Source: an uncultured Rikenellaceae bacterium
GTDB taxonomy: Bacteria; Bacteroidota; Bacteroidia; Bacteroidales; VadinHA17
Direction of reading: 5' to 3'
DNA: 64,000 nt
Assembly: GCA_963818525.1 (NCBI GenBank)
Contig: CAWFSO010000001.1
Span: 85,443-149,442, forward strand
Shown one piece after another: positions 1 to 64,000 of this stretch (positions are counted from its first letter, which is position 1; each line of letters opens with the position of its first letter). The notes beneath the pieces were generated by a model that was not told the origin of the DNA, did not search any database, and was given only the letters and a program-made list of their open reading frames with translations. The position numbers and the translations under genes were made by a program.

Positions 1-132
1 GTACTCGAAACTGTTGCCGCTGCAATACCTGCTTGGAAGGAATTGATAGACATTAGTTTTTTGTCAGGAGGCATGAAGGATAAATATCTTGAGTTATTGA
101 ATACCAGGCTTAACAATTTGAAAATTCAATAA
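1..132 (+). CDS. 3' end of a probable HipA-domain (toxin/kinase) protein, truncated by the window edge
   Basis: Frame 1 is open to TAA at 130-132: VLETVAAAIPAWKELIDISFLSGGMKDKYLELLNTRLNNLKIQ*. The W..LI..SFLS..MK..Y..L...R tail resembles Bacteroidota HipA C-termini. Not in the ORF track. Confidence 0.5.
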   Translation, partial: VLETVAAAIPAWKELIDISFLSGGMKDKYLELLNTRLNNLKIQ

Positions 133-174
133 TTTCTTCAGGGCCGCTAAATGAACAGATAAATCAGAATAGTT

Positions 175-1134
175 ATGTCTTTTATCCCGAAATTTAAAGA
201 TATTGAGTCGGCCATGCAGCTGATCGCGCCGCATGTGCACCGTACTCCTGTGCTCACCTCCAGGCAGGTTGACGCCATCAGCGGTGCTCATCTCTTTTTC
301 AAGTGCGAGAACTTCCAGAAGGTGGGTGCCTTTAAGTTCAGGGGTGCCACCAATGCTGTCATGAGGCTGACGGACGAGCAGCGCGCCGCCGGCGTGGTGA
401 CGCACTCGTCGGGCAATCACGCCGCCGCCCTGGCGCATGCGGCTGTGTCGCGCGGAGTGAAGGCATATATCGTCATGCCCTCCTCGGCGCCCGAGGTAAA
501 GAAGAGGGCGGTGGCGGGTTACGGTGCTGAGATCACCTTCTGTGAGCCCACGCTGGCGGCGCGTGAGGCCGCCGCCGCCGGAGTGATTGAGCGCACCGGC
601 GCCACGATGATCCATCCCTATGACAACTTTTTCATCATCGCCGGTCAGGGGACGGCGGCGATGGAGATGCTTTCAGACATAAACAACGCTGATGCGGTCA
701 TCGCCCCCGTCGGCGGCGGCGGCCTCCTCAGCGGCACGGCCATCGCCACACGCTACCTTGCGCCCTCGGCGAAGATATACGGGGCCGAGCCGCTCCTCGC
801 TGATGATGCGGCCCGCTCACTGCACACGGGAGCCATACAACCCGCACTCCCGCCACGGACAATCGCGGACGGACTCCTGACATCGCTCTGCGAAAGGACA
901 TTCACCATCATACAGGCAAACGTTGATGATATACTCACCGTGACCGAAGAGCAGATAGTTGACGCCATGAGGCTGATGTGGGAGCGGATGAAGATAGTTG
1001 TTGAACCCTCATCAGCCGTGCCCCTGGCGGCGGTGCTTGCCAACAGGAACCTCTTCGAGGGCAAAAGGGTGGCTATTATTGTTTCCGGCGGGAATGCTGA
1101 CCTGTCGAAGCTTCCTTTCGGTCAATCCGCCTGA
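175..1134 (+). CDS. PLP-dependent threonine/serine dehydratase (serine racemase-like, fold type II)
   Basis: KCENFQKVGAFKFRGA (PLP lysine), SSGNHA, PVGGGGL, EPSSA and SGGN motifs; no regulatory ACT domain. Confidence 0.9.
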   Translation: MSFIPKFKDIESAMQLIAPHVHRTPVLTSRQVDAISGAHLFFKCENFQKVGAFKFRGATNAVMRLTDEQRAAGVVTHSSGNHAAALAHAAVSRGVKAYIVMPSSAPEVKKRAVAGYGAEITFCEPTLAAREAAAAGVIERTGATMIHPYDNFFIIAGQGTAAMEMLSDINNADAVIAPVGGGGLLSGTAIATRYLAPSAKIYGAEPLLADDAARSLHTGAIQPALPPRTIADGLLTSLCERTFTIIQANVDDILTVTEEQIVDAMRLMWERMKIVVEPSSAVPLAAVLANRNLFEGKRVAIIVSGGNADLSKLPFGQSA

Positions 1135-2263
1135 AATATGCAATGATCGGGTAGTGGTCCGAGTACCTGGCCTTGACGATGTCAAAGTCGTTGCAGTGGA
1201 ACTCCTCATTATACAGAATGTAATCTATCCTGTTGGGCGGGTACTTGCCCCTGTAGGTGAAGCCTGCGCCGTAACCCGCCTCCACGAACGCATCCTTCAG
1301 CCCGCGCCTCATAATGCGGTATGTGTACGATATGGGGGTGTCATTGAAGTCGCCCGTCACTATCACCGGGTAGGGCGATGTCTCGATATGCCTCCTCACC
1401 CTGTCTACCTGCAACGCCCTGCTGGCAAAACCCTGAGTCAGGCTCCGGTAAATACCCGTGATGTTTTCCATTGAACGCCCCTGATCCTCGTTTGTCAGCT
1501 CGCTCAGGAGTGTGCCCTCGACGCGCCGCAGGCGGAACGACTGCAGGTGGTTGTTGTATATCCGGAAGGTGTCTGCGTCAACGATGATATCGGTAAAGAT
1601 GGTCAGCGATGATGATCCCGGATGCACCACATCACCGCGGTAGAGGATGGGGTAGCGGGTGATGGTGGCTATGCCGTAATGACTCGATGACCCGCTTTTT
1701 ATCAGCTTGAAGTGGCTGTACAGCTTCCCGCCGAGGGCATCCTTCAGCTTCCTCTCACCGACAGCCGGTGCGCCCTTGACAAAATATTCCTGGAGGCACA
1801 GGATACCCGGGTCCTCCTTCTTCAGGAGCTGAAGCATCTTACTGTGGGTGTTCTTCTCACTCTCCTCATAGATGTTGAAGAGACGTATGTTATAACTCAT
1901 CAGCTTGAGGTCGTGATGCTCCTCGGTGCCATGGTTGGTGAACCTGATGAAGTTGTGAATGTAACCGAACCCGACGGCGATGGCAATGACTGAAAGAAGT
2001 ACATACCATCTCCTGAGCACCAGCCAGAAGAGCACCATCACAATGTTGGCAGCTGCGATATAGGGATAGGCAAGCCCGAAGAGTGCAGGCAGGGCCGTTG
2101 TGGCCGGATTGACATAGATGGAGAGGTATGCAAGCAGGAGGAAGAGGACAAGAACGATGTTCACTGCCAGCAGGATAAACAGCGAGAAACGCTTTATCCC
2201 GCTATCCTTTTTTCTGGCTCTCGCTGAAGAGGATCTCTTTTTCTTCCCTGGTAAGACTGTCAT
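1076..2263 (-). CDS. Endonuclease/exonuclease/phosphatase (EEP) family membrane protein
   Basis: N-terminal TM helices; SYNI, LCLQE, HLQS, GDFND, RIDYI and SDHYP motifs; usual position after the rhomboid pair. Start uncertain (ATG 2263 or a later GTG). The 3' end overlaps the convergent dehydratase by 59 nt. Confidence 0.85.
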   Translation of the reverse strand: MTVLPGKKKRSSSARARKKDSGIKRFSLFILLAVNIVLVLFLLLAYLSIYVNPATTALPALFGLAYPYIAAANIVMVLFWLVLRRWYVLLSVIAIAVGFGYIHNFIRFTNHGTEEHHDLKLMSYNIRLFNIYEESEKNTHSKMLQLLKKEDPGILCLQEYFVKGAPAVGERKLKDALGGKLYSHFKLIKSGSSSHYGIATITRYPILYRGDVVHPGSSSLTIFTDIIVDADTFRIYNNHLQSFRLRRVEGTLLSELTNEDQGRSMENITGIYRSLTQGFASRALQVDRVRRHIETSPYPVIVTGDFNDTPISYTYRIMRRGLKDAFVEAGYGAGFTYRGKYPPNRIDYILYNEEFHCNDFDIVKARYSDHYPIIAYFRRIDRKEASTGQHSRRKQ

Positions 2264-3116
2264 AACCTCCTTTTGAGATCTTGTCGAGTATATGGTCAAC
2301 GGCCTTCTGTCTTTCGGCCTTTATCTTGTTGTAGTCGTAATCGGTCTTTGCCTGCCGGGCATCAAAATCCGCTGCGGCCTTTTTGTAGGTCACCTTCAGC
2401 TTTTTTGCCGGCTTGAAGAGATTAACAAAGAAGTCTATGGTAGTGTTTAGCCAGGCGCCGATATCTTTTCCGTTCTTCAGCCCGTAACCATATGCCATTC
2501 CCATCAGCGCCCCCCCTATATGCGCTATCTTGCCTCCCGTGTTTACCGAAAAGTCGAAGACGGAGGTTATGAGGAAGGTGATGAGGGCAAGGTACTTAAG
2601 CTTCACCCTTCCGAAGAAGAGGAGATGCAACTCCATCTCGGGAAGATAGGTTGCTGTGGCTATCACGAGTGCCATCACCGAGGCCGAGGCTCCGAGGGCT
2701 ATGGAGACATGCACCATACCGGCAAAGGCCGGGAAGATGTTAAACACCGCAATGTAAAGCAATGCTCCTGCCAGGCCGCCCATTATATAGAGCGACACCA
2801 GCTTGCGCTGGTCGAGGTAGCTGAGGAATATCTTACCGAACCACCACAGCCACAGCAGGTTAAAAAGGAGGTGAATGAAGCCCTGGTGGGTGAACATATA
2901 GGTCAGCGGGGTCCACGGCTTTGATGCGAGAGCTCCCACGGATGCGGGGACGGAGAGGTAGGATATGACTGTCGGCGCCAGTTCCGGGCTGGCGGCGAGG
3001 ACGCCGATAACCTCAATGATCTTGATAAGGATGAAGATGGCGGCGTTGATGTACATCAGCCTTGTGAGGGCCGTGCCGTTTTTGAATGATCCCTTTATCT
3101 CATCCCAGATGCTCAT
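2202..3116 (-). CDS. Rhomboid family intramembrane serine protease with C-terminal soluble domain
   Basis: HLLFNL, GASA (catalytic Ser), AHIGG (catalytic His); C-terminal VDHILDKISKGGYDSLT tail typical of Bacteroidota rhomboids. Confidence 0.9.
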   Translation of the reverse strand: MSIWDEIKGSFKNGTALTRLMYINAAIFILIKIIEVIGVLAASPELAPTVISYLSVPASVGALASKPWTPLTYMFTHQGFIHLLFNLLWLWWFGKIFLSYLDQRKLVSLYIMGGLAGALLYIAVFNIFPAFAGMVHVSIALGASASVMALVIATATYLPEMELHLLFFGRVKLKYLALITFLITSVFDFSVNTGGKIAHIGGALMGMAYGYGLKNGKDIGAWLNTTIDFFVNLFKPAKKLKVTYKKAAADFDARQAKTDYDYNKIKAERQKAVDHILDKISKGGYDSLTREEKEILFSESQKKG

Positions 3117-3850
3117 CAGTAGAGTGTTTTTGTGGTCTTCCTCCAGTACCGTATGAGGATGTATCCAAAGATCATGCCGCCGAGGTGTGCAGCGTGTGCT
3201 ACGTTGCTCCCCGGGCTTGTTATGGCGAGGTAGAGCTCGATGGCGGCATATCCTATTACCACGTATTTTGCCTTTACGGGGACAGGCGGGAAGATGAACA
3301 TCAGCTGCGTATTGGGGAAGAGCATGCCGAAGGCCAGCAGCACACCGTAGACGGCTCCCGAGGCTCCAACGACAGGTACGTTGAGTATCGAGTTCAGTTT
3401 TCCCATCTGATCGTCGGCAAAGTTCCTGCCCTGGGTGATTGCCTCGCTGCCGCTGTCATAGACAAGCTGAAGCTGCTCAGGAGAGATGACCGCCATGACC
3501 TTTGTGTACTGAATATACTGCACCAGCTCAAAGAAGAAGGCTGCGCCGAGGCCTGTGATGAGGTAATACATCAGGAACCGCTTCGGGCCCCACACCTGTT
3601 CGAGCACCCGGCCGAACATCCAGAGGGCGAACATATTGAAGAGGAGATGGATAAAGCCGCCGTGCATGAACATATGTGTCACCACCTGCCATCCCCTGAA
3701 GAATTCGGATTTCGGGAAGTAAAGTCCCAGGATGCCGTTAAGATTGATTCCTGACATGAGCCTCAGGAGTTCTGCCAGGATTAACATGGCCACATTGATG
3801 ATAATGAGGTTCTTCACCACCGGGGGCATGCCTGCAAATATTCTGTTCAT
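3116..3850 (-). CDS. Rhomboid family intramembrane serine protease
   Basis: WQVVTHMFMHGGFIHLLFNM, GASGA, AHLGG. Confidence 0.92.
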   Translation of the reverse strand: MNRIFAGMPPVVKNLIIINVAMLILAELLRLMSGINLNGILGLYFPKSEFFRGWQVVTHMFMHGGFIHLLFNMFALWMFGRVLEQVWGPKRFLMYYLITGLGAAFFFELVQYIQYTKVMAVISPEQLQLVYDSGSEAITQGRNFADDQMGKLNSILNVPVVGASGAVYGVLLAFGMLFPNTQLMFIFPPVPVKAKYVVIGYAAIELYLAITSPGSNVAHAAHLGGMIFGYILIRYWRKTTKTLY

Positions 3851-3901
3851 ATTATGTAGTCTCGTTTTTCAGTCCGCAAATTTAGCCATTCTGTCCGAAA
3901 T

Positions 3902-5704
3902 TCAGCTGAATCTTCGGTCAAGCTCCTCAAGAGTGATGATATTCATCACCGTTTTGCCTGTTGGTGAGTAGTTTGGCATGGAGCAGGCGAAGAGCATGTC
4001 AAACAGTTCCTCCATCTCGGTATGCGTCAGAGGCATGCCATAGGGTATGGCTGATGCCTTTGCCATAGAGAGTGCTACCCGTTCACGGGCGCCGATGGAT
4101 GGGTCGCTCATCGTATGCCTGAATTCGGCTATCAGTGTCTCCAGCATCGCAAGCGGACTCGCATTGCGGCTGTCGGCAGGGTGGCCGGTGATGGTCACCA
4201 TGTTGTCATTACCCACCTTCACCTCAAACCCCAGCGTCTTCAGCTGGTCGCCTATCTCGCGGAGGATGACGATGTCGCCGGCATTGAGCTCTGCCTCCAC
4301 GGGGAAGAGCGACACCTGTGCCGGGCGGGGTCCGTCGCCCAGGGAGGCGAGATACTTTTCGTAAAGCACTCTCTCATGTGCCCTGCGCTGGTCTATCATC
4401 ATGATGCCCGAGATGACGGGGCACATTATGTACCTGTTTTTTACCTGGAAGAAGCGGCGCTGTCCTGTCGGGCTGTCGTTTCCCGCTCCCTGCTCGCTGC
4501 GGGCCGTGATGGTGAAGAGCGACTCCCATCCGCGGGGCGGGGTGTGTTCGCCCTCGTTTTTCCATTTTGTCTCCGGGCGCTGGTATTCGTTTGCATCGAA
4601 GGGATTGAATGTATGGTCAACCTCTATATGTGGCGCCGGGGGGGCGGGGGTGTTGCCCATGATGACGGGGATCTCCACCGCTCCCTCAGGACCGAAGTCG
4701 AGCGAGGGCACCACGTTGAACCGTCCCAGCGCCTCCCGTACCGAGGCCAGCATTATCTGCCACACCGAACGCTCATCCTCGAACTTGATCTCGGTCTTGG
4801 TGGGGTGGATGTTGACGTCAATGGCGGATGGATCGGCAGTCATGTAGAGGAAGTACGCCGGCACCGTGTCGGGCGGCAGGATACCCTGGTAGGCCTCGAG
4901 AACGGCACGGTGCAGGTAGGGATGCCTGATGAACCTGTTGTTGACGAAGAAGAACTGTTCTCCGGCTGAGCGGCGCGCGTTCTCGGGCTTGCCGGCGAAG
5001 CCGCTGATGGAGACAATCGTGGTGTTGGTCTCCACGGTGACCAGGTTCTGGTTGTAGTGCTTGCCGAAGAGTGAGACGATGCGTTGCCGGGTGCTGCCTG
5101 CCGGGAGGCGGTATATCTCCTGGTCGTTGTGTATGAGGGTGAACTTTATCTCCGGGTGTGCCAGCGTCACCCGCTGGAACTCCGTTATTATATGCCTGAA
5201 CTCGGTGTTGTCCGACTTGAGGAACTTGCGCCGGGCAGGGACGTTATAGAACAGGTTCTTAACGCTGAAGACCGATCCGGCGGCACATGAGCAGGGCTCC
5301 TGTTTTATCACCCTCGAGTTGTTTATCTCAACCAGGGTGCCGGCCTCATCCTCCTCCCGCCGGGTGCGCAGCTCGGTCATGGAGACGGCGGCGACGGAGG
5401 CGAGGGCTTCGCCGCGGAACCCCTTGGTGGTGATGGAGAAGAGGTCGTCGGCCGATGAGATCTTGGAGGTGGCGTGCCGCTCGAAGGCAAGACGGGCGTC
5501 TGTCTCGCTCATGCCGCTGCCGTTGTCTATCACCTGCACCAGCGTGCGGCCGGAGTCGCGTATAACCACGCTTATCTCCGTGGCGCCGGAGTCGACGGCA
5601 TTCTCGGTGAGCTCCTTGACGACGGAGGCGGGGCGCTGTATGACCTCGCCGGCTGCTATCTGGTTGGCAACGGAGTCGGGAAGGAGCTTGATAATATCAC
5701 TCAT
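3902..5704 (-). CDS. mutL: DNA mismatch repair protein MutL
   Basis: ANQIAAGEVIQRPASVVKEL, GFRGEALAS, DVNIHPTKTEIKF, C-terminal DQRRAHERVLYE. Confidence 0.97.
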   Translation of the reverse strand: MSDIIKLLPDSVANQIAAGEVIQRPASVVKELTENAVDSGATEISVVIRDSGRTLVQVIDNGSGMSETDARLAFERHATSKISSADDLFSITTKGFRGEALASVAAVSMTELRTRREEDEAGTLVEINNSRVIKQEPCSCAAGSVFSVKNLFYNVPARRKFLKSDNTEFRHIITEFQRVTLAHPEIKFTLIHNDQEIYRLPAGSTRQRIVSLFGKHYNQNLVTVETNTTIVSISGFAGKPENARRSAGEQFFFVNNRFIRHPYLHRAVLEAYQGILPPDTVPAYFLYMTADPSAIDVNIHPTKTEIKFEDERSVWQIMLASVREALGRFNVVPSLDFGPEGAVEIPVIMGNTPAPPAPHIEVDHTFNPFDANEYQRPETKWKNEGEHTPPRGWESLFTITARSEQGAGNDSPTGQRRFFQVKNRYIMCPVISGIMMIDQRRAHERVLYEKYLASLGDGPRPAQVSLFPVEAELNAGDIVILREIGDQLKTLGFEVKVGNDNMVTITGHPADSRNASPLAMLETLIAEFRHTMSDPSIGARERVALSMAKASAIPYGMPLTHTEMEELFDMLFACSMPNYSPTGKTVMNIITLEELDRRFS

Positions 5705-5713
5705 CGGCGGGGG

Positions 5714-6085
5714 TTAAAAGCGGAGGTAAAGATATACTGCCAGGATCATAATCATTGCGATCACAAGGATCCTGATCATGGTATATTTCTGAACCCGTTC
5801 CTGTTTTCTGTGGAAGTAGTTTTTCATGTCGCCCCGCATGATCCTCGACCTGTAGGGCTGTTTCTGGCCGGTCATGTAAGCCTGCTCTGAGCTGCGGGTT
5901 GTCTGCCCGCCGGTTTCTGCACCCTGGTCTCCGTCTATGTGCGATTGCTTCTCCCCATCCGGGGTATCCTGCCTTCTCCAGGCCCTGCGCCGCTCTTCCA
6001 TTTCCTCCTTCACCGGGTCATAATAACGCGGCACGTAGTTGAAGCCACGTGGTTTGTTTTGTTTGAAGAATCCCGGGATCGCCAT
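5714..6085 (-). CDS. Conserved hypothetical membrane protein commonly upstream of mutL in Bacteroidota
   Basis: FFKQNKPRGFNYVPRYYDP N-terminus, single C-terminal TM helix; 9 nt from the mutL start. Confidence 0.75.
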   Translation of the reverse strand: MAIPGFFKQNKPRGFNYVPRYYDPVKEEMEERRRAWRRQDTPDGEKQSHIDGDQGAETGGQTTRSSEQAYMTGQKQPYRSRIMRGDMKNYFHRKQERVQKYTMIRILVIAMIMILAVYLYLRF

Positions 6086-6098
6086 GACACAGTTTTTG

Positions 6099-6106
6099 CA
6101 AAAATA
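6099..6106 (-). promoter_or_regulatory. Putative Bacteroidota sigma-A -7 element for the hypothetical-mutL operon
   Basis: TATTTTTG on the minus strand (TAnnTTTG consensus), 13 nt upstream of the ATG at 6085. Confidence 0.5.
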
Positions 6107-6173
6107 CTAAGAAAAGACTGAATTCTGAATTCCCGGCGGTGCAACAGGAATTTTAGAATTGCTCTCTTTTTGT

Positions 6174-6181
6174 TACCTTTG
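6174..6181 (+). promoter_or_regulatory. Putative -7 promoter element for the flavodoxin-domain gene
   Basis: TACCTTTG matches TAnnTTTG, 26 nt upstream of ATG 6208. Confidence 0.45.
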
Positions 6182-6207
6182 GTATTCTTAAACCTGAGAC
6201 CTGAAAG

Positions 6208-6762
6208 ATGAAGATCCTGATCACCTTTGCCGGGAGTGCCGGGCCTTCAGCCGCTGTGGCTGAACGGATTGCCAGGGTGATGACAGGACTGGGTGCTCAG
6301 GTGGCGCTTCTTCCCATGAATGGTGTCTCCACTGTCAAGGGTTTTTCGGCCGTCATTGCCGGCAGCATGGGGCAGGGTGGCGGCTGGGTTCCGGAGGCGA
6401 TGGAGTTCGTCCGCAGGAACCAGGGACTTCTGAACAAGAAGCCGTTTGCCCTCTTCACCGTTATCCCTTCTCTGGCGTCGGAGAAAGGCGCTGAGTCGCG
6501 CATGGTGATCATGCAGTATACGGCTCATGTGCGGGGGATGGTTCACCCCGTGAGTGAGGGATTTTTCAGTGGCGATATTGAAAAGAAGAAGGAGGATCAT
6601 CCCGGCGACCGGTCGAAGTTCAAGCTGAGGATACTCCTTGGGCTGTTGAAGGAGGGTGATCACCGCAGCCATGCGGAGATAGAGACCTGGGCAGTGAAGC
6701 TCCATGAGAAGCTCATGAAGGTTGCCGGTAACGGGGCGAAGAGCCCGGTGCACGGACTTTAG
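6208..6762 (+). CDS. Flavodoxin-domain protein (HemG/Flavodoxin_5-like, divergent)
   Basis: MKILITFAGSAGPSAAVAERIA, VIAGS, EGDHRSHAEIETWA resemble the Flavodoxin_5 pattern; FMN-binding loop degenerate. Confidence 0.65.
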   Translation: MKILITFAGSAGPSAAVAERIARVMTGLGAQVALLPMNGVSTVKGFSAVIAGSMGQGGGWVPEAMEFVRRNQGLLNKKPFALFTVIPSLASEKGAESRMVIMQYTAHVRGMVHPVSEGFFSGDIEKKKEDHPGDRSKFKLRILLGLLKEGDHRSHAEIETWAVKLHEKLMKVAGNGAKSPVHGL

Positions 6763-6891
6763 AGCATAGCGTTTTGAACCCTGGGCCGAAGCCAGGGGGC
6801 TTATTCCGGCGGCACGGAGCCTTGAGCAAGGGCTCGTTACGGAGCATTGAGCCAGCAATCCGGGGTCCGGTTAAACCGGTAAATCACACAG

Positions 6892-7320
6892 TTACTTAAC
6901 CTTTACGTACTTCTCGGAAGTGTAGTTGCTTTTATCTATTTCACCCATCTCGTCGGCTGGCCACACCTGGATGAGAGTGTCATTTTTAACAACGATTCTC
7001 ATCCTTAATGTTTGTCCGACAAAATCATCTGTGCTGTGGTATCTGATTGTCTCTTTGTAGACTATTCCCTCGAGTGTATATGAACCACCGCCAAAGGCAT
7101 CCGTTACAACGGTGTCCTGTTTGTACTTTCCGGTAAACATCCAGTAGTTGTTGCACCACATTTTAACCTGGCTTCCCTGGTAGGTGCCCGGGAATGTAGC
7201 CACGGTTGTGTCGTTCGCCACCTGTTTGGCATAGATGAGGTCCCATGCACCGACGACAGGGTTAACCGGCTCCTGTTTGCATCCGGCAAGGATGATCAGG
7301 AGCAATGCGCTGAAAATCAT
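6892..7320 (-). CDS. Hypothetical lipoprotein (lipocalin-like beta fold)
   Basis: Lipobox LAGC, VGAWDL motif, GGGSYTL. A probable natural start at 7333 is out of frame across an A7 run. Confidence 0.7.
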   Translation of the reverse strand: MIFSALLLIILAGCKQEPVNPVVGAWDLIYAKQVANDTTVATFPGTYQGSQVKMWCNNYWMFTGKYKQDTVVTDAFGGGSYTLEGIVYKETIRYHSTDDFVGQTLRMRIVVKNDTLIQVWPADEMGEIDKSNYTSEKYVKVK

Positions 7321-7528
7321 AAGTTTTTTTCATAGGCAGGCTTTTTTGGGTTTATGGTAATAACCTTCTGATATGTAAATTTACGCTATCAGCCAAGGGA
7401 AGTCAAATTTTTCGTTGGCACCCGGGCGGTGCTGCTTTAATATTTCTGTACGGCCATCTGCAATGATTACGTTTTCAGGCTTTTTCGCCTGTTCCGGGTC
7501 AATCCGTTAAATTTTTTCAGCGGAACCA

Positions 7529-7559
7529 TTGACATTTTAAAAAAACCGTTTTAAATTTG
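7529..7559 (+). promoter_or_regulatory. Putative Bacteroidota promoter for the peptide-cluster operon
   Basis: TTG (7529-7531), 20 nt spacer, TAAATTTG (7552-7559), upstream of ATG 7587. Confidence 0.55.
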
Positions 7560-7586
7560 AGATGCTGCATTTCTAAATTTATTCAC

Positions 7587-7835
7587 ATGTCGTTGATCAA
7601 GTACATTGCAAGATTGCAACGGATGGATTCTCTTATTGCCATGAAGGCAACCGGTCCTCCTGAAGAATTCGCTTACAAGATGAACCTGAGCCGGAGTACT
7701 CTCTTTGAAACACTTCAGGAGATGAAAGGCATGGGTGTTGACATCAGGTACTCAAACCTTAGAGAGTCATACTATTACGCTGATGCCAGACGGATTGTAA
7801 TTAAGGTTGAGAAAGCTGGAGAGGTGGGTTCATAA
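7587..7835 (+). CDS. Small HTH DNA-binding protein of the Bacteroidota family often heading peptide/RiPP export clusters
   Basis: RLQRMDSLIAMKATGPPEEFAYKMNLSRSTLFETLQEMKGMGVDIRYS...SYYY; HTH pattern A-x-K-x-x-L-S-R-S-T-L. Confidence 0.75.
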   Translation: MSLIKYIARLQRMDSLIAMKATGPPEEFAYKMNLSRSTLFETLQEMKGMGVDIRYSNLRESYYYADARRIVIKVEKAGEVGS

Positions 7836-7916
7836 CCCGTTTCAATAAAAATGAGCCTGGCATTTTACTCAGTTCACTTGGTCATGGACCCAATTAAAAA
7901 GAAAAACAGTACTGTC

Positions 7917-8573
7917 ATGATTGAAAACTACTTGTCAATAAAAAGATGGAAGCTCTTTTCAGGCGTTGTATTTCTAAATCTGCTGATTATTTTTTTATCT
8001 CAAACGACTTTAATTAATGAGATTGTCTTCTTCAATACTTACAGTGAACAGCTAACGTACGACAGGTCTATGGAACTTTTTGCCAGGATGGAATCTTTTG
8101 CCTGGGTAAGCTATGTTTTTTTACCGGTTATGCTATTACTCAAATTCTTGGCTTTAAGTCTGCTAATTTACATTGGTGTATTTTTTAGCGACCTGCATAA
8201 AGAGATCACTCTTAGCAAAATCTTCACAGTTGTAATTGCCTGTGAATGTGTTTTTGTTGTAGCCTCACTCATGAAGTTGCTGTGGTTTATGTTCTTTGCC
8301 GGCAACTATACTCTTGATGATCTTAGTTTCTTTTATCCGCTCTCGTTAATTAACCTGTTCCGACGATCAGAGGTCGCATCGTATTGGATCTACCCGCTTC
8401 AGACAGTCAATATTTTTCAGTTTGCGTATATTTTAATGCTTGCTCTGGGATTATCAAAAGTTGGTTCAGTGAAAAGAGCTGTAGCAGACAAAGTCATATT
8501 GACCACTTATGTACCTGCTATAGCCGTCTGGATTGCTTTGATAATGTTTTTAACTATTGACACTGAGGTATGA
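7917..8573 (+). CDS. Five-TM (Yip1-like) membrane protein associated with bacteriocin-type clusters
   Basis: About five hydrophobic segments; FYPLSLINLF and YPLQTVNIFQFAY motifs; ATGA coupling to the next gene; start could be 7851, 7884 or 7917. Confidence 0.7.
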   Translation: MIENYLSIKRWKLFSGVVFLNLLIIFLSQTTLINEIVFFNTYSEQLTYDRSMELFARMESFAWVSYVFLPVMLLLKFLALSLLIYIGVFFSDLHKEITLSKIFTVVIACECVFVVASLMKLLWFMFFAGNYTLDDLSFFYPLSLINLFRRSEVASYWIYPLQTVNIFQFAYILMLALGLSKVGSVKRAVADKVILTTYVPAIAVWIALIMFLTIDTEV

Positions 8574-9094
8574 AGAAGCGAATAGGTAAATTAATTGTTG
8601 GTGCAACAACAGCCCTTATGGTTATTCTGATTGTTGGTACCCTGTTCAGAAAAGCAGAGGCGGAGGCGGCAGCTGAAAGAATCAGGTCTTTGCCGGATCT
8701 TGTTCTTGCTGATATCAATGGTAATGTTTTCAGGACTGATCAGATAACCTCCGGGCCGTTATTGATTACATATTTTCATCCGGAATGTGATCACTGCAGG
8801 TATGAAATAGCTTCGATCTTCAGCAGTGATTTGCTTGATAATGATTTGAGAATAATATTGGTGAGTTACGCAGACATCAGTCAGATAAAATTATTTATGG
8901 AGCAGTTTGATACGAGGGACTATCCCGTATTGAATGTACTTCATGATCCGGACCTTTTCTTTAGAGAGGTTTTCGGGACTGATGTTATCCCTTCAAACTT
9001 TATTTATAATAAGGATTTACAGTTGATGAAAGCCTTCCGGGGGGAGACTACTACAGAGACGATACTTAAATACCTGCAAAGCAGTGATAAATAG
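8570..9094 (+). CDS. Membrane-anchored thioredoxin-fold thiol-disulfide oxidoreductase (TlpA/redoxin-like)
   Basis: N-terminal TM anchor, YFHPECDHC (CxxC), cis-Pro motif VIPSNFIY. Confidence 0.85.
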   Translation: MKKRIGKLIVGATTALMVILIVGTLFRKAEAEAAAERIRSLPDLVLADINGNVFRTDQITSGPLLITYFHPECDHCRYEIASIFSSDLLDNDLRIILVSYADISQIKLFMEQFDTRDYPVLNVLHDPDLFFREVFGTDVIPSNFIYNKDLQLMKAFRGETTTETILKYLQSSDK

Positions 9095-11252
9095 TAAAAG
9101 GATAAAGGAACTATCATTACTTCAGCATGATTCTACTGATTGCGGAGCTGCGTGTCTTGCATCAGTGATCAGATACTTTGGAGGAAACTCAGGAATTGAT
9201 CAGGTTCGAAGGTTGAGCGGCACAACACAGTCAGGAACATCAATGCTTGGTTTGTATCAGGCAGCTTTGGGCTGTGGAATGGAGGCTACCGGCTACGAAG
9301 CCTCCATTGCAGATATTATTGCATTTGCAGGGGTCCTGATTCTACACGTGACCCCGGAGAAGGGATATGAACATTATATTGTCAGCTACGGGTATTCAGG
9401 TGACAGATTCATTATATGGGATCCCGCATCAGGTCTCTCCCTGAAGACAACATCAGAGCTTGATCAGATATGGCTGAGTCACAAATGTCTAGCAGTCAGT
9501 CCGGGCAAGGATTTCCAGCTTGAGGATAAATCCAGAAAAGATAAAAGGGAGTGGATAATAGATACCATAAAACCCGAGAAGGAACTGCTTCTTGCAAGTG
9601 TGTTTGTGGGAATTCTGATTTCGGTTCTTGGGGTAGTTATGGCAGTGTTTACACAAAAACTGCTTGACAGAATATTGCCCTCGGGTGATATTAAATTACT
9701 GATTGTCTCAGCAGTACTTGTATTTATGCTTCTTATTGTTAGAGTATTTCTTACTTCAATACGGCAATACATTTTGTTATCACAGGGCAAAACTTACAAT
9801 ATCCGGATTGTTGACGGATTTTACAGTTCATTGCTCGGATTGCCCAAGCCATTCTTTGACACCAGAAAAACTGGCGACATGGTAGCTCGTTTAAACGATA
9901 CGATGCGTATCCAGCGAGTTATTTCAGACATAGTCAGTACATACATTATAGATATTCTGATACTGCTGATAACAGTGTTCATGATTTTCATCTATTCTAC
10001 TGTGGCTGGAGTTTTATCTCTGGTGGCAATCCCCTTATTCTTCCTTCTGGTTTACAGATGGAACAATCCAATAATTAAGTCACAGCAGGATCTGATGGCA
10101 GGTTATGCCTTGAATGAAAGTAATTTCATTAATACTCTCAGGGGAATAACGGAGATTAAAAGCATGAACTGGCAAGGAATTTATGGAAACAGGAACAAAT
10201 CCATATTCACTTTTTTTCAGGAAAGAGCCTTTTCACTGGGTAAGATAAAGATAAAGCTTGGGATGCTGACAAACCTGGCAGGTACGCTTTATCTGATGGG
10301 ATTACTGGTCTACACTTCGCTTGAGGTAATGGGGGCACGGATGACCCAGGGCGAACTGATGGCAATCATTTCACTTAGTTCAACCCTGCTGCCGTCTGTC
10401 ATGAACCTGGCTCTTGTCTCCATTCCTCTAAGCGAGGCCAAAGTAGCTATCGAAAGGATGTTTGAATTCACTCAGTTAAAGCCAGAGACTGACGGATCGG
10501 ACGATCAGTGCGGTATCCCGGTAATCACAAGGGTTGCTCTAAATGGTATTTCATTTCGATTCCCGGGACAGAAACTCTTCCTTTCGGATGTTGGCCTGGA
10601 AGTTGAAAAGGGGCACATCGCAGCTCTCGTTGGGGAGTCAGGTTCAGGGAAAAGTACCTTGGTAAATATTCTAATGCGTTTTTATCATCCTGAGTCTGGA
10701 TCCATCCTGGTTAACAATTTTACAGACAGCCACGGTATTCCGGTTGAAAGGTGGCGTAAATCGATAGGTCTGATCCCGCAGGAGATGCATATGTTTAATG
10801 GAACGGTGCTCGAAAATATAATACCTGATGCTGATGACTCAAATCTGAAGAGGCTCGTCAGAATAACTGCAGATTATGGACTTGAACCATTTGTAAAAAA
10901 TCTTCCTCTGGGTTTTGCCACGCTTGCCGGGGAAGATGGTGTTAACCTTTCCGGAGGGCAAAAACAGGTTATTGCATTTATGAGGGCCTTGGTGAATGAA
11001 CCTGACATTCTACTTATTGATGAGGGAACCTCCGGGATGGACAGAGACACGGAAGCCATTATTCTAAATATTCTAACGCGGATTAAAGATACTGTTGGTG
11101 TATTGCTGGTGACCCACAGGATTAACCTGGTTAAGAAGCTATGTGACAGGATTTATCTTCTTGAAGGAAGAACCATCACTGCTGCAGGCTCCCATAATGA
11201 ACTTATTTCAGGAGATAATCTTTACAGAAGGTTTTGGGATGATTTTAATTAG
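9084..11252 (+). CDS. Peptidase-containing ABC transporter (C39 peptidase + TMD + NBD), bacteriocin processing/export
   Basis: QHDSTDCGAACL (catalytic Cys), EHYIV (His), WDPA (Asp); Walker A GESGSGKST, signature LSGGQ, Walker B ILLIDE, H-loop VTHR. Confidence 0.95.
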   Translation: MINSKRIKELSLLQHDSTDCGAACLASVIRYFGGNSGIDQVRRLSGTTQSGTSMLGLYQAALGCGMEATGYEASIADIIAFAGVLILHVTPEKGYEHYIVSYGYSGDRFIIWDPASGLSLKTTSELDQIWLSHKCLAVSPGKDFQLEDKSRKDKREWIIDTIKPEKELLLASVFVGILISVLGVVMAVFTQKLLDRILPSGDIKLLIVSAVLVFMLLIVRVFLTSIRQYILLSQGKTYNIRIVDGFYSSLLGLPKPFFDTRKTGDMVARLNDTMRIQRVISDIVSTYIIDILILLITVFMIFIYSTVAGVLSLVAIPLFFLLVYRWNNPIIKSQQDLMAGYALNESNFINTLRGITEIKSMNWQGIYGNRNKSIFTFFQERAFSLGKIKIKLGMLTNLAGTLYLMGLLVYTSLEVMGARMTQGELMAIISLSSTLLPSVMNLALVSIPLSEAKVAIERMFEFTQLKPETDGSDDQCGIPVITRVALNGISFRFPGQKLFLSDVGLEVEKGHIAALVGESGSGKSTLVNILMRFYHPESGSILVNNFTDSHGIPVERWRKSIGLIPQEMHMFNGTVLENIIPDADDSNLKRLVRITADYGLEPFVKNLPLGFATLAGEDGVNLSGGQKQVIAFMRALVNEPDILLIDEGTSGMDRDTEAIILNILTRIKDTVGVLLVTHRINLVKKLCDRIYLLEGRTITAAGSHNELISGDNLYRRFWDDFN

Positions 11253-11420
11253 AATAAATAAGGGAGCAAAAGTGACAAAACAATAAAAAAGATAGAGAAT
11301 CCGGTATTGTCGGACTGCTTTGTTTTTAATTTGATATTGCAGAGGGATTAAAATACTCTCCTCTGCAGGTGAATGCCGAAAAGCCTGAAGAGAGTAGGTG
11401 AAAGAAAAATATGTCTCTCT

Positions 11421-11624
11421 ATGAAAAAATTAAGATTTGAGCAAATGGAGACTGTGAGTGGTGGACTAAAGTTCACAACTCTTAGTGGAATTTTATGTGG
11501 TTCCGCACTTGTGCTTGCATGCACTGGTGTACTTGCACCTTTAGCGGCCGCACCTGCTATTGGTTGTGCAACAACCCTTGCGGCCAAGGAGTATTGGGAA
11601 AGTCAGGGAATAGAAGTCGATTAA
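11421..11624 (+). CDS. Double-glycine leader peptide precursor 1 (bacteriocin-like, 67 aa)
   Basis: Leader MKKLRFEQMETVSGG (15 aa); 52-aa hydrophobic core with 3 Cys; directly after the C39 transporter. Confidence 0.85.
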   Translation: MKKLRFEQMETVSGGLKFTTLSGILCGSALVLACTGVLAPLAAAPAIGCATTLAAKEYWESQGIEVD

Positions 11625-11643
11625 AACCAAAAACAATTAGATT

Positions 11644-11832
11644 ATGAAACAGATACTAACATATGAAGATATGAGTGCTACACGGGGTGGTAACTTTTGG
11701 GATGGATTTTGTGTGGTGGTAGGTGTTGCTAACGTTCTTTCTCCAGTATTAGCATTTACAGGGGTAGGGTATGCAATTGTCAAAACCGCTGGTGTTGGTT
11801 GTTTAATTTATAAAGCAGCTACACTAGATTAG
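11644..11832 (+). CDS. Double-glycine leader peptide precursor 2 (bacteriocin-like, 62 aa)
   Basis: Leader MKQILTYEDMSATRGG (16 aa); 46-aa hydrophobic core NFWDGFC...GVGCLIYKAATLD with 2 Cys. Confidence 0.85.
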   Translation: MKQILTYEDMSATRGGNFWDGFCVVVGVANVLSPVLAFTGVGYAIVKTAGVGCLIYKAATLD

Positions 11833-11996
11833 AATTAAGGGAGATTTGATGTTCATTGTTAAGAGTATGGGTAAAAGAGTTAAATTTGTTGTTGCCAAGA
11901 TGTATTTAACATTATGAGCGCTTCAATATGCCATCCGGAACTCATAAATCACCATGGATGCTCGTATAGATTCACATCTCCTAAATGTAATAAATC

Positions 11997-12185
11997 ATGA
12001 ATAAAATCACTACAATTGCATTTGTCGCTTTAATTATCATTGCACTCTACCTTCTTTATAAACTGATCTTTGTTGAAGAATTGAGTAGGTTTGATAATAT
12101 TTTGTTTATTATTCTATTAGCAGGAGGTATTATAAATTCTTATATAATTATTTCCAGCAGAAAGAAAAAACCCCTGAAGGAATAA
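11997..12185 (+). CDS. Small two-TM membrane protein, candidate immunity protein
   Basis: 62 aa, two hydrophobic helices, basic C-terminus SRKKKPLKE; directly downstream of the precursors. Confidence 0.65.
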   Translation: MNKITTIAFVALIIIALYLLYKLIFVEELSRFDNILFIILLAGGIINSYIIISSRKKKPLKE

Positions 12186-12220
12186 TCAAATCTTACACAA
12201 AATCAGTTTTTGTTTGTCTT

Positions 12221-12250
12221 ATACCTCGAGGTCATTCTCGGGGTATTTTG
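12221..12250 (+). terminator. Putative intrinsic terminator closing the peptide cluster
   Basis: ATACCTCGAG-gtcatt-CTCGGGGTAT 10-bp stem (one G:U) followed by TTTG. Confidence 0.5.
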
Positions 12251-12350
12251 CTCAGGTTGACTTTCAAATGGTGCGGCTCCGATGATATAAAGTACCCAAC
12301 CATTACTGATACAATTAGTACTTATTCATTTTCTTAAAGTAATTGGTGAA

Positions 12351-13400
12351 ATGAAAAACACTTTCCCATCTGCTTTCGAAGACTTATATATTAAAGTAAA
12401 AGAAATCCTGGAATCAGCCAGGAATAGGTCTTACAGAGCTGTTAACTTTGAGATGGTTCAAGCTTACTGGAATATAGGGCGGACAATTATTGAAGAAGAG
12501 CAGGAAGGCAGGGAGCGGGCAGAGTATGGGAAGTATCTTTTGGCGAACTTATCTATTCGGCTTACGGCAGACTATGGTAAAGGTTTTGATGACAGAAACC
12601 TTGCATATATGAGGCAGTTTTACCGGGCCTTTCCAAATATGAACGCAGTGCGTTCAGAATTATCCTGGACACATTATAGGATACTCATGCGGGTTGAGGA
12701 AGAGCCCGCAAGGGAGTTTTACCTTCAGGAATGTGTGGAAGGAAACTGGAGCACACGACAGTTGGAGAGACAAATTAACAGTCTCTATTTTGAACGAATA
12801 CTGATGAGCAGCAAAGAAAGCCGTTCACTAGTAAAAAATGAGGCTGATGGTAAAAAGGAACCTATGCATCCCGGACAATTAATAAAGGATCCTTATGTAC
12901 TCGAATTCCTGAACCTAAATCCCAATATGAATTTTTACGAGAAGGAAATAGAACAAGCTCTAATCGATAGACTGCAAGGGTTCCTTTTGGAACTTGGTAA
13001 AGGTTTTTCATTTGTAAGCAGACAATACAGGATATCAGCTGATACGAAGCATTTTTATGTTGACCTGGTATTTTACAATTATATCCTGAAATGCTTTTTG
13101 CTTATTGATCTGAAAACCGGCGAGCTGACGCATGAGGATATCGGGCAGATGGATTTTTATGTCAGGTACTTCGAGGATCAGGAAAGACAGGAAACAGATA
13201 ATCCGACAATTGGACTGATACTCTGTGCTAAAAAGGATAAGACAATAGTAAAATACAGTTTGTTAAATGAAAGCCAACAAATCTTTGCTTCAAAATACAA
13301 ACTCTACATGCCAAGCATCAAGGAACTGCAGGATGAGATAACCCGCGAGAGGCAAGTGATAGAACAATTAAAAGGACTCTGCAAAAGTCGGAACTCTTAG
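12351..13400 (+). CDS. YhcG/DUF1016 PD-(D/E)XK nuclease-domain protein
   Basis: YWNIG, LSWTHY, WSTRQLERQI, IKDPYVLEFL, DLVFY, IDLK, DIGQM, NPTIGLILC. Confidence 0.93.
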   Translation: MKNTFPSAFEDLYIKVKEILESARNRSYRAVNFEMVQAYWNIGRTIIEEEQEGRERAEYGKYLLANLSIRLTADYGKGFDDRNLAYMRQFYRAFPNMNAVRSELSWTHYRILMRVEEEPAREFYLQECVEGNWSTRQLERQINSLYFERILMSSKESRSLVKNEADGKKEPMHPGQLIKDPYVLEFLNLNPNMNFYEKEIEQALIDRLQGFLLELGKGFSFVSRQYRISADTKHFYVDLVFYNYILKCFLLIDLKTGELTHEDIGQMDFYVRYFEDQERQETDNPTIGLILCAKKDKTIVKYSLLNESQQIFASKYKLYMPSIKELQDEITRERQVIEQLKGLCKSRNS

Positions 13401-13524
13401 GATCTTTTCATTAAAGCATGGAGAAGCCAGAGGCTTGTTTTACTAACCTTTATTTTCGAACTATGATGAGGCTTAAACTGAAACAATTGATAAGGGAAGT
13501 CCACAACATCTAAACCCGGCATCT

Positions 13525-13786
13525 ATGAAAGAACTAAAACTGAACCTCATTCTAAGAATCCTAGTGGAACTGCCCTTGTCGGGCTTTTATGTCCTCTTTC
13601 ACTATTGATTGGGCCAGTATCCTTGCTTACATTGGGTATCCTTTATCTTCCATCGGTTTTGCTCTTTTTTCAAAATATTTCTTAACTCAAAAAAAACGAA
13701 ATGAAAACAAAAATCACCAAAAGAGATCTGACCGCATTCATTCTGGGAGTGGTTGTTATGATTCTAATCAGCTTTTTCTCTGACTT
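13525..13786 (+). pseudogene. Probable frameshifted small membrane-protein gene
   Basis: ATG 13525 MKELKLNLILRIL stops at 13608; hydrophobic coding-like sequence continues in other frames (GTALVG..., ...FTIDWASILAYIGYPLSSIGFALFSKYFLTQKK). Confidence 0.3.
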
Positions 13787-13847
13787 TAAAAACAACGTTC
13801 AGAGTTTCAAGGATGGCTTCAATGAGGCATATCATAACGACAGATAG
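13701..13847 (+). CDS. 48-aa single-TM small protein (not in ORF track)
   Basis: MKTKITKRDLTAFILGVVVMILISFFSDFKNNVQSFKDGFNEAYHNDR*; A-rich Bacteroidota-type translation start; basic N-terminus, TM, then FKDGF amphipathic motif. Confidence 0.65.
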   Translation: MKTKITKRDLTAFILGVVVMILISFFSDFKNNVQSFKDGFNEAYHNDR

Positions 13848-14019
13848 AATAATTTGATCCAGGAAACCAGGTCATACAAATGAGCTTTGGGTTAATGTTT
13901 GAACAAGACATTGATCTAAAGTGCATACATATAATGGCAAAAAGGAACTGATTGTCAATGCGTACTGTCAACTATTACATTCGACATTGAAGTATTAGTA
14001 TTATTTTGATCAGTTGCGA

Positions 14020-14049
14020 TTGAGAAATATTCCGGATTTAGTAAATTTG
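14020..14049 (+). promoter_or_regulatory. Putative promoter for the small membrane gene string
   Basis: TTG (14020-14022), 19 nt spacer, TAAATTTG (14042-14049). Confidence 0.45.
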
Positions 14050-14124
14050 ATAGCAATAGGTCAATGACATCAGACAACTGTTCCTGTAACTTCCAGAAAG
14101 TCAAATTTATCTATTTCTGCAATT

Positions 14125-14595
14125 ATGAAAAAGTTTGAAATCATCCTGATAATCGGAGCCGTCATCGGATTCCTGATGGTGCTATTCAACATCCCGCTTA
14201 ACTCGGTGGTTGTGTCATTGTTTTTTGTGGTGCTGGGTTTGCTCTATTTTTACCTGGGCTTTGCGCTTTTTAACGGTATCAGACTGCGGAACATATTTAA
14301 AGCTGATTCCTATAATGGGCTTGGAACGTGGAGAATACTTCTTGCTGTCGGGACAGGCATGGCACTTTCAGAACTCACCATCGGATTTATGTTCACCATA
14401 CTGAACTATCCGATGGCGAAATCCTTAATAATCTTCGGAATAGTTCTTACCGTGATAATGATTATCCTGGCTCTGATCAGGAACACAAAGGAGAAGAGTC
14501 AGTTCTACAGAAGCATAATTTTAAGGTGCCTGGTCTTTGTAATTATTGCTGTCGTACTCCTGCTGATTCCCGGACAGGTTTTCGAAAAGCCCTGA
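14125..14595 (+). CDS. Hypothetical multi-pass membrane protein (156 aa)
   Basis: About five hydrophobic segments; LGFALFNGIRLRNIFK motif. Confidence 0.7.
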   Translation: MKKFEIILIIGAVIGFLMVLFNIPLNSVVVSLFFVVLGLLYFYLGFALFNGIRLRNIFKADSYNGLGTWRILLAVGTGMALSELTIGFMFTILNYPMAKSLIIFGIVLTVIMIILALIRNTKEKSQFYRSIILRCLVFVIIAVVLLLIPGQVFEKP

Positions 14596-14598
14596 GAC

Positions 14599-14793
14599 AT
14601 GAATGAAAAGAACATGCAGTTGATCCTGAAACTAGGACTCATTGGCTGTTTGATCTGCCTCACAGGGGCCATCTTCCAACTCACACAATCCTCGCCTGGC
14701 TCGACAGGCCGAACGGTTGCAATACTGCTTTGCCTGACAGCGGCGGTAGAAAGCCTGAGTTTTCTTTTACAGCTCAGACAGAAAAGACCATAA
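14599..14793 (+). CDS. Small two-TM hypothetical protein (64 aa)
   Basis: Two hydrophobic helices, basic tail RQKRP; 3 nt after the upstream stop. Confidence 0.55.
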   Translation: MNEKNMQLILKLGLIGCLICLTGAIFQLTQSSPGSTGRTVAILLCLTAAVESLSFLLQLRQKRP

Positions 14794-14814
14794 CCCGGGA
14801 AACATAATTACTTT

Positions 14815-15018
14815 ATGAAAAACAAGCTCGTACGTTTCATCGTCTATTTCGTTGCCTTGACAGCATCACTCTACCTTGCCTACACCCTGTTGGATATGAA
14901 CAAGGAAAACGCTGGTGAAAATGCCAATGAGAACCTGCTGCTTGCGATTCTGGTCGGAGCCGGGACTTCTGCAACTCTGGTATTCCTTCCCAGCCTCTTC
15001 AGGAAGCCAAAAGGATGA
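14815..15018 (+). CDS. Small two-TM hypothetical protein (67 aa)
   Basis: MKNKLVRF..., two TM helices, basic tail RKPKG. Confidence 0.6.
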   Translation: MKNKLVRFIVYFVALTASLYLAYTLLDMNKENAGENANENLLLAILVGAGTSATLVFLPSLFRKPKG

Positions 15019-15054
15019 TGCTTAAGACAGGCAGAGTAATGCTACAGTGTGCTG

Positions 15055-15507
15055 TTATTTTTCTTCTACAGTAATCCCAAAAGATTGTAAGGTTCCGATA
15101 AGTTCATTAAGGTAGTACTTCCTGAAATGGTCCTCATCGCGGTAGTCAAGAACTACCTTGCGTCTCTGTGAGTTCTTAAGATGTAAAGTAAGATTCAGAT
15201 AAGAAGTAAAATCCTCCCTGATCACCGCCCTTTCAACCTGCCGGATGTCAAGACTCTTGTCTGTATTTGTTCTTGAACCGATGATTAACCCAAAAACACC
15301 AAGTGCGAGGACTGCTAATCCCAGTATAATTGTTTTACCATCAGGGTTGACTAAATACCTGCCAATGGCATATAATGCGCCTATAATGTAAAACGCAGCA
15401 ATAACCATATTCACATATTTGTGCCACTTGAAAATGCCATCGGTAATAATAATCTGGTTGTCCGAGAAGTTGATCTCACCTTTGTAAACTGTAAATCTTG
15501 TTTTCAT
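15055..15507 (-). CDS. Hypothetical two-TM protein with C-terminal PH-like domain
   Basis: Two TM helices then LDIRQVERAVIRE...LTLHLKNSQRRKVVL beta pattern. Confidence 0.65.
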   Translation of the reverse strand: MKTRFTVYKGEINFSDNQIIITDGIFKWHKYVNMVIAAFYIIGALYAIGRYLVNPDGKTIILGLAVLALGVFGLIIGSRTNTDKSLDIRQVERAVIREDFTSYLNLTLHLKNSQRRKVVLDYRDEDHFRKYYLNELIGTLQSFGITVEEK

Positions 15508-15721
15508 ATTCGACTACAGAAGGTTAACAGCGAAGACTGGCTTTAGTAAAATTAACAAATTTATTTTATACCACCATGATTACCTTAAACATTGAGCGGC
15601 CACTGCAATATGCACGGAACTGTATCTTCTGTCGCGGCAAGGGTTATCAACAGATTGTTTTTTCATGTATTTTAGTGTGGTAAAATTACCTGCTTGAGAA
15701 CCCGACCTAACTAAGCTGAAA

Positions 15722-16858
15722 ATGGAATTCCTTTTTAACAGCATTACCCTGATCACCTGGCAACAGGTGCTCATGTGGGTGATAGGAGCCACCCTTATCT
15801 ACCTGGCCATCTCAAAGAAACTGGAACCGCCTCTCCTGCTGCCGATGGGCTTCGGAGCCATCCTTGTCAACATACCCCTGTCAGGCGCCCTCGACCAGAC
15901 CCTGCCGGGCATAGGCGAGGTAAGCGGTATCATCGACTGGCTCTTCGACGTGGGCATCGAAGCATCGGAAGCAATGCCAATACTGCTCTTTATTGGGATT
16001 GGCGCAATGATCGACTTCGGGCCGCTGCTGTCAAACCCCCGGCTGCTCCTCTTCGGCGCCGCAGCACAGTTCGGCATATTCATTACAGTCACAGTGGCAG
16101 TGCTGCTGGGATTCGACCTGAAGGATGCAGCTTCAATAGGTATCATAGGGGCGGCCGATGGCCCGACATCCATACTGGTGTCACAGGTTCTCAAAAGCAA
16201 ATACATTGGACCGATAGCCATAGCGGCATATTCATATATGGCCCTGGTACCGATAATACAACCATTTGCCATCCGACTGGTCACAACCCAGAAAGAACGA
16301 AAAATAAGGATGAAATACAACCCGAAGAGCGTTTCACGAACGACGAGGATACTCTTCCCTATAACCGTGACAGTCATAGCAGGACTGGTAGCGCCGGCAT
16401 CAATAGCCCTCGTGGGATTCCTGATGTTCGGGAACCTCGTCAGGGAGTGCGGCGTGCTGGGATCACTGTCCGACACGGCCCAGAAGGACCTTGTCAATCT
16501 CATCACCCTGCTGCTCGGCATCACCATCGCCGCCAGCATGAGGGCGGATCTCTTCGTGTCAGTGCAGACACTGATGATCATGGGCCTCGGCCTCGTGGCA
16601 TTTATCTTTGACACCATCGCAGGGGTGACCTTCGCCAAATTCCTGAACCTCTTCCTGAAGACAAAGATGAACCCCATGGTGGGGGCTGCAGGCATATCAG
16701 CATTCCCTATGTCGGCACGAGTGGTGCAGAGAATGGGACTGGAGGCTGACCCGCAGAACCACCTGCTCATGCACGCCGTGGGAGCAAACGTGGCGGGACA
16801 GATAGCCTCGGTGATAGCCGGAGGCGTAATAATAGGACTGATGGCCGGATTAATATAG
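15722..16858 (+). CDS. Sodium ion-translocating decarboxylase beta subunit (OadB/MmdB family)
   Basis: EPPLLLPMGFGAILVN, GIGAMIDF, AAQFG, IGAADGPT, AYSYMALVP, GISAFPMSAR, NVAGQI. Confidence 0.93.
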   Translation: MEFLFNSITLITWQQVLMWVIGATLIYLAISKKLEPPLLLPMGFGAILVNIPLSGALDQTLPGIGEVSGIIDWLFDVGIEASEAMPILLFIGIGAMIDFGPLLSNPRLLLFGAAAQFGIFITVTVAVLLGFDLKDAASIGIIGAADGPTSILVSQVLKSKYIGPIAIAAYSYMALVPIIQPFAIRLVTTQKERKIRMKYNPKSVSRTTRILFPITVTVIAGLVAPASIALVGFLMFGNLVRECGVLGSLSDTAQKDLVNLITLLLGITIAASMRADLFVSVQTLMIMGLGLVAFIFDTIAGVTFAKFLNLFLKTKMNPMVGAAGISAFPMSARVVQRMGLEADPQNHLLMHAVGANVAGQIASVIAGGVIIGLMAGLI

Positions 16859-16866
16859 CAGCAAAG

Positions 16867-17016
16867 ATGAATACAGACCTTTTAAATTCGTTTAAACTGA
16901 TGGGTATGGGCATGGCCGCCATCTTCACGGTCATACTGATTATCTACGTGGCGGTGTGGCTGATGCTTAAGATCACCGCCTCGCGAGGGGAGGAAAAGAA
17001 TACCCCGGTCCAGTGA
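16867..17016 (+). CDS. OadG-related small transporter subunit (49 aa, not in ORF track)
   Basis: MNTDLLNSFKLMGMGMAAIFTVILIIYVAVWLMLKITASRGEEKNTPVQ*; GM..IF.V TM motif; 8 nt after the beta subunit gene. Confidence 0.8.
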   Translation: MNTDLLNSFKLMGMGMAAIFTVILIIYVAVWLMLKITASRGEEKNTPVQ

Positions 17017-17052
17017 CCCCCCGGAAAGGAATTCCCCGGGCCAGTGAACCCC
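16992..17052 (+). repeat. Imperfect ~31 bp tandem duplication of the OadG-like gene end
   Basis: ggaaaagaataccccggtccagtgacccccc / ggaaaggaattccccgggccagtgaacccc. Confidence 0.6.
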
Positions 17053-17182
17053 TTAAAAAAACTACCGGTCATCCTGCCCGGCCGGAAGCCGTGAACCCTC
17101 AGTTCTGCCGCTGCACAGCGAGTGTTCTTTTGTAACTGCGTAATTATTTTATACCTTTAACAGGGTAATAAAACACCATCAC

Positions 17183-17593
17183 ATGAACCAGCTTGTGCTG
17201 CGGGACAAGACTCAGGAATATGTGTTTCGATTCCTGGGCGGACTTCTTCTCTTATCAACGGGACTGCAGCTCTTTGTATACAGTCCCAAGAGACCTGTAT
17301 TCTGGATTCTTGCAATAATATTTGTGCTGGTGGCAATACTCTTCTTCACCAATTTCTTCGGGACCTTGATTAACAGGCTGACATCAGACGCAGGCACACT
17401 GACAATTCGCTGGAACACCAGGCTCTTCAGGAAGCATGTCCGCATAGATGAGATCGCTGAAATAACCGAGGACAAACGCTTCATCCGCATAATTCAAAAG
17501 AACGGTAAAACCATCCGCCTGCCGGTAAGGCTGCTGGAGCCTGACAAACGCAAGGCAGCCAGGAAATTCCTGAAGGAGACCACCGGCTTATGA
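17183..17593 (+). CDS. Two-TM + PH-like domain hypothetical protein, paralog 1
   Basis: 136 aa; clear similarity to the next ORF (QLVLR, FGTL.NRLT.D.G.LT.RW, RKFLKE.TGL). Confidence 0.75.
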   Translation: MNQLVLRDKTQEYVFRFLGGLLLLSTGLQLFVYSPKRPVFWILAIIFVLVAILFFTNFFGTLINRLTSDAGTLTIRWNTRLFRKHVRIDEIAEITEDKRFIRIIQKNGKTIRLPVRLLEPDKRKAARKFLKETTGL

Positions 17594-17664
17594 CTTCCTG
17601 ATGCAGCATCCCCTGCAACTTTAAGCACAATGTATTATCTTTACCGGAGCATAAATGGCATATC

Positions 17665-18075
17665 ATGAAACAACTGGTGCTTCGAAATACTTCTTACGAG
17701 AAGATCTACAGGGCACTTGGCATTGTAATGCTGGTGATGGTTATCATTGTAATCATTACGGGTGACTCATCAACCTGGGTCTTCTGGGTCCAGGTGCTGG
17801 CAATGTTCCTTCTGGCCGGTGCTTTCATCAGCCTTAACTTCGGGACGCTGGTGAACAGGCTGACTGCCGATAGCGGGAAACTGACAGTCAGGTGGTACAA
17901 CCGGCCCGGAAAAGTGACAGTAAACATTGAAGACATTACGGAGATACATGCTGAAGAGTCCTTCGTGCGCATCGCGCTGAAATCCGGCAGGATCATCCGC
18001 CTGCCGACGGGCATGCTGGAGTTCAACGAAAAGCGGGCTGTCCGTAAATTTCTCAAGGAGGCTACAGGATTGTGA
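17665..18075 (+). CDS. Two-TM + PH-like domain hypothetical protein, paralog 2
   Basis: 136 aa; paralog of 17183..17593; GTGA overlap with the TonB receptor gene. Confidence 0.75.
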   Translation: MKQLVLRNTSYEKIYRALGIVMLVMVIIVIITGDSSTWVFWVQVLAMFLLAGAFISLNFGTLVNRLTADSGKLTVRWYNRPGKVTVNIEDITEIHAEESFVRIALKSGRIIRLPTGMLEFNEKRAVRKFLKEATGL

Positions 18076-20501
18076 CTTTTTCTCGCACAACTTTCTCTTT
18101 TTGGCTCCTGCTGCTTGCAGTAGCCATACCGGTTTCAGCACAGAAGGTGACGGTCAGCGGCTATGTGACCGATGCGGGCAGCGGTGAGCGCATGATCGAT
18201 GCCACCGTCTATGAAAAGGCATCCTTTGCCGGTACAACCACAAACAACTACGGCTTTTACAGCTTGCCGCTGACCCCCGGGAAGTCGGAAATCATAGTCT
18301 CATACCTGGGCTATGACGCCATAATGATGGAGGTAAACCTAACGCGCGACACGGTGATGAACTTCAGCCTCGTCATGTCAGCAAGCGAGATAGACGCCGT
18401 AACCGTCACCGCCTCAGGCCGCCAGTCGAAGATAGAGAGTCCGCAGATGAGCATGATAGATGTCCCCATCGACAAATTCCTCAAGCTGCCGGTTATATTC
18501 GGCGAGGCCGACGTGCTGAGGGTAATTCAGCTGCTCCCCGGAGTCCAGTCTGGCACCGAGGGGTCCACTGGCATATATGTCAGGGGAGGCGGCCCCGACC
18601 AGAACCTCTTCCTGCTCGACGGCGTGCCGGTTTACAACGCCAGCCACCTCTTCGGCTTCATGTCGGTGTTCAATCCCGATGCCGTGAAGTCGGTCCAGCT
18701 TTACAAGGGAGGCTTCCCCGCACGTTACGGCGAACGCCTCTCGTCGGTGGTCGACATACGCATGAAGGAGGGCAACGAGAAAGAGTTCCACGGTAACTTC
18801 GCCATCGGCCTGATATCTTCCAAGCTCTCGCTCGAAGGCCCGATAATCAAGGACAAAACCTCCTATATCATCTCGGCGCGCAGAACCTATTACGACGTCC
18901 TGGCGCAGCCGTTCATCATGGCGTTTAATGACGACAGTAATGCAAAGACAACCGGGGGTTATTATTTCTACGATCTGAATGCCAAGATAAACCATAAGTT
19001 CTCTGAGAAAAGCCGTCTCTATCTCAGCTCCTACTTCGGCAGGGACAGGGCTTACACAAGGAACAGGAGCACACCTGATTTTTATGACGAGAACAACGAC
19101 AGGTATGAGTACAGTGACAGTTACGAGCTCGGGTGGGGAAACATCATCACTTCGCTTCGTTGGAACTACCTCATCACCAACAAGCTGTTCAGCAACACTA
19201 CACTGACATACAGCAAGTACGACTTCGATGTGACAATTGAATCGTCTTCCGAAAACCTTACCACCAGGGAGAAGTCAGTCGATTACTTCAGGTATTTCTC
19301 CGGCATCGAGGACCTGGGTGCGAAGATCGATTTTGACTATTATCCATCCTCAAGCCACACTGTCAAGTTCGGGGCGGGATATACGACGCACCATTTCAAG
19401 CCAGGGGTGACCACATTCAGGTTTGATCCCATGTCGGAAGATGAGGGTATCGACACCACCTTTGGCGATATGAGGATCAGGGCGAATGAGTTCATAATGT
19501 ACGCCGAGGACAACTTTGACATCACAAGCCGCATAAAGATGAATGCCGGGATACGGTTGTCTCTCTTCAACGTACAGGACACCAGCTATTTCGTTTTCCA
19601 GCCCAGGCTCTCACTGCGCTACCTGGCGACGGACGACCTGTCGTTCAAGATCTCATACAGCAAGATGGCCCAGTTCGTCCATCTGCTGACAACCTCGGCC
19701 ATCAGCCTTCCCACGGACCTGTGGTTGCCGGTGACACGGAAGTTCAATCCGCCCATATCGCACCAGGTGGCCATCGGTTCCAGCTTCAGGCTGCCGTACC
19801 AGCTGGAGATGACCGTAGAAGCCTTTTATAAAACCATGGACAACCTGATTGAATACAAGGAGGGAGCCTCTTTCGGCGGCACCGGAGCGGGATGGGAGGC
19901 TAAGGTGGAGAAAGGCAAAGGATGGGCCTACGGGGCGGAGTTCATGATAGAGAAGAACTACGGCAAGCTGACGGGATGGATAGGATACACACTTTCATGG
20001 ACCGAGCGTCAGTTTGAAAACCTGAATTTCGGGAGGGTCTTTCCCGCCAAATATGACCGGAGGCATGATATAAGCCTGGCGCTGACACATACCTTCAGCG
20101 AAAGGGTCGACGCCGGACTGGTATGGGTTTACGGCACAGGCAATGCCGCCACGCTCGGGATCATGGAATACCCGCCCGAGGATTTCATGAGCGGTGATCA
20201 TTACTATTATCCTGTCACGGAATATCCCAGTCGCAATAACTACCGGACTCCCTCATATCACAGGCTTGACCTGGGAGTGAACCTGCACAAGCAGAAGAAA
20301 AGGGGAATTCGCACATGGAGCTTCTCAGTGTACAATGTCTACTCACGCAAGAACCCCTTTTTCATCTATTGGGGAACAGAGTATTACAGTGAACCTGACC
20401 CTTCAAATCCGGGTGCAATGCTTTACTACAGCAAGCCGGTACTGAAGAAGGTGAGCATCTTCCCTATAATACCGTCAGTCTCATACTCATTTAAATTCTG
20501 A
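18072..20501 (+). CDS. TonB-dependent receptor with N-terminal carboxypeptidase-regulatory-like domain
   Basis: Signal peptide, VSGYVTDAGSGE, TTTNNYGFYSL, plug VRGGGPDQNLFLLDGVPVYN, KGGFPARYG, C-terminal YSFKF. Confidence 0.92.
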   Translation: MTFSRTTFSFWLLLLAVAIPVSAQKVTVSGYVTDAGSGERMIDATVYEKASFAGTTTNNYGFYSLPLTPGKSEIIVSYLGYDAIMMEVNLTRDTVMNFSLVMSASEIDAVTVTASGRQSKIESPQMSMIDVPIDKFLKLPVIFGEADVLRVIQLLPGVQSGTEGSTGIYVRGGGPDQNLFLLDGVPVYNASHLFGFMSVFNPDAVKSVQLYKGGFPARYGERLSSVVDIRMKEGNEKEFHGNFAIGLISSKLSLEGPIIKDKTSYIISARRTYYDVLAQPFIMAFNDDSNAKTTGGYYFYDLNAKINHKFSEKSRLYLSSYFGRDRAYTRNRSTPDFYDENNDRYEYSDSYELGWGNIITSLRWNYLITNKLFSNTTLTYSKYDFDVTIESSSENLTTREKSVDYFRYFSGIEDLGAKIDFDYYPSSSHTVKFGAGYTTHHFKPGVTTFRFDPMSEDEGIDTTFGDMRIRANEFIMYAEDNFDITSRIKMNAGIRLSLFNVQDTSYFVFQPRLSLRYLATDDLSFKISYSKMAQFVHLLTTSAISLPTDLWLPVTRKFNPPISHQVAIGSSFRLPYQLEMTVEAFYKTMDNLIEYKEGASFGGTGAGWEAKVEKGKGWAYGAEFMIEKNYGKLTGWIGYTLSWTERQFENLNFGRVFPAKYDRRHDISLALTHTFSERVDAGLVWVYGTGNAATLGIMEYPPEDFMSGDHYYYPVTEYPSRNNYRTPSYHRLDLGVNLHKQKKRGIRTWSFSVYNVYSRKNPFFIYWGTEYYSEPDPSNPGAMLYYSKPVLKKVSIFPIIPSVSYSFKF

Positions 20502-20506
20502 AAGGC

Positions 20507-21544
20507 ATGAAGATGAGGAGACTGATGATATATTTCCCGGCCTTGCTGATCATGGCAATTTCGGCCGGTTCATGCGAGAGTGTGATCAAGTTCAAGGGTG
20601 AAGGTGTTGACCCGAAGATCGTGATATACTCCCTTCTGCAGCCCGACAGCCTGATCAAGGTCTCGGTAGCTGTAAGCCATCCAGTCTATGAGGAGAGGTA
20701 TGAACCGGAGCAGATAACCGATGCCGTGGTGCGCCTGTTCCGCGACGGAGAACTGATCGAGACACTGGCCTATGTTCCATCAGAACGGCAGCCTGATTAT
20801 TCTCCTGCTGATCCCTGGTCAAGATACGCATCCCGGGCAACCGTGCCTGAGTATGGCAGCACTTACAGGATAGAGGTTGAGGTTCCGGGACTAAAGACTG
20901 CCTCGGGAGAAACGATGCTGCCGGAACTGGTGCCCGTCACAGGTATAGATACAAGCTCGGTGGCAGGGGAGTGGGGAGACAGGCAGCAGATCGTCAAGAT
21001 AAAATTCAGGGATCCGGCCGGGACGGATAATTATTACAGGTTTACAGCCAGGGGCATAGCCGGAACCTATTACGGCGACAAACTGGAGCCCTGGTCACCT
21101 CTCATTCCGGTTATGGTGGTTGAGACAGATCTGAGCTATGGAATTTTGGGAGAACCACTTATCACCCCCAGGCAGGAGGAGGATATCTTCGGCCTGGATC
21201 TGCAAAACACTTACAAAATTTTCATGGATGAACTGATCTCAGGGAAAGAGTATGCCCTTACGATGCAATTCAACCTCTTGCTTCCTGACACTGATTACTA
21301 TGAGTTTGCTCACGCCTCATTCAGCCTTCACTCGATAACCAGGGATCTGTATCTTTTCCTGCAGTCAAACTCAGCGCACATGCAGACAAGGGAAAACTTT
21401 CTGGCGGAACCTGTGCTGGTCTATACCAATATCACCAACGGACTTGGTGTGATGGGAGCAATGTCGACTTCTGCCATAACCTTTAAAATCGGTGAGTATC
21501 CCGTTGAGGGCGTACATTACGAGAGTTACGCTTACTATAAGTGA
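20507..21544 (+). CDS. DUF4249 family lipoprotein
   Basis: Lipobox GSC, F.DPAGTDNYY, EPVLVYTNITNGLGVMGA; canonical partner of this receptor class. Confidence 0.85.
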   Translation: MKMRRLMIYFPALLIMAISAGSCESVIKFKGEGVDPKIVIYSLLQPDSLIKVSVAVSHPVYEERYEPEQITDAVVRLFRDGELIETLAYVPSERQPDYSPADPWSRYASRATVPEYGSTYRIEVEVPGLKTASGETMLPELVPVTGIDTSSVAGEWGDRQQIVKIKFRDPAGTDNYYRFTARGIAGTYYGDKLEPWSPLIPVMVVETDLSYGILGEPLITPRQEEDIFGLDLQNTYKIFMDELISGKEYALTMQFNLLLPDTDYYEFAHASFSLHSITRDLYLFLQSNSAHMQTRENFLAEPVLVYTNITNGLGVMGAMSTSAITFKIGEYPVEGVHYESYAYYK

Positions 21545-21615
21545 GCGTTATCCGGGTCTTAAGGTGTATCATGAAAAAAATCAAAAAAAATCATTGCGGT
21601 ATTGAAATATTTATT

Positions 21616-21634
21616 TACTTTGCACCACAAAGTA
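21616..21634. promoter_or_regulatory. Palindromic operator TACTTTG-N5-CAAAGTA, copy 1
   Basis: tactttg cacca caaagta, 15 nt upstream of ATG 21650; identical arms recur at 22595. Confidence 0.7.
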
Positions 21635-21649
21635 CTACAAAATAGAATC

Positions 21650-22285
21650 ATGAGCCAGTCAGATCAGCACCTTGAAGACATCCAGGTCATAAGGAAAATA
21701 ATGGAGGAGTCGTCAAGATTCCTGTCTCTCAGCGGTTTATCGGGTATCATGGCCGGACTGCTGGGTCTTGCCGGGGCTGTGGCGGCACAATTGATCATTA
21801 CAAAGAGCGGCGCTCCCGCTGATTGGTACATGAAGCCGCTGGCAAGCGGACCGGAGGGATTAAGTTCATGTCTGCCCCTCTTTCTGGAGATGGGAGTGGT
21901 TCTTGTGCTGGCTTTCACCGGAGCTGTATTGTTTTCTATGCGCAAGGCGAGGAAGAGCGGTCACAAGGCATGGACTCCCGTGACCCGGAGGATGCTGGCA
22001 AGCCTGCTGATACCGCTGGGCACCGGAGGCCTCTTCATACTGTTGACCGCAGGCACCGTTCCCGCCAGCGTGACAGCCGCCTCATCACTTATATTCTACG
22101 GACTCGCGGTGGTGAGCGCAGGCAAATTCACCTTCGGGGAGATACACTGGCTGGGCGTGCTCGAAGTCGTTACCGGACTCGTCTGCCTGGTACTTCCTCA
22201 GTACACTGTAATTCTCTGGGCCGTGGGATTCGGAGTGATCCACATGGCATACGGACTCTTCATGCACCTCAGGTACAGGGGATGA
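21650..22285 (+). CDS. Conserved multi-pass membrane protein preceding a wHTH regulator and creD
   Basis: DIQVIRKIMEESSRFLSLSGLSGIMAG, LIFYGLA, GFGVIHMAYG motifs of a widespread Bacteroidota family. Confidence 0.8.
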   Translation: MSQSDQHLEDIQVIRKIMEESSRFLSLSGLSGIMAGLLGLAGAVAAQLIITKSGAPADWYMKPLASGPEGLSSCLPLFLEMGVVLVLAFTGAVLFSMRKARKSGHKAWTPVTRRMLASLLIPLGTGGLFILLTAGTVPASVTAASSLIFYGLAVVSAGKFTFGEIHWLGVLEVVTGLVCLVLPQYTVILWAVGFGVIHMAYGLFMHLRYRG

Positions 22286-22578
22286 AAGCAATCCTTGCAA
22301 ATTTCAACAAGGCTTTCGAGAGCCGGATCAGACTGGGCATCATGTCAGTGCTGGCGGTCAGCAACAGCATGGACTTCACCGGGCTGAAAGAGACACTGGC
22401 CGTGACTGACGGAAACCTCGCCAGTCACCTCCGGGCGCTGGAGGAGGGCGGTTATATCAGCATGGAGAAGAGCTTCATAAACCGCAAGCCAAATACAAAT
22501 TATACAATTACCGAGAAGGGGCTGGAGAGCTTTAAAAGCCATCTGCAGGCGCTTGAGGAACTCATTAACAAGAAGTGA
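22282..22578 (+). CDS. Winged-helix transcriptional regulator (HTH_34/MarR-like)
   Basis: SRIRLGIMSVL, TDGNLASHLRALEEGGYI, KSFINRKPNTNY; ATGA overlap with the upstream gene. Confidence 0.88.
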   Translation: MKAILANFNKAFESRIRLGIMSVLAVSNSMDFTGLKETLAVTDGNLASHLRALEEGGYISMEKSFINRKPNTNYTITEKGLESFKSHLQALEELINKK

Positions 22579-22594
22579 TTTTTTTTATCCTTTT

Positions 22595-22613
22595 TACTTT
22601 GAAATACAAAGTA
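22595..22613. promoter_or_regulatory. Palindromic operator TACTTTG-N5-CAAAGTA, copy 2
   Basis: tactttg aaata caaagta, 20 nt upstream of the creD ATG. Confidence 0.7.
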
Positions 22614-22633
22614 CTTTTATATAAATTAATGAA

Positions 22634-23935
22634 ATGGAAAACGAAACTTTACAACAGGAAAAATGGTACCAGTCGATGACCGTCAAGATGGTCCTGCTGG
22701 CAATTATGGGTCTGATGCTTCTCATCCCGCTGGTGCTGATCAGCGAGGTCATAAGGGAGCGATCGCTGAACGCCGAAACGGCTCGCACTGAGATAGGTGC
22801 ATTATGGGCCTCGGCACAGACAGTCACAGGTCCGGTACTGAATGTGCCCGGCACAAAGGTAATAGCAGACGACGGCAGGTATGTAACAACCACCATGCAC
22901 ATCCTCCCTGACGACCTTAAGGTTACCGGCGAGCTTATGCCGGAGATTCGTTACCGCGGAATATATGAGACGGTAGTCTACGACTCAGACCTTGAGATCT
23001 CCGGGAAATTCTCAATTGAGGGATACGAGCATCTCAATGACTACACATGGCAGTGGGATCAGGCTTATATTTCGCTTGGCGTTTCGGATAACAAGGGTAT
23101 TAGTGACAGGGCTGACCTTACAATCGGCGGCGAAGTGATAGGCGCACATCCGGGTGCAGGGCAGACAGACCTCTTCGAAAAGGGTATCTCATTTCCACTG
23201 GCCATCGATCCGGGGAAGCTCGGGGAGTTCAATGGCGATTTCAGTCTCAGTTTCGGGCTGAAGGGAAGTGGCAGCATCGCTTTTTCACCGGTTGGAAGGA
23301 GCACAGATGTTAGCCTGTCATCCAAATGGGATGCTCCCAAGTTCACCGGGAACTTTCTGCCTTCCACCCGTGATGTGACAGACGCGGGCTTCACCGCTGA
23401 CTGGTCTGTGACACACCTTAACAGGAGCTTCCCGCAGGTCTGGGCAGGCAAGAGCTATGCCCCGGCTGACGATGCCTTCGGCGTAGACCTCATCCTGGAG
23501 GCTGACCACTACACCAAGGCCGAGCGCAGCGCCAAATACGGGCTCCTCTTCATAGTCCTGACCTTCCTGGTGCTTATAATCATTGAGCTCAGATCGGATC
23601 AGCGCATCCATATCTTCTACTATCTGCTCACCGCCCTTGCCCTGATACTCTTTTTCTCCCTGCTCACGGCTCTCAGCGAGCATGTTGGCTTCAATCCGGC
23701 ATACCTGATCTCATCTGCAGCCACCATCGGCCTTCTGACAGCCTTCTTCTGGTCACTGCTGAAGAAAAGGTGGATGGTGCTTCTTATCAGCGGTCTGCTC
23801 ACCGCGCTGTATGTCTTCATTTTCTTCCTGCTGGCAATGAAGGACTACGCCTTCCTGGTCGGCAATATCGGGCTCTTCGTCATCCTTGCGGTGCTGATGA
23901 TTGTCTCCGCAAAATACAGGCTCTTCAGGGAATAA
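22634..23935 (+). CDS. creD: Cell envelope integrity inner-membrane protein CreD
   Basis: LLIPL...I.ER, QTVTGPVL, RYRGIYE, F.GNFLP, Y.KAERSAKYG, LL..LSEHVGF..AY. Confidence 0.92.
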   Translation: MENETLQQEKWYQSMTVKMVLLAIMGLMLLIPLVLISEVIRERSLNAETARTEIGALWASAQTVTGPVLNVPGTKVIADDGRYVTTTMHILPDDLKVTGELMPEIRYRGIYETVVYDSDLEISGKFSIEGYEHLNDYTWQWDQAYISLGVSDNKGISDRADLTIGGEVIGAHPGAGQTDLFEKGISFPLAIDPGKLGEFNGDFSLSFGLKGSGSIAFSPVGRSTDVSLSSKWDAPKFTGNFLPSTRDVTDAGFTADWSVTHLNRSFPQVWAGKSYAPADDAFGVDLILEADHYTKAERSAKYGLLFIVLTFLVLIIIELRSDQRIHIFYYLLTALALILFFSLLTALSEHVGFNPAYLISSAATIGLLTAFFWSLLKKRWMVLLISGLLTALYVFIFFLLAMKDYAFLVGNIGLFVILAVLMIVSAKYRLFRE

Positions 23936-23950
23936 ATATTGCAGGTTAAC

Positions 23951-24045
23951 CTTCAGGGAACACCCGGGGCGACTCTCATGGCACACCCCGGGACAACTCT
24001 CAGGGCACTCCCCGGGGCAACTCTCAGGGCACCCCCCGGGCTGCC
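23951..24045 (+). repeat. Four degenerate ~24 bp tandem repeats after creD
   Basis: cttcagggaacacccggggcgact / ctcatggcacaccccgggacaact / ctcagggcactccccggggcaact / ctcagggcaccccccggg; the first unit echoes the creD end cttcagggaataa. Confidence 0.75.
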
Positions 24046-24078
24046 GGGAGATTTTCCGGGGATTCCCCACTGCCACCG

Positions 24079-24121
24079 GCAGTTTGTCCGGATAGCTCCG
24101 TGCTATCCGGACATCTGCTTT
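24079..24121 (+). terminator. Strong hairpin, probable terminator of the creD operon
   Basis: Perfect 12-bp stem tgtccggatagc-tccgt-gctatccggaca (24085-24113), extendable by gcag/ctgc, followed by a short T run. Confidence 0.6.
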
Positions 24122-24221
24122 ACAGGTGAGAGATCCGTTCCCGGATGGGGTTTGAAGCACCCATTATGCAGTCTGAGCTTTTTGCAGTAACTTACAGGGT
24201 CGCTTTAAAACACCCGCATCA

Positions 24222-25856
24222 ATGTTGCTGAAAAGGTTTATTGAAGAAGAGAGCAGTGAAAAATTTGACCTGATCATTGTAGGTGGTGGCATCACGGGCG
24301 CGGCCGTGGCCTACATTGCCGCCGCACGCAGCCTGTCGGTGGCCCTTTTTGAGAAGAAAGACTACGGCGGCGCCACCTCGGCAGCCACATCAAAGCTCAT
24401 CCACGGAGGATTGCGCTACCTGGCCAACGGAGAGCTGAAACTTGTGCGCGAATCATTGCGCGAGAGGAGGATCCTCGGCAACATAGCACCCAATTTTGTC
24501 TACTCCCTGCCCTTCCTCATGCCGATGTACAGGAGATGGAAGGGAAACATCTGGAAGATGCTCGCCGGAATGTACATCTATGACGGCCTTTCATATGACA
24601 AGAAGGATACATGGGACAGGAGCAAAAGACTGCAGAACCACAGGCTCATCTCACACAGGAAAACCATCAGGCTCGAGCCCAATCTCAGGATGGAAGACCT
24701 CCGTAATGCTTTTTATTTCTTTGATTACCAGAGTATTTTTCCTGAGCGGTTAACGCTGGCATTTGTCAAGTCGGCGGCCGAATATGGCGCCAGGGTCTCC
24801 AACTACACACCCGTGGAGGGATTTGTGTTCGGCGACGGCAACAGGATCACGGGTGTGAAGGTGAGGGATCTCCTGACGGGCAAGACAAAAGATGTCCACG
24901 GTGATCTCATCATCAACTGCGGTGGCACATGGGCGGACAAGATCCTTAACCTGGCGGCAGGCAGGGCTTCGTCAGCCCATAAGGTCAAGCGCTCCGAGGG
25001 GATACACATTATCACCAAAAAGATTGCCGGCCATCACGTGGTATCGCTTCAGACCAGTACGGGAGGACACATGATGATAATGCCCTGGCGCGATCATTCG
25101 CTGATTGGTACAACAGACAAGGAATTCCACGGCGACCCGGATGATTACCACGTCTCGCGGGAGAGCATAGATGAAATCATTAACAACGTCAACAGACATT
25201 TCGGAAAGCAGATCTCACGTGAGGATATCATTCATGCCTACGGAGGCCTGCGTCCCCTGGTCGATGACCAGACAAAGGGCTCGTACGAAACCTCGAGGAA
25301 ATACGAGGTATATGATAATGCCACTGACGGGATCGAAGGAATGATAACCGTCGAGGGCGGTAAGTATACAACAAGCAGAAGCCTCGCCAGGGAGGTGCTG
25401 AGACTTATCTCCGCAAAGCTGAACAGGACACTCTCCGACTCGGTCTCAGACAACCTCTACCTGTCGGGATGCGAGATCAGGGACATGAGGCAGTTCATGA
25501 TCAGGCAGCACCTGAACTACCGGGATTTCAGCCGCAACACCGTCGAATATGTCAGCAGGAATTACGGCACCGAGAGCAAAGTCGTCTTCCAGATAGCCAG
25601 GGACGACCGCCGTTTTGCGGAGGTCATCAGCCACGACGGCGAGATACTGGCCGAGGTGGTTTATGCAATACGGTATGAGAGCGCCAAAACCCTCAGTGAT
25701 ATCATGCTGAGAAGAACCGGAACGGGTACGCTGGGAAATCCGGGAAAGGCAATCGTAGACAAAATATCAGCTGTGGCTGCGGAGATGCTTGGCTGGGATG
25801 ACATCAGGAGAGAAGAGGAGACAGGGATTATGATGAAGGTATATGAATTATATTAA
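24222..25856 (+). CDS. FAD-dependent glycerol-3-phosphate dehydrogenase/oxidase family protein
   Basis: DLIIVGGGITG, GATSAATSKLIHGGLRYL, GTTD, YGGLRPL, GGKYTT, DIMLRRT. Confidence 0.9.
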   Translation: MLLKRFIEEESSEKFDLIIVGGGITGAAVAYIAAARSLSVALFEKKDYGGATSAATSKLIHGGLRYLANGELKLVRESLRERRILGNIAPNFVYSLPFLMPMYRRWKGNIWKMLAGMYIYDGLSYDKKDTWDRSKRLQNHRLISHRKTIRLEPNLRMEDLRNAFYFFDYQSIFPERLTLAFVKSAAEYGARVSNYTPVEGFVFGDGNRITGVKVRDLLTGKTKDVHGDLIINCGGTWADKILNLAAGRASSAHKVKRSEGIHIITKKIAGHHVVSLQTSTGGHMMIMPWRDHSLIGTTDKEFHGDPDDYHVSRESIDEIINNVNRHFGKQISREDIIHAYGGLRPLVDDQTKGSYETSRKYEVYDNATDGIEGMITVEGGKYTTSRSLAREVLRLISAKLNRTLSDSVSDNLYLSGCEIRDMRQFMIRQHLNYRDFSRNTVEYVSRNYGTESKVVFQIARDDRRFAEVISHDGEILAEVVYAIRYESAKTLSDIMLRRTGTGTLGNPGKAIVDKISAVAAEMLGWDDIRREEETGIMMKVYELY

Positions 25857-27492
25857 AAGCATGGAGAGGTCTAACAGCTATCGCGATATCCTTAAATGGG
25901 GCGACAAGAGAGAGGAGGAGGTCGGCCACCATATGATCGCACTTATAAAGGAAAAGTTCGGTCTGACCGATGCTGACTTCAGGGAGAAGTACCTCCCCGG
26001 AACGATGCCGGTGAAGCTCGACAGGCCATCGCTCCTTAAACCGGCACAGGCCGACTACCTGAGGAGTATCGCAGGTGAGGAGAACGTGCTGACCGACGAT
26101 TACAGCCGCGCCCGTTACTCATGCGGCAAATTCTACGCAGAGCTTCTTGACCTGAGGATGAGCCACGTACCCGATCCTCCTGACGCTGTCGTCTCTCCCC
26201 GCAGTCATGACGAAGTGGTGAAGATAGTAGGGTTCTGCAGCGAGGAGAAGATCCCCATTGTACCTGCCGGGGGACAGTCGTCTGTCACCGGGGCACTGAG
26301 GGCTCCGCACGGAGGCATAGCCCTTGACCTGACGAAACACCTCAATGGTATCCTGAAAATAAACGATGTAAATAAGACTGTCACCGTGCAGGCCGGCATC
26401 TTCGGTCCCGCCCTGGAGGAGGAGCTGAACAGGCACGGTTACACCTGCGGCCACTTCCCGCAGTCGTTTGAGTATTCAACCGTCGGAGGCTGGGTCTCGG
26501 CCAGGGGTGCCGGGCAGGCATCAACGGGGTATGGAAAGATCGAAGACATGGTGGTGGCCCTGAAGGCAGTCACACCCGCAGGTGTGATAGAGACAAGGGA
26601 TTTTCCCCGGACGGCCCAGGGTTGGGATATCTTCAGGCTCTTTGCCGGCGCGGAGGGGACCCTGGGGGTGATCACTGAGGTTACACTGCATCTCTTCAAT
26701 CATGCGCCGCAAAACACCGCCTCGGCAGCCTTTATCTTCAGGTCGTTTGAACAGGCGGTGGAGTCGATGCGCCGGGCGATGCAGAGCGAATACGGCAAGC
26801 CTCACCTGTTTCGGATATCCGACCCGGAGGAGACTGACATCGCCTTCACGACCAGCGGATTTGACGGAAGCTTTTCGGACTCGTTACTTAAGAGGCTCGG
26901 GTTCAGGAGAGGCAGCCGCTGCCTGATGTTCGTGACGGTGGAAGGGGAGAAGGAATATGCCAGGTTTGTTCTTGGGAAGATTAAGAGGACGGCACGAAGG
27001 AACAAAGGCATGTATATAGGCGGCGGTCCTGTCAGGAAATGGCTGGCCCAGAGATACTCCAGCGCTTACCTGCGTGACCCTCTGATGGACCTCGGCATCA
27101 TGTCAGATACGCTGGAGACCGCGGTGACATGGGAGAACCTGCTGAGAGTCTGGTCAGCGGCGCATGAGTATGTCAGAAGGCGGCCCAAGGCCTTCCTGAT
27201 GATACACATCTCGCACGTCTACGAGAACGGTGCGAACCTCTACTTCACCTTCCTCAGTCCCATGGAAAAGGGAAATGAGCGACAGGATTTCACACAGTTC
27301 CACAGCGGCCTGGTGGAGACAATACTTGCCAGCGGCGGCTCCATTTCGCATCATCACGGTGTGGGGAGGGTCCTCGCCCCGTGGATGGAAGGGCACCTGG
27401 GAAAGAACTCCCTGGAACTGATGGCAGCAGTGAAGAGACATCTTGATCCGAACAATATCATGAACCCCGGCGGCACGCTGGGACTTAAATAA
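25843..27492 (+). CDS. FAD-linked oxidase, alkyl-dihydroxyacetonephosphate synthase (AGPS)-like
   Basis: GGQSSVTG, GHFPQSFEYSTVGGWV, GAEGTLGVITE, DTLETAVTW, HISHVY..GANLYFTF, SHHHGVG, LDPNNIMNPG. Confidence 0.85.
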   Translation: MNYIKSMERSNSYRDILKWGDKREEEVGHHMIALIKEKFGLTDADFREKYLPGTMPVKLDRPSLLKPAQADYLRSIAGEENVLTDDYSRARYSCGKFYAELLDLRMSHVPDPPDAVVSPRSHDEVVKIVGFCSEEKIPIVPAGGQSSVTGALRAPHGGIALDLTKHLNGILKINDVNKTVTVQAGIFGPALEEELNRHGYTCGHFPQSFEYSTVGGWVSARGAGQASTGYGKIEDMVVALKAVTPAGVIETRDFPRTAQGWDIFRLFAGAEGTLGVITEVTLHLFNHAPQNTASAAFIFRSFEQAVESMRRAMQSEYGKPHLFRISDPEETDIAFTTSGFDGSFSDSLLKRLGFRRGSRCLMFVTVEGEKEYARFVLGKIKRTARRNKGMYIGGGPVRKWLAQRYSSAYLRDPLMDLGIMSDTLETAVTWENLLRVWSAAHEYVRRRPKAFLMIHISHVYENGANLYFTFLSPMEKGNERQDFTQFHSGLVETILASGGSISHHHGVGRVLAPWMEGHLGKNSLELMAAVKRHLDPNNIMNPGGTLGLK

Positions 27493-27498
27493 CTTACA

Positions 27499-29070
27499 AT
27501 GATGAAATCATCAGATGAGCTGATATTGGCTATCGATTGTGGCACACAGTCGGTCAGGGCCGTTTTGATCGACCTCCGGGGCAATGTGCTGCAGCTGTCA
27601 AAAACAGAGATCGAACCCTATTTTTCAGTGGCACCCGGGTGGGCCGAACAGCATCCTGAATATTTCAGGGACAGGATGTTTGAGACTCTGCAAAAACTGT
27701 TCAGGGAGACTGAATACAGCAAAGATCAGATAAAAGCTGTAACCCTCACCACACAGCGCTCCACTCTTATCAATCTTGACAGCGAGGGCAAATCGCTTCG
27801 GCCGGCTATCACATGGCTCGATCAGAGGCTGTGCGCTGTAGGCAAATATCCCGACCCTCTGACGCAGATGGCGCTCAGGATCGTAGGTATGAGGGAAGCG
27901 GTGATACACACAGTCAAGCAGGGCGAATGCAACTGGCTGATGCAAAACACTCCTGAGATATGGGAGAAAACCAACAAATTCCTGCTGCTCTCAGGGTACC
28001 TCAGCTGGGCACTGACAGGTGAATATACGGACTCGATCGGATGTACCGTTGCTTACCTGCCTTTCGATTACAGGAAGCAGCAGTGGACTGACAGGAGCCA
28101 CATGAACTATAAGATGTTCCCTGTTGAGAGGGAGAAGCTTCCGGAGATTGTCAGGCCATCTGAAGTACTTGGGTACATTAGCAGGGAAGCATCTGAGAAA
28201 TCAGGCATCCCTGAAGGGCTGCCGCTTGTTGCTGCCGCAGCCGACAAGGCCTGCGAGGTGCTTGGCTCGGGGGTCATCACCCCTGATGTGGCATGCCTCA
28301 GCTACGGCACCACGGCCACGGTGCAGACGACGCATAAGAAATACCATGAGGTGGTTCCCTTCTTTCCCTCTTATCCCAGTGCCGTCCCTGACTGTTATAA
28401 CACTGAGGTACAGATTTACAGGGGTTACTGGATGATCAGCTGGTTCAAGAAGGAGTTCGGCCTGAAGGAGATCCAGCTGGCAGAGCAGACGGGAACTCAT
28501 CCGGAGGCCTATTTTGACGCCCTGGTGGATGAGGTGCCGGCGGGATCGATGGGCCTCACGCTTCAACCCTACTGGTCGCCCGGACTGAAGGTTCCCGGCA
28601 CGGAAGCCAAGGGGGCCATCATAGGGTTTGGTGACGTGCATACAAGGGCACATGTGTACAGGGCCATCCTTGAAGGGCTGAGCTATTCGCTGAAGGAGGG
28701 ACTGCTCAGGACGGTCAGAAGGACCAGGGTGCCGGTAAAGAGGGTTGTTGTCTCCGGCGGCGGGTCGCAGAGCAGGCAGGCCATGCAGCTGACTGCTGAT
28801 ATTTTCAATATGGAGACCTTCAGGCCCCATACCTATGAGACCTCCTCGCTTGGAGCAGCCATTAACGCGGCAGTGGGGATGAAGTATTTTGACGGGTTTG
28901 AAGCAGCAGTTGGTTCGATGACACGACGCGGGGAGGAGTTCTCGCCTGAACCCGGGAATGTTGAGATCTATGCACGGCTGTATGATAAGGTCTATTCAAA
29001 AATGTACAGGCACCTTCAGCCGTTGTACGAGCAGATAAGGAACATCACCGGCTATCCTCAGAAGGTGTAA
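27499..29070 (+). CDS. FGGY-family carbohydrate kinase
   Basis: LAIDCGTQSVRA, GWAEQ, TTQRST, ITWLDQR, RAILEG, VSGGGSQS. Confidence 0.92.
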   Translation: MMKSSDELILAIDCGTQSVRAVLIDLRGNVLQLSKTEIEPYFSVAPGWAEQHPEYFRDRMFETLQKLFRETEYSKDQIKAVTLTTQRSTLINLDSEGKSLRPAITWLDQRLCAVGKYPDPLTQMALRIVGMREAVIHTVKQGECNWLMQNTPEIWEKTNKFLLLSGYLSWALTGEYTDSIGCTVAYLPFDYRKQQWTDRSHMNYKMFPVEREKLPEIVRPSEVLGYISREASEKSGIPEGLPLVAAAADKACEVLGSGVITPDVACLSYGTTATVQTTHKKYHEVVPFFPSYPSAVPDCYNTEVQIYRGYWMISWFKKEFGLKEIQLAEQTGTHPEAYFDALVDEVPAGSMGLTLQPYWSPGLKVPGTEAKGAIIGFGDVHTRAHVYRAILEGLSYSLKEGLLRTVRRTRVPVKRVVVSGGGSQSRQAMQLTADIFNMETFRPHTYETSSLGAAINAAVGMKYFDGFEAAVGSMTRRGEEFSPEPGNVEIYARLYDKVYSKMYRHLQPLYEQIRNITGYPQKV

Positions 29071-29184
29071 GTTTTCCGTTTGATTGGCTTATGAGGTATC
29101 TGGAAGTTTGGCTTGTGATGCATACTGCAGGTTAGCTCATTAATTATCTGATAGTCAGGTTTGTGAGGCTTACGGCGGTCTGGC

Positions 29185-29943
29185 TCAGACAATCCTGATT
29201 TCTATCCGTCCGCCTATGCCCAGCCTCTCTCCGGCGATAATGACCACTGATATTATCTGAGGCTCACAGAGCGCCTTTTCGGTCACCTCAAGGACCATCT
29301 CCGCATTTTTTACTTCGTTGCACCAGGCAGTGGCATAAGCGTCAGCCAGTGCTCCCGACGGGCAGGCGATCATGCATGCGTCGGCCATCCCGAAACTCAG
29401 CGAATGGCCCACGGTGCCTGACGAGCAGCAGAGACCCAGCGGCGTATCTTCAGGCTTTACCTGCAGAGCGATCTTCTCTGACAGGGGAGAGTCTCCGGCA
29501 TGAACGGAGACAGCCACGGGGACCGTGAGCTTCATGAAGATGTCGCCGCCGTTTTCAACTATCACTTCGTCGGCCTCATATTCTGCCAGAAGGTCCCTGC
29601 AGACACTTTCTGCCACAGCTCCGGCCACGGCGCTCATCGGACCGGTTCCTGCTGCCAGCGCTGCCTCGCTCATGTTTTTAATGAGGGAATGCACACCGCC
29701 GGGGGCGACGACAGGCGTCAGTGAGTCCCTGAACTCCGGATTGGATGCTATATGCCTCTCAAGGATACCACGGTAAAAGAGGATCCGGTCCATGGTGAAC
29801 CGTTCCGCAGCTTTCCTGTAATGATTACTGTCGATGGCCACCCACAGGTCCGTCTCCCGGAATGCCGACCTGAAGCTTGTCCACCGCTTGTTGCCCATCG
29901 CCTCGCGGTAGAGCCGGGGCTGATATGCGGGACTCTTAGCCAA
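29185..29943 (-). CDS. UPF0280 / ApbE-like protein (MA1715-type)
   Basis: YQPRLYR, RETDLW, GPMSAVAGAVAE, VENGGDIF, SSGTVGHSLSFG.ADA, ADAYAT; probable TTG start at 29943 overlapping the ferredoxin stop. Confidence 0.85.
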   Translation of the reverse strand: MAKSPAYQPRLYREAMGNKRWTSFRSAFRETDLWVAIDSNHYRKAAERFTMDRILFYRGILERHIASNPEFRDSLTPVVAPGGVHSLIKNMSEAALAAGTGPMSAVAGAVAESVCRDLLAEYEADEVIVENGGDIFMKLTVPVAVSVHAGDSPLSEKIALQVKPEDTPLGLCCSSGTVGHSLSFGMADACMIACPSGALADAYATAWCNEVKNAEMVLEVTEKALCEPQIISVVIIAGERLGIGGRIEIRIV

Positions 29944-30346
29944 GGTCGATGGAGAAGAGCTTAAGAGGACAGGCGGTGAGGCAGAGCTCGCATACCACGC
30001 ACTTCTCAGGCTCAAATGAGAGCTCGGCCGTCTTACGGTTCATTGTCAGCGCCCCGGCGAAACAGACGGCCGAGCATGCGCCGCAGTGGATACAGAGATC
30101 TTCCAGGTAGGTGATCTTCTTGTCAATGGGTACGCACTCCACGTTGCGCTGCCTCATGTATTCCATCCCCTCCTTCAGCACCTTTGCCGGAGCTGTCATC
30201 TCCATTACGAGGTGCCCAACATGGCCGGGTGTGACATCGGCTTTCACGATGTTCACCATGATGTTATACTTCCTGATAAGATTATATGTTATGGGCTCAC
30301 CCGTAGCCTCTGGCGGGAAGGTCAGCACAAATCTCCTGCTTTTCAT
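29936..30346 (-). CDS. NIL-domain + 2x[4Fe-4S] ferredoxin (MA1822-like)
   Basis: N-terminal NIL (LTFP...EPITYNLIRKYNIMVNIVKA); CIHCGACSAVC and CVVCELCLTACP. Confidence 0.9.
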   Translation of the reverse strand: MKSRRFVLTFPPEATGEPITYNLIRKYNIMVNIVKADVTPGHVGHLVMEMTAPAKVLKEGMEYMRQRNVECVPIDKKITYLEDLCIHCGACSAVCFAGALTMNRKTAELSFEPEKCVVCELCLTACPLKLFSIDLG

Positions 30347-30365
30347 CTGTTCCTGTTTTTGATAG

Positions 30366-31517
30366 TTAAAGTTTGATTTCCAGGCTGTTCAGCCCGGAAG
30401 TCTTCTTAAAGTGTTCAACGGGCTCTGTGAGAAGGAACCGTCCTGCGACAATCTCTTCCCTGAGTTTTCCCGCTATCTCACGGGCCACCTTGACACTTGA
30501 GAGCGGCGCAGTGCGGATCTTCCTGCCGTTGAGCGTTATCTCCCCCGAAAAGAGAGATTTATAGTCTATGCGTCCAAGGATGTCGTGATCCGGTGATCCG
30601 TAGTCCATGATACTGGTCTCTATCTGGCTGTTGCGGATCATGACCCTGCGGGCCATATCCTCATCAAGCAGGGGAATGGGAATACCCACCCCGACGAACA
30701 TGGAGACCCCGTATTTTTCAAAGTAGGCGGCACGGATGAACCGCGTGCTCATCTCTGCCGCGTTGCCTATCAGCGCCAGCGTGGCCGAATTGCCAACCGG
30801 GACGCCGTATTTGTTTACCGGCTTGCCGGTGTTGAACTGTGTGCCGTGCCATGCAACGTAGCCGGTGGTGCCCCCGAAGAAGATGCGTGTCCCAACACCG
30901 ATGGTGCGCATCTCCGGGTCATTCAGAAGGGGGCTCAGCTCTCCCGAGGTTGAGAAGTTGGCGTTGCCAAAGGCCGGGAGGAGGGTTCCCATGTAGGTGT
31001 ACTTGATTTTAGCCGTGCTGTTCACCGCCACATTGTAGTTCTGGTAGGCATTGCGCGGGTTGAACATGATCATCTCATTGACGGTCTCCTTGCTGATGTA
31101 TGTCTTTACCTCGGTCCGCGGGTAGCAGTCGGTGCCCTTGGCTGTGGCCTGCAGGAGCACCTCTTTACCGGCTATCAGCTCTTCGATGACATGAGCACCG
31201 CCATACTCGTCATGTGGCAGCGCCGTCTCGGTGGCCCCCAGGTAAGCATCGACGGCAGCGATGCCAGCGTATGCCGGTACGTTGTTGAGGGTGATCCTCT
31301 CCATTCGCATAGGAGGGTTGGTGTGGCCGAAGTTGATAAACATACCAGACGAGCACATTGGCCCGAAAGTTCCGGTGGTTACGACATCAACCCTGCTCAT
31401 CACCTCGGCAGGAGTTCTCTCTCTCCCCATGGCCGACACCTGCTCCGCGGTGAGCACCACAGCCTTGCCGCTGCGTATCTTCTCATTGATCTCCTCAATC
31501 GTCCTTTTCTTCGGCAT
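30366..31517 (-). CDS. DUF39 homocysteine biosynthesis protein (L-aspartate semialdehyde sulfurtransferase, MA1821-like, no CBS domains)
   Basis: RTIEEINEKIRSGKAVVLTAE, VDVVTTGTFGPMCSSG, YGGAHVIEEL, TDCYPR, NPRNAYQNY, LSPLLNDP, GIPIP, TAPLSS. Confidence 0.92.
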   Translation of the reverse strand: MPKKRTIEEINEKIRSGKAVVLTAEQVSAMGRERTPAEVMSRVDVVTTGTFGPMCSSGMFINFGHTNPPMRMERITLNNVPAYAGIAAVDAYLGATETALPHDEYGGAHVIEELIAGKEVLLQATAKGTDCYPRTEVKTYISKETVNEMIMFNPRNAYQNYNVAVNSTAKIKYTYMGTLLPAFGNANFSTSGELSPLLNDPEMRTIGVGTRIFFGGTTGYVAWHGTQFNTGKPVNKYGVPVGNSATLALIGNAAEMSTRFIRAAYFEKYGVSMFVGVGIPIPLLDEDMARRVMIRNSQIETSIMDYGSPDHDILGRIDYKSLFSGEITLNGRKIRTAPLSSVKVAREIAGKLREEIVAGRFLLTEPVEHFKKTSGLNSLEIKL

Positions 31518-31568
31518 AATATATTTTTTCAAGTAACTTTAACCGTTTTAAAAATAAACTTCAAAGAT

Positions 31569-32417
31569 ATGCGCAGAACAGTTATCACCGCCGCTGTTTT
31601 ATCAATTCTTTTCTTTTCCTGTGTACCGAAGGATGATCCTGCCATTGATGTTATGACCTTTAACATCAGGTATGATAATCCGGGTGACAGCGTCAACGCA
31701 TGGCCTCACCGTGCTGCCATGGTGGCAGGGTTTGTAAATGATCAGATCCCTGATCTTCTTGGCATGCAGGAGGTTCTGTGGCACCAGTACGAATATCTTG
31801 ACTCTGCGCTGGCAGGATACGGCTCTGTGGCTGCGGGGCGCGATGACGGAATCAGGGGAGGGGAGGCATGCCCGGTCTTCTACCGCCTGGGGAGGTTTGA
31901 TGCCCTGGCCAGCGGCACCTTCTGGCTCTCGGCGACACCGGATGTTCCCGGGTCTGTTGGCTGGGGCGCAGCGCTGACACGAATAGCCACATGGACGAGG
32001 CTCTACGATAAGACTGTTAAGGATACACTTTTTTATATAAATACTCACTTTGACCACATAAGCGACTCCGCACGGGTGATGAGCTCCGGCGTGCTGCTTG
32101 GGAAGGTCAGGGAGCTGGCCGGGGATAATGATTTTATTGTCACGGGCGACTTCAACGCGAGGCCTGAAAGCCTGGCAATAGAGAGAATGACTGAAGACGG
32201 GTTTGCGATCGATTCCTATACTGTTTCAGAAACGCCGCCTGCAGGTGAGAGCTACACGTTCAACGGCTGGAAGGATGAACCGGGTGAGGGGCGCATAGAT
32301 TATATCTTCATACGGAACGGGATGAAGGTGGCGTCACACAGGACGCACCGCGTGATTGAAGACGGCGTTTTCATATCGGATCACTGGCCGGTGACGGCCA
32401 GGATAATGATGCCCTGA
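31569..32417 (+). CDS. EEP family phosphatase/nuclease lipoprotein
   Basis: Lipobox FSC, MTFNIRYD, GMQE, GRDDG, GTFWLS, NTHFDH, GDFN, RIDYIF, SDHWPV; true start 31569, not 31191. Confidence 0.9.
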   Translation: MRRTVITAAVLSILFFSCVPKDDPAIDVMTFNIRYDNPGDSVNAWPHRAAMVAGFVNDQIPDLLGMQEVLWHQYEYLDSALAGYGSVAAGRDDGIRGGEACPVFYRLGRFDALASGTFWLSATPDVPGSVGWGAALTRIATWTRLYDKTVKDTLFYINTHFDHISDSARVMSSGVLLGKVRELAGDNDFIVTGDFNARPESLAIERMTEDGFAIDSYTVSETPPAGESYTFNGWKDEPGEGRIDYIFIRNGMKVASHRTHRVIEDGVFISDHWPVTARIMMP

Positions 32418-32555
32418 TATCACTTACCCTGTAGGGGTTTCAGTGCTGTAGCAGGTGTTGATGCCCTGATATCACTTACCCCGCAGGGGTTTCAGTGCTG
32501 TAGCAGGTGTTGATGCTCTGATATCACTTACCCCGTAGGGGTTATGGTACTGTAG
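32407..32555. repeat. Three 52 bp tandem repeats with REP-like palindromes between convergent genes
   Basis: Units start at 32407, 32459 and 32511 (tgatgccctgatatcacttaccc[t/c]g[t/c]aggggtt...); internal ACCCC-GTA-GGGGT hairpin and TGATATCA palindrome. Confidence 0.9.
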
Positions 32556-32557
32556 GG

Positions 32558-34720
32558 TCAGCGGACCATAATTTCTCCCTCAAGCCGGATGTCGGCAGAG
32601 GAGGCTCCGACGTGCAGGTTCACCTTTCCCTTTTCAAGAACAAAAGCATGTTTGTCAACATCCCAGTAAGCCAGTTCTTCTGCATTCAGAGGTATGGTGA
32701 CCGTTTGCTCCTCACCCTTTTTCAGATGAACCCTGCGGAATCCCTTCAGCGCCAGTGCCGGCCTGTCGACCTTTGATTCCGGGAAGCTGACATAGAGCTG
32801 CACCACCTCATCACTGTCATAGTTGCCGGTGTTTTTGAGGAGCAGGGTGACATTGAGGGTATCGCCCTGTCGCATCGTCTTCATGTCTGTTTTGAGGGCC
32901 GAATAGTCAAACGAAGTATATGTCAGGCCATGACCAAACGGAAAGAGCGGCGTTGCCTTGCTGTACATGTATGTACTTCCTTTCCGTATGTCATACTCCA
33001 GTATCGGAAGCAGCTGGTCGATTGACGAAGGCCAGGTCTGTACCAGGCGGCCTGCAGGACTGACCTCTCCGAAGATCACGTCTGCCAGTCCGTTACCCAG
33101 CTCCTGGCTCGACTGTGAGATATGCACGATGGCGGGGATCTTTTCCTTCGACCAGTTGATTGTGTACGGGAAGCTTGAGACAATCACAAGTACGGTGTTG
33201 GGGTTGGCTGCATAGACAAGTTTTACCAGGTCCTCCTGTTCCAGTGAGAGTGCCTGCCTGTCGACATCCTCGCGGCCGTCGCTGGCCACATGGTTCTGAC
33301 CCCACTCCAGCCCATAGCTGAGAGGGTGGTTTCCCACGCATACGATCGCTACATCGGCTTCACGGGCAGCAGTAACGGCGGAGTCAGCCTTGTTGGAGGC
33401 CGCAAAGAGGATTTTCGTGTCGCTGCTGACAGCTTTCTTTATACCCTGCAGGGCCGAGACCCGGTATGGCGGTGTGCCGGAATACCAGTCTGAGACCACG
33501 AGGTTTGCACTGGGGCCGATCACCGCAATGGTTTTAAGCTTCTCCTTCTGCAGTGGCAGGGTCTGATTGTCATTCTTCAGAAGCACCACTGACTTTGATG
33601 TGGAGAGCCGGGCCAGGGCAATGGTTTCATCCCTTTTCCACGGTGGAAGAGTGTCGGTGATACCAATATTCTGATAAGGGTTTTCAGTGTTGTCAGGGCT
33701 GTCGAGCAAGCCCAGCTTCAGGAGGACCCGCAGTGTTCCCCTGATGGCACGGTCGATGTCAGCTTCACTTATGAGACCTTCCCTGACCGCTTCAGCAACC
33801 GGGTCCCTGTAGTTGTCGAGGAACATCGTCGTTCCTGCGTCAAGACACCCCTTTGCCGCTGTCTTCAGATCCGGATAATACCTGTGATGCGTCAGCAGCT
33901 GGCGATAGGCTCCGCCGTCGGTGGCGATGATGCCGTTCTGTCCCCATTCATTGACAGTCACATCCTTAAGAACGGGGTGGACGGTGCAGGGGATGCCGTT
34001 ATACCTGTTGTATGCCGTCATGTAGGCTCTTGATCCGCCCTCGGTGACACCCCTGAAAAAGGGGTACGAGTAGTATTCGCGGAAAAGACGGTCATCAAAG
34101 TCGGATGAGTTTATGGCACGGTTGTTTTCATTGCTGTTGGCCAGAAAATGCTTCATGAGGGAAGCCGTTTTCCAGTATTTCGGATGGTCGCCCTGCAGTC
34201 CCTTGACGAAGGCGACGGTCAGACGTGATGTGAGGAAAGCATCCTCGCCGTAGCACTCTTCAGTTCGGCCCCATCGCACATCACGGCCCAGGTCAGCATT
34301 CGGGGCAAGCACTATCAGTCCAGCGCTGGCATATGCCGGGTTCTGGGTCAGCCATCGGGTCTCTTCCGCTTCAAGGGCCGCCACCCTCAGGAGCAGCTCC
34401 GGATCCCACATCTGCGCAAGACCGATGGCCTGGGGGAAGGTGGTGGTGACTGATGAACCCTTGCCCCGTACCGCCCAGTCAGCCACACCGCTCAGGGCAA
34501 GGCCGTGCAGACCTTCGACAATCCTGGTGCCTTTTATTCCCAGGCGCGGTACCGATGGCCTTGTGGAGAGACAGTTGATCTTCTCTTCGAGGGTCATCAG
34601 GGAGATGAGGTTGTCAAGACGCTTTTCATCATCGAGACCGGTCTCCTGAAATGGGTATGTCTGTGCCCGGAGCGGAGCAGCAGACAGGCATAAGATTAAC
34701 AGTAATCCAAGATGCTTCAT
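32558..34720 (-). CDS. Glycoside hydrolase family 3 (beta-glucosidase/xylosidase), secreted
   Basis: Signal peptide, EGLHG, TTFPQAIG, WGRTEECYGED, MKHFLAN, ATDGG nucleophile, VLLKND, PFGHGLTY, Fn3-like C-terminus. Confidence 0.93.
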   Translation of the reverse strand: MKHLGLLLILCLSAAPLRAQTYPFQETGLDDEKRLDNLISLMTLEEKINCLSTRPSVPRLGIKGTRIVEGLHGLALSGVADWAVRGKGSSVTTTFPQAIGLAQMWDPELLLRVAALEAEETRWLTQNPAYASAGLIVLAPNADLGRDVRWGRTEECYGEDAFLTSRLTVAFVKGLQGDHPKYWKTASLMKHFLANSNENNRAINSSDFDDRLFREYYSYPFFRGVTEGGSRAYMTAYNRYNGIPCTVHPVLKDVTVNEWGQNGIIATDGGAYRQLLTHHRYYPDLKTAAKGCLDAGTTMFLDNYRDPVAEAVREGLISEADIDRAIRGTLRVLLKLGLLDSPDNTENPYQNIGITDTLPPWKRDETIALARLSTSKSVVLLKNDNQTLPLQKEKLKTIAVIGPSANLVVSDWYSGTPPYRVSALQGIKKAVSSDTKILFAASNKADSAVTAAREADVAIVCVGNHPLSYGLEWGQNHVASDGREDVDRQALSLEQEDLVKLVYAANPNTVLVIVSSFPYTINWSKEKIPAIVHISQSSQELGNGLADVIFGEVSPAGRLVQTWPSSIDQLLPILEYDIRKGSTYMYSKATPLFPFGHGLTYTSFDYSALKTDMKTMRQGDTLNVTLLLKNTGNYDSDEVVQLYVSFPESKVDRPALALKGFRRVHLKKGEEQTVTIPLNAEELAYWDVDKHAFVLEKGKVNLHVGASSADIRLEGEIMVR

Positions 34721-34870
34721 GTTGGCTGAGTTTGACTGCTAAATTAGGATTTAATAAGCTGAAACCGCCATAAACCATCACGGATTTCAATTCTGGCACC
34801 TGTGCATTCCCTGAGGAAACAAGCCGGACAAATTCCCGTGAATATTTTCGCGGATTTGGCTGAATTCCAA

Positions 34871-35983
34871 TCAGGCACGTTTGCGGTATGCCCGTATTGC
34901 CAGGGTAATGAAGGTTATGGCGAGCAGTGAAAGTGCACCCATGTCACGTGCAATATCCTGAAATCCTGATCCTTTCAGCATAACCATGCGGTTTATGCGC
35001 ATCAGGTAAGCCACCGGGTTCACCAGGTTGAACTGCTGTGCCCATCGGGGCATGCTCTCGGAGGGGGTGAAGATGCCGCTCATAAGGATGAAGATCATCA
35101 CGAAGAAGAAGGCCACAAAGAGGAACTGCTGCTGGGTGGAGGCCATGGTTGAGAAAAAGAGCGCAAGTCCCAGCACTGCCACCAGGAATATCGCCGCGCA
35201 GGCAAAGAAAAGAAGGAGGCTCCCCTCAAAGGGGATGTCAAAGGCGACCCATCCCACTGAGAGTCCCAGTGCCAGGTCGAAGAGGCCTATCAGGAAGAAG
35301 GGGATGACCTTGGAGGCTATCAGCTCCCATTTCCTCACCGGTGTGACGTTTATCTGTTCGATGGTGCCGATCTCCTTCTCGCGGACGAGGTTTAGCCCGG
35401 CCATGAGCAGACCTATGGCCGTCACCAGTATTACCAGTATGCCGGGCAGCATATAGTATTTGTAATTAAGATCAGGATTATACCAGAACCGGGGCGAGAC
35501 GCTGATGCCTGGTATTGCCGACGGCGCCATTCCTGTACTGATCAATACATCGCGGTTGTAATCGCGTACCACGGATGAGAGGTAATTCCACCCCAGCTGT
35601 GCCGAGGTAGCGTTGACAGCGTCTGCAAGCACCTGCACCCGGGGCCTCTCTCTGCCGGCCATAGCTTCAGCGAAACCGTCAGGGATGATCAGCACCATGT
35701 CGGCATCACCGGAGAGCAGCAGCTCATCAGCATGGAGCTGACCGGCAGGGGCTGTACTGATTTTGAAGAACGATGAACCGCTCAGCTTTGAGATAAGCTC
35801 GCGCGATGCAGGTGACCGGTCGTAATCGGTCACGGCAAGGTCTATGCGTTTGACTTCGAATGTGATTGCCGGCACCAGGATCAGCATCTGTATCAGCGGC
35901 ACTGCTATTATGGCCCTGGCCATGAACGGGTTGCGGCGTATCTGCCGGAACTCTTTTTTCAGCAGGAAGAGTAACTTTTTCAT
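34871..35983 (-). CDS. ABC-2 transporter permease (YbhR-like)
   Basis: KEFRQIRRN, WYNPDL, VREKEIGTIEQINVTP, LMSGIFTP; ATGA-coupled start at 35983. Confidence 0.9.
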   Translation of the reverse strand: MKKLLFLLKKEFRQIRRNPFMARAIIAVPLIQMLILVPAITFEVKRIDLAVTDYDRSPASRELISKLSGSSFFKISTAPAGQLHADELLLSGDADMVLIIPDGFAEAMAGRERPRVQVLADAVNATSAQLGWNYLSSVVRDYNRDVLISTGMAPSAIPGISVSPRFWYNPDLNYKYYMLPGILVILVTAIGLLMAGLNLVREKEIGTIEQINVTPVRKWELIASKVIPFFLIGLFDLALGLSVGWVAFDIPFEGSLLLFFACAAIFLVAVLGLALFFSTMASTQQQFLFVAFFFVMIFILMSGIFTPSESMPRWAQQFNLVNPVAYLMRINRMVMLKGSGFQDIARDMGALSLLAITFITLAIRAYRKRA

Positions 35984-37101
35984 TTGTCGCCCTCCCCAAG
36001 TCTGACTTTGAACCGCCTGGCGCTGAGTGCCATGAAGAAGAGCGTCATTAACACCAGGATGAGCGTCTCTTTCCATATAAAACCAAAACCGGCACCCTTT
36101 ATCATGATCGACCTTATAATCTCCACGAACCAGCGCGGAGGTAAAATCATGCTAACATAATCATAGATCTTCGGCATGTTTTCAATGGGGAAAATAAATC
36201 CCGACAGCAAAAGGCTCGGCAGCATCAGTGCCAGGAATGAAATGAAAATGGCGTTTTCCATTTTCTGCACCGAGGATGAGACGAAGATGCCGATGGAGAG
36301 TCCCAGGAGTATGTAAAGCATTGTCTCGGCTATCAGCAGGGTGATGCTCCCCCTGACCGGTAGTCCGAAGACGAACCAGGCCATGAGCAGGATGACAATG
36401 ACATTCACCAGGGAGAGGAAGAAATATGGAGCCACCTTGCCGATGATGATCTGCCATGGTTTCAGGGGCGATACCAGCAGCACCTCCATGGTGCCGAACT
36501 CCTTCTCACGCACAATGGTAACCGAGGTCATCAGTGCCGTAATGAGTATCAGGATGAGGGTAATAACACCCGGCACGAACATAAAATGACTCTCCAGGTT
36601 GGGGTTGAAATACATCCGCACCTCCGGGTTGATGACGGGCATTGATGAGGCCATCTGCCGTGTCAGCCCTGAAGAGTAGTCGTTGATGATTGCTGTTGTA
36701 TAAGCGGTCACCAGGCTGGCGGTATTCGGCTCCGAACCATCGGCGATGATGCTGACGGTGGCATTGCCTTCACGGGTAAGTGAGGCGCCCATATCGGCCG
36801 GAAATATTATGACAGCCTTGATCTTTCCCTTTTTGAATGCAGGGTCTATCTCGTCAAATGACTGCAGGTTGTATTTGATCTCAAAGAATTCCGATGCCTC
36901 AAGCTTTAGTGTAAGCTCAGCCGAGACCTCATCCCTGGCATTGTCAAGAACCGCTATGCCGGCATTGGTAAGGTCGGTACGGACGGCATAGCCGAAGATG
37001 AGTATCTGTGTTGCGGGTATGCCGAACAGGATTATCAGCGTCCGGTAATCGCGGAAGATGTGGAGGAACTCTTTCCTTACAAAGGCCATGAACCGTTTCA
37101 T
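35980..37101 (-). CDS. ABC-2 transporter permease (YbhS-like)
   Basis: KEFLHIFRD, FNPNL, VREKEFGTMEVLLVSP, LLSGFIFPIENMP. Confidence 0.92.
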   Translation of the reverse strand: MKRFMAFVRKEFLHIFRDYRTLIILFGIPATQILIFGYAVRTDLTNAGIAVLDNARDEVSAELTLKLEASEFFEIKYNLQSFDEIDPAFKKGKIKAVIIFPADMGASLTREGNATVSIIADGSEPNTASLVTAYTTAIINDYSSGLTRQMASSMPVINPEVRMYFNPNLESHFMFVPGVITLILILITALMTSVTIVREKEFGTMEVLLVSPLKPWQIIIGKVAPYFFLSLVNVIVILLMAWFVFGLPVRGSITLLIAETMLYILLGLSIGIFVSSSVQKMENAIFISFLALMLPSLLLSGFIFPIENMPKIYDYVSMILPPRWFVEIIRSIMIKGAGFGFIWKETLILVLMTLFFMALSARRFKVRLGEGDK

Positions 37102-37841
37102 TGTGTCACTGTTTTTGGTCTGGCTATCTTCACGAAAAGTTCTTCTATCGACCGGGTGCCATAACTGGCCCGCAGTGCAGCAGGGGTGTCAAGGGCCACA
37201 ATCTTGCCCTCGTTCATTATAGTCACCCTGTCGCAGTATTCGGCTTCGTCCATGTAATGCGTGGTGACAAAAACGGTGATACCGCGTGATGCCGTCTCGT
37301 AAATCATCTCCCAGAACTGCCGGCGGGTGATGGGGTCAACGCCGCTGGTGGGTTCATCGAGAAAGACAATCTCAGGGTCATGAAAGACTGCCACGGCAAA
37401 GGCGAGTTTCTGCCTGAGTCCGAGGGGCATCGATTTTATCAGCATATCGCCGTACTGGCTGAAGCTGAGTCTGTTGAGCAGCTCTTCCCTGCGCGGGCGG
37501 ATCTCCTTCATTGTCATGCCGTAGATGCCTCCGTAGAGTTCAATGTTCTCGCTGACGGTAAGGTCCTCGTAGAGAGAGAAGCGCTGCGACATGTATCCGA
37601 TGCGTTTCTTGATCTCCTCAGGGCGGCCGGCATCGATGCCGGCTACGGTTACCTTGCCTGAGGTGGGACGCGACAGCCCGCAGAGTATCCTGATGGCCGT
37701 TGTCTTGCCTGCCCCGTTGGCGCCGAGGAAGCCGAAGATCTCTCCCCTGAAGACGTCAAAGGTCAGGTGGTCATTGGCCACAAACGACCCGAACCTCTTC
37801 ACCAGTTCCTTCACCTCTATGACCTTGTCTCTCTCTGTCAT
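37098..37841 (-). CDS. ABC transporter ATP-binding protein
   Basis: GANGAGKT, degenerate signature MPLGLRQ, FLDEPTSGVDP, TTHYMDEA. Confidence 0.92.
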   Translation of the reverse strand: MTERDKVIEVKELVKRFGSFVANDHLTFDVFRGEIFGFLGANGAGKTTAIRILCGLSRPTSGKVTVAGIDAGRPEEIKKRIGYMSQRFSLYEDLTVSENIELYGGIYGMTMKEIRPRREELLNRLSFSQYGDMLIKSMPLGLRQKLAFAVAVFHDPEIVFLDEPTSGVDPITRRQFWEMIYETASRGITVFVTTHYMDEAEYCDRVTIMNEGKIVALDTPAALRASYGTRSIEELFVKIARPKTVTQ

Positions 37842-38755
37842 GCTTCTCTTTTCATCAGTTCAAGGAAGACATCTTCGATGCCCGGGACGATCTCTTTGAT
37901 TTCGGCTCCGGGGAGGCCGGCGGATGCCAGGTCGGCTATCACCCCGCCGGGTGTGGCGCCTTCTGCGATGGTTATGTGGACGGAGTCGCCGAAGGGCTCA
38001 GCGTTGCCGGCGAAAACTTTTTGAGAGGAGCGGAGGGCGATCAGTAGCTTATACTTTTCCGTGTGGCTGACAGCAAACAGCTTCCTGCTGTAAGAACGAC
38101 GTATGTGGTCGGGGGTGTTTATGTCCAGTATCCTTCCCGACTGAATCAGGGCTATGCGGTCACAGCGCAGGGCTTCGTCCATATAGGGTGTTGAGACGAT
38201 GATGGTAATGCCTTCTCCCTTAAGACGTGAGAGCATCTCCCAGAATTCCGTGCGCGAGACGGCGTCGACGCCTGTGGTAGGCTCGTCGAGGATCAGGATA
38301 CTGGGCTTGTGGATGAGCGCACAGGAGAGTGCCAGTTTCTGCTTCATGCCACCCGAGAGACGTCCGGCCTGTCGTTTTCTGAATGGTTCTATCTGTTTGT
38401 ATATGGGCTCAATAAGATGATAGTTCTCTTTTACCGTTGTGCCGAAGATGGTGGCATAGAAGTTCAGGTTCTCCTCCACGGTGAGGTCTGTGTAGAGGCT
38501 GAAACGCCCGGGCATATAGCCGATGTGGTTGCGCAGTTCCCTGAACTTGCTGACGGTGTTGAGTCCGAAGAGGGTCATCCTGCCACCGGCAGGGATGATC
38601 AGGGTGGCGGCGATGCGGAAGAGGGTGGTCTTGCCAGCTCCGTCAGGACCGACAAAACCAAACAGTTCACCTTTGTCGACGGTGAATGAGAGATCGTCAA
38701 GGGCGGTTACCCTGCCGTACCTGTGGGTGATGTTATATGCCTCAATGGCTGCCAT
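37838..38755 (-). CDS. ABC transporter ATP-binding protein
   Basis: GPDGAGKT, LSGGMKQ, ILDEPTTGVD. Confidence 0.92.
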   Translation of the reverse strand: MAAIEAYNITHRYGRVTALDDLSFTVDKGELFGFVGPDGAGKTTLFRIAATLIIPAGGRMTLFGLNTVSKFRELRNHIGYMPGRFSLYTDLTVEENLNFYATIFGTTVKENYHLIEPIYKQIEPFRKRQAGRLSGGMKQKLALSCALIHKPSILILDEPTTGVDAVSRTEFWEMLSRLKGEGITIIVSTPYMDEALRCDRIALIQSGRILDINTPDHIRRSYSRKLFAVSHTEKYKLLIALRSSQKVFAGNAEPFGDSVHITIAEGATPGGVIADLASAGLPGAEIKEIVPGIEDVFLELMKREA

Positions 38756-38756
38756 C

Positions 38757-38941
38757 TCAGTTTAAGGTTGCTTTTGCGGTCGTCCCTGTCATTTCAGTTG
38801 AAGAGTGCTTCCCCGGGGGTTCCTTTAATATCAGTTGAAGATTGCCTTACCGTGGATTCCTTTCATATCAGTTGAAAATTGCCTCTCCAAGGGTTCATTT
38901 CATATCAGTTGAAGATCGCTTCTCCGGGCATGCCTGCCTTT
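38757..38941 (-). repeat. Five 37 bp tandem units derived from the hlyD 3' end
   Basis: tcagtt recurs at 38757, 38794, 38831, 38868 and 38905 (exact 37-nt period); the unit at 38905 is the hlyD stop region itself. Confidence 0.88.
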
Positions 38942-39786
38942 ATTGAGCCGTCGTTGGGGACTTCTATGGTGACGGCATAGACGAGCGTGACACGTTCCTC
39001 CTTTGTCTGGATGATTTTCGGCGTGAACTCCGCTTTTTCCGACACGTGTTTGATGGTCCCGGTAAGGTTCATAAATCCTTTCTCACCCTCGTCGATGCGC
39101 ACGGTGCATCCGGCGCCCAGCTTCACCTCTGCCAGCTGTGCTCCGCTGACCCATACCTTAAGTTCCATGGTCTTCATGTCGGCGATCTTCACCAGCGGCT
39201 TGCCGGCGGCGGTTATCTCGTGGGCCGAGACGTACTTCTCAATGACGGTGGCGTCGAAGGGAGCGCGGATGGTGCTGCGGGCTATCTGTTCGTTGAGGAG
39301 GGCGCGTTTGGCCTCCACTCCCTGCATCTCCGCAGCCACAGCACGGCGTTGGGTGTTGTTGGCGTCGGACTGTCGGCGGAGCACCTCCATCTGGCCGGTG
39401 AGGTCATCGAGTTGTTTCTGCGTGGCGGCGCCGTCAGCAAGCATGCGGCGCGTGCGGTCAATGTTGACGGTGAGGTTCTCGATCTGCTGGCGTATGACCG
39501 CATCCTGCGCCGCAATGCCTGCCAGGCGCGCCTGCGCCTGTGCCGTCACCGCATCGAGCTCGGCACGCTGCAGCACCGCCATGGTAGTGTCGGTGACGGC
39601 AATGACGGCGCCGCCCGCCACCACCATGCCCTCGGTGACATCCATGAGTACTATCTTGCCCGACGTCTCAGAGGAGATGATAACCTCATCAGCCTCAAAG
39701 GTGCCAAATGCATCCGCATCACTCTCGCCGCGGCCACAGCCGGCTGCAAGAAGAAAAACGATGGGTATGAGTAACTTTTTCATCAT
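38905..39786 (-). CDS. HlyD family efflux periplasmic adaptor
   Basis: Lipobox AAGC, GTFEA, coiled-coil hairpin, IRAP, AEFTPKIIQTKEER, GMPGE. Confidence 0.92.
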   Translation of the reverse strand: MMKKLLIPIVFLLAAGCGRGESDADAFGTFEADEVIISSETSGKIVLMDVTEGMVVAGGAVIAVTDTTMAVLQRAELDAVTAQAQARLAGIAAQDAVIRQQIENLTVNIDRTRRMLADGAATQKQLDDLTGQMEVLRRQSDANNTQRRAVAAEMQGVEAKRALLNEQIARSTIRAPFDATVIEKYVSAHEITAAGKPLVKIADMKTMELKVWVSGAQLAEVKLGAGCTVRIDEGEKGFMNLTGTIKHVSEKAEFTPKIIQTKEERVTLVYAVTIEVPNDGSIKAGMPGEAIFN

Positions 39787-39885
39787 TGAATGGTTGGTTT
39801 TTTATGATATGAAGGAACATCCATGCAGTTCATTATTTTACTATTGCGATTGAATTTTTTCATGCATGCATATTGCTTCTTCCTG

Positions 39886-41169
39886 CTATTTACTGTATCC
39901 GGTTATATATATGTATTCCACTTCTGCCCTTGCTATGCTGATCTTGCGGGCAGCAGCGCCGATTATCGCCTGCTTCTCATTGTTAAGCTCCGTCAGGTAC
40001 TGTGAGGCGGTGATTGTGCCATTTGCCAGCTGTGACGCTGCCACGCCGGAGATTTTTTTCCTTATCCCTATCAGCTCGTCATCACGGCCTGCAGCCTCCC
40101 GCAGGGATGTGATCTCCGCCATCTTGACGGTAAGCATGCGCTGCAACGATTCCTCCGCGGCACTCTTTTTCAGATCAAGCAGCTCCTGCTGCAGAGCCAG
40201 CGATTTTCTTTCGTTGCTGTTTTTATTCCAGTCGAAGATATTCCATTTGATGCCTGCTCCCAGGGAATAATAGAAGTCCGGGTTTTCCGAAAAGAAGTCA
40301 TTGCCGGGTGGATTGCCATACCCTGCCTGGGCAAACCCGAAGGCTTTCGGCATTCGCTGGCTCTTCAGCAGGCTCTTGGTCACCTCCATCTGGCGGCTGC
40401 GCACATCAAACAGGCGGAGCTCGGGGTTGTCAGGAGTCTCATCACCCGTTATCACCGGCTCAGGCAATAAGAGGTCAAAATCCTTCAACCCTGACATGCC
40501 CGTAACCTGCTCCAGCGCAGAGAACAGGGCATCACGGCGCTGACGAAGCTCCGAGGCGGTCTGTTCAGCCCGGATCATCTCAGCCCTGAGCACATCAAGG
40601 GTCACTGTGGGAACGACACCATTCTCAATGCCTGAGGAGGCCTCCCTGGTACGCGCCTCAAGATCGGAGATGAGCAGGTCAGTAACCTCTATCTGGCTTT
40701 CTGTAAGCAGGAGCGAAAAGAAATAGTTGTTCACCTGTTCCCGGAGACGATAGATGTCAGCCTCGTTCTGCTGCATGTTCAGTTCACTGACAACCTGCTC
40801 CACCGCCCTGGCGTTGCGCGTCACCCCTCCGTCCCATATGACCTGGCTGATGTCAAAGGTGCCCCTGTACTGTTCGTGGGGGATAGACGGGAGGGATCCC
40901 GGAGGCAGGGGAAAGCCGGAGAGAGATTCCGCCATATCAACAACGTCAGACTGATAGGTAAAGGTTGCACCGAGGTCAAGTGACGGCAGCCATGATGACG
41001 CGAGGTTCTGGTCACGCAACATTGTCATCTCTGAATATAACTCCCTCTCACCTGACAGAGGCGTCACGGCGGCAGCTGAATCGTAGCACTGCCAGAGCGT
41101 CACTGTCTGCTGTGACCAGGAGGCCGTCATTGCTGAGAGCAGTACGGCGACTGCAATTATCCTTTTCAT
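39886..41169 (-). CDS. TolC family outer membrane efflux protein
   Basis: Signal peptide, WLPSLDL, SQVIWDGG, GIKWNIFDW, GTITASQYL. Confidence 0.9.
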   Translation of the reverse strand: MKRIIAVAVLLSAMTASWSQQTVTLWQCYDSAAAVTPLSGERELYSEMTMLRDQNLASSWLPSLDLGATFTYQSDVVDMAESLSGFPLPPGSLPSIPHEQYRGTFDISQVIWDGGVTRNARAVEQVVSELNMQQNEADIYRLREQVNNYFFSLLLTESQIEVTDLLISDLEARTREASSGIENGVVPTVTLDVLRAEMIRAEQTASELRQRRDALFSALEQVTGMSGLKDFDLLLPEPVITGDETPDNPELRLFDVRSRQMEVTKSLLKSQRMPKAFGFAQAGYGNPPGNDFFSENPDFYYSLGAGIKWNIFDWNKNSNERKSLALQQELLDLKKSAAEESLQRMLTVKMAEITSLREAAGRDDELIGIRKKISGVAASQLANGTITASQYLTELNNEKQAIIGAAARKISIARAEVEYIYITGYSK

Positions 41170-41801
41170 TTCTTCCGGTTTTTTAATGCAGCGAAGAGCA
41201 GTCCGGACGCAAACTCTTTCCGCTCACGCATGTATTGGTTGAACTTTTTTCTATCGCTTAATTCCGGCATGAGCACGGAAATCATACTATGTGCTGCCAT
41301 CGGGAATACGGAGAAGGATACTATGGTTACCATCAGCTGGGACATATCTGATTTTTTTATGCCATACCCCTTCAGCTCCTTTGCGTGCTGTTCATAAATC
41401 TTAGTCTTCAGGTCCCCGAGCCTGACCGTATCACTGATCGATTCATAGAACTCAGGGTTCTGCGACATTTCATTCAGCAGGAAAAGCGGCAGTTTGGGAT
41501 TTTTGATCATGAACTCGATATGCTCGTCGAGAAACTTCTTTATCTTTTCCTTGAAGGTGAGATCCTCTCCCAGGATGGAGATGATCTTTTCAAACATCTT
41601 TTTCAGGAGCACAATGAAGACCGCTTTGAAAAGCTCGTCCTTGCTGCGGAAGTAGTAATGAAGGAGTGCTTTGTTTATTCCGGCCCTGTCCGCTATCTCC
41701 TGCATCCTTGCCCCGGAATGGCCCTTCTCCTCGAATATCTCGCTGGCTGCCATGAAAATCTTCTCCTTCGTATGGCTGTCAGTCTCCCTGGGTTTTATCA
41801 T
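41166..41801 (-). CDS. TetR/AcrR family transcriptional regulator
   Basis: KIFMAASEIFEEKGHSGARMQEIADRAGINKALLHYYFRSKDELF. Confidence 0.95.
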   Translation of the reverse strand: MIKPRETDSHTKEKIFMAASEIFEEKGHSGARMQEIADRAGINKALLHYYFRSKDELFKAVFIVLLKKMFEKIISILGEDLTFKEKIKKFLDEHIEFMIKNPKLPLFLLNEMSQNPEFYESISDTVRLGDLKTKIYEQHAKELKGYGIKKSDMSQLMVTIVSFSVFPMAAHSMISVLMPELSDRKKFNQYMRERKEFASGLLFAALKNRKK

Positions 41802-41806
41802 TATAT

Positions 41807-41876
41807 TTAACCTTATAGTTTAACCATATAGATTAACCAATCGGTCAAAAGTAAGTGATTAATTTTGAATTTGCAA
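41807..41876 (-). promoter_or_regulatory. Promoter and triple TetR operator of the efflux operon
   Basis: TTAACC at 41807, 41820 and 41833 (13-nt period) forming imperfect palindromes such as ttaaccaatcggtcaa; minus-strand TACTTTTG (41846-41853) with TTG 20 nt upstream. Confidence 0.65.
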
Positions 41877-41936
41877 TAGAGCCGCCATTTTTTTATTTTT
41901 GAAGATCAAATATTTTATCACTCTGAAATTAAGGCA

Positions 41937-42680
41937 ATGAAAAAGTTATCCGCAAAATTGCTGCGGTGGCTGCTGGGAATCGGGTTATTCATTATTGCGC
42001 TCTCAATCCTCTACCTGATAGTCTTCAGATCCACCGTAAGGAAAATGACTCCCGCTGAAACGGACCGGCTGACCGAAGACGTTTATGCCGTAAGGGACAA
42101 GTATGTGAACATGTACCTGGTCAGGGACGGTAATGATTTCATAGCAATTGATGCCGGCATCAGGCCGGGAGCAGTTAAGGCCCAGATGAAGAAGCTCGGC
42201 ATAGATCCGGACAGGGTGAAGGCTGTCTTCCTGACACATACAGACGCCGACCATGCAGGGGGAGTCTCACTCTTTAAAAACGCAGTCGTATACCTGCATG
42301 AAGATGAGGAACAGATGATAAACGGAGAGACCGGCAGGGTAATGTGGATCGGGAACAAAATGAGCGTTCCTGATTACCGCCTTCTTGATGAAAAGGTCAT
42401 TAGAACAGGTGATCTGAAGATCGACCCGGTGCCAACCCCGGGTCACACGACAGGTCTCACCTGTTACATAGTGAATGACAAATATCTGTTTACAGGGGAT
42501 GCTGTAAGCCTGGAGAACGGGGTGATCGGACTCTTCCCCAGATACATAAACAAGAATGGTCGCAAAGCACGGAAGTCAATTGACAATATAACCGGCCTCG
42601 AGGGTGTACAGTATCTCTTCACAGGGCATCACGGCTACACCGCGGATTATAATTCCGCTGTCACTGGTTATGGGAAATAG
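41937..42680 (+). CDS. MBL-fold metallo-hydrolase with N-terminal membrane anchor
   Basis: IDAG, THTDADH, TPGHT, LFTGD, TGHHG. Confidence 0.88.
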   Translation: MKKLSAKLLRWLLGIGLFIIALSILYLIVFRSTVRKMTPAETDRLTEDVYAVRDKYVNMYLVRDGNDFIAIDAGIRPGAVKAQMKKLGIDPDRVKAVFLTHTDADHAGGVSLFKNAVVYLHEDEEQMINGETGRVMWIGNKMSVPDYRLLDEKVIRTGDLKIDPVPTPGHTTGLTCYIVNDKYLFTGDAVSLENGVIGLFPRYINKNGRKARKSIDNITGLEGVQYLFTGHHGYTADYNSAVTGYGK

Positions 42681-42770
42681 GCTGCCTGCCGGTGGCAACA
42701 CTGATCATCTGGTTTGATTCCAGGAAACAGGCTGCCTTCAGATGGCGGCCCTGATCACCTGGTGTGATCA
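42673..42770. repeat. Imperfect 50 bp duplication spanning the stop codons of two convergent genes
   Basis: ggaaataggctgcct...ctgatcatctggtttgat (42673) versus ggaaacaggctgcct...ctgatcacctggtgtgat (42723). Confidence 0.7.
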
Positions 42771-43657
42771 GAGATGAACGTTACGATTTTCCTGAATGAA
42801 TCGACCATATTTGCGCCAGTCCAGCCATGACCCTCTCCCGGGTAATAAACGAGCTGGTTAACAACTCCGGCAGCATCAAGACCGGCAATCAGCTGGCTTG
42901 TCTGTGAAGGTGGCACGAGAGGATCGGCCCCTCCCTGCAGTGCAATTGTAGGGGGACTGTCACCTGAGATGTATTCTGAAGGACTTGACGATGCGTACAA
43001 TGAGGGATTGTCAGCCAGAAAAGCCCCGGTGGCGCCGTACAGGATCAGCTGTTGTACGATACCGTAATTCCATAGCGCTGCAAGATCATAAGGTCCGAAA
43101 AAATCAACGACCGCCCTGACATGCCCTTCGGGATCATTCTTGTAAGCATGCAGCATTGCAAGATGTCCTCCTGCACTGGCACCCAACAGCACAAGATCAT
43201 CGGAGACCATATACTCCTCAGCATGGTTGAGGTAGTATTCGATGGCGCTTTTTACGTCATTTTCCTGAGTCGGAAACAGGTTTACGCTGTTATTATAAGC
43301 AAGCCTGTAATTTATATTGACAACGGCAAAATCGGGCATCAGTTTCCTGAGTGTATCGACATAAGGGTTCATCTCTGATTTATTTCCTTCAACCCATCCG
43401 CCACCGTGGATAAAGACAACAGTCTTTGTTGAGGCACGGGTCCTGCCCTCCGGCAGATATATATCCATCTTCTGCTGTCCGCTCTCTCCGTAAGAAACAT
43501 CCTTATTGATCTGCTCTTCTCCCGTTGCAGGTTCCTTTTTACATGATGAAAGCGTCGCTGTAACTATTAATGCTGCAGTCATAAGCAGGGTCCATGCGGT
43601 TGTTTTATCTGATCTGTTCACGGCAGTTGCATATTTACAAATCGGCGAGTACATCAT
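42755..43657 (-). CDS. Alpha/beta hydrolase (esterase/lipase) lipoprotein
   Basis: Lipobox SSC, HGGGW, NYRL, GASAGG, G.ADPLVP, EGHGW; start uncertain. Confidence 0.88.
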   Translation of the reverse strand: MMYSPICKYATAVNRSDKTTAWTLLMTAALIVTATLSSCKKEPATGEEQINKDVSYGESGQQKMDIYLPEGRTRASTKTVVFIHGGGWVEGNKSEMNPYVDTLRKLMPDFAVVNINYRLAYNNSVNLFPTQENDVKSAIEYYLNHAEEYMVSDDLVLLGASAGGHLAMLHAYKNDPEGHVRAVVDFFGPYDLAALWNYGIVQQLILYGATGAFLADNPSLYASSSPSEYISGDSPPTIALQGGADPLVPPSQTSQLIAGLDAAGVVNQLVYYPGEGHGWTGANMVDSFRKIVTFISDHTR

Positions 43658-43747
43658 ATTATCTTTCAGGTGATATGAGATCGTAACGGAGAGAATGAGA
43701 CACTATTGCCCCGAAACAATTGCCCCAAGCATTTTGTTATGATCTAA

Positions 43748-44638
43748 ATGAATCGACAGATGAAGACACGAAATATAGAAAAGATACTGCCACCGCCACC
43801 GGTGCATTTCGTTGGCGACGGGTTCAGGGTGCACAACTTCATTCCGGGATTATACCCGCTCTCAATGGCAAGGATGGATCCTTTCATCCTGCTTGATTAC
43901 AATTCGAAATTTTATTTCTCCCCGACAGATAAGCCAAGGGGAGTCGGGGTGCATCCCCACCGCGGATTTGAAACAGTCTCCATAGCCTACAGCGGCAGGA
44001 TAGCCCATCACGACAGCTTCGGGAACAGCGGTGTGATAGGAGAGGGCGATGTGCAGTGGATGACAGCATCATCCGGATTGCTTCATAAGGAGTACCACGA
44101 GAAGGAGTTTGCACGGCTTGGTGGCGACTTCCACATGGTGCAGCTGTGGGTCAACCTGCCGGCAAAGGACAAGATGTCGCCTCCCAAATACCAACCCATC
44201 ACAAACGAACAGATGGGTAAGCACCTGCTGCCAGACAACAGCGGTGTCATTGAGGTTATAGCCGGATCATACGGCAGCACCAAAGGTCCGGCATCCACAT
44301 TCACTCCTGTTGACCTGCTGAATGCAAGGCTGAACGCCGGAGGCAGTGCTGATTTTGTCTTTCCTGCCAGGCATAATACCGCCCTGCTCCTTGTTGAAGG
44401 AAAGATCCGAATTAACGGCACTGAAATAGTACCCGTGGATCACTTTGTACTCTTTAAAAACGATGGCAACACATTCACAGTTGAGGCAACAGAGAAATCC
44501 ATTGCACTCATCCTCAGCGGTGAACCGATCTTCGAGCCTATAGCAGCCCAGGGCCCGTTCGTCATGAACACCAAAACAGAGATCTACCAGGCATTTGAAG
44601 ATGTTGAGAACGGAAAGTTCGGCCGTCTGGAGGATTGA
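43748..44638 (+). CDS. Pirin family protein
   Basis: DPFILLD, HPHRGFETV, HHDS, QWMTA.SGLLHKE, QLWVNLP, GPFVMNT. Confidence 0.95.
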   Translation: MNRQMKTRNIEKILPPPPVHFVGDGFRVHNFIPGLYPLSMARMDPFILLDYNSKFYFSPTDKPRGVGVHPHRGFETVSIAYSGRIAHHDSFGNSGVIGEGDVQWMTASSGLLHKEYHEKEFARLGGDFHMVQLWVNLPAKDKMSPPKYQPITNEQMGKHLLPDNSGVIEVIAGSYGSTKGPASTFTPVDLLNARLNAGGSADFVFPARHNTALLLVEGKIRINGTEIVPVDHFVLFKNDGNTFTVEATEKSIALILSGEPIFEPIAAQGPFVMNTKTEIYQAFEDVENGKFGRLED

Positions 44639-44680
44639 GCATATCAATAAAGATGTACATTTGCATCAGACTTTTGCTGA

Positions 44681-45058
44681 ATGCTCAAGAACATCCTTAT
44701 CATTGGCTCCGGCGGATTCGCAGGCAGTGTGGCACGCTACCTGGTTTCACAGCTTAACCTTAATGTCAGCTTCCTTTCAATACCGGTCGGAACACTGCTG
44801 GTTAACATCATCGGCAGTTTTGCCATTGGATTCCTGACTGGTATTGCTGAAAAAAGCATGATCCTTACGCTCGAATGGAGGCTTTTCCTGATGGTGGGAC
44901 TCTGCGGCGGTTTCACAACATTTTCAGCGTTTGCCAATGAGAATCTGATGCTTATTCACAGTGGCCAGATTCTGTCGGTGCTGCTCTATACAGGCCTGAG
45001 TATCTTCCTCGGGTTCCTTGCAGTATACCTTGGTTATGTTCTGACTAATCTTCTCTGA
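44681..45058 (+). CDS. crcB: Fluoride efflux channel CrcB/FluC
   Basis: GGFAGSVARY, GTLLVNIIGSF, GLCGGFTTFSAF. Confidence 0.95.
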   Translation: MLKNILIIGSGGFAGSVARYLVSQLNLNVSFLSIPVGTLLVNIIGSFAIGFLTGIAEKSMILTLEWRLFLMVGLCGGFTTFSAFANENLMLIHSGQILSVLLYTGLSIFLGFLAVYLGYVLTNLL

Positions 45059-45060
45059 CT

Positions 45061-45420
45061 ATGGAAAAGATCTCCCATTCAATAATGAAAGTATATGCCA
45101 GCTCAACCGACAGGCTGGGCTCACAGCTGCTGTATGAAGCTGTTGTTTACCGGGCCAGGGAAGCAGGTATCTCGGGCGCTACAGTATACAGGGGTGTGAT
45201 GGGTTACGGGCTCAGCACCCATATACACTCCTCAAAATTCTGGGAGCTGACAGAAAAATTGCCCGTGGTCGTTGAACTGATTGACCAGAAGGAAAAGATT
45301 GATGCATTCTACAACCTGATATCACCTGACCTCTCTGCCCTGCCCAAGGGTTGCCTGGTAACAATCGGCCCCGTGGAGGTTAAACTCCATAAGCACGGAG
45401 AAAAGCCACGCAACCACTGA
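45061..45420 (+). CDS. DUF190 (PII-like) protein
   Basis: LYEAVV..ARE.GISGATVYRGVMGYG, LPVVVELID; typical crcB partner. Confidence 0.9.
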   Translation: MEKISHSIMKVYASSTDRLGSQLLYEAVVYRAREAGISGATVYRGVMGYGLSTHIHSSKFWELTEKLPVVVELIDQKEKIDAFYNLISPDLSALPKGCLVTIGPVEVKLHKHGEKPRNH

Positions 45421-45521
45421 GTCCCGAATTGTTTAAGCCCTTTTCCCTTGCACTTTTCGCCATTAAGTCATAAATTTATGGTGCATTTCCTCCTTTTATT
45501 GTGCAACATAAATTTTGAGTC

Positions 45522-47060
45522 ATGCTGGTCAAGACCTTCAGCGCTGCCGTATTTGGCATTGAGGCAGTTCCCGTCACCATAGAGGTTGATGTCACCCGCG
45601 GTGTCCGCTATATGCTTGTTGGGCTCCCCGACGCAGCCGTCAAGGAGAGCCAGCAGCGCATTGAGTCGGCCCTGCGTGCAGTGGGCCTGCATTGGCCGGG
45701 CAGGCAGGTTATCATCAACATGGCTCCGGCCGACATCCGCAAGGAGGGCTCCTCCTATGACCTGCCCCTGGCGGTGGGCATCCTGGCTGCATCGGAGATG
45801 GTCAGCGGCAGCAGGCTTGAGGGCATGCTTCTCACCGGTGAGTTGTCGCTCGACGGTGCCGTCAGGCCTGTCAGGGGTGTGCTGCCCATGGCGCTGCAGG
45901 CGAGGGCAGCCGGGTTCCGCGGGATGATGGTGCCGGCAGAGAATGCCCCGGAGGCAGCTGTCGTCGACGGCATAGACGTCTACGGTGTCACCAGCCTCGG
46001 TGAGGTCCTCAGTTACATGCGAGGAGAGATCAGCCCTCCGCCGGTGAAAGTTGATATGAACACCCTCTTCAGCAGGGAAGGGAACAGGTATGACGCTGAC
46101 TTTGCCGATGTAAGGGGGCAGGAGAATGTCAGGCGCGCACTGGAGGTGGCAGTCGCCGGCGCACATAATGCCATCATGATCGGCCCTCCCGGATCGGGCA
46201 AGACGATGCTCGCCCGCCGCCTGCCCTCGATCCTCCCGCCCCTGACACTGGAAGAGGCCCTTGAGACTACACAGATCCACTCGGTGGCGGGTAAGATAGA
46301 CAGCCATGTCTCGCTGATGATACACCGTCCGTTCCGCAGTCCCCATCACACCAGTTCAGACATCGCCATGGTCGGCGGCGGCACCGTGCCTCAGCCCGGA
46401 GAGATCAGCCTGGCACATAACGGCGTGCTTTTCCTCGATGAGCTTCCTGAGTTTAAAAGGAGTGTCCTGGAGGTACTGCGCCAGCCGCTGGAGGACAGGA
46501 TAATTACCATCGCGCGGGCCAGGATGAGCTGCGACTTTCCCGCTTCGTTCATGCTTATTGCGTCGATGAATCCCTGCCCCTGCGGCTTCCATAACCATCC
46601 GGAGAAAGAGTGCACCTGCGCCCCGGGCATGGTGCAGAGATACCTCAACCGCATCTCAGGACCCCTTCTCGACCGCATCGACATACACATAGAGGTTGTC
46701 CCCGTAAATTATGAAAAGCTGTCAGCCACAACCACTGCAGAGCCCTCGGCCACGGTACGTGAGCGTGTCGTCAGGGCCCGGGAGTTACAGGCAAAACGGT
46801 ACGCCGGCCTTGACGGCATCTATTGCAATGCCCAGATGACATCTGCCATGATACGGCGGCACTGCCACCTTGATGAGACAGGCGGCAGGCTGCTGAGGGC
46901 GGCGATGGAGATGCGCGGACTGTCAGCCCGCGCCTATGACAGGATCCTGAAGGTGGCAAGAACCATTGCCGATCTCGACAGCTCGGAAGCCATCAGACCC
47001 GACCACCTGTCGGAAGCAATAAACTACCGCAATCTCGACAGGGACGGGTGGGCCGGATGA
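45522..47060 (+). CDS. YifB/ComM family Mg-chelatase-like AAA+ ATPase
   Basis: VGLPDAAVKES, NMAPADIRKEG, GPPGSGKT, RPFRSPHH, PGEISLAHNGVLFLDE, MNPCPCG, SGPLLDRID. Confidence 0.95.
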   Translation: MLVKTFSAAVFGIEAVPVTIEVDVTRGVRYMLVGLPDAAVKESQQRIESALRAVGLHWPGRQVIINMAPADIRKEGSSYDLPLAVGILAASEMVSGSRLEGMLLTGELSLDGAVRPVRGVLPMALQARAAGFRGMMVPAENAPEAAVVDGIDVYGVTSLGEVLSYMRGEISPPPVKVDMNTLFSREGNRYDADFADVRGQENVRRALEVAVAGAHNAIMIGPPGSGKTMLARRLPSILPPLTLEEALETTQIHSVAGKIDSHVSLMIHRPFRSPHHTSSDIAMVGGGTVPQPGEISLAHNGVLFLDELPEFKRSVLEVLRQPLEDRIITIARARMSCDFPASFMLIASMNPCPCGFHNHPEKECTCAPGMVQRYLNRISGPLLDRIDIHIEVVPVNYEKLSATTTAEPSATVRERVVRARELQAKRYAGLDGIYCNAQMTSAMIRRHCHLDETGGRLLRAAMEMRGLSARAYDRILKVARTIADLDSSEAIRPDHLSEAINYRNLDRDGWAG

Positions 47061-47087
47061 AAAACCCGCGGATCCTGTGACCGTGTG

Positions 47088-47567
47088 CTACCAGGTATAA
47101 CGTACACCTAATGCCACGCCCCATCCAAGCCCGGCATTATCACCAATGAAATCCCACATTGGACGAACGTCGATACTTACCAGTATAGGAGCATTCAAAG
47201 TGTTAAAATCGTATTCCAGGCCAACCTGGCCACCTATGGCAACGTTAAAGTAATCATCAGAGTCCTCGTAGGAATAATATCCAATTCCTGCTCCCGGTCC
47301 GATATACCAGTTCAACCCCTCGGTTATATTCCAGACCCAGTGATAAACACCAACCAGGAAAAATCTGCTGTGATGGGGATTGCCGCCAAAGCCCAGATCG
47401 AGCTCCAGCCTGTTTATGTCGTTAAACCCTTGCTGATAAGATAGTTCTGCCCCGTTAATATCACCATTCCCGCCAATACGCAAGCCTATGGCATGCGGAT
47501 TCACCTGAGCATTCATAACATAGCTCATGCAGAAAACAGCAAATGTAAGAATTAAGATCTTTTTCAT
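47088..47567 (-). CDS. Small outer-membrane beta-barrel protein
   Basis: Signal peptide, AIGLRIG, alternating beta strands, GLEYDF, C-terminal GVRYTW. Confidence 0.8.
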   Translation of the reverse strand: MKKILILTFAVFCMSYVMNAQVNPHAIGLRIGGNGDINGAELSYQQGFNDINRLELDLGFGGNPHHSRFFLVGVYHWVWNITEGLNWYIGPGAGIGYYSYEDSDDYFNVAIGGQVGLEYDFNTLNAPILVSIDVRPMWDFIGDNAGLGWGVALGVRYTW

Positions 47568-47897
47568 AATTGTATGTATAATATTATACTACTGTTTGTT
47601 ACAACTGTTTGCACAGAAGAATCAATTCACCTGTAAGGTTGCAAATCTTAATTGAAAGATCCATTACATTAAAGCCGTAATAAGTTATATAATTCACACC
47701 TCGGGATTAAGAGTGTGACTGCGCTCCGGGCATGGTTCATAGATACCTCCGCCACTCCCCGGGCCCATTCCTTTGCCGCATTGACCCTCACAGGTAGAGG
47801 TGGGTCTGATGAAAAAAACAATTTAGACTTTTTTACCATGGTTCTTTTTGCTTAATTTGTGACCGGGAAAGGTTTTACTTCATTTCGGTCGGAAAGT

Positions 47898-49034
47898 ATG
47901 GAACTAATTAACAGATTAAGGCAAAAGCTGTCAGATGAACATTTGATGTTCGCTTACCGTGGCGAGGTGACGGGTGATAACTCGGTAGGCCTGCTTACAC
48001 TTCTGGAGAGAGAGATGGAATTCTCGGATTTCAGTCTCCTCGGCCGAAAGCGACTCTTCATGTTCGTTCTCGAGAACCTTCAGAATATCACCAGGCACGG
48101 CGTATCGAAGAGTGAGGAGATAACTTCGCTGGTGGTATACAACAAGACTGCCGACGGCTACACGGTGAGCACCGGCAACGCCCTGAAAAATAGTGAGGTC
48201 AAAGGACTGAAGAGCAACCTGGAAAAGATCAATAACCTCGAACCCGACAAGATCAGGGATGTCTACAGGACTATGCTCCAGGACACAAAGATAGGCAAGA
48301 AGGGAGGGGCAGGCCTGGGCCTGATGGAGATGGCCCGCAAGACGGGCAACAGGCTCGATTATGATTTTCTTCCGATAGACGACAAATACTCATATTTCAT
48401 ACTGAGCAAAACGGTTGATGCCGGAGGCAAGGGCATCAGTGAGCCCGACGGATCACACGCCACCTTCGATACCAAAAAGGTAGCCCAGCTTGAACGCATG
48501 ATGAAGTCGAACAGTATCTTCTTCATCTGGGCCGGCCCGATGACACATGCCATCAGCAAGGAGCTGCTCAACTTCAGCGAGACCACCATGCGTGAGGCCG
48601 AACTCGAACAGAATCTCCACAAGCGCGTTTTTGCCACACTGATCGAGCTCCTCCAGAACGTGGCCCAGCACAGTCCCGGCTTTGAAGCCGAACAGAAGCA
48701 TGGCATCCCGCTTGCAATGATCAGGAAGACTCCCGCCTCATTCATCATCACCTCCGGAAACCTCATAATGACCCGTGATGCCGATCTTCTCATCCAGAAG
48801 CTTGACATGGTCAACAGGTATGATGAAGAGGGGCTGAAGAAACTGCTGAAGGTGGCCCTGATGGGTCAGGACATGTCGAAAGTGTCAACCGGGTATATGG
48901 GTCTTCTTGAGATGGCCCGGCGGTCGGGCGGACGGCTTACATACAAGTTTGACGAGATAAACGAAGAGTATTCCTATTATACTATTACCGTCAGGGTCAG
49001 GGCAAAGGGACTAAAGGCTCACTTACCATTGTAA
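47898..49034 (+). CDS. Tandem double SiaB-family (GHKL-type protein kinase) domain protein
   Basis: Domain 1: ENLQNITRH, TGN, KGGAGLGLMEMARKTG.RLDYDF. Domain 2: ELLQNVAQH, SGN, STGYMGLLEMARRSG.RLTYKF. Confidence 0.85.
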   Translation: MELINRLRQKLSDEHLMFAYRGEVTGDNSVGLLTLLEREMEFSDFSLLGRKRLFMFVLENLQNITRHGVSKSEEITSLVVYNKTADGYTVSTGNALKNSEVKGLKSNLEKINNLEPDKIRDVYRTMLQDTKIGKKGGAGLGLMEMARKTGNRLDYDFLPIDDKYSYFILSKTVDAGGKGISEPDGSHATFDTKKVAQLERMMKSNSIFFIWAGPMTHAISKELLNFSETTMREAELEQNLHKRVFATLIELLQNVAQHSPGFEAEQKHGIPLAMIRKTPASFIITSGNLIMTRDADLLIQKLDMVNRYDEEGLKKLLKVALMGQDMSKVSTGYMGLLEMARRSGGRLTYKFDEINEEYSYYTITVRVRAKGLKAHLPL

Positions 49035-49758
49035 GCTCCTTCCCGTCATAAACCGCATAGCTTTTCCTGCAGCTGAACCAGTCGCCCAGTATTATCATTC
49101 TCCTTCCCTCCTCATCAAAGGTCATGGGCAGGTGTCTGTGGCCGTAGATATAGTAACGCGCATCGCAACCGCCGGCAGCGACCTCCCTTGTATGACGTAT
49201 AAGATCCTCCTTCTCCTCTCCCATGAAGGGAAGCGAGATATGTTTGGCCAGACGGCTGCTCTTCGACCATGAATGCCCGAAGGCCATTCCCCAGCGCGGA
49301 TGGATGGCCGAATAAAATATCCGTCCCGTCTTGCTGCGGAAACAGGCAAAGAGCAGTTTTCCTCCTATGTTCCGGCTTCCGAGACCTTCCCCGTGAGCAA
49401 TGTAAAAGAGCTCATCGCCTATCTTTGTGAGGAGGGGCCCGAAATGGATAGTGACGCCGCACTCGGTGGAAAGATAGTCCTTCATCCACATGTCATGATT
49501 GCCAGTGAAGATGTGCAGGTCAATGCCCCGGTCTGTGAGCGAGGCCAGGGTGCCGAGGAATCTTGTGAATCCCTTCGGGATCACTGTTTTGTACTCCCAC
49601 CAGAAATCAAAAATGTCACCGAGGAGGTATATGGATTGTGCATCATGCGATGCCTCCACCAGCCATGCTACAACCCTCTGCTCGCGCTCACGCGGGTCAG
49701 TCCCGGCGGCCAGTCCCAGGTGAAAGTCAGAAGCGAAGTATGTATTCCGGCCGGCCAA
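48997..49758 (-). CDS. lpxH: UDP-2,3-diacylglucosamine diphosphatase
   Basis: ASDFHLG, LGDIFDFW, GNHDMW, HGEG, GHRH, LGDW; 38 nt convergent overlap with the SiaB gene. Confidence 0.88.
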   Translation of the reverse strand: MAGRNTYFASDFHLGLAAGTDPREREQRVVAWLVEASHDAQSIYLLGDIFDFWWEYKTVIPKGFTRFLGTLASLTDRGIDLHIFTGNHDMWMKDYLSTECGVTIHFGPLLTKIGDELFYIAHGEGLGSRNIGGKLLFACFRSKTGRIFYSAIHPRWGMAFGHSWSKSSRLAKHISLPFMGEEKEDLIRHTREVAAGGCDARYYIYGHRHLPMTFDEEGRRMIILGDWFSCRKSYAVYDGKELTMVSEPLVPLP

Positions 49759-49766
49759 AGTGATGA

Positions 49767-50921
49767 TTATTTGTTGAACAGCTGATCCATTCTTATCTGC
49801 AGGTTGCGGCCAAAGAGGTTGGTGTTTATGATGTTGCCCTCCGGATCGTACAGCAGGTTGGCAGGGACACTGTTTATGTTCATCAGGCGCGAATAGGTCG
49901 GGTTTGCCGGGTCAGGCTCCCTGACGCTGATCCATGGTATCTCCTCAAACCTTACCATGTTTTTCCATCTCGCTTCATCGGTGTCAAGGCTCACCTGGTA
50001 AATCTCGAGTCCCTTGCCGTGGTATGCCGAATATATCGCCTTCAGCGCAGGCAGCTCGTTGAGGCACTCCTGCGAGGCGGTGCTCCAGAACGATACGAGC
50101 ACATACTTGCCCCTGAGTGATGAGACACTTACCATTTTTCCCTGCGTATCGGGCAGCAGCGGAGTGGTGTTTGTCACCGGGAGCTGCGATGCCAGTGTCG
50201 CCATCCGGTTGATGTACATCTGGTTCAGCTCTGACGTGACATTCTCCTTCAGGGCGCGGACATGTCTCGAGACGGGGTACTTCACTGAAAGGGAGTCGGA
50301 GACGATCTTCAGGTACTGCAGGTCACGGGGCTGGTAGAGGACATAGGTGTTGTCATCTATCCTCTGGTAGAGCGCCTGTATTGCAGCCATGGAGCTGATA
50401 TTCTCAATTATGAATTTGATGTTGAATTTGCGCTGGGCATCAACAACATCGACGAATGCCTTTTCAAGGTCAGCACCCTTTGTTGCAAGTTCGTCGTCAC
50501 TGAGCCCCGAATAAATCTTCCTTATGGAATCGAGGCGGGCCCTGGTTGACATTAACTGCTGGTCGAGCAGTTTGATCTCATCCGATCCCGGCGAACCGGC
50601 AACGGTATAATTGGTTGCCAGGGGTGACTTACCGAATTGAAGAGTGATGTTCTCGCCGGGCATTGCCAGCAGCCCTACGAATTCCCCGTTCTCAAGGCGT
50701 ACCTGGAAGAACTCCGGACCGGTGATCTCAGAGGTGAACTTAAAACGACCTCGTTTGATATCGGCCGAATCTATCACATTGCTGCGGTCAACCTCCGACT
50801 TGTCGAGATACACTACCCCTTCTCTCCCTTCGCTGAAGGTCCCTTTAATGGTCACATTGTTTTCACTGTTGCAGCCTGCAATTATTGCGGCCGTCAAAAA
50901 GATCAAAAGATATCTCCTCAT
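49767..50921 (-). CDS. DUF4369 + TlpA/AhpC-TSA lipoprotein with degenerate SxxC site
   Basis: Lipobox AGC, LRGKYVLVSFWSTASQEC, EIYQVSLD, VPANLL. Confidence 0.85.
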   Translation of the reverse strand: MRRYLLIFLTAAIIAGCNSENNVTIKGTFSEGREGVVYLDKSEVDRSNVIDSADIKRGRFKFTSEITGPEFFQVRLENGEFVGLLAMPGENITLQFGKSPLATNYTVAGSPGSDEIKLLDQQLMSTRARLDSIRKIYSGLSDDELATKGADLEKAFVDVVDAQRKFNIKFIIENISSMAAIQALYQRIDDNTYVLYQPRDLQYLKIVSDSLSVKYPVSRHVRALKENVTSELNQMYINRMATLASQLPVTNTTPLLPDTQGKMVSVSSLRGKYVLVSFWSTASQECLNELPALKAIYSAYHGKGLEIYQVSLDTDEARWKNMVRFEEIPWISVREPDPANPTYSRLMNINSVPANLLYDPEGNIINTNLFGRNLQIRMDQLFNK

Positions 50922-50967
50922 TATGAATTCCGATTTCTGGTACAAATAAAGTAAAAATAGGGATTGG

Positions 50968-52161
50968 CTACTGTCCGCCCAGCAGTTCCTCAAGTTTTTT
51001 ACGGAGTTCATCTCCCCTGAGGTTTATTGCCACGACTCTTCCTTCGCGGTCTAAGAGGTAGTTTGCGGGGATCTCCGTCAGGCCGAAGCTCTTCACCACC
51101 TCCGAGTCGCGGTATTTCAGGTCGCTGACATGGTTCCATCTCCCCAGCCTGTCTTTTCTTATCGCTTCCGTCCACTCCTCTTTCCTGAGGTCGAGTGAAA
51201 CCTGGAAGATGTCGAAGCCCCGCCAGTGCCACTGGTCGTACATGCTTACAAGGTTGGGGTTTTCCTCACGGCAGGGAGGGCACCATGCGGCCCAGAAATC
51301 GACGAGCACCACCCGGCCACGCAGTGATGAGAGCCTGAGCGTGTCGCCTTCAGGATCAGGGAGTGCTATCTCCGGCAGTGTTTTACCGATGGCAGGCAGT
51401 GTGCCGGCTTCTGTTGCGACGGCCACCGGGGCGGATCTTCTCAATCCCGCCACAAAGGAATGGAGGTCAAGTACCAGGTCGGATTCCGGGTAGAGGGCAT
51501 ATAGTGCAGAGTCAACCCTGTAGAATAGTTCAGGCTCCTTCGCCGGGTCAAACAGCTGGAGTCCGGGCACCACCTGCTGGTTCAGCAGATAGACAGAGAC
51601 CATCGATGAACCGTTAGCCTCAAGGAGCTCCTTTGCTTTTTTGCGGAAGGCCTCCACGATATCCGCTGCTCTCCTGTCAAGGCTGTCCATCAGCAACGGC
51701 AGCCGCGGGCTCATGATGCTGTCATTATAGACATCCGTCAGTCGCTGCAGTGCATCAATGACCTCACTGTGTTCCTTCCGGAAGCCCAGCATTGTGGAGG
51801 TCTCCTCTGATCCATTCAATTCCCCGGGTGAGTCAAGTGAACCAGCTGCCGCACTTACCTCGATCTTATCGCCCGGTGAGACGAGCAGCGTCAGGAAATT
51901 ATCGCTTCCCATGCTCAGCATGTAAAAGGCAGGCCACTCGGTCACCGACCTGAAGCTAAATTTTCCGTCCTCATCCGGGACCATTGAGTCAATTGGCTCA
52001 AGAAATCCGGGTTTTACCTCCCGGAGCAGCAGATACTCGCCCGTTCCCGCACCTTCGATTGTGCCGGTGATCCTGAATTCCTTATTCCCGCACCCGGTGG
52101 CGGCAACAAGGGCAGTCAGCAGGAGGAGGACCATTTTCCCCTTTTGGAAACCGGATAACAT
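50968..52161 (-). CDS. DUF4369 + TlpA disulfide reductase lipoprotein
   Basis: Lipobox TGC, LRGRVVLVDFWAAWCPPCREENP, QVSLD, IPANYLLD; start 52161 or 52134. Confidence 0.88.
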   Translation of the reverse strand: MLSGFQKGKMVLLLLTALVAATGCGNKEFRITGTIEGAGTGEYLLLREVKPGFLEPIDSMVPDEDGKFSFRSVTEWPAFYMLSMGSDNFLTLLVSPGDKIEVSAAAGSLDSPGELNGSEETSTMLGFRKEHSEVIDALQRLTDVYNDSIMSPRLPLLMDSLDRRAADIVEAFRKKAKELLEANGSSMVSVYLLNQQVVPGLQLFDPAKEPELFYRVDSALYALYPESDLVLDLHSFVAGLRRSAPVAVATEAGTLPAIGKTLPEIALPDPEGDTLRLSSLRGRVVLVDFWAAWCPPCREENPNLVSMYDQWHWRGFDIFQVSLDLRKEEWTEAIRKDRLGRWNHVSDLKYRDSEVVKSFGLTEIPANYLLDREGRVVAINLRGDELRKKLEELLGGQ

Positions 52162-52408
52162 GTAAAACTTTATTTTAAACATTACTGTCATTAAATCTTT
52201 CATATTGAACGAACTTTTTAAACGCACGCAGGTTCTCTTACTGAACTGCAAAGATATCTATTTTTCAGAGCCTTCGGGATGATTGTACCGGCACAGGTCT
52301 GATAATAAATCTGATTTTTTTGCTTTACTTTGCACTTGATTTTTTTTGTTATTAAATTAATACGGTTTATTTCTGACTTTTTAGCAGTTAAACGGAACTC
52401 CTTGAACT

Positions 52409-54355
52409 ATGGGATACATTAAGTTTGATAAGGCTCAGGTAGTTAACCTCGAGTATTCTTTAAGCCGTGAGATTTTACGCACCAACAGGGCAGGAAGTTA
52501 TTCATCGACCACCATTGTGGGATGCAACACCAGGAAGTATCATGGCTGGCTTGTTTGTCCGGTTGATGCGCTTGGCGGTGAAAGGCATGTGCTTCTTTCG
52601 AGCCTTGATACCACTGTCGTAAGCAACGGCCAGAGTTTCAATACGGGCATCCGGAAGTACCATGGCGATTACTATAGCCCCAAGGGTCACAAATACGTTG
52701 AGGATTTTGATGTTCAGGATATTCCGGGCATGACCTACAGGGTAGGCAACGTCTTTCTCAAGCAGGAGAGAATACTGGTTCACTATGAGGAGCAGCTGAT
52801 GATCAGGTATACTGTTCTTGACGCCGATGAGCCGGTCAAGCTTCAGTTCAGGCCTTTCCTGGCTTTCAGGAGCATTCACCAGCTGACGCATGCCAACATG
52901 TGGGCAAACACGCGGGTTGAGCCGGTGGCGAACGGGATCAGGATAAGAATGTATGACGGGTTTCCATGGCTCAACATGCAGCTTTCAGGGAAATCTGAGT
53001 TTGTGCCCGCTCCTGACTGGTACCAGGGTGTTGAATATACCGAGGAGCAGAAGCGTGGTTATGATTATTCAGAAGATCTTTTTTCACCCGGTTTCTTCGA
53101 GGTCAATGCCGCCAAGGGTGATGTCATAGTCCTGTCGGCTTCTACAAAGGAGGAGACTCCTTCCGGGTTCAAGACAAAGTTCACCCGTACGGTGAAGTCC
53201 AAGATACCGCGCAGCGATTTCGGGAACAGTCTGCGCAATGCGGCTCAGCAGTTCATTGAGAAGCGGGGTGATGACACGAATATCATTGCCGGTTATCCAT
53301 GGTTCGGCTCGTGGGGGCGTGATACCTTCATCTCTCTCCCGGGACTGGCGCTGGCACGCACTTCCGAGGATCTCTATGCCGCCGTGCTTGACACGCAGGT
53401 GCGCCGCATGAAGGGAGGCCTCTTCCCAAATATGGGAGACAATGACAATCCTGCCTTCAACAGCGTTGATGCGCCGCTCTGGTTCTTCCAGGCGGTGTAC
53501 AGCTACGGACTGGAGGCAAAAGAGGCCTGGAAGCGCTACGGCGATGCCATGACGGCGGTGCTTAATGCCTACCGCAGCGGGACTTCGTTCGGGATACACA
53601 TGAGAGAGAACGGACTGATCTATTCAGGTGCACCGGGGAAGGCACTGACATGGATGGATGCGGTGGTGAACGGTGTGCCGGTGACTCCCCGCGACGGGTA
53701 TGCCGTGGAGATAAATGCCCTGTGGTACAATGCCGTATGCTTTGCGCTCGACTGTGCCCGCGGGGCCAAAAACAGGACGTTTGTGAAGGAGTGGGAGAAG
53801 CTTCCGGAACTGATAACCAAATCATTTATTGAGATTTTCTGGGACGAGGAACTCGGTTACCTGGCTGACTACGTCAATGACGAGGAGAAAAACACGCAGG
53901 TAAGACCAAACATGGTAATAGCCACCTCGTTGCCTTATACCATGCTTGCCAAGGAGCAGATGAAGAGTCTTCTTGATATCGTAAACAGGGTGCTGGTCAC
54001 ACCGCGCGGTCTGCGGACCCTCTCTCCGGCCGAAGAGGGTTACTGCGGAATCTATTGCGGCACCCAGGAGATTCGTGACAGGGCCTATCATCAGGGGACA
54101 GTATGGCCGTGGCTGGCCGGCCCCTTCTGTGAAGGATGGCTGCGGGTCTATGGCGAAGGAGGAGTGTCGCGGGTAAGAAAGCTTATTATGGGCTTCGAGG
54201 AGACGCTGACGGAAGCAGGTATCTCAACCATCTCAGAGATATATGACGGTGACCCGCCTCACACACCCAGGGGAGCAATATCACAGGCGTGGAGCGTGGG
54301 CGAGGTGCTCCGCATTTTCACCCTTCTTGAAACGAAATATAAAGAAAACAAATAA
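52409..54355 (+). CDS. Glycogen debranching enzyme (amylo-alpha-1,6-glucosidase, GH133-like)
   Basis: NTRKYHG, IAGYPWFGSWGRDTFISLPG, SVDAPLWF, LTWMDA, VEINALWYN, AYHQGTVWPW, SQAWSV. Confidence 0.92.
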   Translation: MGYIKFDKAQVVNLEYSLSREILRTNRAGSYSSTTIVGCNTRKYHGWLVCPVDALGGERHVLLSSLDTTVVSNGQSFNTGIRKYHGDYYSPKGHKYVEDFDVQDIPGMTYRVGNVFLKQERILVHYEEQLMIRYTVLDADEPVKLQFRPFLAFRSIHQLTHANMWANTRVEPVANGIRIRMYDGFPWLNMQLSGKSEFVPAPDWYQGVEYTEEQKRGYDYSEDLFSPGFFEVNAAKGDVIVLSASTKEETPSGFKTKFTRTVKSKIPRSDFGNSLRNAAQQFIEKRGDDTNIIAGYPWFGSWGRDTFISLPGLALARTSEDLYAAVLDTQVRRMKGGLFPNMGDNDNPAFNSVDAPLWFFQAVYSYGLEAKEAWKRYGDAMTAVLNAYRSGTSFGIHMRENGLIYSGAPGKALTWMDAVVNGVPVTPRDGYAVEINALWYNAVCFALDCARGAKNRTFVKEWEKLPELITKSFIEIFWDEELGYLADYVNDEEKNTQVRPNMVIATSLPYTMLAKEQMKSLLDIVNRVLVTPRGLRTLSPAEEGYCGIYCGTQEIRDRAYHQGTVWPWLAGPFCEGWLRVYGEGGVSRVRKLIMGFEETLTEAGISTISEIYDGDPPHTPRGAISQAWSVGEVLRIFTLLETKYKENK

Positions 54356-54359
54356 TGAT

Positions 54360-55664
54360 ATGCGTGTCCTGATGTTTGGATGGGAGTTCCCCCCTCATAT
54401 TGCCGGGGGACTGGGTACCGCCAGTTACGGTCTCACCCGCGGTCTTGCAGCGCAGCAGGATGTGGAGGTGCTCTTTGTCGTCCCCAAAGCCTACGGCGAT
54501 GAAGACCAGAGCATTGTGAAACTTATTGGCGCCAACACCATCCCCGTCGCCTTTAAAAAGGTAAAGTACAATTACTTTCTCAAGCCGGTAGAGAAGATCG
54601 AAGTCTTCTCAAAACTGGTTCCTTACACTGATCCGGAGGATTTCTGGAAGATTACTCGCGGTGAGATCGCTGATACCGATGTGCTTGTGGAGACCAACCA
54701 GCAGGGCAAGGTCGATTTCACAGGCAGTTACGGAGCGACGCTGATGACCGAGATACACAAGTATTCCGTTGTGGCGCAGGTCATTGCCTCCGAGGAGGAA
54801 TTTGATATCATCCATGCCCATGACTGGCTCGCCTATCCTGCCGGAATAGCGGCCAAGGCGGTCTCGGGCAAGCCGCTGGTGATACATGTCCACGCCACCG
54901 ATTTCGACCGCAGCGGAGGAAATGTCAACCCCGTTGTCTACAACATGGAAAAGGAGGGGATGGATGCCGCCGACAAGATCATTACGGTAAGCAACCTTAC
55001 CCGTGACATAGTCATAAGCAGATATAATATCGATCCTGACAAGGTGGAGACGGTATACAATGCTGTCGAACCGCTTCATCATTCGGAGCTTGACATTCCC
55101 GAGCGGGCTTATGATGACAAGATCGTCACTTTCCTTGGTCGCATAACGATGCAGAAGGGACCTGAATATTTTATTGAGGCCGCCAGGATGGTCCTATCCC
55201 GCATGCCCAACGTAAGATTCGTGATGGCGGGCTCGGGAGACATGATGGAACGCATGATGCGTCACGCAGCCTACCTGCGGATCACCGACAGATTTCACTT
55301 CACGGGGTTCCTTCGCGGTAACGATGTATTCACAATGCTGCGTATGAGTGATGTATATGTCATGCCATCCGTCTCTGAACCGTTTGGCATCTCGCCACTC
55401 GAAGCAATGCAGTCGAATGTGCCTGTGATCATAAGCAAGCAAAGCGGCGTGGCCGAACTGCTTACCCATGCAGTCAAGGTCGATTTCTGGGATATAGAGG
55501 CCATGGCTGATGCCATCTACGGGATACTGACTTATCCGGCACTCTCAAGGATGTTTATTATGAATGGCAAGGAGGAGGTTGACAAACTGAAGTGGGAGAA
55601 GGCAGCCAGTCATGTCAAGAGTATTTACAAAGATGTTTTGAAACAGACAAGTTATAAGATATGA
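54360..55664 (+). CDS. GT4 glycosyltransferase (glycogen synthase-like)
   Basis: MRVLMFGWEFPPHIAGGLG, IHAHDW, GRITMQKG, MPSVSEPFGISPLEA. Confidence 0.92.
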   Translation: MRVLMFGWEFPPHIAGGLGTASYGLTRGLAAQQDVEVLFVVPKAYGDEDQSIVKLIGANTIPVAFKKVKYNYFLKPVEKIEVFSKLVPYTDPEDFWKITRGEIADTDVLVETNQQGKVDFTGSYGATLMTEIHKYSVVAQVIASEEEFDIIHAHDWLAYPAGIAAKAVSGKPLVIHVHATDFDRSGGNVNPVVYNMEKEGMDAADKIITVSNLTRDIVISRYNIDPDKVETVYNAVEPLHHSELDIPERAYDDKIVTFLGRITMQKGPEYFIEAARMVLSRMPNVRFVMAGSGDMMERMMRHAAYLRITDRFHFTGFLRGNDVFTMLRMSDVYVMPSVSEPFGISPLEAMQSNVPVIISKQSGVAELLTHAVKVDFWDIEAMADAIYGILTYPALSRMFIMNGKEEVDKLKWEKAASHVKSIYKDVLKQTSYKI

Positions 55665-57148
55665 GCACACCACAGAAAAAGGCCATCTGCCTTTATTTTC
55701 AGGTCCATCAGCCCTTCAGGCTCAGACGCTACCGTTTTTTTGAGATGGGCCATGAGCACTATTACTATGACGATTTCATGAATGAGTCGATCCTTCGCAA
55801 GATCGCCTCAAACTGTTACCTTCCTACAAACAGGATTCTTCTTGATCTTATACGCAAGCACAAGGGAAAGCTTAAGGTAACCTTCTCTCTCACGGGTATT
55901 GTCATCGACCAGTTCAGGCTTTATGCCCCGGAGGTGCTCGCCTCGTTCAGGGAACTGGCGGAGACGGGATGTGTTGAGTTTCTTGCCGAGACAAACTCTC
56001 ATTCGCTGGCCTCACTTATGAGCAGGGAGAGGTATGAACTTCAGGTCAGTGTCCACCGCGAGAAAATGATACAGTATATCGGCTACGAACCTACTTCAAT
56101 CAGGAATACCGAGCTCATATACTCAGACGTGATTGGCAGCTGGATGGCAGAGATGGGTTACAAGGCAGTCGTTACTGAAGGTGCAAAACACATCCTCGGA
56201 TGGAAGTCACCCAACTTCCTCTATTGCAACGCCATCAACCCGCGGCTTAAGGTGCTCCTCCGCAACTACACCCTGAGTGATGACATCGCCTTCCGGTTCT
56301 CAAACAAGAACTGGTCAAGCTATCCGCTCACGGCTGATAAGTATGCATCATGGGTCAAAGGCCTGGCATCTACTTCAGAGATAGTGAACATATTCATGGA
56401 TTATGAGACCTTCGGTGAACACCAGAAGAAGGAGACGGGCATTTTCGACTTCCTGAAGCATATGCCTGATGCCATTATCAAAAAGACACCGTTCAACTTC
56501 ATGACCGTGTCAGAGATAGCTGACCTTTACCAGCCTGTATCGCTGCTCCACGTTCCTTCACCCATATCATGGGCTGATGAGGAGAGGGACCTGACCGCAT
56601 GGATGGGCAACGAGCTTCAGACTGCCGCAGTGACAAAACTGTATAGCCTGGCAGAGAGGATAGCCAAATGCAACTCCGATCAGCTACAGCGTGACTGGGT
56701 CTACCTTCAGTCGAGCGACCACTTCTATTACATGTCTACCAAATTCTTCTCCGACGGAGCGGTACATGCATATTTCAATCCTTATGAGAATCCATACCAG
56801 GCTTTCATGAATTACATGAACGTACTGAGCGATTTCGAAATCAGGCTTAATACCATTTGCCCTGTCAATGATCATGATGAGAAGATAAACAGTCTTACGC
56901 AGACCATTGAGACAAAGAATCACCTCATACTCGAACTGCAGGAAAAGCTGTCTAAGCTGGAGAAGAAGAAAGGCGGGGCCAGGCAGCAAGGTGTCAGGGC
57001 CAAAAAGACCAGGGCAGTTGTAAAACAATCCTCAGAAAAAGCCGTTACCAAAAAGCCTGCAGCAAAAAAACCTGCAACCAGGAAAGCTGCAACAAAGAAG
57101 GCTGCTTCAGCAGGAGCTGCGGTGAGGAGAAAAGCCTCCGGCAAATAG
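55661..57148 (+). CDS. GH57 alpha-amylase-like protein with Lys/Ala-rich C-terminal tail
   Basis: FQVHQP, RNTELIY, SDDIAFRFS, FMDYETFGEH, SWAD, SDHFYYM; tail KKPAAKKPATRKAATKKAAS. Confidence 0.92.
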   Translation: MSTPQKKAICLYFQVHQPFRLRRYRFFEMGHEHYYYDDFMNESILRKIASNCYLPTNRILLDLIRKHKGKLKVTFSLTGIVIDQFRLYAPEVLASFRELAETGCVEFLAETNSHSLASLMSRERYELQVSVHREKMIQYIGYEPTSIRNTELIYSDVIGSWMAEMGYKAVVTEGAKHILGWKSPNFLYCNAINPRLKVLLRNYTLSDDIAFRFSNKNWSSYPLTADKYASWVKGLASTSEIVNIFMDYETFGEHQKKETGIFDFLKHMPDAIIKKTPFNFMTVSEIADLYQPVSLLHVPSPISWADEERDLTAWMGNELQTAAVTKLYSLAERIAKCNSDQLQRDWVYLQSSDHFYYMSTKFFSDGAVHAYFNPYENPYQAFMNYMNVLSDFEIRLNTICPVNDHDEKINSLTQTIETKNHLILELQEKLSKLEKKKGGARQQGVRAKKTRAVVKQSSEKAVTKKPAAKKPATRKAATKKAASAGAAVRRKASGK

Positions 57149-57213
57149 TTGTTGCGGGCATAAGCAATGTTTAACCGTTATGCGCTCCGGCGTATTAATT
57201 CATTATTAACTAT

Positions 57214-60200
57214 ATGGATAAGAAAGCTGATTTTTTATTTGAGACAAGCTGGGAAGTATGCAATAAGGTAGGTGGTATATATACAGTCATTTCGACCAAG
57301 GCGCTGAACGTTTCCTATGAGTTCGGCGACAATTATGTTCTCATAGGTCCTGATGTGTGGCGTGACGATCAGTCAAACCCGGAATTCACCCCGGATGACA
57401 CCATGTTCCAGTCATGGAAGGCTGTGGCAGCACAGGAAGGACTGAATGTACGGATGGGGCGCTGGAACATCAAGGGAAACCCGCGTGTGATGCTCATCGA
57501 CTTCACTTCCTATTTCGGGCAGCAGAATGAGATCTTTGCGCGTTTCTGGGAGACCTATCGCCTCGACAGTATTGCGGGACAGTGGGATTATATTGAGCCG
57601 GCCCTCTTCGGTTATGCCGCAGGGAAGGTGATTGAGAGCTTTACCAATTATTACCGCGAGTATCCGAGAGTTGTCGCCCAGTTCCACGAGTGGATGACGG
57701 GCATGGGCGTGCTGTACCTCGAGAAGAATGTCCCGTGGATCACAACATCGTTCACCACCCATGCCACGGTGCTGGGCCGCAGCATCGCAGGCAACAACAG
57801 GCAGCTCTACAGCAAGATGAAGGAGTTCAACCCGGCGCATATGGCCCTCGAGTTCAACGTCATCGCCAAACAATCGCTCGAGAAGCTGAGTGCCGCGGAG
57901 GCAGACGTCTTTACCACCGTGAGTGAGATCACCGGACGTGAGTGCGAGGCTTTCCTCGGCAAAAAGCCGGACATCATTACCCCCAACGGGTTCGAAGACA
58001 CGTTTGTACCTGCCCCGGAAAACTTCGATGCTGCACGAAAGGCTGCACGGGACAAGCTGCTCTCTGTTGCCGGGGCATTACTCGGCTATACCCTGCCCGC
58101 CGACACCCTCCTGGTGTCAACCAGCGGCAGGTATGAATACAGGAACAAGGGCATAGACCTGTTCCTCTCGTCACTCGGAGCAATTAACCGCAAGGCAAAT
58201 GCTGACCGTCAGTGCGTTGCGTTTATCCTGGTGCCGGCATACCACAAGGGGCCTAGGCAGGACCTGGTCGCCGCAATGAGCAACGGTTCGTTTATCACCG
58301 AGGGCGACAGATACCTTACTCACGGACTGCATTATGTCAATGACGATCCTGTCATTAACCAGCTCATGAGGGAGGAGATCCGAAACACTGAAGAGGAGAA
58401 GGTAAAGGTCATCTTTGTGCCATCCTATCTCAACGGCAGTGACGGCATCTTCAACATGCCCTATTATGATCTCCTCATCGGGTTTGACCTTACCCTTTAT
58501 CCATCTTATTACGAGCCATGGGGATATACCCCGCTCGAGAGCCTGATGTTCCGCGTGCCTACCGTCACCACCAACCTGGCGGGATTTGGCATGTGGGTCG
58601 ACAGCTATTTTGTCAATCCCGGCAACGGATGCCTGGTGCTTAACCGCACTGATGACAACGAGAAGGAGGTCATCGCCGGGATGGAGGATTTCATCCGCAG
58701 GTTCATGAAGATGAGCCCTGCAGAGGAGGCAGCGGCCAGGGACAAGGCGTGGGAGATATCGCGCATTGCCAACTGGAACACGCTGTTCCATTACTATACC
58801 GAAGCCTATACTTTCGCCCTTGAAAAGAGCGAGGAGAGGCGCGATCAGCCCAGGGAATATGCACGCATCCTTGAGGCCACCGAGGTACAGTCGAGGAAAC
58901 CGTTCCAGGCACCTGTATGGAAGGATATTTACGTACAGTCGGAGCTGCCCGAGCGCCTCAGCTACCTGAAGGAGCTGACAGGCAACCTCTGGTGGTCATG
59001 GAACAGCGATGCAGAGTTCCTCTTCCGCCGTATGGATCCGACCCTCTGGGAAGAGGTGGGACACAATCCCAAGAGACTCCTGGAAGCGATTGATTACAAG
59101 CGTCTTGTGGTGCTGTCAGATGATGAGGTTTTCCTCGATGATGCTGACAGGATATACAAAGAGTTCACTGATTATATGGCCAGGCCCGACAACCCTGAGC
59201 TTCCTTCCGTGGCCTACTTCAGCATGGAGTTTGGAATTCACCCCAGCCTGAAGATATACTCCGGAGGCCTGGGAGTGCTGGCAGGCGACTATCTCAAGGA
59301 GGCCAGCGACTCAAACGTCAACATCACAGCCTTCGGGCTGTTGTACCGCTACGGCTACTTCAGGCAGAAGCTCGGGCCGAGGGGCGAACAGCAGGCCATC
59401 TACGAGGCTGAGGACTTCTCCAGGTTGCCTGTATCAATGGTTAAAGACAGTGCCGGCAACCATCTGACCATTCAGCTCACATGGCCCGGACGCATGGTGA
59501 AGGCCCGGATATGGCTGGCCTCGGTGGGGAAGGTTAAACTCTATCTCCTTGATACTGATTTTGAGGATAATACGCATGAAGACAGAGCTATAACTCATTA
59601 CCTCTACGGAGGCGATTCCGAAAACAGGCTTAAGCAGGAACTGATACTGGGCATCGGAGGCATGCGCGCCCTTATCGCCCTGGGAATCAAACCTGATGTG
59701 TATCACAGCAATGAGGGTCATTCGGCCTTCATCGGTTTTGAAAGGATGCGGCATCTCATCGAAGAGGAACATCTCACCTTTGAGGAGTCGATGGAGATAA
59801 TAAGGGCCTCAACGCTCTTCACCACACACACACCGGTACCGGCAGGTCATGACGCCTTTGAGGAGGATATGCTCAGGAAATACATATCTCATTATCATAC
59901 GAGGCTGAACATCACATGGGATCAGCTTATGGCCCTCGGCCGCTGCCAGGATGACTACGACCGCAAGTTCAACATGAGCTTTCTTGCCACCCGTTTTTCC
60001 CAGGAGATGAACGGCGTGAGCCAGCTTCACGGTCACGTCTCACGCGGACTATTCTCGAAGCTGTGGCCCGGGTACCTGCGCGATGAGCTCTACATAGGAC
60101 ATGTGACCAACGGAGTGCACCATTCGACCTGGGTGGCGCCGGAGTGGGAGCAGGTTTATGAAAAGCTTACCGGACAGAAACACTTTGACCAGGGCGACCG

Positions 60201-61443
60201 TGAACAGTGGTCGAAGATTTACCAGGTTGATGATGAGAAGGTGTACGAGATCAAGATGAAGCTTAAAAAACGGCTGTTTGACAACATCCGCAAGAGGCTT
60301 CAGTCAGATATGATGGACAGACACGTCAGTCCGCGTACGCTGATGAATATAAGCTCACACCTCAACGAGAAGGCGCTCACAATAGGCTTTGCCCGCCGCT
60401 TTGCCACCTACAAGAGGGCAACACTCCTCTTCCGTGACCTCGACCGGTTGTCGAAGATCGTCAATAACCCCGAAAGGCCCGTGCAGATCATCTATGCAGG
60501 CAAAGCGCATCCCAACGACGGGGGCGGACAGGACCTGATACGTCGCATCAATGAGGTCTCGCAGATGCCTCAGTTCGCAGGCAAGGTGCTCTTCCTCGAG
60601 AATTATGACATGGAGATGGCAAGGTATCTTGTGCGCGGTGTGGATATATGGATGAATACCCCCACACGCCCGCTGGAAGCTTCGGGAACAAGCGGCGAGA
60701 AGGCGGTCATGAACGGTACCATCCATTTCAGCGTGCTTGACGGCTGGTGGGTTGAAGGGTATCATGCCTTCGCCGGATGGGCGCTGCCCAAGAAACGTAC
60801 CTATTCCAACCAGGAACTTCAGGACGATATAGACGCAGAGACGATATACAATATGCTCGAGTACGAGATAATACCTGCTTATTACTCAAAGGACGAAGAC
60901 GGAATTCCGCGTGAATGGACCAGCTACATCAAGAACACCATGGTTAAGGTAGCGCCGGAGTTCACCACGCGCCGCATGCTCAATGACTATATGCAGAAGT
61001 ATTACACGAAACTGTGGGAAAGGAGCAGGCGTATAACGGCAGACAACTATGCCCTTGCACGCGAACTGGCAGGGTGGAAGAGCGATATTACGAGAGCATG
61101 GGACGAGATTGAAATCATTAAATACGATCTCAAGAATGCCGATAAACAGGTATACCGTTCCGGTCACACATACACCACGGAGATAATTCTTGATATCAAG
61201 AATATCCCGGCAGCGAATGTCGGGGTGGAGATGGTTGTAACCCGTCTGCTTAAGAACGGCGAACATGCCTTCTTCACCAGCAAGGAGTTCAAATATGTAA
61301 ACCATAAGAAGGGGAGAGTAATTTACAGGGTGGAGTTCCAGCCTGAAATGGCCGGCACCTTCTTCTACGGTATACGTATCTACGCGAAGCATGATCAGCT
61401 TCCGCACAGGCAGGACTTCTGTCTGCTGAGGTGGGTCGACTGA
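57214..61443 (+). CDS. glgP: Fused GT3 glycogen synthase-like + GT35 alpha-glucan phosphorylase
   Basis: N-terminal ETSWEVCNKVGGIYTV, HEW, GRYEYRNKG, PSYYEPWGYTPLES; C-terminal AYFSMEFG, YSGGLGVLAGD, NEGHS, ARRFATYKR, EASGTSGEK; one 1409-aa ORF. Confidence 0.93.
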   Translation: MDKKADFLFETSWEVCNKVGGIYTVISTKALNVSYEFGDNYVLIGPDVWRDDQSNPEFTPDDTMFQSWKAVAAQEGLNVRMGRWNIKGNPRVMLIDFTSYFGQQNEIFARFWETYRLDSIAGQWDYIEPALFGYAAGKVIESFTNYYREYPRVVAQFHEWMTGMGVLYLEKNVPWITTSFTTHATVLGRSIAGNNRQLYSKMKEFNPAHMALEFNVIAKQSLEKLSAAEADVFTTVSEITGRECEAFLGKKPDIITPNGFEDTFVPAPENFDAARKAARDKLLSVAGALLGYTLPADTLLVSTSGRYEYRNKGIDLFLSSLGAINRKANADRQCVAFILVPAYHKGPRQDLVAAMSNGSFITEGDRYLTHGLHYVNDDPVINQLMREEIRNTEEEKVKVIFVPSYLNGSDGIFNMPYYDLLIGFDLTLYPSYYEPWGYTPLESLMFRVPTVTTNLAGFGMWVDSYFVNPGNGCLVLNRTDDNEKEVIAGMEDFIRRFMKMSPAEEAAARDKAWEISRIANWNTLFHYYTEAYTFALEKSEERRDQPREYARILEATEVQSRKPFQAPVWKDIYVQSELPERLSYLKELTGNLWWSWNSDAEFLFRRMDPTLWEEVGHNPKRLLEAIDYKRLVVLSDDEVFLDDADRIYKEFTDYMARPDNPELPSVAYFSMEFGIHPSLKIYSGGLGVLAGDYLKEASDSNVNITAFGLLYRYGYFRQKLGPRGEQQAIYEAEDFSRLPVSMVKDSAGNHLTIQLTWPGRMVKARIWLASVGKVKLYLLDTDFEDNTHEDRAITHYLYGGDSENRLKQELILGIGGMRALIALGIKPDVYHSNEGHSAFIGFERMRHLIEEEHLTFEESMEIIRASTLFTTHTPVPAGHDAFEEDMLRKYISHYHTRLNITWDQLMALGRCQDDYDRKFNMSFLATRFSQEMNGVSQLHGHVSRGLFSKLWPGYLRDELYIGHVTNGVHHSTWVAPEWEQVYEKLTGQKHFDQGDREQWSKIYQVDDEKVYEIKMKLKKRLFDNIRKRLQSDMMDRHVSPRTLMNISSHLNEKALTIGFARRFATYKRATLLFRDLDRLSKIVNNPERPVQIIYAGKAHPNDGGGQDLIRRINEVSQMPQFAGKVLFLENYDMEMARYLVRGVDIWMNTPTRPLEASGTSGEKAVMNGTIHFSVLDGWWVEGYHAFAGWALPKKRTYSNQELQDDIDAETIYNMLEYEIIPAYYSKDEDGIPREWTSYIKNTMVKVAPEFTTRRMLNDYMQKYYTKLWERSRRITADNYALARELAGWKSDITRAWDEIEIIKYDLKNADKQVYRSGHTYTTEIILDIKNIPAANVGVEMVVTRLLKNGEHAFFTSKEFKYVNHKKGRVIYRVEFQPEMAGTFFYGIRIYAKHDQLPHRQDFCLLRWVD

Positions 61444-61444
61444 T

Positions 61445-63463
61445 TTAAAGGTCCGCTATTGTCTTTATCCTCTCCTGCAGGAGCACTATGGCTGTCCTTG
61501 CAGGGAGGTAAAGTTTCAGGTGGTGCGGTGCCGTCACGCCATAACGGTCATGGTCAGGCACTGAGAAGTAGGTCTGGCTTGAGTCTATCCTTCCCTGTCC
61601 GCCGAAGAGCGGATCGTCAGTGTTGAGTATAATCCTGAATTTTCCCTTGAGGGGTATGCCGTAATCAGTGAATGAGACGGAGGTATTGAAGTTCATGACC
61701 GTGATAAGGTCACCCCGCCTGAAGGCAATGATCTTGTCCGCATCGTTGTATGCCAGCGTCTCCGTCATCTGCAACTGGGGAAGTCCATGCTGTTTACCCG
61801 TCTCTATCATGGCCCTGTCAAACTCCTTCAGGTGGCGGTATCTCAGCAGTTCATTGTCAGCCAGGCTCCACTGTCTGCGCGCGTACTTATAGCTCCATCC
61901 GTTACCTTCCCTGGGGAAATCTATCCACTCGGGGTGGCCGAATTCGTTGCCCATGAAGGTGAGATAGCCTCCGCCGGCGGTGATGAAGGTGAAGAGCCTG
62001 ATCATTTTGTGAAGCGCCACGGCGCGGTCAATGATCAGGCTGGGTGTGCTGACGCTCATGGAGAAATACATCTCCTTGTCTGCCAGCCTGAATATCAGCG
62101 TCTTGTCGCCCACGAGAGCCTGGTCGTGCGATTCACAGTAGGATACCACCCGTTCCTCGGCACGGTGCTGCGTCAGTTCGTGAAGAAGGTATCCCAGGTC
62201 CCAGTTTTCATCGGGAATCTCTTTCACCATCTTGATCCATATGTCGGGAACACCCATGGCAAGCCTGTAGTCAAAACCGATCCCTCCCGCACTGACAGGC
62301 GCCGCGATGCCTGGCATGCCGCTCATCTCCTCGGCAATCGTTACGGCACCGCCATTGAATTCATGGATCAGCTTGTTGGCAAGGGTAAGGTAAACGATGG
62401 CATCGGTGTCCTGGTTGCCGTCAAAGTACTGTTTGTACGAGACGAAGTCAGATCCCAGTCCGTGGTCATAATAGAGCATGCTGGTGATGCCGTCGAAACG
62501 GAACCCGTCGAAGTTGTACTCCTCGAGCCAGTATTTACAGTTTGAGAGAAGGAAGTGAGCCACTTTCGGTTTGCCGTAGTCGTAGCAGAGCGAGTCCCAC
62601 GCCACGTGCTTTCTCCTTGACCCTTTATGGAAATAGAGTGCGGGGTCGCCGTCGAGCAGTCCCAGCCCCTCCAGCGTATTGGCAACGGCATGTGAGTGCA
62701 CAAGGTCCATGATGACCCTGATGCCCATGCCGTGAGCCGTATCGATGAGTTCCCTGAGCTCATCCGGGGTACCGAAGCGTGACGAGGCGGCAAAGAGGCT
62801 TGACACATGATATCCGAATGATCCGTAATAGGGGTGTTCCTGTATGGCCATCAGCTGGATGGTGTTGTAGCCGAGGCTTTTCACACGGGGCAGCACGTCA
62901 TCGGTGAACTCCCGGTATGTGCCTGTCCTCTCCTCCTCGGTAGCCATTCCGACGTGTGCCTCGTAGACAAGGAGTGACGGCGGCGGCGGCGGGGAGGGAT
63001 TTTTCATGACATAGCTCCCGTCGGGGTGCCACACCTGTGCGGTGAATATCTTCGTCACCTCATCCTGGACAGTGCGAGTGGCGTAGGCCGGGATGCGCTC
63101 GCCGCCGCCGCCCTTCCACCTCACATTCATCTTGTACAGGTCGCCGTGTGACAGCATCCCTTCATCAAACTCCCCGATCCAGTCGCCATCGGCAGTCCTT
63201 TGAAGACGGTAACGGTCATCCTCCTTCCACCCGCTGAAGGTGCCGACAAGAGTTATGGCGGTGGCGTTGGGAGCATGCTCCCTGAAGACCCACCCCTTTT
63301 CAGTGTGATGCAGCCCGTACCAGTGGTGCCCGTTGGCGAAATCGGACAGCGGACTGCCACCCGTAATTAGCGCCTCCCGGTCCTTGCAATAGGTGAGACG
63401 GGCCTCAATGACACTTTTGAAAGGATCAAGCCAGGGATCAATATCGTAGAACCTGTTTTTCAA
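61445..63463 (-). CDS. glgB: 1,4-alpha-glucan branching enzyme (GH13_8, eukaryote-like type)
   Basis: YEAHVGM, EHPYYGSFGYHV, DLVHSHA, FDGFRFDGITSM, AEEMSG, ESHDQALVGDKT, FMGNEFGHPEWIDFPR; TTG start. Confidence 0.95.
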   Translation of the reverse strand: MKNRFYDIDPWLDPFKSVIEARLTYCKDREALITGGSPLSDFANGHHWYGLHHTEKGWVFREHAPNATAITLVGTFSGWKEDDRYRLQRTADGDWIGEFDEGMLSHGDLYKMNVRWKGGGGERIPAYATRTVQDEVTKIFTAQVWHPDGSYVMKNPSPPPPPSLLVYEAHVGMATEEERTGTYREFTDDVLPRVKSLGYNTIQLMAIQEHPYYGSFGYHVSSLFAASSRFGTPDELRELIDTAHGMGIRVIMDLVHSHAVANTLEGLGLLDGDPALYFHKGSRRKHVAWDSLCYDYGKPKVAHFLLSNCKYWLEEYNFDGFRFDGITSMLYYDHGLGSDFVSYKQYFDGNQDTDAIVYLTLANKLIHEFNGGAVTIAEEMSGMPGIAAPVSAGGIGFDYRLAMGVPDIWIKMVKEIPDENWDLGYLLHELTQHRAEERVVSYCESHDQALVGDKTLIFRLADKEMYFSMSVSTPSLIIDRAVALHKMIRLFTFITAGGGYLTFMGNEFGHPEWIDFPREGNGWSYKYARRQWSLADNELLRYRHLKEFDRAMIETGKQHGLPQLQMTETLAYNDADKIIAFRRGDLITVMNFNTSVSFTDYGIPLKGKFRIILNTDDPLFGGQGRIDSSQTYFSVPDHDRYGVTAPHHLKLYLPARTAIVLLQERIKTIADL

Positions 63464-63571
63464 TATCTGAATCTTCCTCCAAGATACAAAAAGGCAGATA
63501 TTTCCGAGCCTAATTAATTCTTATTAAAGTCAAATGTTTTAATTACTGAACCGGAGAGCGGCAGGCCCGGA

Positions 63572-64000
63572 TCACTCAAGGCCGGTAAGGAGAAGCTTTG
63601 CCCTTGCAGATATGATTTTGCCGCTCTTATCAATCAGGTTTACGGTTATGTCACACGCCTGTGAGTCGTCGGAGCCCCGGAATTCGGCTGACAACCTGCC
63701 GGCACTGTCTCTCTTAAGGTTACCGTCCCAGAAGATGGTGTTCCTGAAATCAGGGATGCGGCTGTCGCCTTTCGACGAATGATCAGGCGCAACGAATCCG
63801 GAGGGAGGGTCTGCCATTGTATATGATGTTCTCAGGAATTTAGCCGGCAGACGGGTCTCAGTGAAGTTGCCATTCCGGGTGACTACGTTCAGAATACCCG
63901 GGAAGACAATCTCTCCGAACAGGTAGTCTCCCGTAATGATATCTATCTGTTTCACGTGCGCCGGATCGAGACCCAGGATCGTTTCAGCATCCTCCACCGG
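63572..64000 (-). CDS. C-terminal end of a large Bacteroidota plug-domain/TonB-like hypothetical protein (truncated)
   Basis: VKQIDII, GILNVVT, PDFRNTIFW tail motif; runs off the window end. Confidence 0.65.
   Translation of the reverse strand, partial: PVEDAETILGLDPAHVKQIDIITGDYLFGEIVFPGILNVVTRNGNFTETRLPAKFLRTSYTMADPPSGFVAPDHSSKGDSRIPDFRNTIFWDGNLKRDSAGRLSAEFRGSDDSQACDITVNLIDKSGKIISARAKLLLTGLE

What the first reader, a model, noticed from the sequence alone, without database searches (positions are those of the whole stretch)
7587..12250. Complete bacteroidetocin-style export cassette loaded with an unfamiliar two-peptide cargo
Seen: a co-directional, tightly coupled run of HTH, five-TM protein, CxxC thioredoxin, C39-peptidase ABC transporter, two GG-leader precursors, a small two-TM gene and a terminator. 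There are no tailoring enzymes (LanB/C/M, YcaO, radical SAM) and no HlyD or TolC. Established: bacteroidetocin loci of gut Bacteroidales pair a GG-leader peptide with a five-TM protein, a thiol oxidoreductase and a C39 ABC transporter. Inference: the machinery matches, but these cores are long Gly/Ala/Val-rich hydrophobic hairpins, unlike the more polar class IIa-like bacteroidetocins. This looks like an uncharacterised disulfide-stapled, membrane-active, possibly two-component bacteriocin or signal system. With no adaptor, it would be exported to the periplasm first.
Basis: partly seen in the sequence, partly recalled or inferred. Interest (0 to 1): 0.82.

Follow-up and report, generated by a model that had tools for sequence, protein, structure and literature searches.

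The report
Two-peptide hydrophobic bacteriocin export locus
A Rikenellaceae-type bacterium carries a conserved seven-gene cassette that probably cuts, disulfide-bonds and exports two very hydrophobic peptides, most likely a membrane-active bacteriocin pair with its own immunity gene, built on the export machinery already known from bacteroidetocins.

Summary
Window 7587-12250 (+) encodes a small HTH protein, a 5-TM protein, a membrane-anchored CxxC oxidoreductase, a C39-peptidase ABC exporter (PCAT), two GG-leader peptides (pepA, pepB), a 62-aa 2-TM protein and a terminator hairpin.

The whole cassette recurs in the same order in 6 other distinct loci. Three of these lie beside mutL, like the window. 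The small genes are under purifying selection.

The machinery is the bacteroidetocin type described by Coyne 2019. The cargo is a different peptide class: hydrophobic, Gly/Ala-rich, with one conserved Cys pair bracketing a predicted helical hairpin.

This cargo is not exceptional. In 28 peptide-bearing cassettes from Bacteroidota, the window's included, 39 of 47 GG peptides are of this hydrophobic Cys-bracketed type, and 7 loci have adjacent pairs. None has been characterised in the papers I could search.

New here: a conserved leader upstream of pepA holds an inverted repeat and the Rfam motif DUF805b. The genome has no DsbA, DsbB or VKOR match.

Toxin activity, two-peptide synergy, immunity and the outer-membrane route are inferred, not shown. 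Verdict: a new variant of a known kind, of moderate interest.

The parts
7587..7835 (+). Small winged-HTH-like regulator (82 aa) at the head of the cassette
   Evidence: ORF. Weak HTH_11 (E 0.07) and BirA N-terminal (E 0.003) matches. 86-94% identical over the aligned 66-79 residues in L003-L006, 62% in L022, and about 38% homologues in L026 and L029. dN/dS 0.04-0.07. A TAAATTTG box lies at 7552, but this is only a weak consensus match.
7851..8573 (+). 5-TM protein of the bacteroidetocin-type cassette (TM5). The start is probably 7917.
   Evidence: No Pfam or NCBIfam family. 795 clusters at E<=1e-3 among 1.84 billion representatives. AF2 model pLDDT 96 with no convincing solved relative: Foldseek best E 5, VIA best Z 7.0. 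Yip1 is only a lead. No conserved Cys.
8570..9094 (+). Membrane-anchored periplasmic thioredoxin-fold oxidoreductase, CDHC motif
   Evidence: ResA-like 6.7e-9. The motif C-x-[H/F/Y]-C is present in 15 of 15 cassette homologues. The genome has no DsbA, DsbB or VKOR match.
9084..11252 (+). PCAT: C39 peptidase + ABC exporter
   Evidence: Pfam C39, ABC_membrane and ABC_tran. TIGR01193 1.8e-106. PCAT1 4RY2 2.4e-103 with the catalytic Cys and His aligned.
11296..11420 (+). Conserved leader/promoter region of pepA. It holds inverted repeat TGCAG..CTGCAGG at 11338-11369 and Rfam DUF805b motif at 11366-11400, which ends 20 nt before the pepA ATG.
   Evidence: Blocks are conserved in 6 loci although synonymous sites are saturated. 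Inverted repeat. DUF805b scores 37 bits (cut-off 35.6), E 5.9e-8. The same motif lies upstream of pepA in L003, L004, L005, L006 and L035, and upstream of the GG peptides in L022 and L033.
11421..11624 (+). pepA precursor: 15-aa GG leader + 52-aa hydrophobic core with a conserved polar tail (YWESQG)
   Evidence: 13 homologues at 72-88% identity. Cys26 and Cys49 are invariant and Cys34 nearly so. dN/dS 0.08-0.17. No Pfam or NCBIfam match at E<=10. Core GRAVY +0.89.
11644..11832 (+). pepB precursor: 16-aa GG leader + 46-aa hydrophobic core
   Evidence: 17 homologues at 65-94% identity. Cys23 and Cys53 are invariant. AF2 pLDDT 78: helices 18-31/33-39 and 41-60 with a break at residue 40. The profile finds a distant homologue in another order, also the second gene of a pair (L067, 31 bits). 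Core GRAVY +1.17.
11997..12185 (+). 62-aa 2-TM protein, candidate immunity protein
   Evidence: Two hydrophobic spans. Homologue after pepB in L003 (79%), L004 (66%), L005 (63%), L035 (53%) and, interrupted, L006. dN/dS 0.23-0.43. No family.
12221..12250 (+). Intrinsic-terminator-like hairpin + U run closing the cassette
   Evidence: 11-bp stem, -17.7 kcal/mol, z -4.1.

Best explanation
The locus makes and exports a pair of unmodified class II bacteriocin peptides.

Proposed steps:
1. pepA and pepB are made with 15/16-residue double-glycine leaders.
2. The PCAT's C39 domain cuts after GG and pumps the 52- and 46-residue cores across the inner membrane.
3. The membrane-anchored CxxC oxidoreductase closes one disulfide in each peptide. 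The partners are the N-proximal and C-proximal Cys, which lie symmetrically around a conserved (C/F)TGV turn. The result is a stapled helical hairpin.
4. The 5-TM protein is an obligatory helper of unknown chemistry and is not a thiol redox partner. By analogy with bacteroidetocins it is needed for active, released peptide.
5. The released hydrophobic hairpins insert into the membranes of related bacteria, possibly acting together as a two-peptide toxin.
6. The 62-aa 2-TM protein protects the producer.
7. The small HTH protein and the conserved pepA leader (inverted repeat plus DUF805b motif) control expression.

Shown: gene content, family membership of the PCAT and Trx, conservation, synteny and selection.

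Inferred: cleavage site, disulfide pattern, toxicity, synergy, immunity, regulation and the route across the outer membrane.
For: Machinery:
- PCAT with an intact C39 domain.
- CxxC present in 15 of 15 cassette oxidoreductases.
- The host has no DsbA, DsbB or VKOR match, so a dedicated oxidoreductase makes sense. Coyne 2019 says the same of Bacteroides.
- In bacteroidetocin loci the TM protein, the oxidoreductase and the peptide are each needed for activity, and four genes suffice in E. coli (PMC6671954).

Cargo:
- Canonical GG leaders.
- Invariant Cys pairs: pepA C26/C49, pepB C23/C53.
- The pair midpoints (residues 37-38 of each precursor) fall at the shared TGV motif. The AF2 helix break in pepB is at residue 40.
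- Strong purifying selection.
- pepA is immediately followed by pepB in 7 of 7 distinct loci that hold either.
- Adjacent A/B-type pairs occur in 7 of 28 peptide-bearing cassettes across the phylum, the window's among them. One second-position peptide is a detectable pepB homologue.

Immunity:
- A TM2 homologue follows pepB in 5 further loci, interrupted in L006.
- L035 adds a CPBP/Rce1-like ORF downstream (PF02517, 4.2e-8).
- Other hydrophobic-cargo cassettes carry small multi-TM ORFs or an ABC ATPase plus permease next to the peptides.

Regulation:
- Conserved upstream leader.
Against: - No experiment and no expression data.
- No similarity of either core to any characterised bacteriocin family: Pfam and NCBIfam at E<=10; Foldseek on the pepB model.
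- pepA has a third, nearly invariant Cys, so the disulfide pattern is not unique.
- ResA/TlpA-like proteins are usually reductants, so oxidation is assumed, not shown.
- No membrane-fusion or outer-membrane component is in the locus, so release from a diderm cell is unexplained.
- In the nearest relative (L006) the machinery genes are shattered by frameshifts, so the system is dispensable there.
- Characterised bacteroidetocins have no immunity protein and kill their own producers, so the immunity role of TM2 has no precedent in this machinery family.
- pepA and pepB are not demonstrably homologous (hhalign probability 4%).
Confidence: 0.6

Rival explanations
1. pepA and pepB are two independent one-peptide bacteriocins that share one exporter. 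They are not a synergistic two-peptide toxin. TM2 protects against one or both.
For: Multi-peptide cassettes with unrelated cargos are common. L028 has three peptides, each followed by its own small TM ORF, and L067 and L089 have four each. pepA and pepB are not demonstrably related.
Against: Strict adjacency and order in 7 of 7 loci. A 19-nt gap with a single conserved leader upstream of pepA only. One TM2 gene for two peptides. A/B-type pairs recur in distant lineages.
Confidence: 0.2
2. The peptides are not weapons. They would be exported signals, or membrane-resident peptides acting on the producer itself, for example in envelope or stress physiology.
For: PCAT/GG peptides include pheromones in Gram-positives (recalled; PMC7018657 abstract seen in the listing). 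The locus sits at a fixed chromosomal site next to core genes in several related genomes. In the 30 loci examined, the DUF805b leader mostly precedes ordinary secreted-protein genes.
Against: No sensor kinase or response-regulator family appeared among the 10 ORFs scanned. Cores of 46-52 very hydrophobic residues are unlike known pheromones. Small TM or CPBP-type genes beside the peptides fit immunity. The low-GC islet and the decay in L006 fit an accessory competition trait.
Confidence: 0.12
3. The cassette is an inactive relic in this genome.
For: The closest relative's copy is fragmented. No RNA evidence exists.
Against: All seven ORFs are intact in the window. Catalytic motifs are kept. 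dN/dS is well below 1 between intact copies.
Confidence: 0.05

Closest known systems
Bacteroidetocin (proposed class IIf) loci of Bacteroidota (Coyne et al. 2019, PMC6671954; Matano et al. 2021, PMC8546649)
   Same: The same four-part machinery logic: 5-TM protein, thiol oxidoreductase, double-glycine-peptidase ABC exporter, and a small peptide with a 15-16-aa GG leader and at least 2 Cys. The window's TM5, Trx and PCAT are homologous to those of cassettes carrying polar 4-Cys peptides.
   Different: Characterised bacteroidetocins A and B are 42-aa, somewhat basic, 4-Cys peptides with 12-13 hydrophobic residues. Bacteroidetocin A is reported to target BamA from outside. No immunity gene was found in those loci. 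Here there are two hydrophobic cores (52 and 46 aa; 3 and 2 Cys), a different gene order (peptides after the PCAT), a conserved 2-TM gene, an HTH gene and a DUF805b leader. I could not see Fig. 8b or Supplementary Data 2, so I cannot say whether any of the 19 listed bacteroidetocin-like peptides is of the hydrophobic kind.
Class IIb two-peptide bacteriocins of Gram-positive bacteria (lactococcin G, plantaricin EF/JK); properties recalled, not from a call
   Same: Two adjacent small GG-leader peptide genes in one operon, followed by one small membrane-protein gene. Hydrophobic helical peptides rich in small-xxx-small motifs. Export by a PCAT.
   Different: The producer is a diderm. There is a dedicated oxidoreductase and conserved Cys pairs, whereas class IIb peptides are generally Cys-free (recalled). 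There is an extra 5-TM protein. No sequence similarity was found. Synergy is untested.
Class IIa microcins of Enterobacteriaceae (MccV, MccL, MccN/PDI); properties recalled; context from PMC12219008 (passages)
   Same: Gram-negative, unmodified, Gly/Ala-rich hydrophobic peptides with about 15-aa GG leaders, 0-2 disulfides, PCAT export and small TM immunity proteins.
   Different: Microcins use PCAT + MFP + TolC and the host's Dsb system. Here no MFP family appeared among the ORFs scanned, and the genome has no DsbA/DsbB/VKOR match. A private oxidoreductase and a 5-TM protein are supplied instead.
Rfam RF02914, DUF805b RNA motif (from Weinberg et al. 2017, PMC5737381; attribution recalled; the main text does not discuss it)
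   Same: The match is above the gathering score, 20 nt upstream of pepA. The spacing to the start codon is the same in 29 other occurrences (+18 to +27 nt).
   Different: The family is named for DUF805 genes. Here, and in 7 further cassettes, it precedes an unannotated GG-peptide gene.

Membership tests
Bacteroidetocin-type locus (Coyne 2019) | Small peptide with a 15-16-aa leader ending in GG | tested here: met
   pepA has a 15-aa leader and pepB a 16-aa leader, both ending in GG. The Gly just before the core is invariant in both families, and the one before it is nearly invariant in pepA and in 16 of 18 pepB rows.
Bacteroidetocin-type locus (Coyne 2019) | At least two Cys in the mature peptide | tested here: met
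   pepA core has 3 Cys and pepB core has 2. Two are invariant in each.
Bacteroidetocin-type locus (Coyne 2019) | Orthologue of the 5-TM protein | tested here: met
   The TM5 family is found next to Trx + PCAT in all 12 loci fetched from the order sample where the contig allows, and in 18 of 31 from the phylum sample. These include cassettes with polar 4-Cys peptides. This is indirect: the published proteins themselves were not available to compare.
Bacteroidetocin-type locus (Coyne 2019) | Thiol oxidoreductase gene in the locus | tested here: met
   Thioredoxin fold, CDHC.
Bacteroidetocin-type locus (Coyne 2019) | ABC transporter with a double-glycine (C39) peptidase domain | tested here: met
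Bacteroidetocin peptides A-D (characterised toxins) | Mature peptide similar to bacteroidetocin A/B: 42 aa, four similarly placed Cys, 12-13 hydrophobic residues, somewhat basic | tested here: not met
   By the paper's description, against cores of 52 and 46 aa with 3 and 2 Cys and GRAVY +0.89/+1.17. A direct sequence comparison was not possible because the published sequences are not held.
Bacteroidetocin peptides A-D (characterised toxins) | Kills Bacteroidota; bacteroidetocin A acts through BamA | not testable with these tools
   Needs assays.
Class IIb two-peptide bacteriocins | Two peptide genes adjacent in one operon | tested here: met
   19-nt gap, with the order conserved in 7 of 7 loci.
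Class IIb two-peptide bacteriocins | Both peptides needed together for full activity | not testable with these tools
   Needs assays.
Class IIb two-peptide bacteriocins | One dedicated immunity gene next to the peptide genes | tested here: inconclusive
   A conserved 2-TM ORF is present. Its function is unknown and it has no family.
Class IIa microcins | Export by PCAT with a membrane-fusion protein and TolC | tested here: not met
   No HlyD/MFP or OMP family appeared among the 10 ORFs scanned. The ORFs between 13589 and 15507, other than 14125-14595, were not scanned.
PCAT (TIGR01193 / Peptidase_C39 + ABC) | C39 domain with catalytic Cys and His, six-helix TMD, NBD | tested here: met
   The residue roles in PCAT1 are recalled. 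The TIGR01193 score (357) is below that model's curated cut-off (523.85).
Yip1 domain (PF04893), for the 5-TM protein | Significant match to the family model | tested here: inconclusive
   The window protein has no match. 2 of 80 family members match (best 1.5e-4). The Atlas neighbours carry Yip1 on 15-17% of members.
Rfam RF02914 DUF805b | Score at or above the gathering threshold | tested here: met
   37.0 bits against 35.6. 39.4-44.8 bits in 7 other cassettes.

The most novel reading that the evidence does not exclude
The 5-TM / oxidoreductase / PCAT cassette of Bacteroidota is mainly a factory for end-to-end disulfide-closed ('pseudo-cyclic') hydrophobic helical-hairpin peptides. These include conserved A/B pairs that act as two-peptide, membrane-active bacteriocins with small TM immunity proteins. 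That would be a diderm counterpart of class IIb and circular bacteriocins. The published polar, BamA-binding bacteroidetocins would then be the minority cargo. The 5-TM protein, which has a confidently predicted fold with no solved relative, would be the factor that handles such insoluble peptides between the two membranes.
Probability: 0.3. Interest if true: 0.75.

Novelty: new variant of a known kind. Interest (0 to 1): 0.55.

Why it matters
Bacteroidetocins are the only characterised peptide bacteriocins of Bacteroidota, and only four polar ones have been tested (PMC11901371 passages).

In my sample their export cassette mostly carries a different cargo: hydrophobic, Cys-bracketed peptides, often in pairs and often beside small membrane proteins.

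If these are active, they form a large untested reservoir of membrane-targeting peptides made by, and probably aimed at, Bacteroidota in the environments these records come from.

The locus also gives concrete handles on three open questions:
- What the essential 5-TM protein does.
- How disulfides are made in a periplasm without Dsb or VKOR.
- What the widespread orphan DUF805b motif signals.

Tried and rejected
**Leads that gave nothing**
- Complex prediction on the pepA and pepB cores with their alignments gave no verdict (score 0.01, mark 0.32). It counts neither for nor against binding.
- The look-up of sequencing runs listed no RNA holder, and all DNA holders had small shares (0.19 or less). 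Read laying was therefore not used, and nothing is said on expression or habitat from that call.
- Fold searches for TM5 gave only noise-level rows: Foldseek pdb, best E 5; VIA wide, best Z 7.0. The same was true for the pepB model (best E 5.1).
- Pfam and NCBIfam at E<=10 gave no bacteriocin family for either peptide.

**Ideas rejected**
- That TM5 is a DsbB/VKOR-like re-oxidiser. The family has no conserved Cys, and several members have none at all.
- That pepA and pepB are paralogues. BLASTP gives 32% over 59 residues (E 5e-4, one comparison), but hhalign probability is 4%.

**Weak or negative results**
- Bacteroidetes -7 box (TAnnTTTG, motif recalled): 3 matches in 5.1 kb, at 7552, 11881 and 12086. 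That is about what chance gives (my rough estimate, no shuffle control), so it is mentioned only as weak.
- The sigma-70 and terminator consensus scan was not informative and missed the 12221 hairpin.
- tblastn of TM5 against plasmids gave one record, a Flammeovirga pectinis plasmid carrying the cassette.
- The genome-wide regex scan found no further credible GG-leader peptide in G000.

**Literature searches**
- I found no paper describing hydrophobic Cys-bracketed cargo of this cassette, or DUF805b upstream of GG peptides.
- Supplements are closed. Fig. 8b and Supplementary Data 2 of PMC6671954, the tables of PMC12648112 and the supplementary text of PMC5737381 may bear on this.

**Rows left out**
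- PCAT tree: L006 (broken), L023, L026, L034 and L075 (truncated or absent), L036 (duplicate of L035), and L067, L076, L096 and L097 (my ORF filter found no hit of 600 aa or more).
- Rfam: loci L081-L097 were not scanned.

Full report
**What is there.** On the + strand of window 7587-12250 lie seven intact ORFs.
- An 82-aa HTH-like protein at 7587-7835.
- A 5-TM protein (TM5), ORF 7851-8573. Homologues are about 215 aa and align from residue ~23, so 7917 is the likely start.
- A 174-aa thioredoxin-fold protein with an N-terminal anchor and a CDHC motif, at 8570-9094.
- A 722-aa PCAT at 9084-11252.
- pepA at 11421-11624.
- pepB at 11644-11832.
- A 62-aa 2-TM protein (TM2) at 11997-12185.
- A strong hairpin followed by a U run at 12221-12250 (-17.7 kcal/mol, z -4.1).

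The PCAT matches Peptidase_C39, ABC_membrane and ABC_tran and TIGR01193 at 1.8e-106. It aligns over residues 9-719 with the solved PCAT1 (4RY2, 2.4e-103), with the DCGAAC cysteine and the downstream histidine in place. The roles of those residues are recalled.

TM5, pepA, pepB and TM2 match no Pfam or NCBIfam family. The region is a low-GC islet: 38-44% against 50.2% for the genome.

**Is it real.** pepA has 13 homologues at 72-88% identity. Nine are 67 aa long, and 11 align from the Met at 11421, which fixes the start there. pepB has 17 homologues at 65-94% identity.

A scan of one genome per species with the pepB alignment returned four loci. Their titles name Rikenellaceae/Bacteroidales MAGs. 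A metagenome scan with the pepA alignment returned three more contigs. Two of these are the same sequence at 99.9% identity.

That gives six other distinct loci. In every one the order is PCAT, pepA, pepB. Where the contig allows, the full order is HTH, TM5, Trx, PCAT, pepA, pepB, TM2. Three of these loci lie beside mutL and a flavodoxin-like gene, as the window does.

Pairwise dN/dS is 0.08-0.17 for pepA, 0.10-0.33 for pepB, 0.23-0.43 for TM2 and 0.04-0.07 for HTH, with dS from 0.34 to saturation. The small ORFs are therefore genes.

**The cargo.**
- The pepA core is 52 aa. It has two invariant Cys (precursor 26 and 49) and a third, nearly invariant one (34). It also has an invariant polar tail motif, YWESQG.
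- The pepB core is 46 aa, with two invariant Cys (23 and 53).
- In both peptides the invariant pair is centred on residues 37-38, at a shared (C/F)TGV motif.
- The AF2 model of pepB (pLDDT 78) has helices 18-31/33-39 and 41-60 with a break at residue 40. One disulfide would therefore staple a helical hairpin near its open end. This is inference.
- Core GRAVY is +0.89 and +1.17.
- The two families are not demonstrably homologous (hhalign probability 4%).

**The machinery family.** Coyne et al. 2019 (PMC6671954; passages and section 14 read) describe bacteroidetocin loci as a 5-TM protein, a GG peptide, a thiol oxidoreductase and a double-glycine-peptidase ABC transporter. The TM protein, the oxidoreductase and the peptide are each needed for activity. 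No immunity protein was found. The four genes suffice in E. coli.

TM5 homologues occur in 13 of 400 other Bacteroidales genomes sampled and in 35 of 400 other Bacteroidota genomes (profile search). The family has 795 clusters at E<=1e-3.
- In the 12 loci fetched from the order sample, TM5 lies beside Trx and/or the PCAT wherever the contig allows.
- In the phylum sample, 18 of 31 loci have a PCAT beside TM5 and 13 have TM5 alone. Family f157, where 12 of 12 genomes have a match, supplies 12 of the 13.
- The oxidoreductase motif C-x-[H/F/Y]-C is kept in 15 of 15 cassettes. An aromatic residue or His before the second Cys is typical of oxidising DsbA/PDI-type sites (recalled).
- The window's genome (97% complete) has no match to DsbA, DsbB or VKOR. 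This fits a private oxidoreductase.

TM5 has no conserved Cys, so it is not a thiol redox partner. Its AF2 model is very confident (pLDDT 96), but it has no convincing solved relative. Yip1 is only a lead.

**How unusual is the cargo.** I scanned 31 TM5 cassette loci, the window included, for small ORFs with a GG leader and at least 2 Cys.
- 28 loci held 47 such peptides.
- 39 of the 47 have GRAVY >=0.4. Of these, 37 also have G+A >=0.2. The 39 lie in 22 loci.
- 35 of the 39 have exactly two Cys.
- The first Cys is within 12 residues of the core's N-terminus in 37 of 39. The last Cys is within 12 residues of the C-terminus in 37 of 39.
- Six loci have only polar or amphipathic peptides. Two of these peptides are 4-Cys, 41-45-aa peptides that fit the published description (L031, L096).
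- Caveat: the requirement for at least 2 Cys and the leader pattern are my own filters.

Adjacent pairs with a gap of 60 nt or less occur in the window, L067, L081, L088, L089 and L093, and in L071 if the upstream start is used. The pepB profile finds the second peptide of the L067 pair at 31 bits (E 1e-5 for a nominal million sequences).

On a PCAT tree of 28 rows, cargo type is interspersed: 5 changes, and 64 of 500 shuffles do as well. The window's all-hydrophobic clade (100/100) is sister (93/92) to a clade containing polar-cargo cassettes.

So the cassette is a general platform, and the hydrophobic, Cys-bracketed class is its commonest cargo in this sample. A 2025 review still counts 19 bacteroidetocin-like peptides with four tested (PMC11901371 passages). 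PMC12648112 reports 4,494 predicted class II sequences in Bacteroidota (passage), so such peptides may already be catalogued. I could not see the tables.

**Immunity and neighbours.**
- A TM2 homologue follows pepB in L003, L004, L005 and L035, and, interrupted, in L006.
- L035 also has a CPBP/Rce1-like ORF downstream (PF02517, 4.2e-8). That family is linked to class II bacteriocin immunity (recalled).
- Other hydrophobic-cargo cassettes carry small multi-TM ORFs directly after the peptides (L028, L029), or an ABC ATPase with multi-TM partners (L022-L024, with DUF5687 in L024).
- Two of the polar-cargo cassettes instead have larger secreted-looking proteins: CarboxypepD_reg-like in L031 and GLPGLI in L033.

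**Regulation.** The roughly 125 nt before pepA are conserved in six loci, although synonymous sites in the pepA and HTH genes are near saturation. This stretch contains an inverted repeat at 11338-11369. It also contains a match to Rfam DUF805b at 11366-11400 (37 bits, cut-off 35.6), which ends 20 nt before the pepA ATG.

The same motif precedes pepA in L003, L004, L005, L006 and L035. It also precedes the GG peptide of L022 and of the Flammeovirga plasmid L033. It was not found at gathering score in the 20 other loci scanned.

DUF805b is widespread. It scores above the cut-off in 81 of 151 Bacteroidales genomes sampled, the window's own among them. In the 30 best loci, an ORF starts 18-27 nt after the motif in 29. 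Most of these ORFs have signal-peptide-like N-termini, and about 5 are small GG-type peptides by eye. It therefore looks like a general leader or promoter-proximal signal, not a bacteriocin-specific one.

**Against, and open.**
- There are no expression or activity data.
- The oxidising role of the Trx is assumed.
- pepA's third Cys leaves the disulfide pattern open.
- The route across the outer membrane is unknown, as it is for bacteroidetocins.
- In the closest relative (L006; MutL 97.5% identical) TM5, Trx and the PCAT are broken into ORFs of 147 aa or less, pepB is split and TM2 is interrupted. The flanking genes are intact. This is either real decay or local assembly error.

**Verdict.** However, the cargo type is common rather than odd, and function is still inferred. 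I rate it a new variant of a known kind, with interest 0.55.

Noticed in passing
window 11366-11400; loci L101-L130: Rfam DUF805b (an orphan cis-regulatory motif) scores above its cut-off in 81 of 151 Bacteroidales genomes sampled, the window's own among them, often several copies per genome and sometimes clustered a few hundred nt apart. In 29 of 30 loci an ORF starts 18-27 nt after it. Most of these encode signal-peptide-like N-termini, one is a DUF805-like protein, and about 5 are small GG-type peptides. Two sub-threshold copies in G000 precede a lipoprotein-like and a signal-peptide gene. The fixed spacing suggests a promoter-proximal or 5'-UTR signal.
   Followed up: partly
L006 6200-10560: In the nearest relative (flanking MutL, flavodoxin-like and YhcG proteins 97-98% identical) the cassette's TM5, Trx and PCAT are fragmented by many 1-nt indels, and the first ~640 nt of the PCAT gene are about 80% identical at DNA level by my reading of the alignment. 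pepB is split, TM2 is interrupted and pepA is intact. This is either decay of an accessory trait or local assembly error.
   Followed up: partly
window 12351-13400: A YhcG/DUF1016 PDDEXK nuclease gene (YhcG_C 3.1e-59, DUF1016_N 6.5e-48) sits between TM2 and the next conserved gene. Among the related loci it is present only in the window and L006, so it looks like a later insertion.
   Followed up: no
window 14125-15018: A 156-aa multi-TM ORF (14125-14595) is conserved next to the cassette in L003, L005 and L006 (54-71% identity in L003 and L005). Two small hydrophobic ORFs (14599-14793, 14815-15018) follow it, still inside the low-GC stretch. Whether they belong to the system, for example as further immunity genes, is open.
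   Followed up: no
L069, L078-L080, L082-L086, L090-L092, L094: 13 of 31 TM5-family loci in the phylum sample have no PCAT or oxidoreductase beside them. In family f157, 12 of 12 genomes have a TM5 match. So a stand-alone branch of this 5-TM family exists, with some other, possibly housekeeping, role.
   Followed up: no
G000:C2:873791-875977: A second PCAT (Peptidase_C39 1.5e-37) lies in a quite different neighbourhood, without TM5 or the oxidoreductase. The genome-wide regex flagged no GG peptide nearby.
   Followed up: partly
L035 4365-5562; L036 5272-6517: One pepA/pepB locus carries CPBP/Rce1-like ORFs after TM2 (PF02517, 4.2e-8), apparently split in two. A 99.9% identical contig has a deletion of about 93 bp removing part of TM2.
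   Followed up: partly
L031 8706-9737; L033 10497-11405; L025 8907-10547: Polar-cargo cassettes tend to have larger secreted-looking proteins (CarboxypepD_reg-like, GLPGLI family) beside the peptide, rather than small TM ORFs. This hints at a different accessory logic for the two cargo classes.
   Followed up: no
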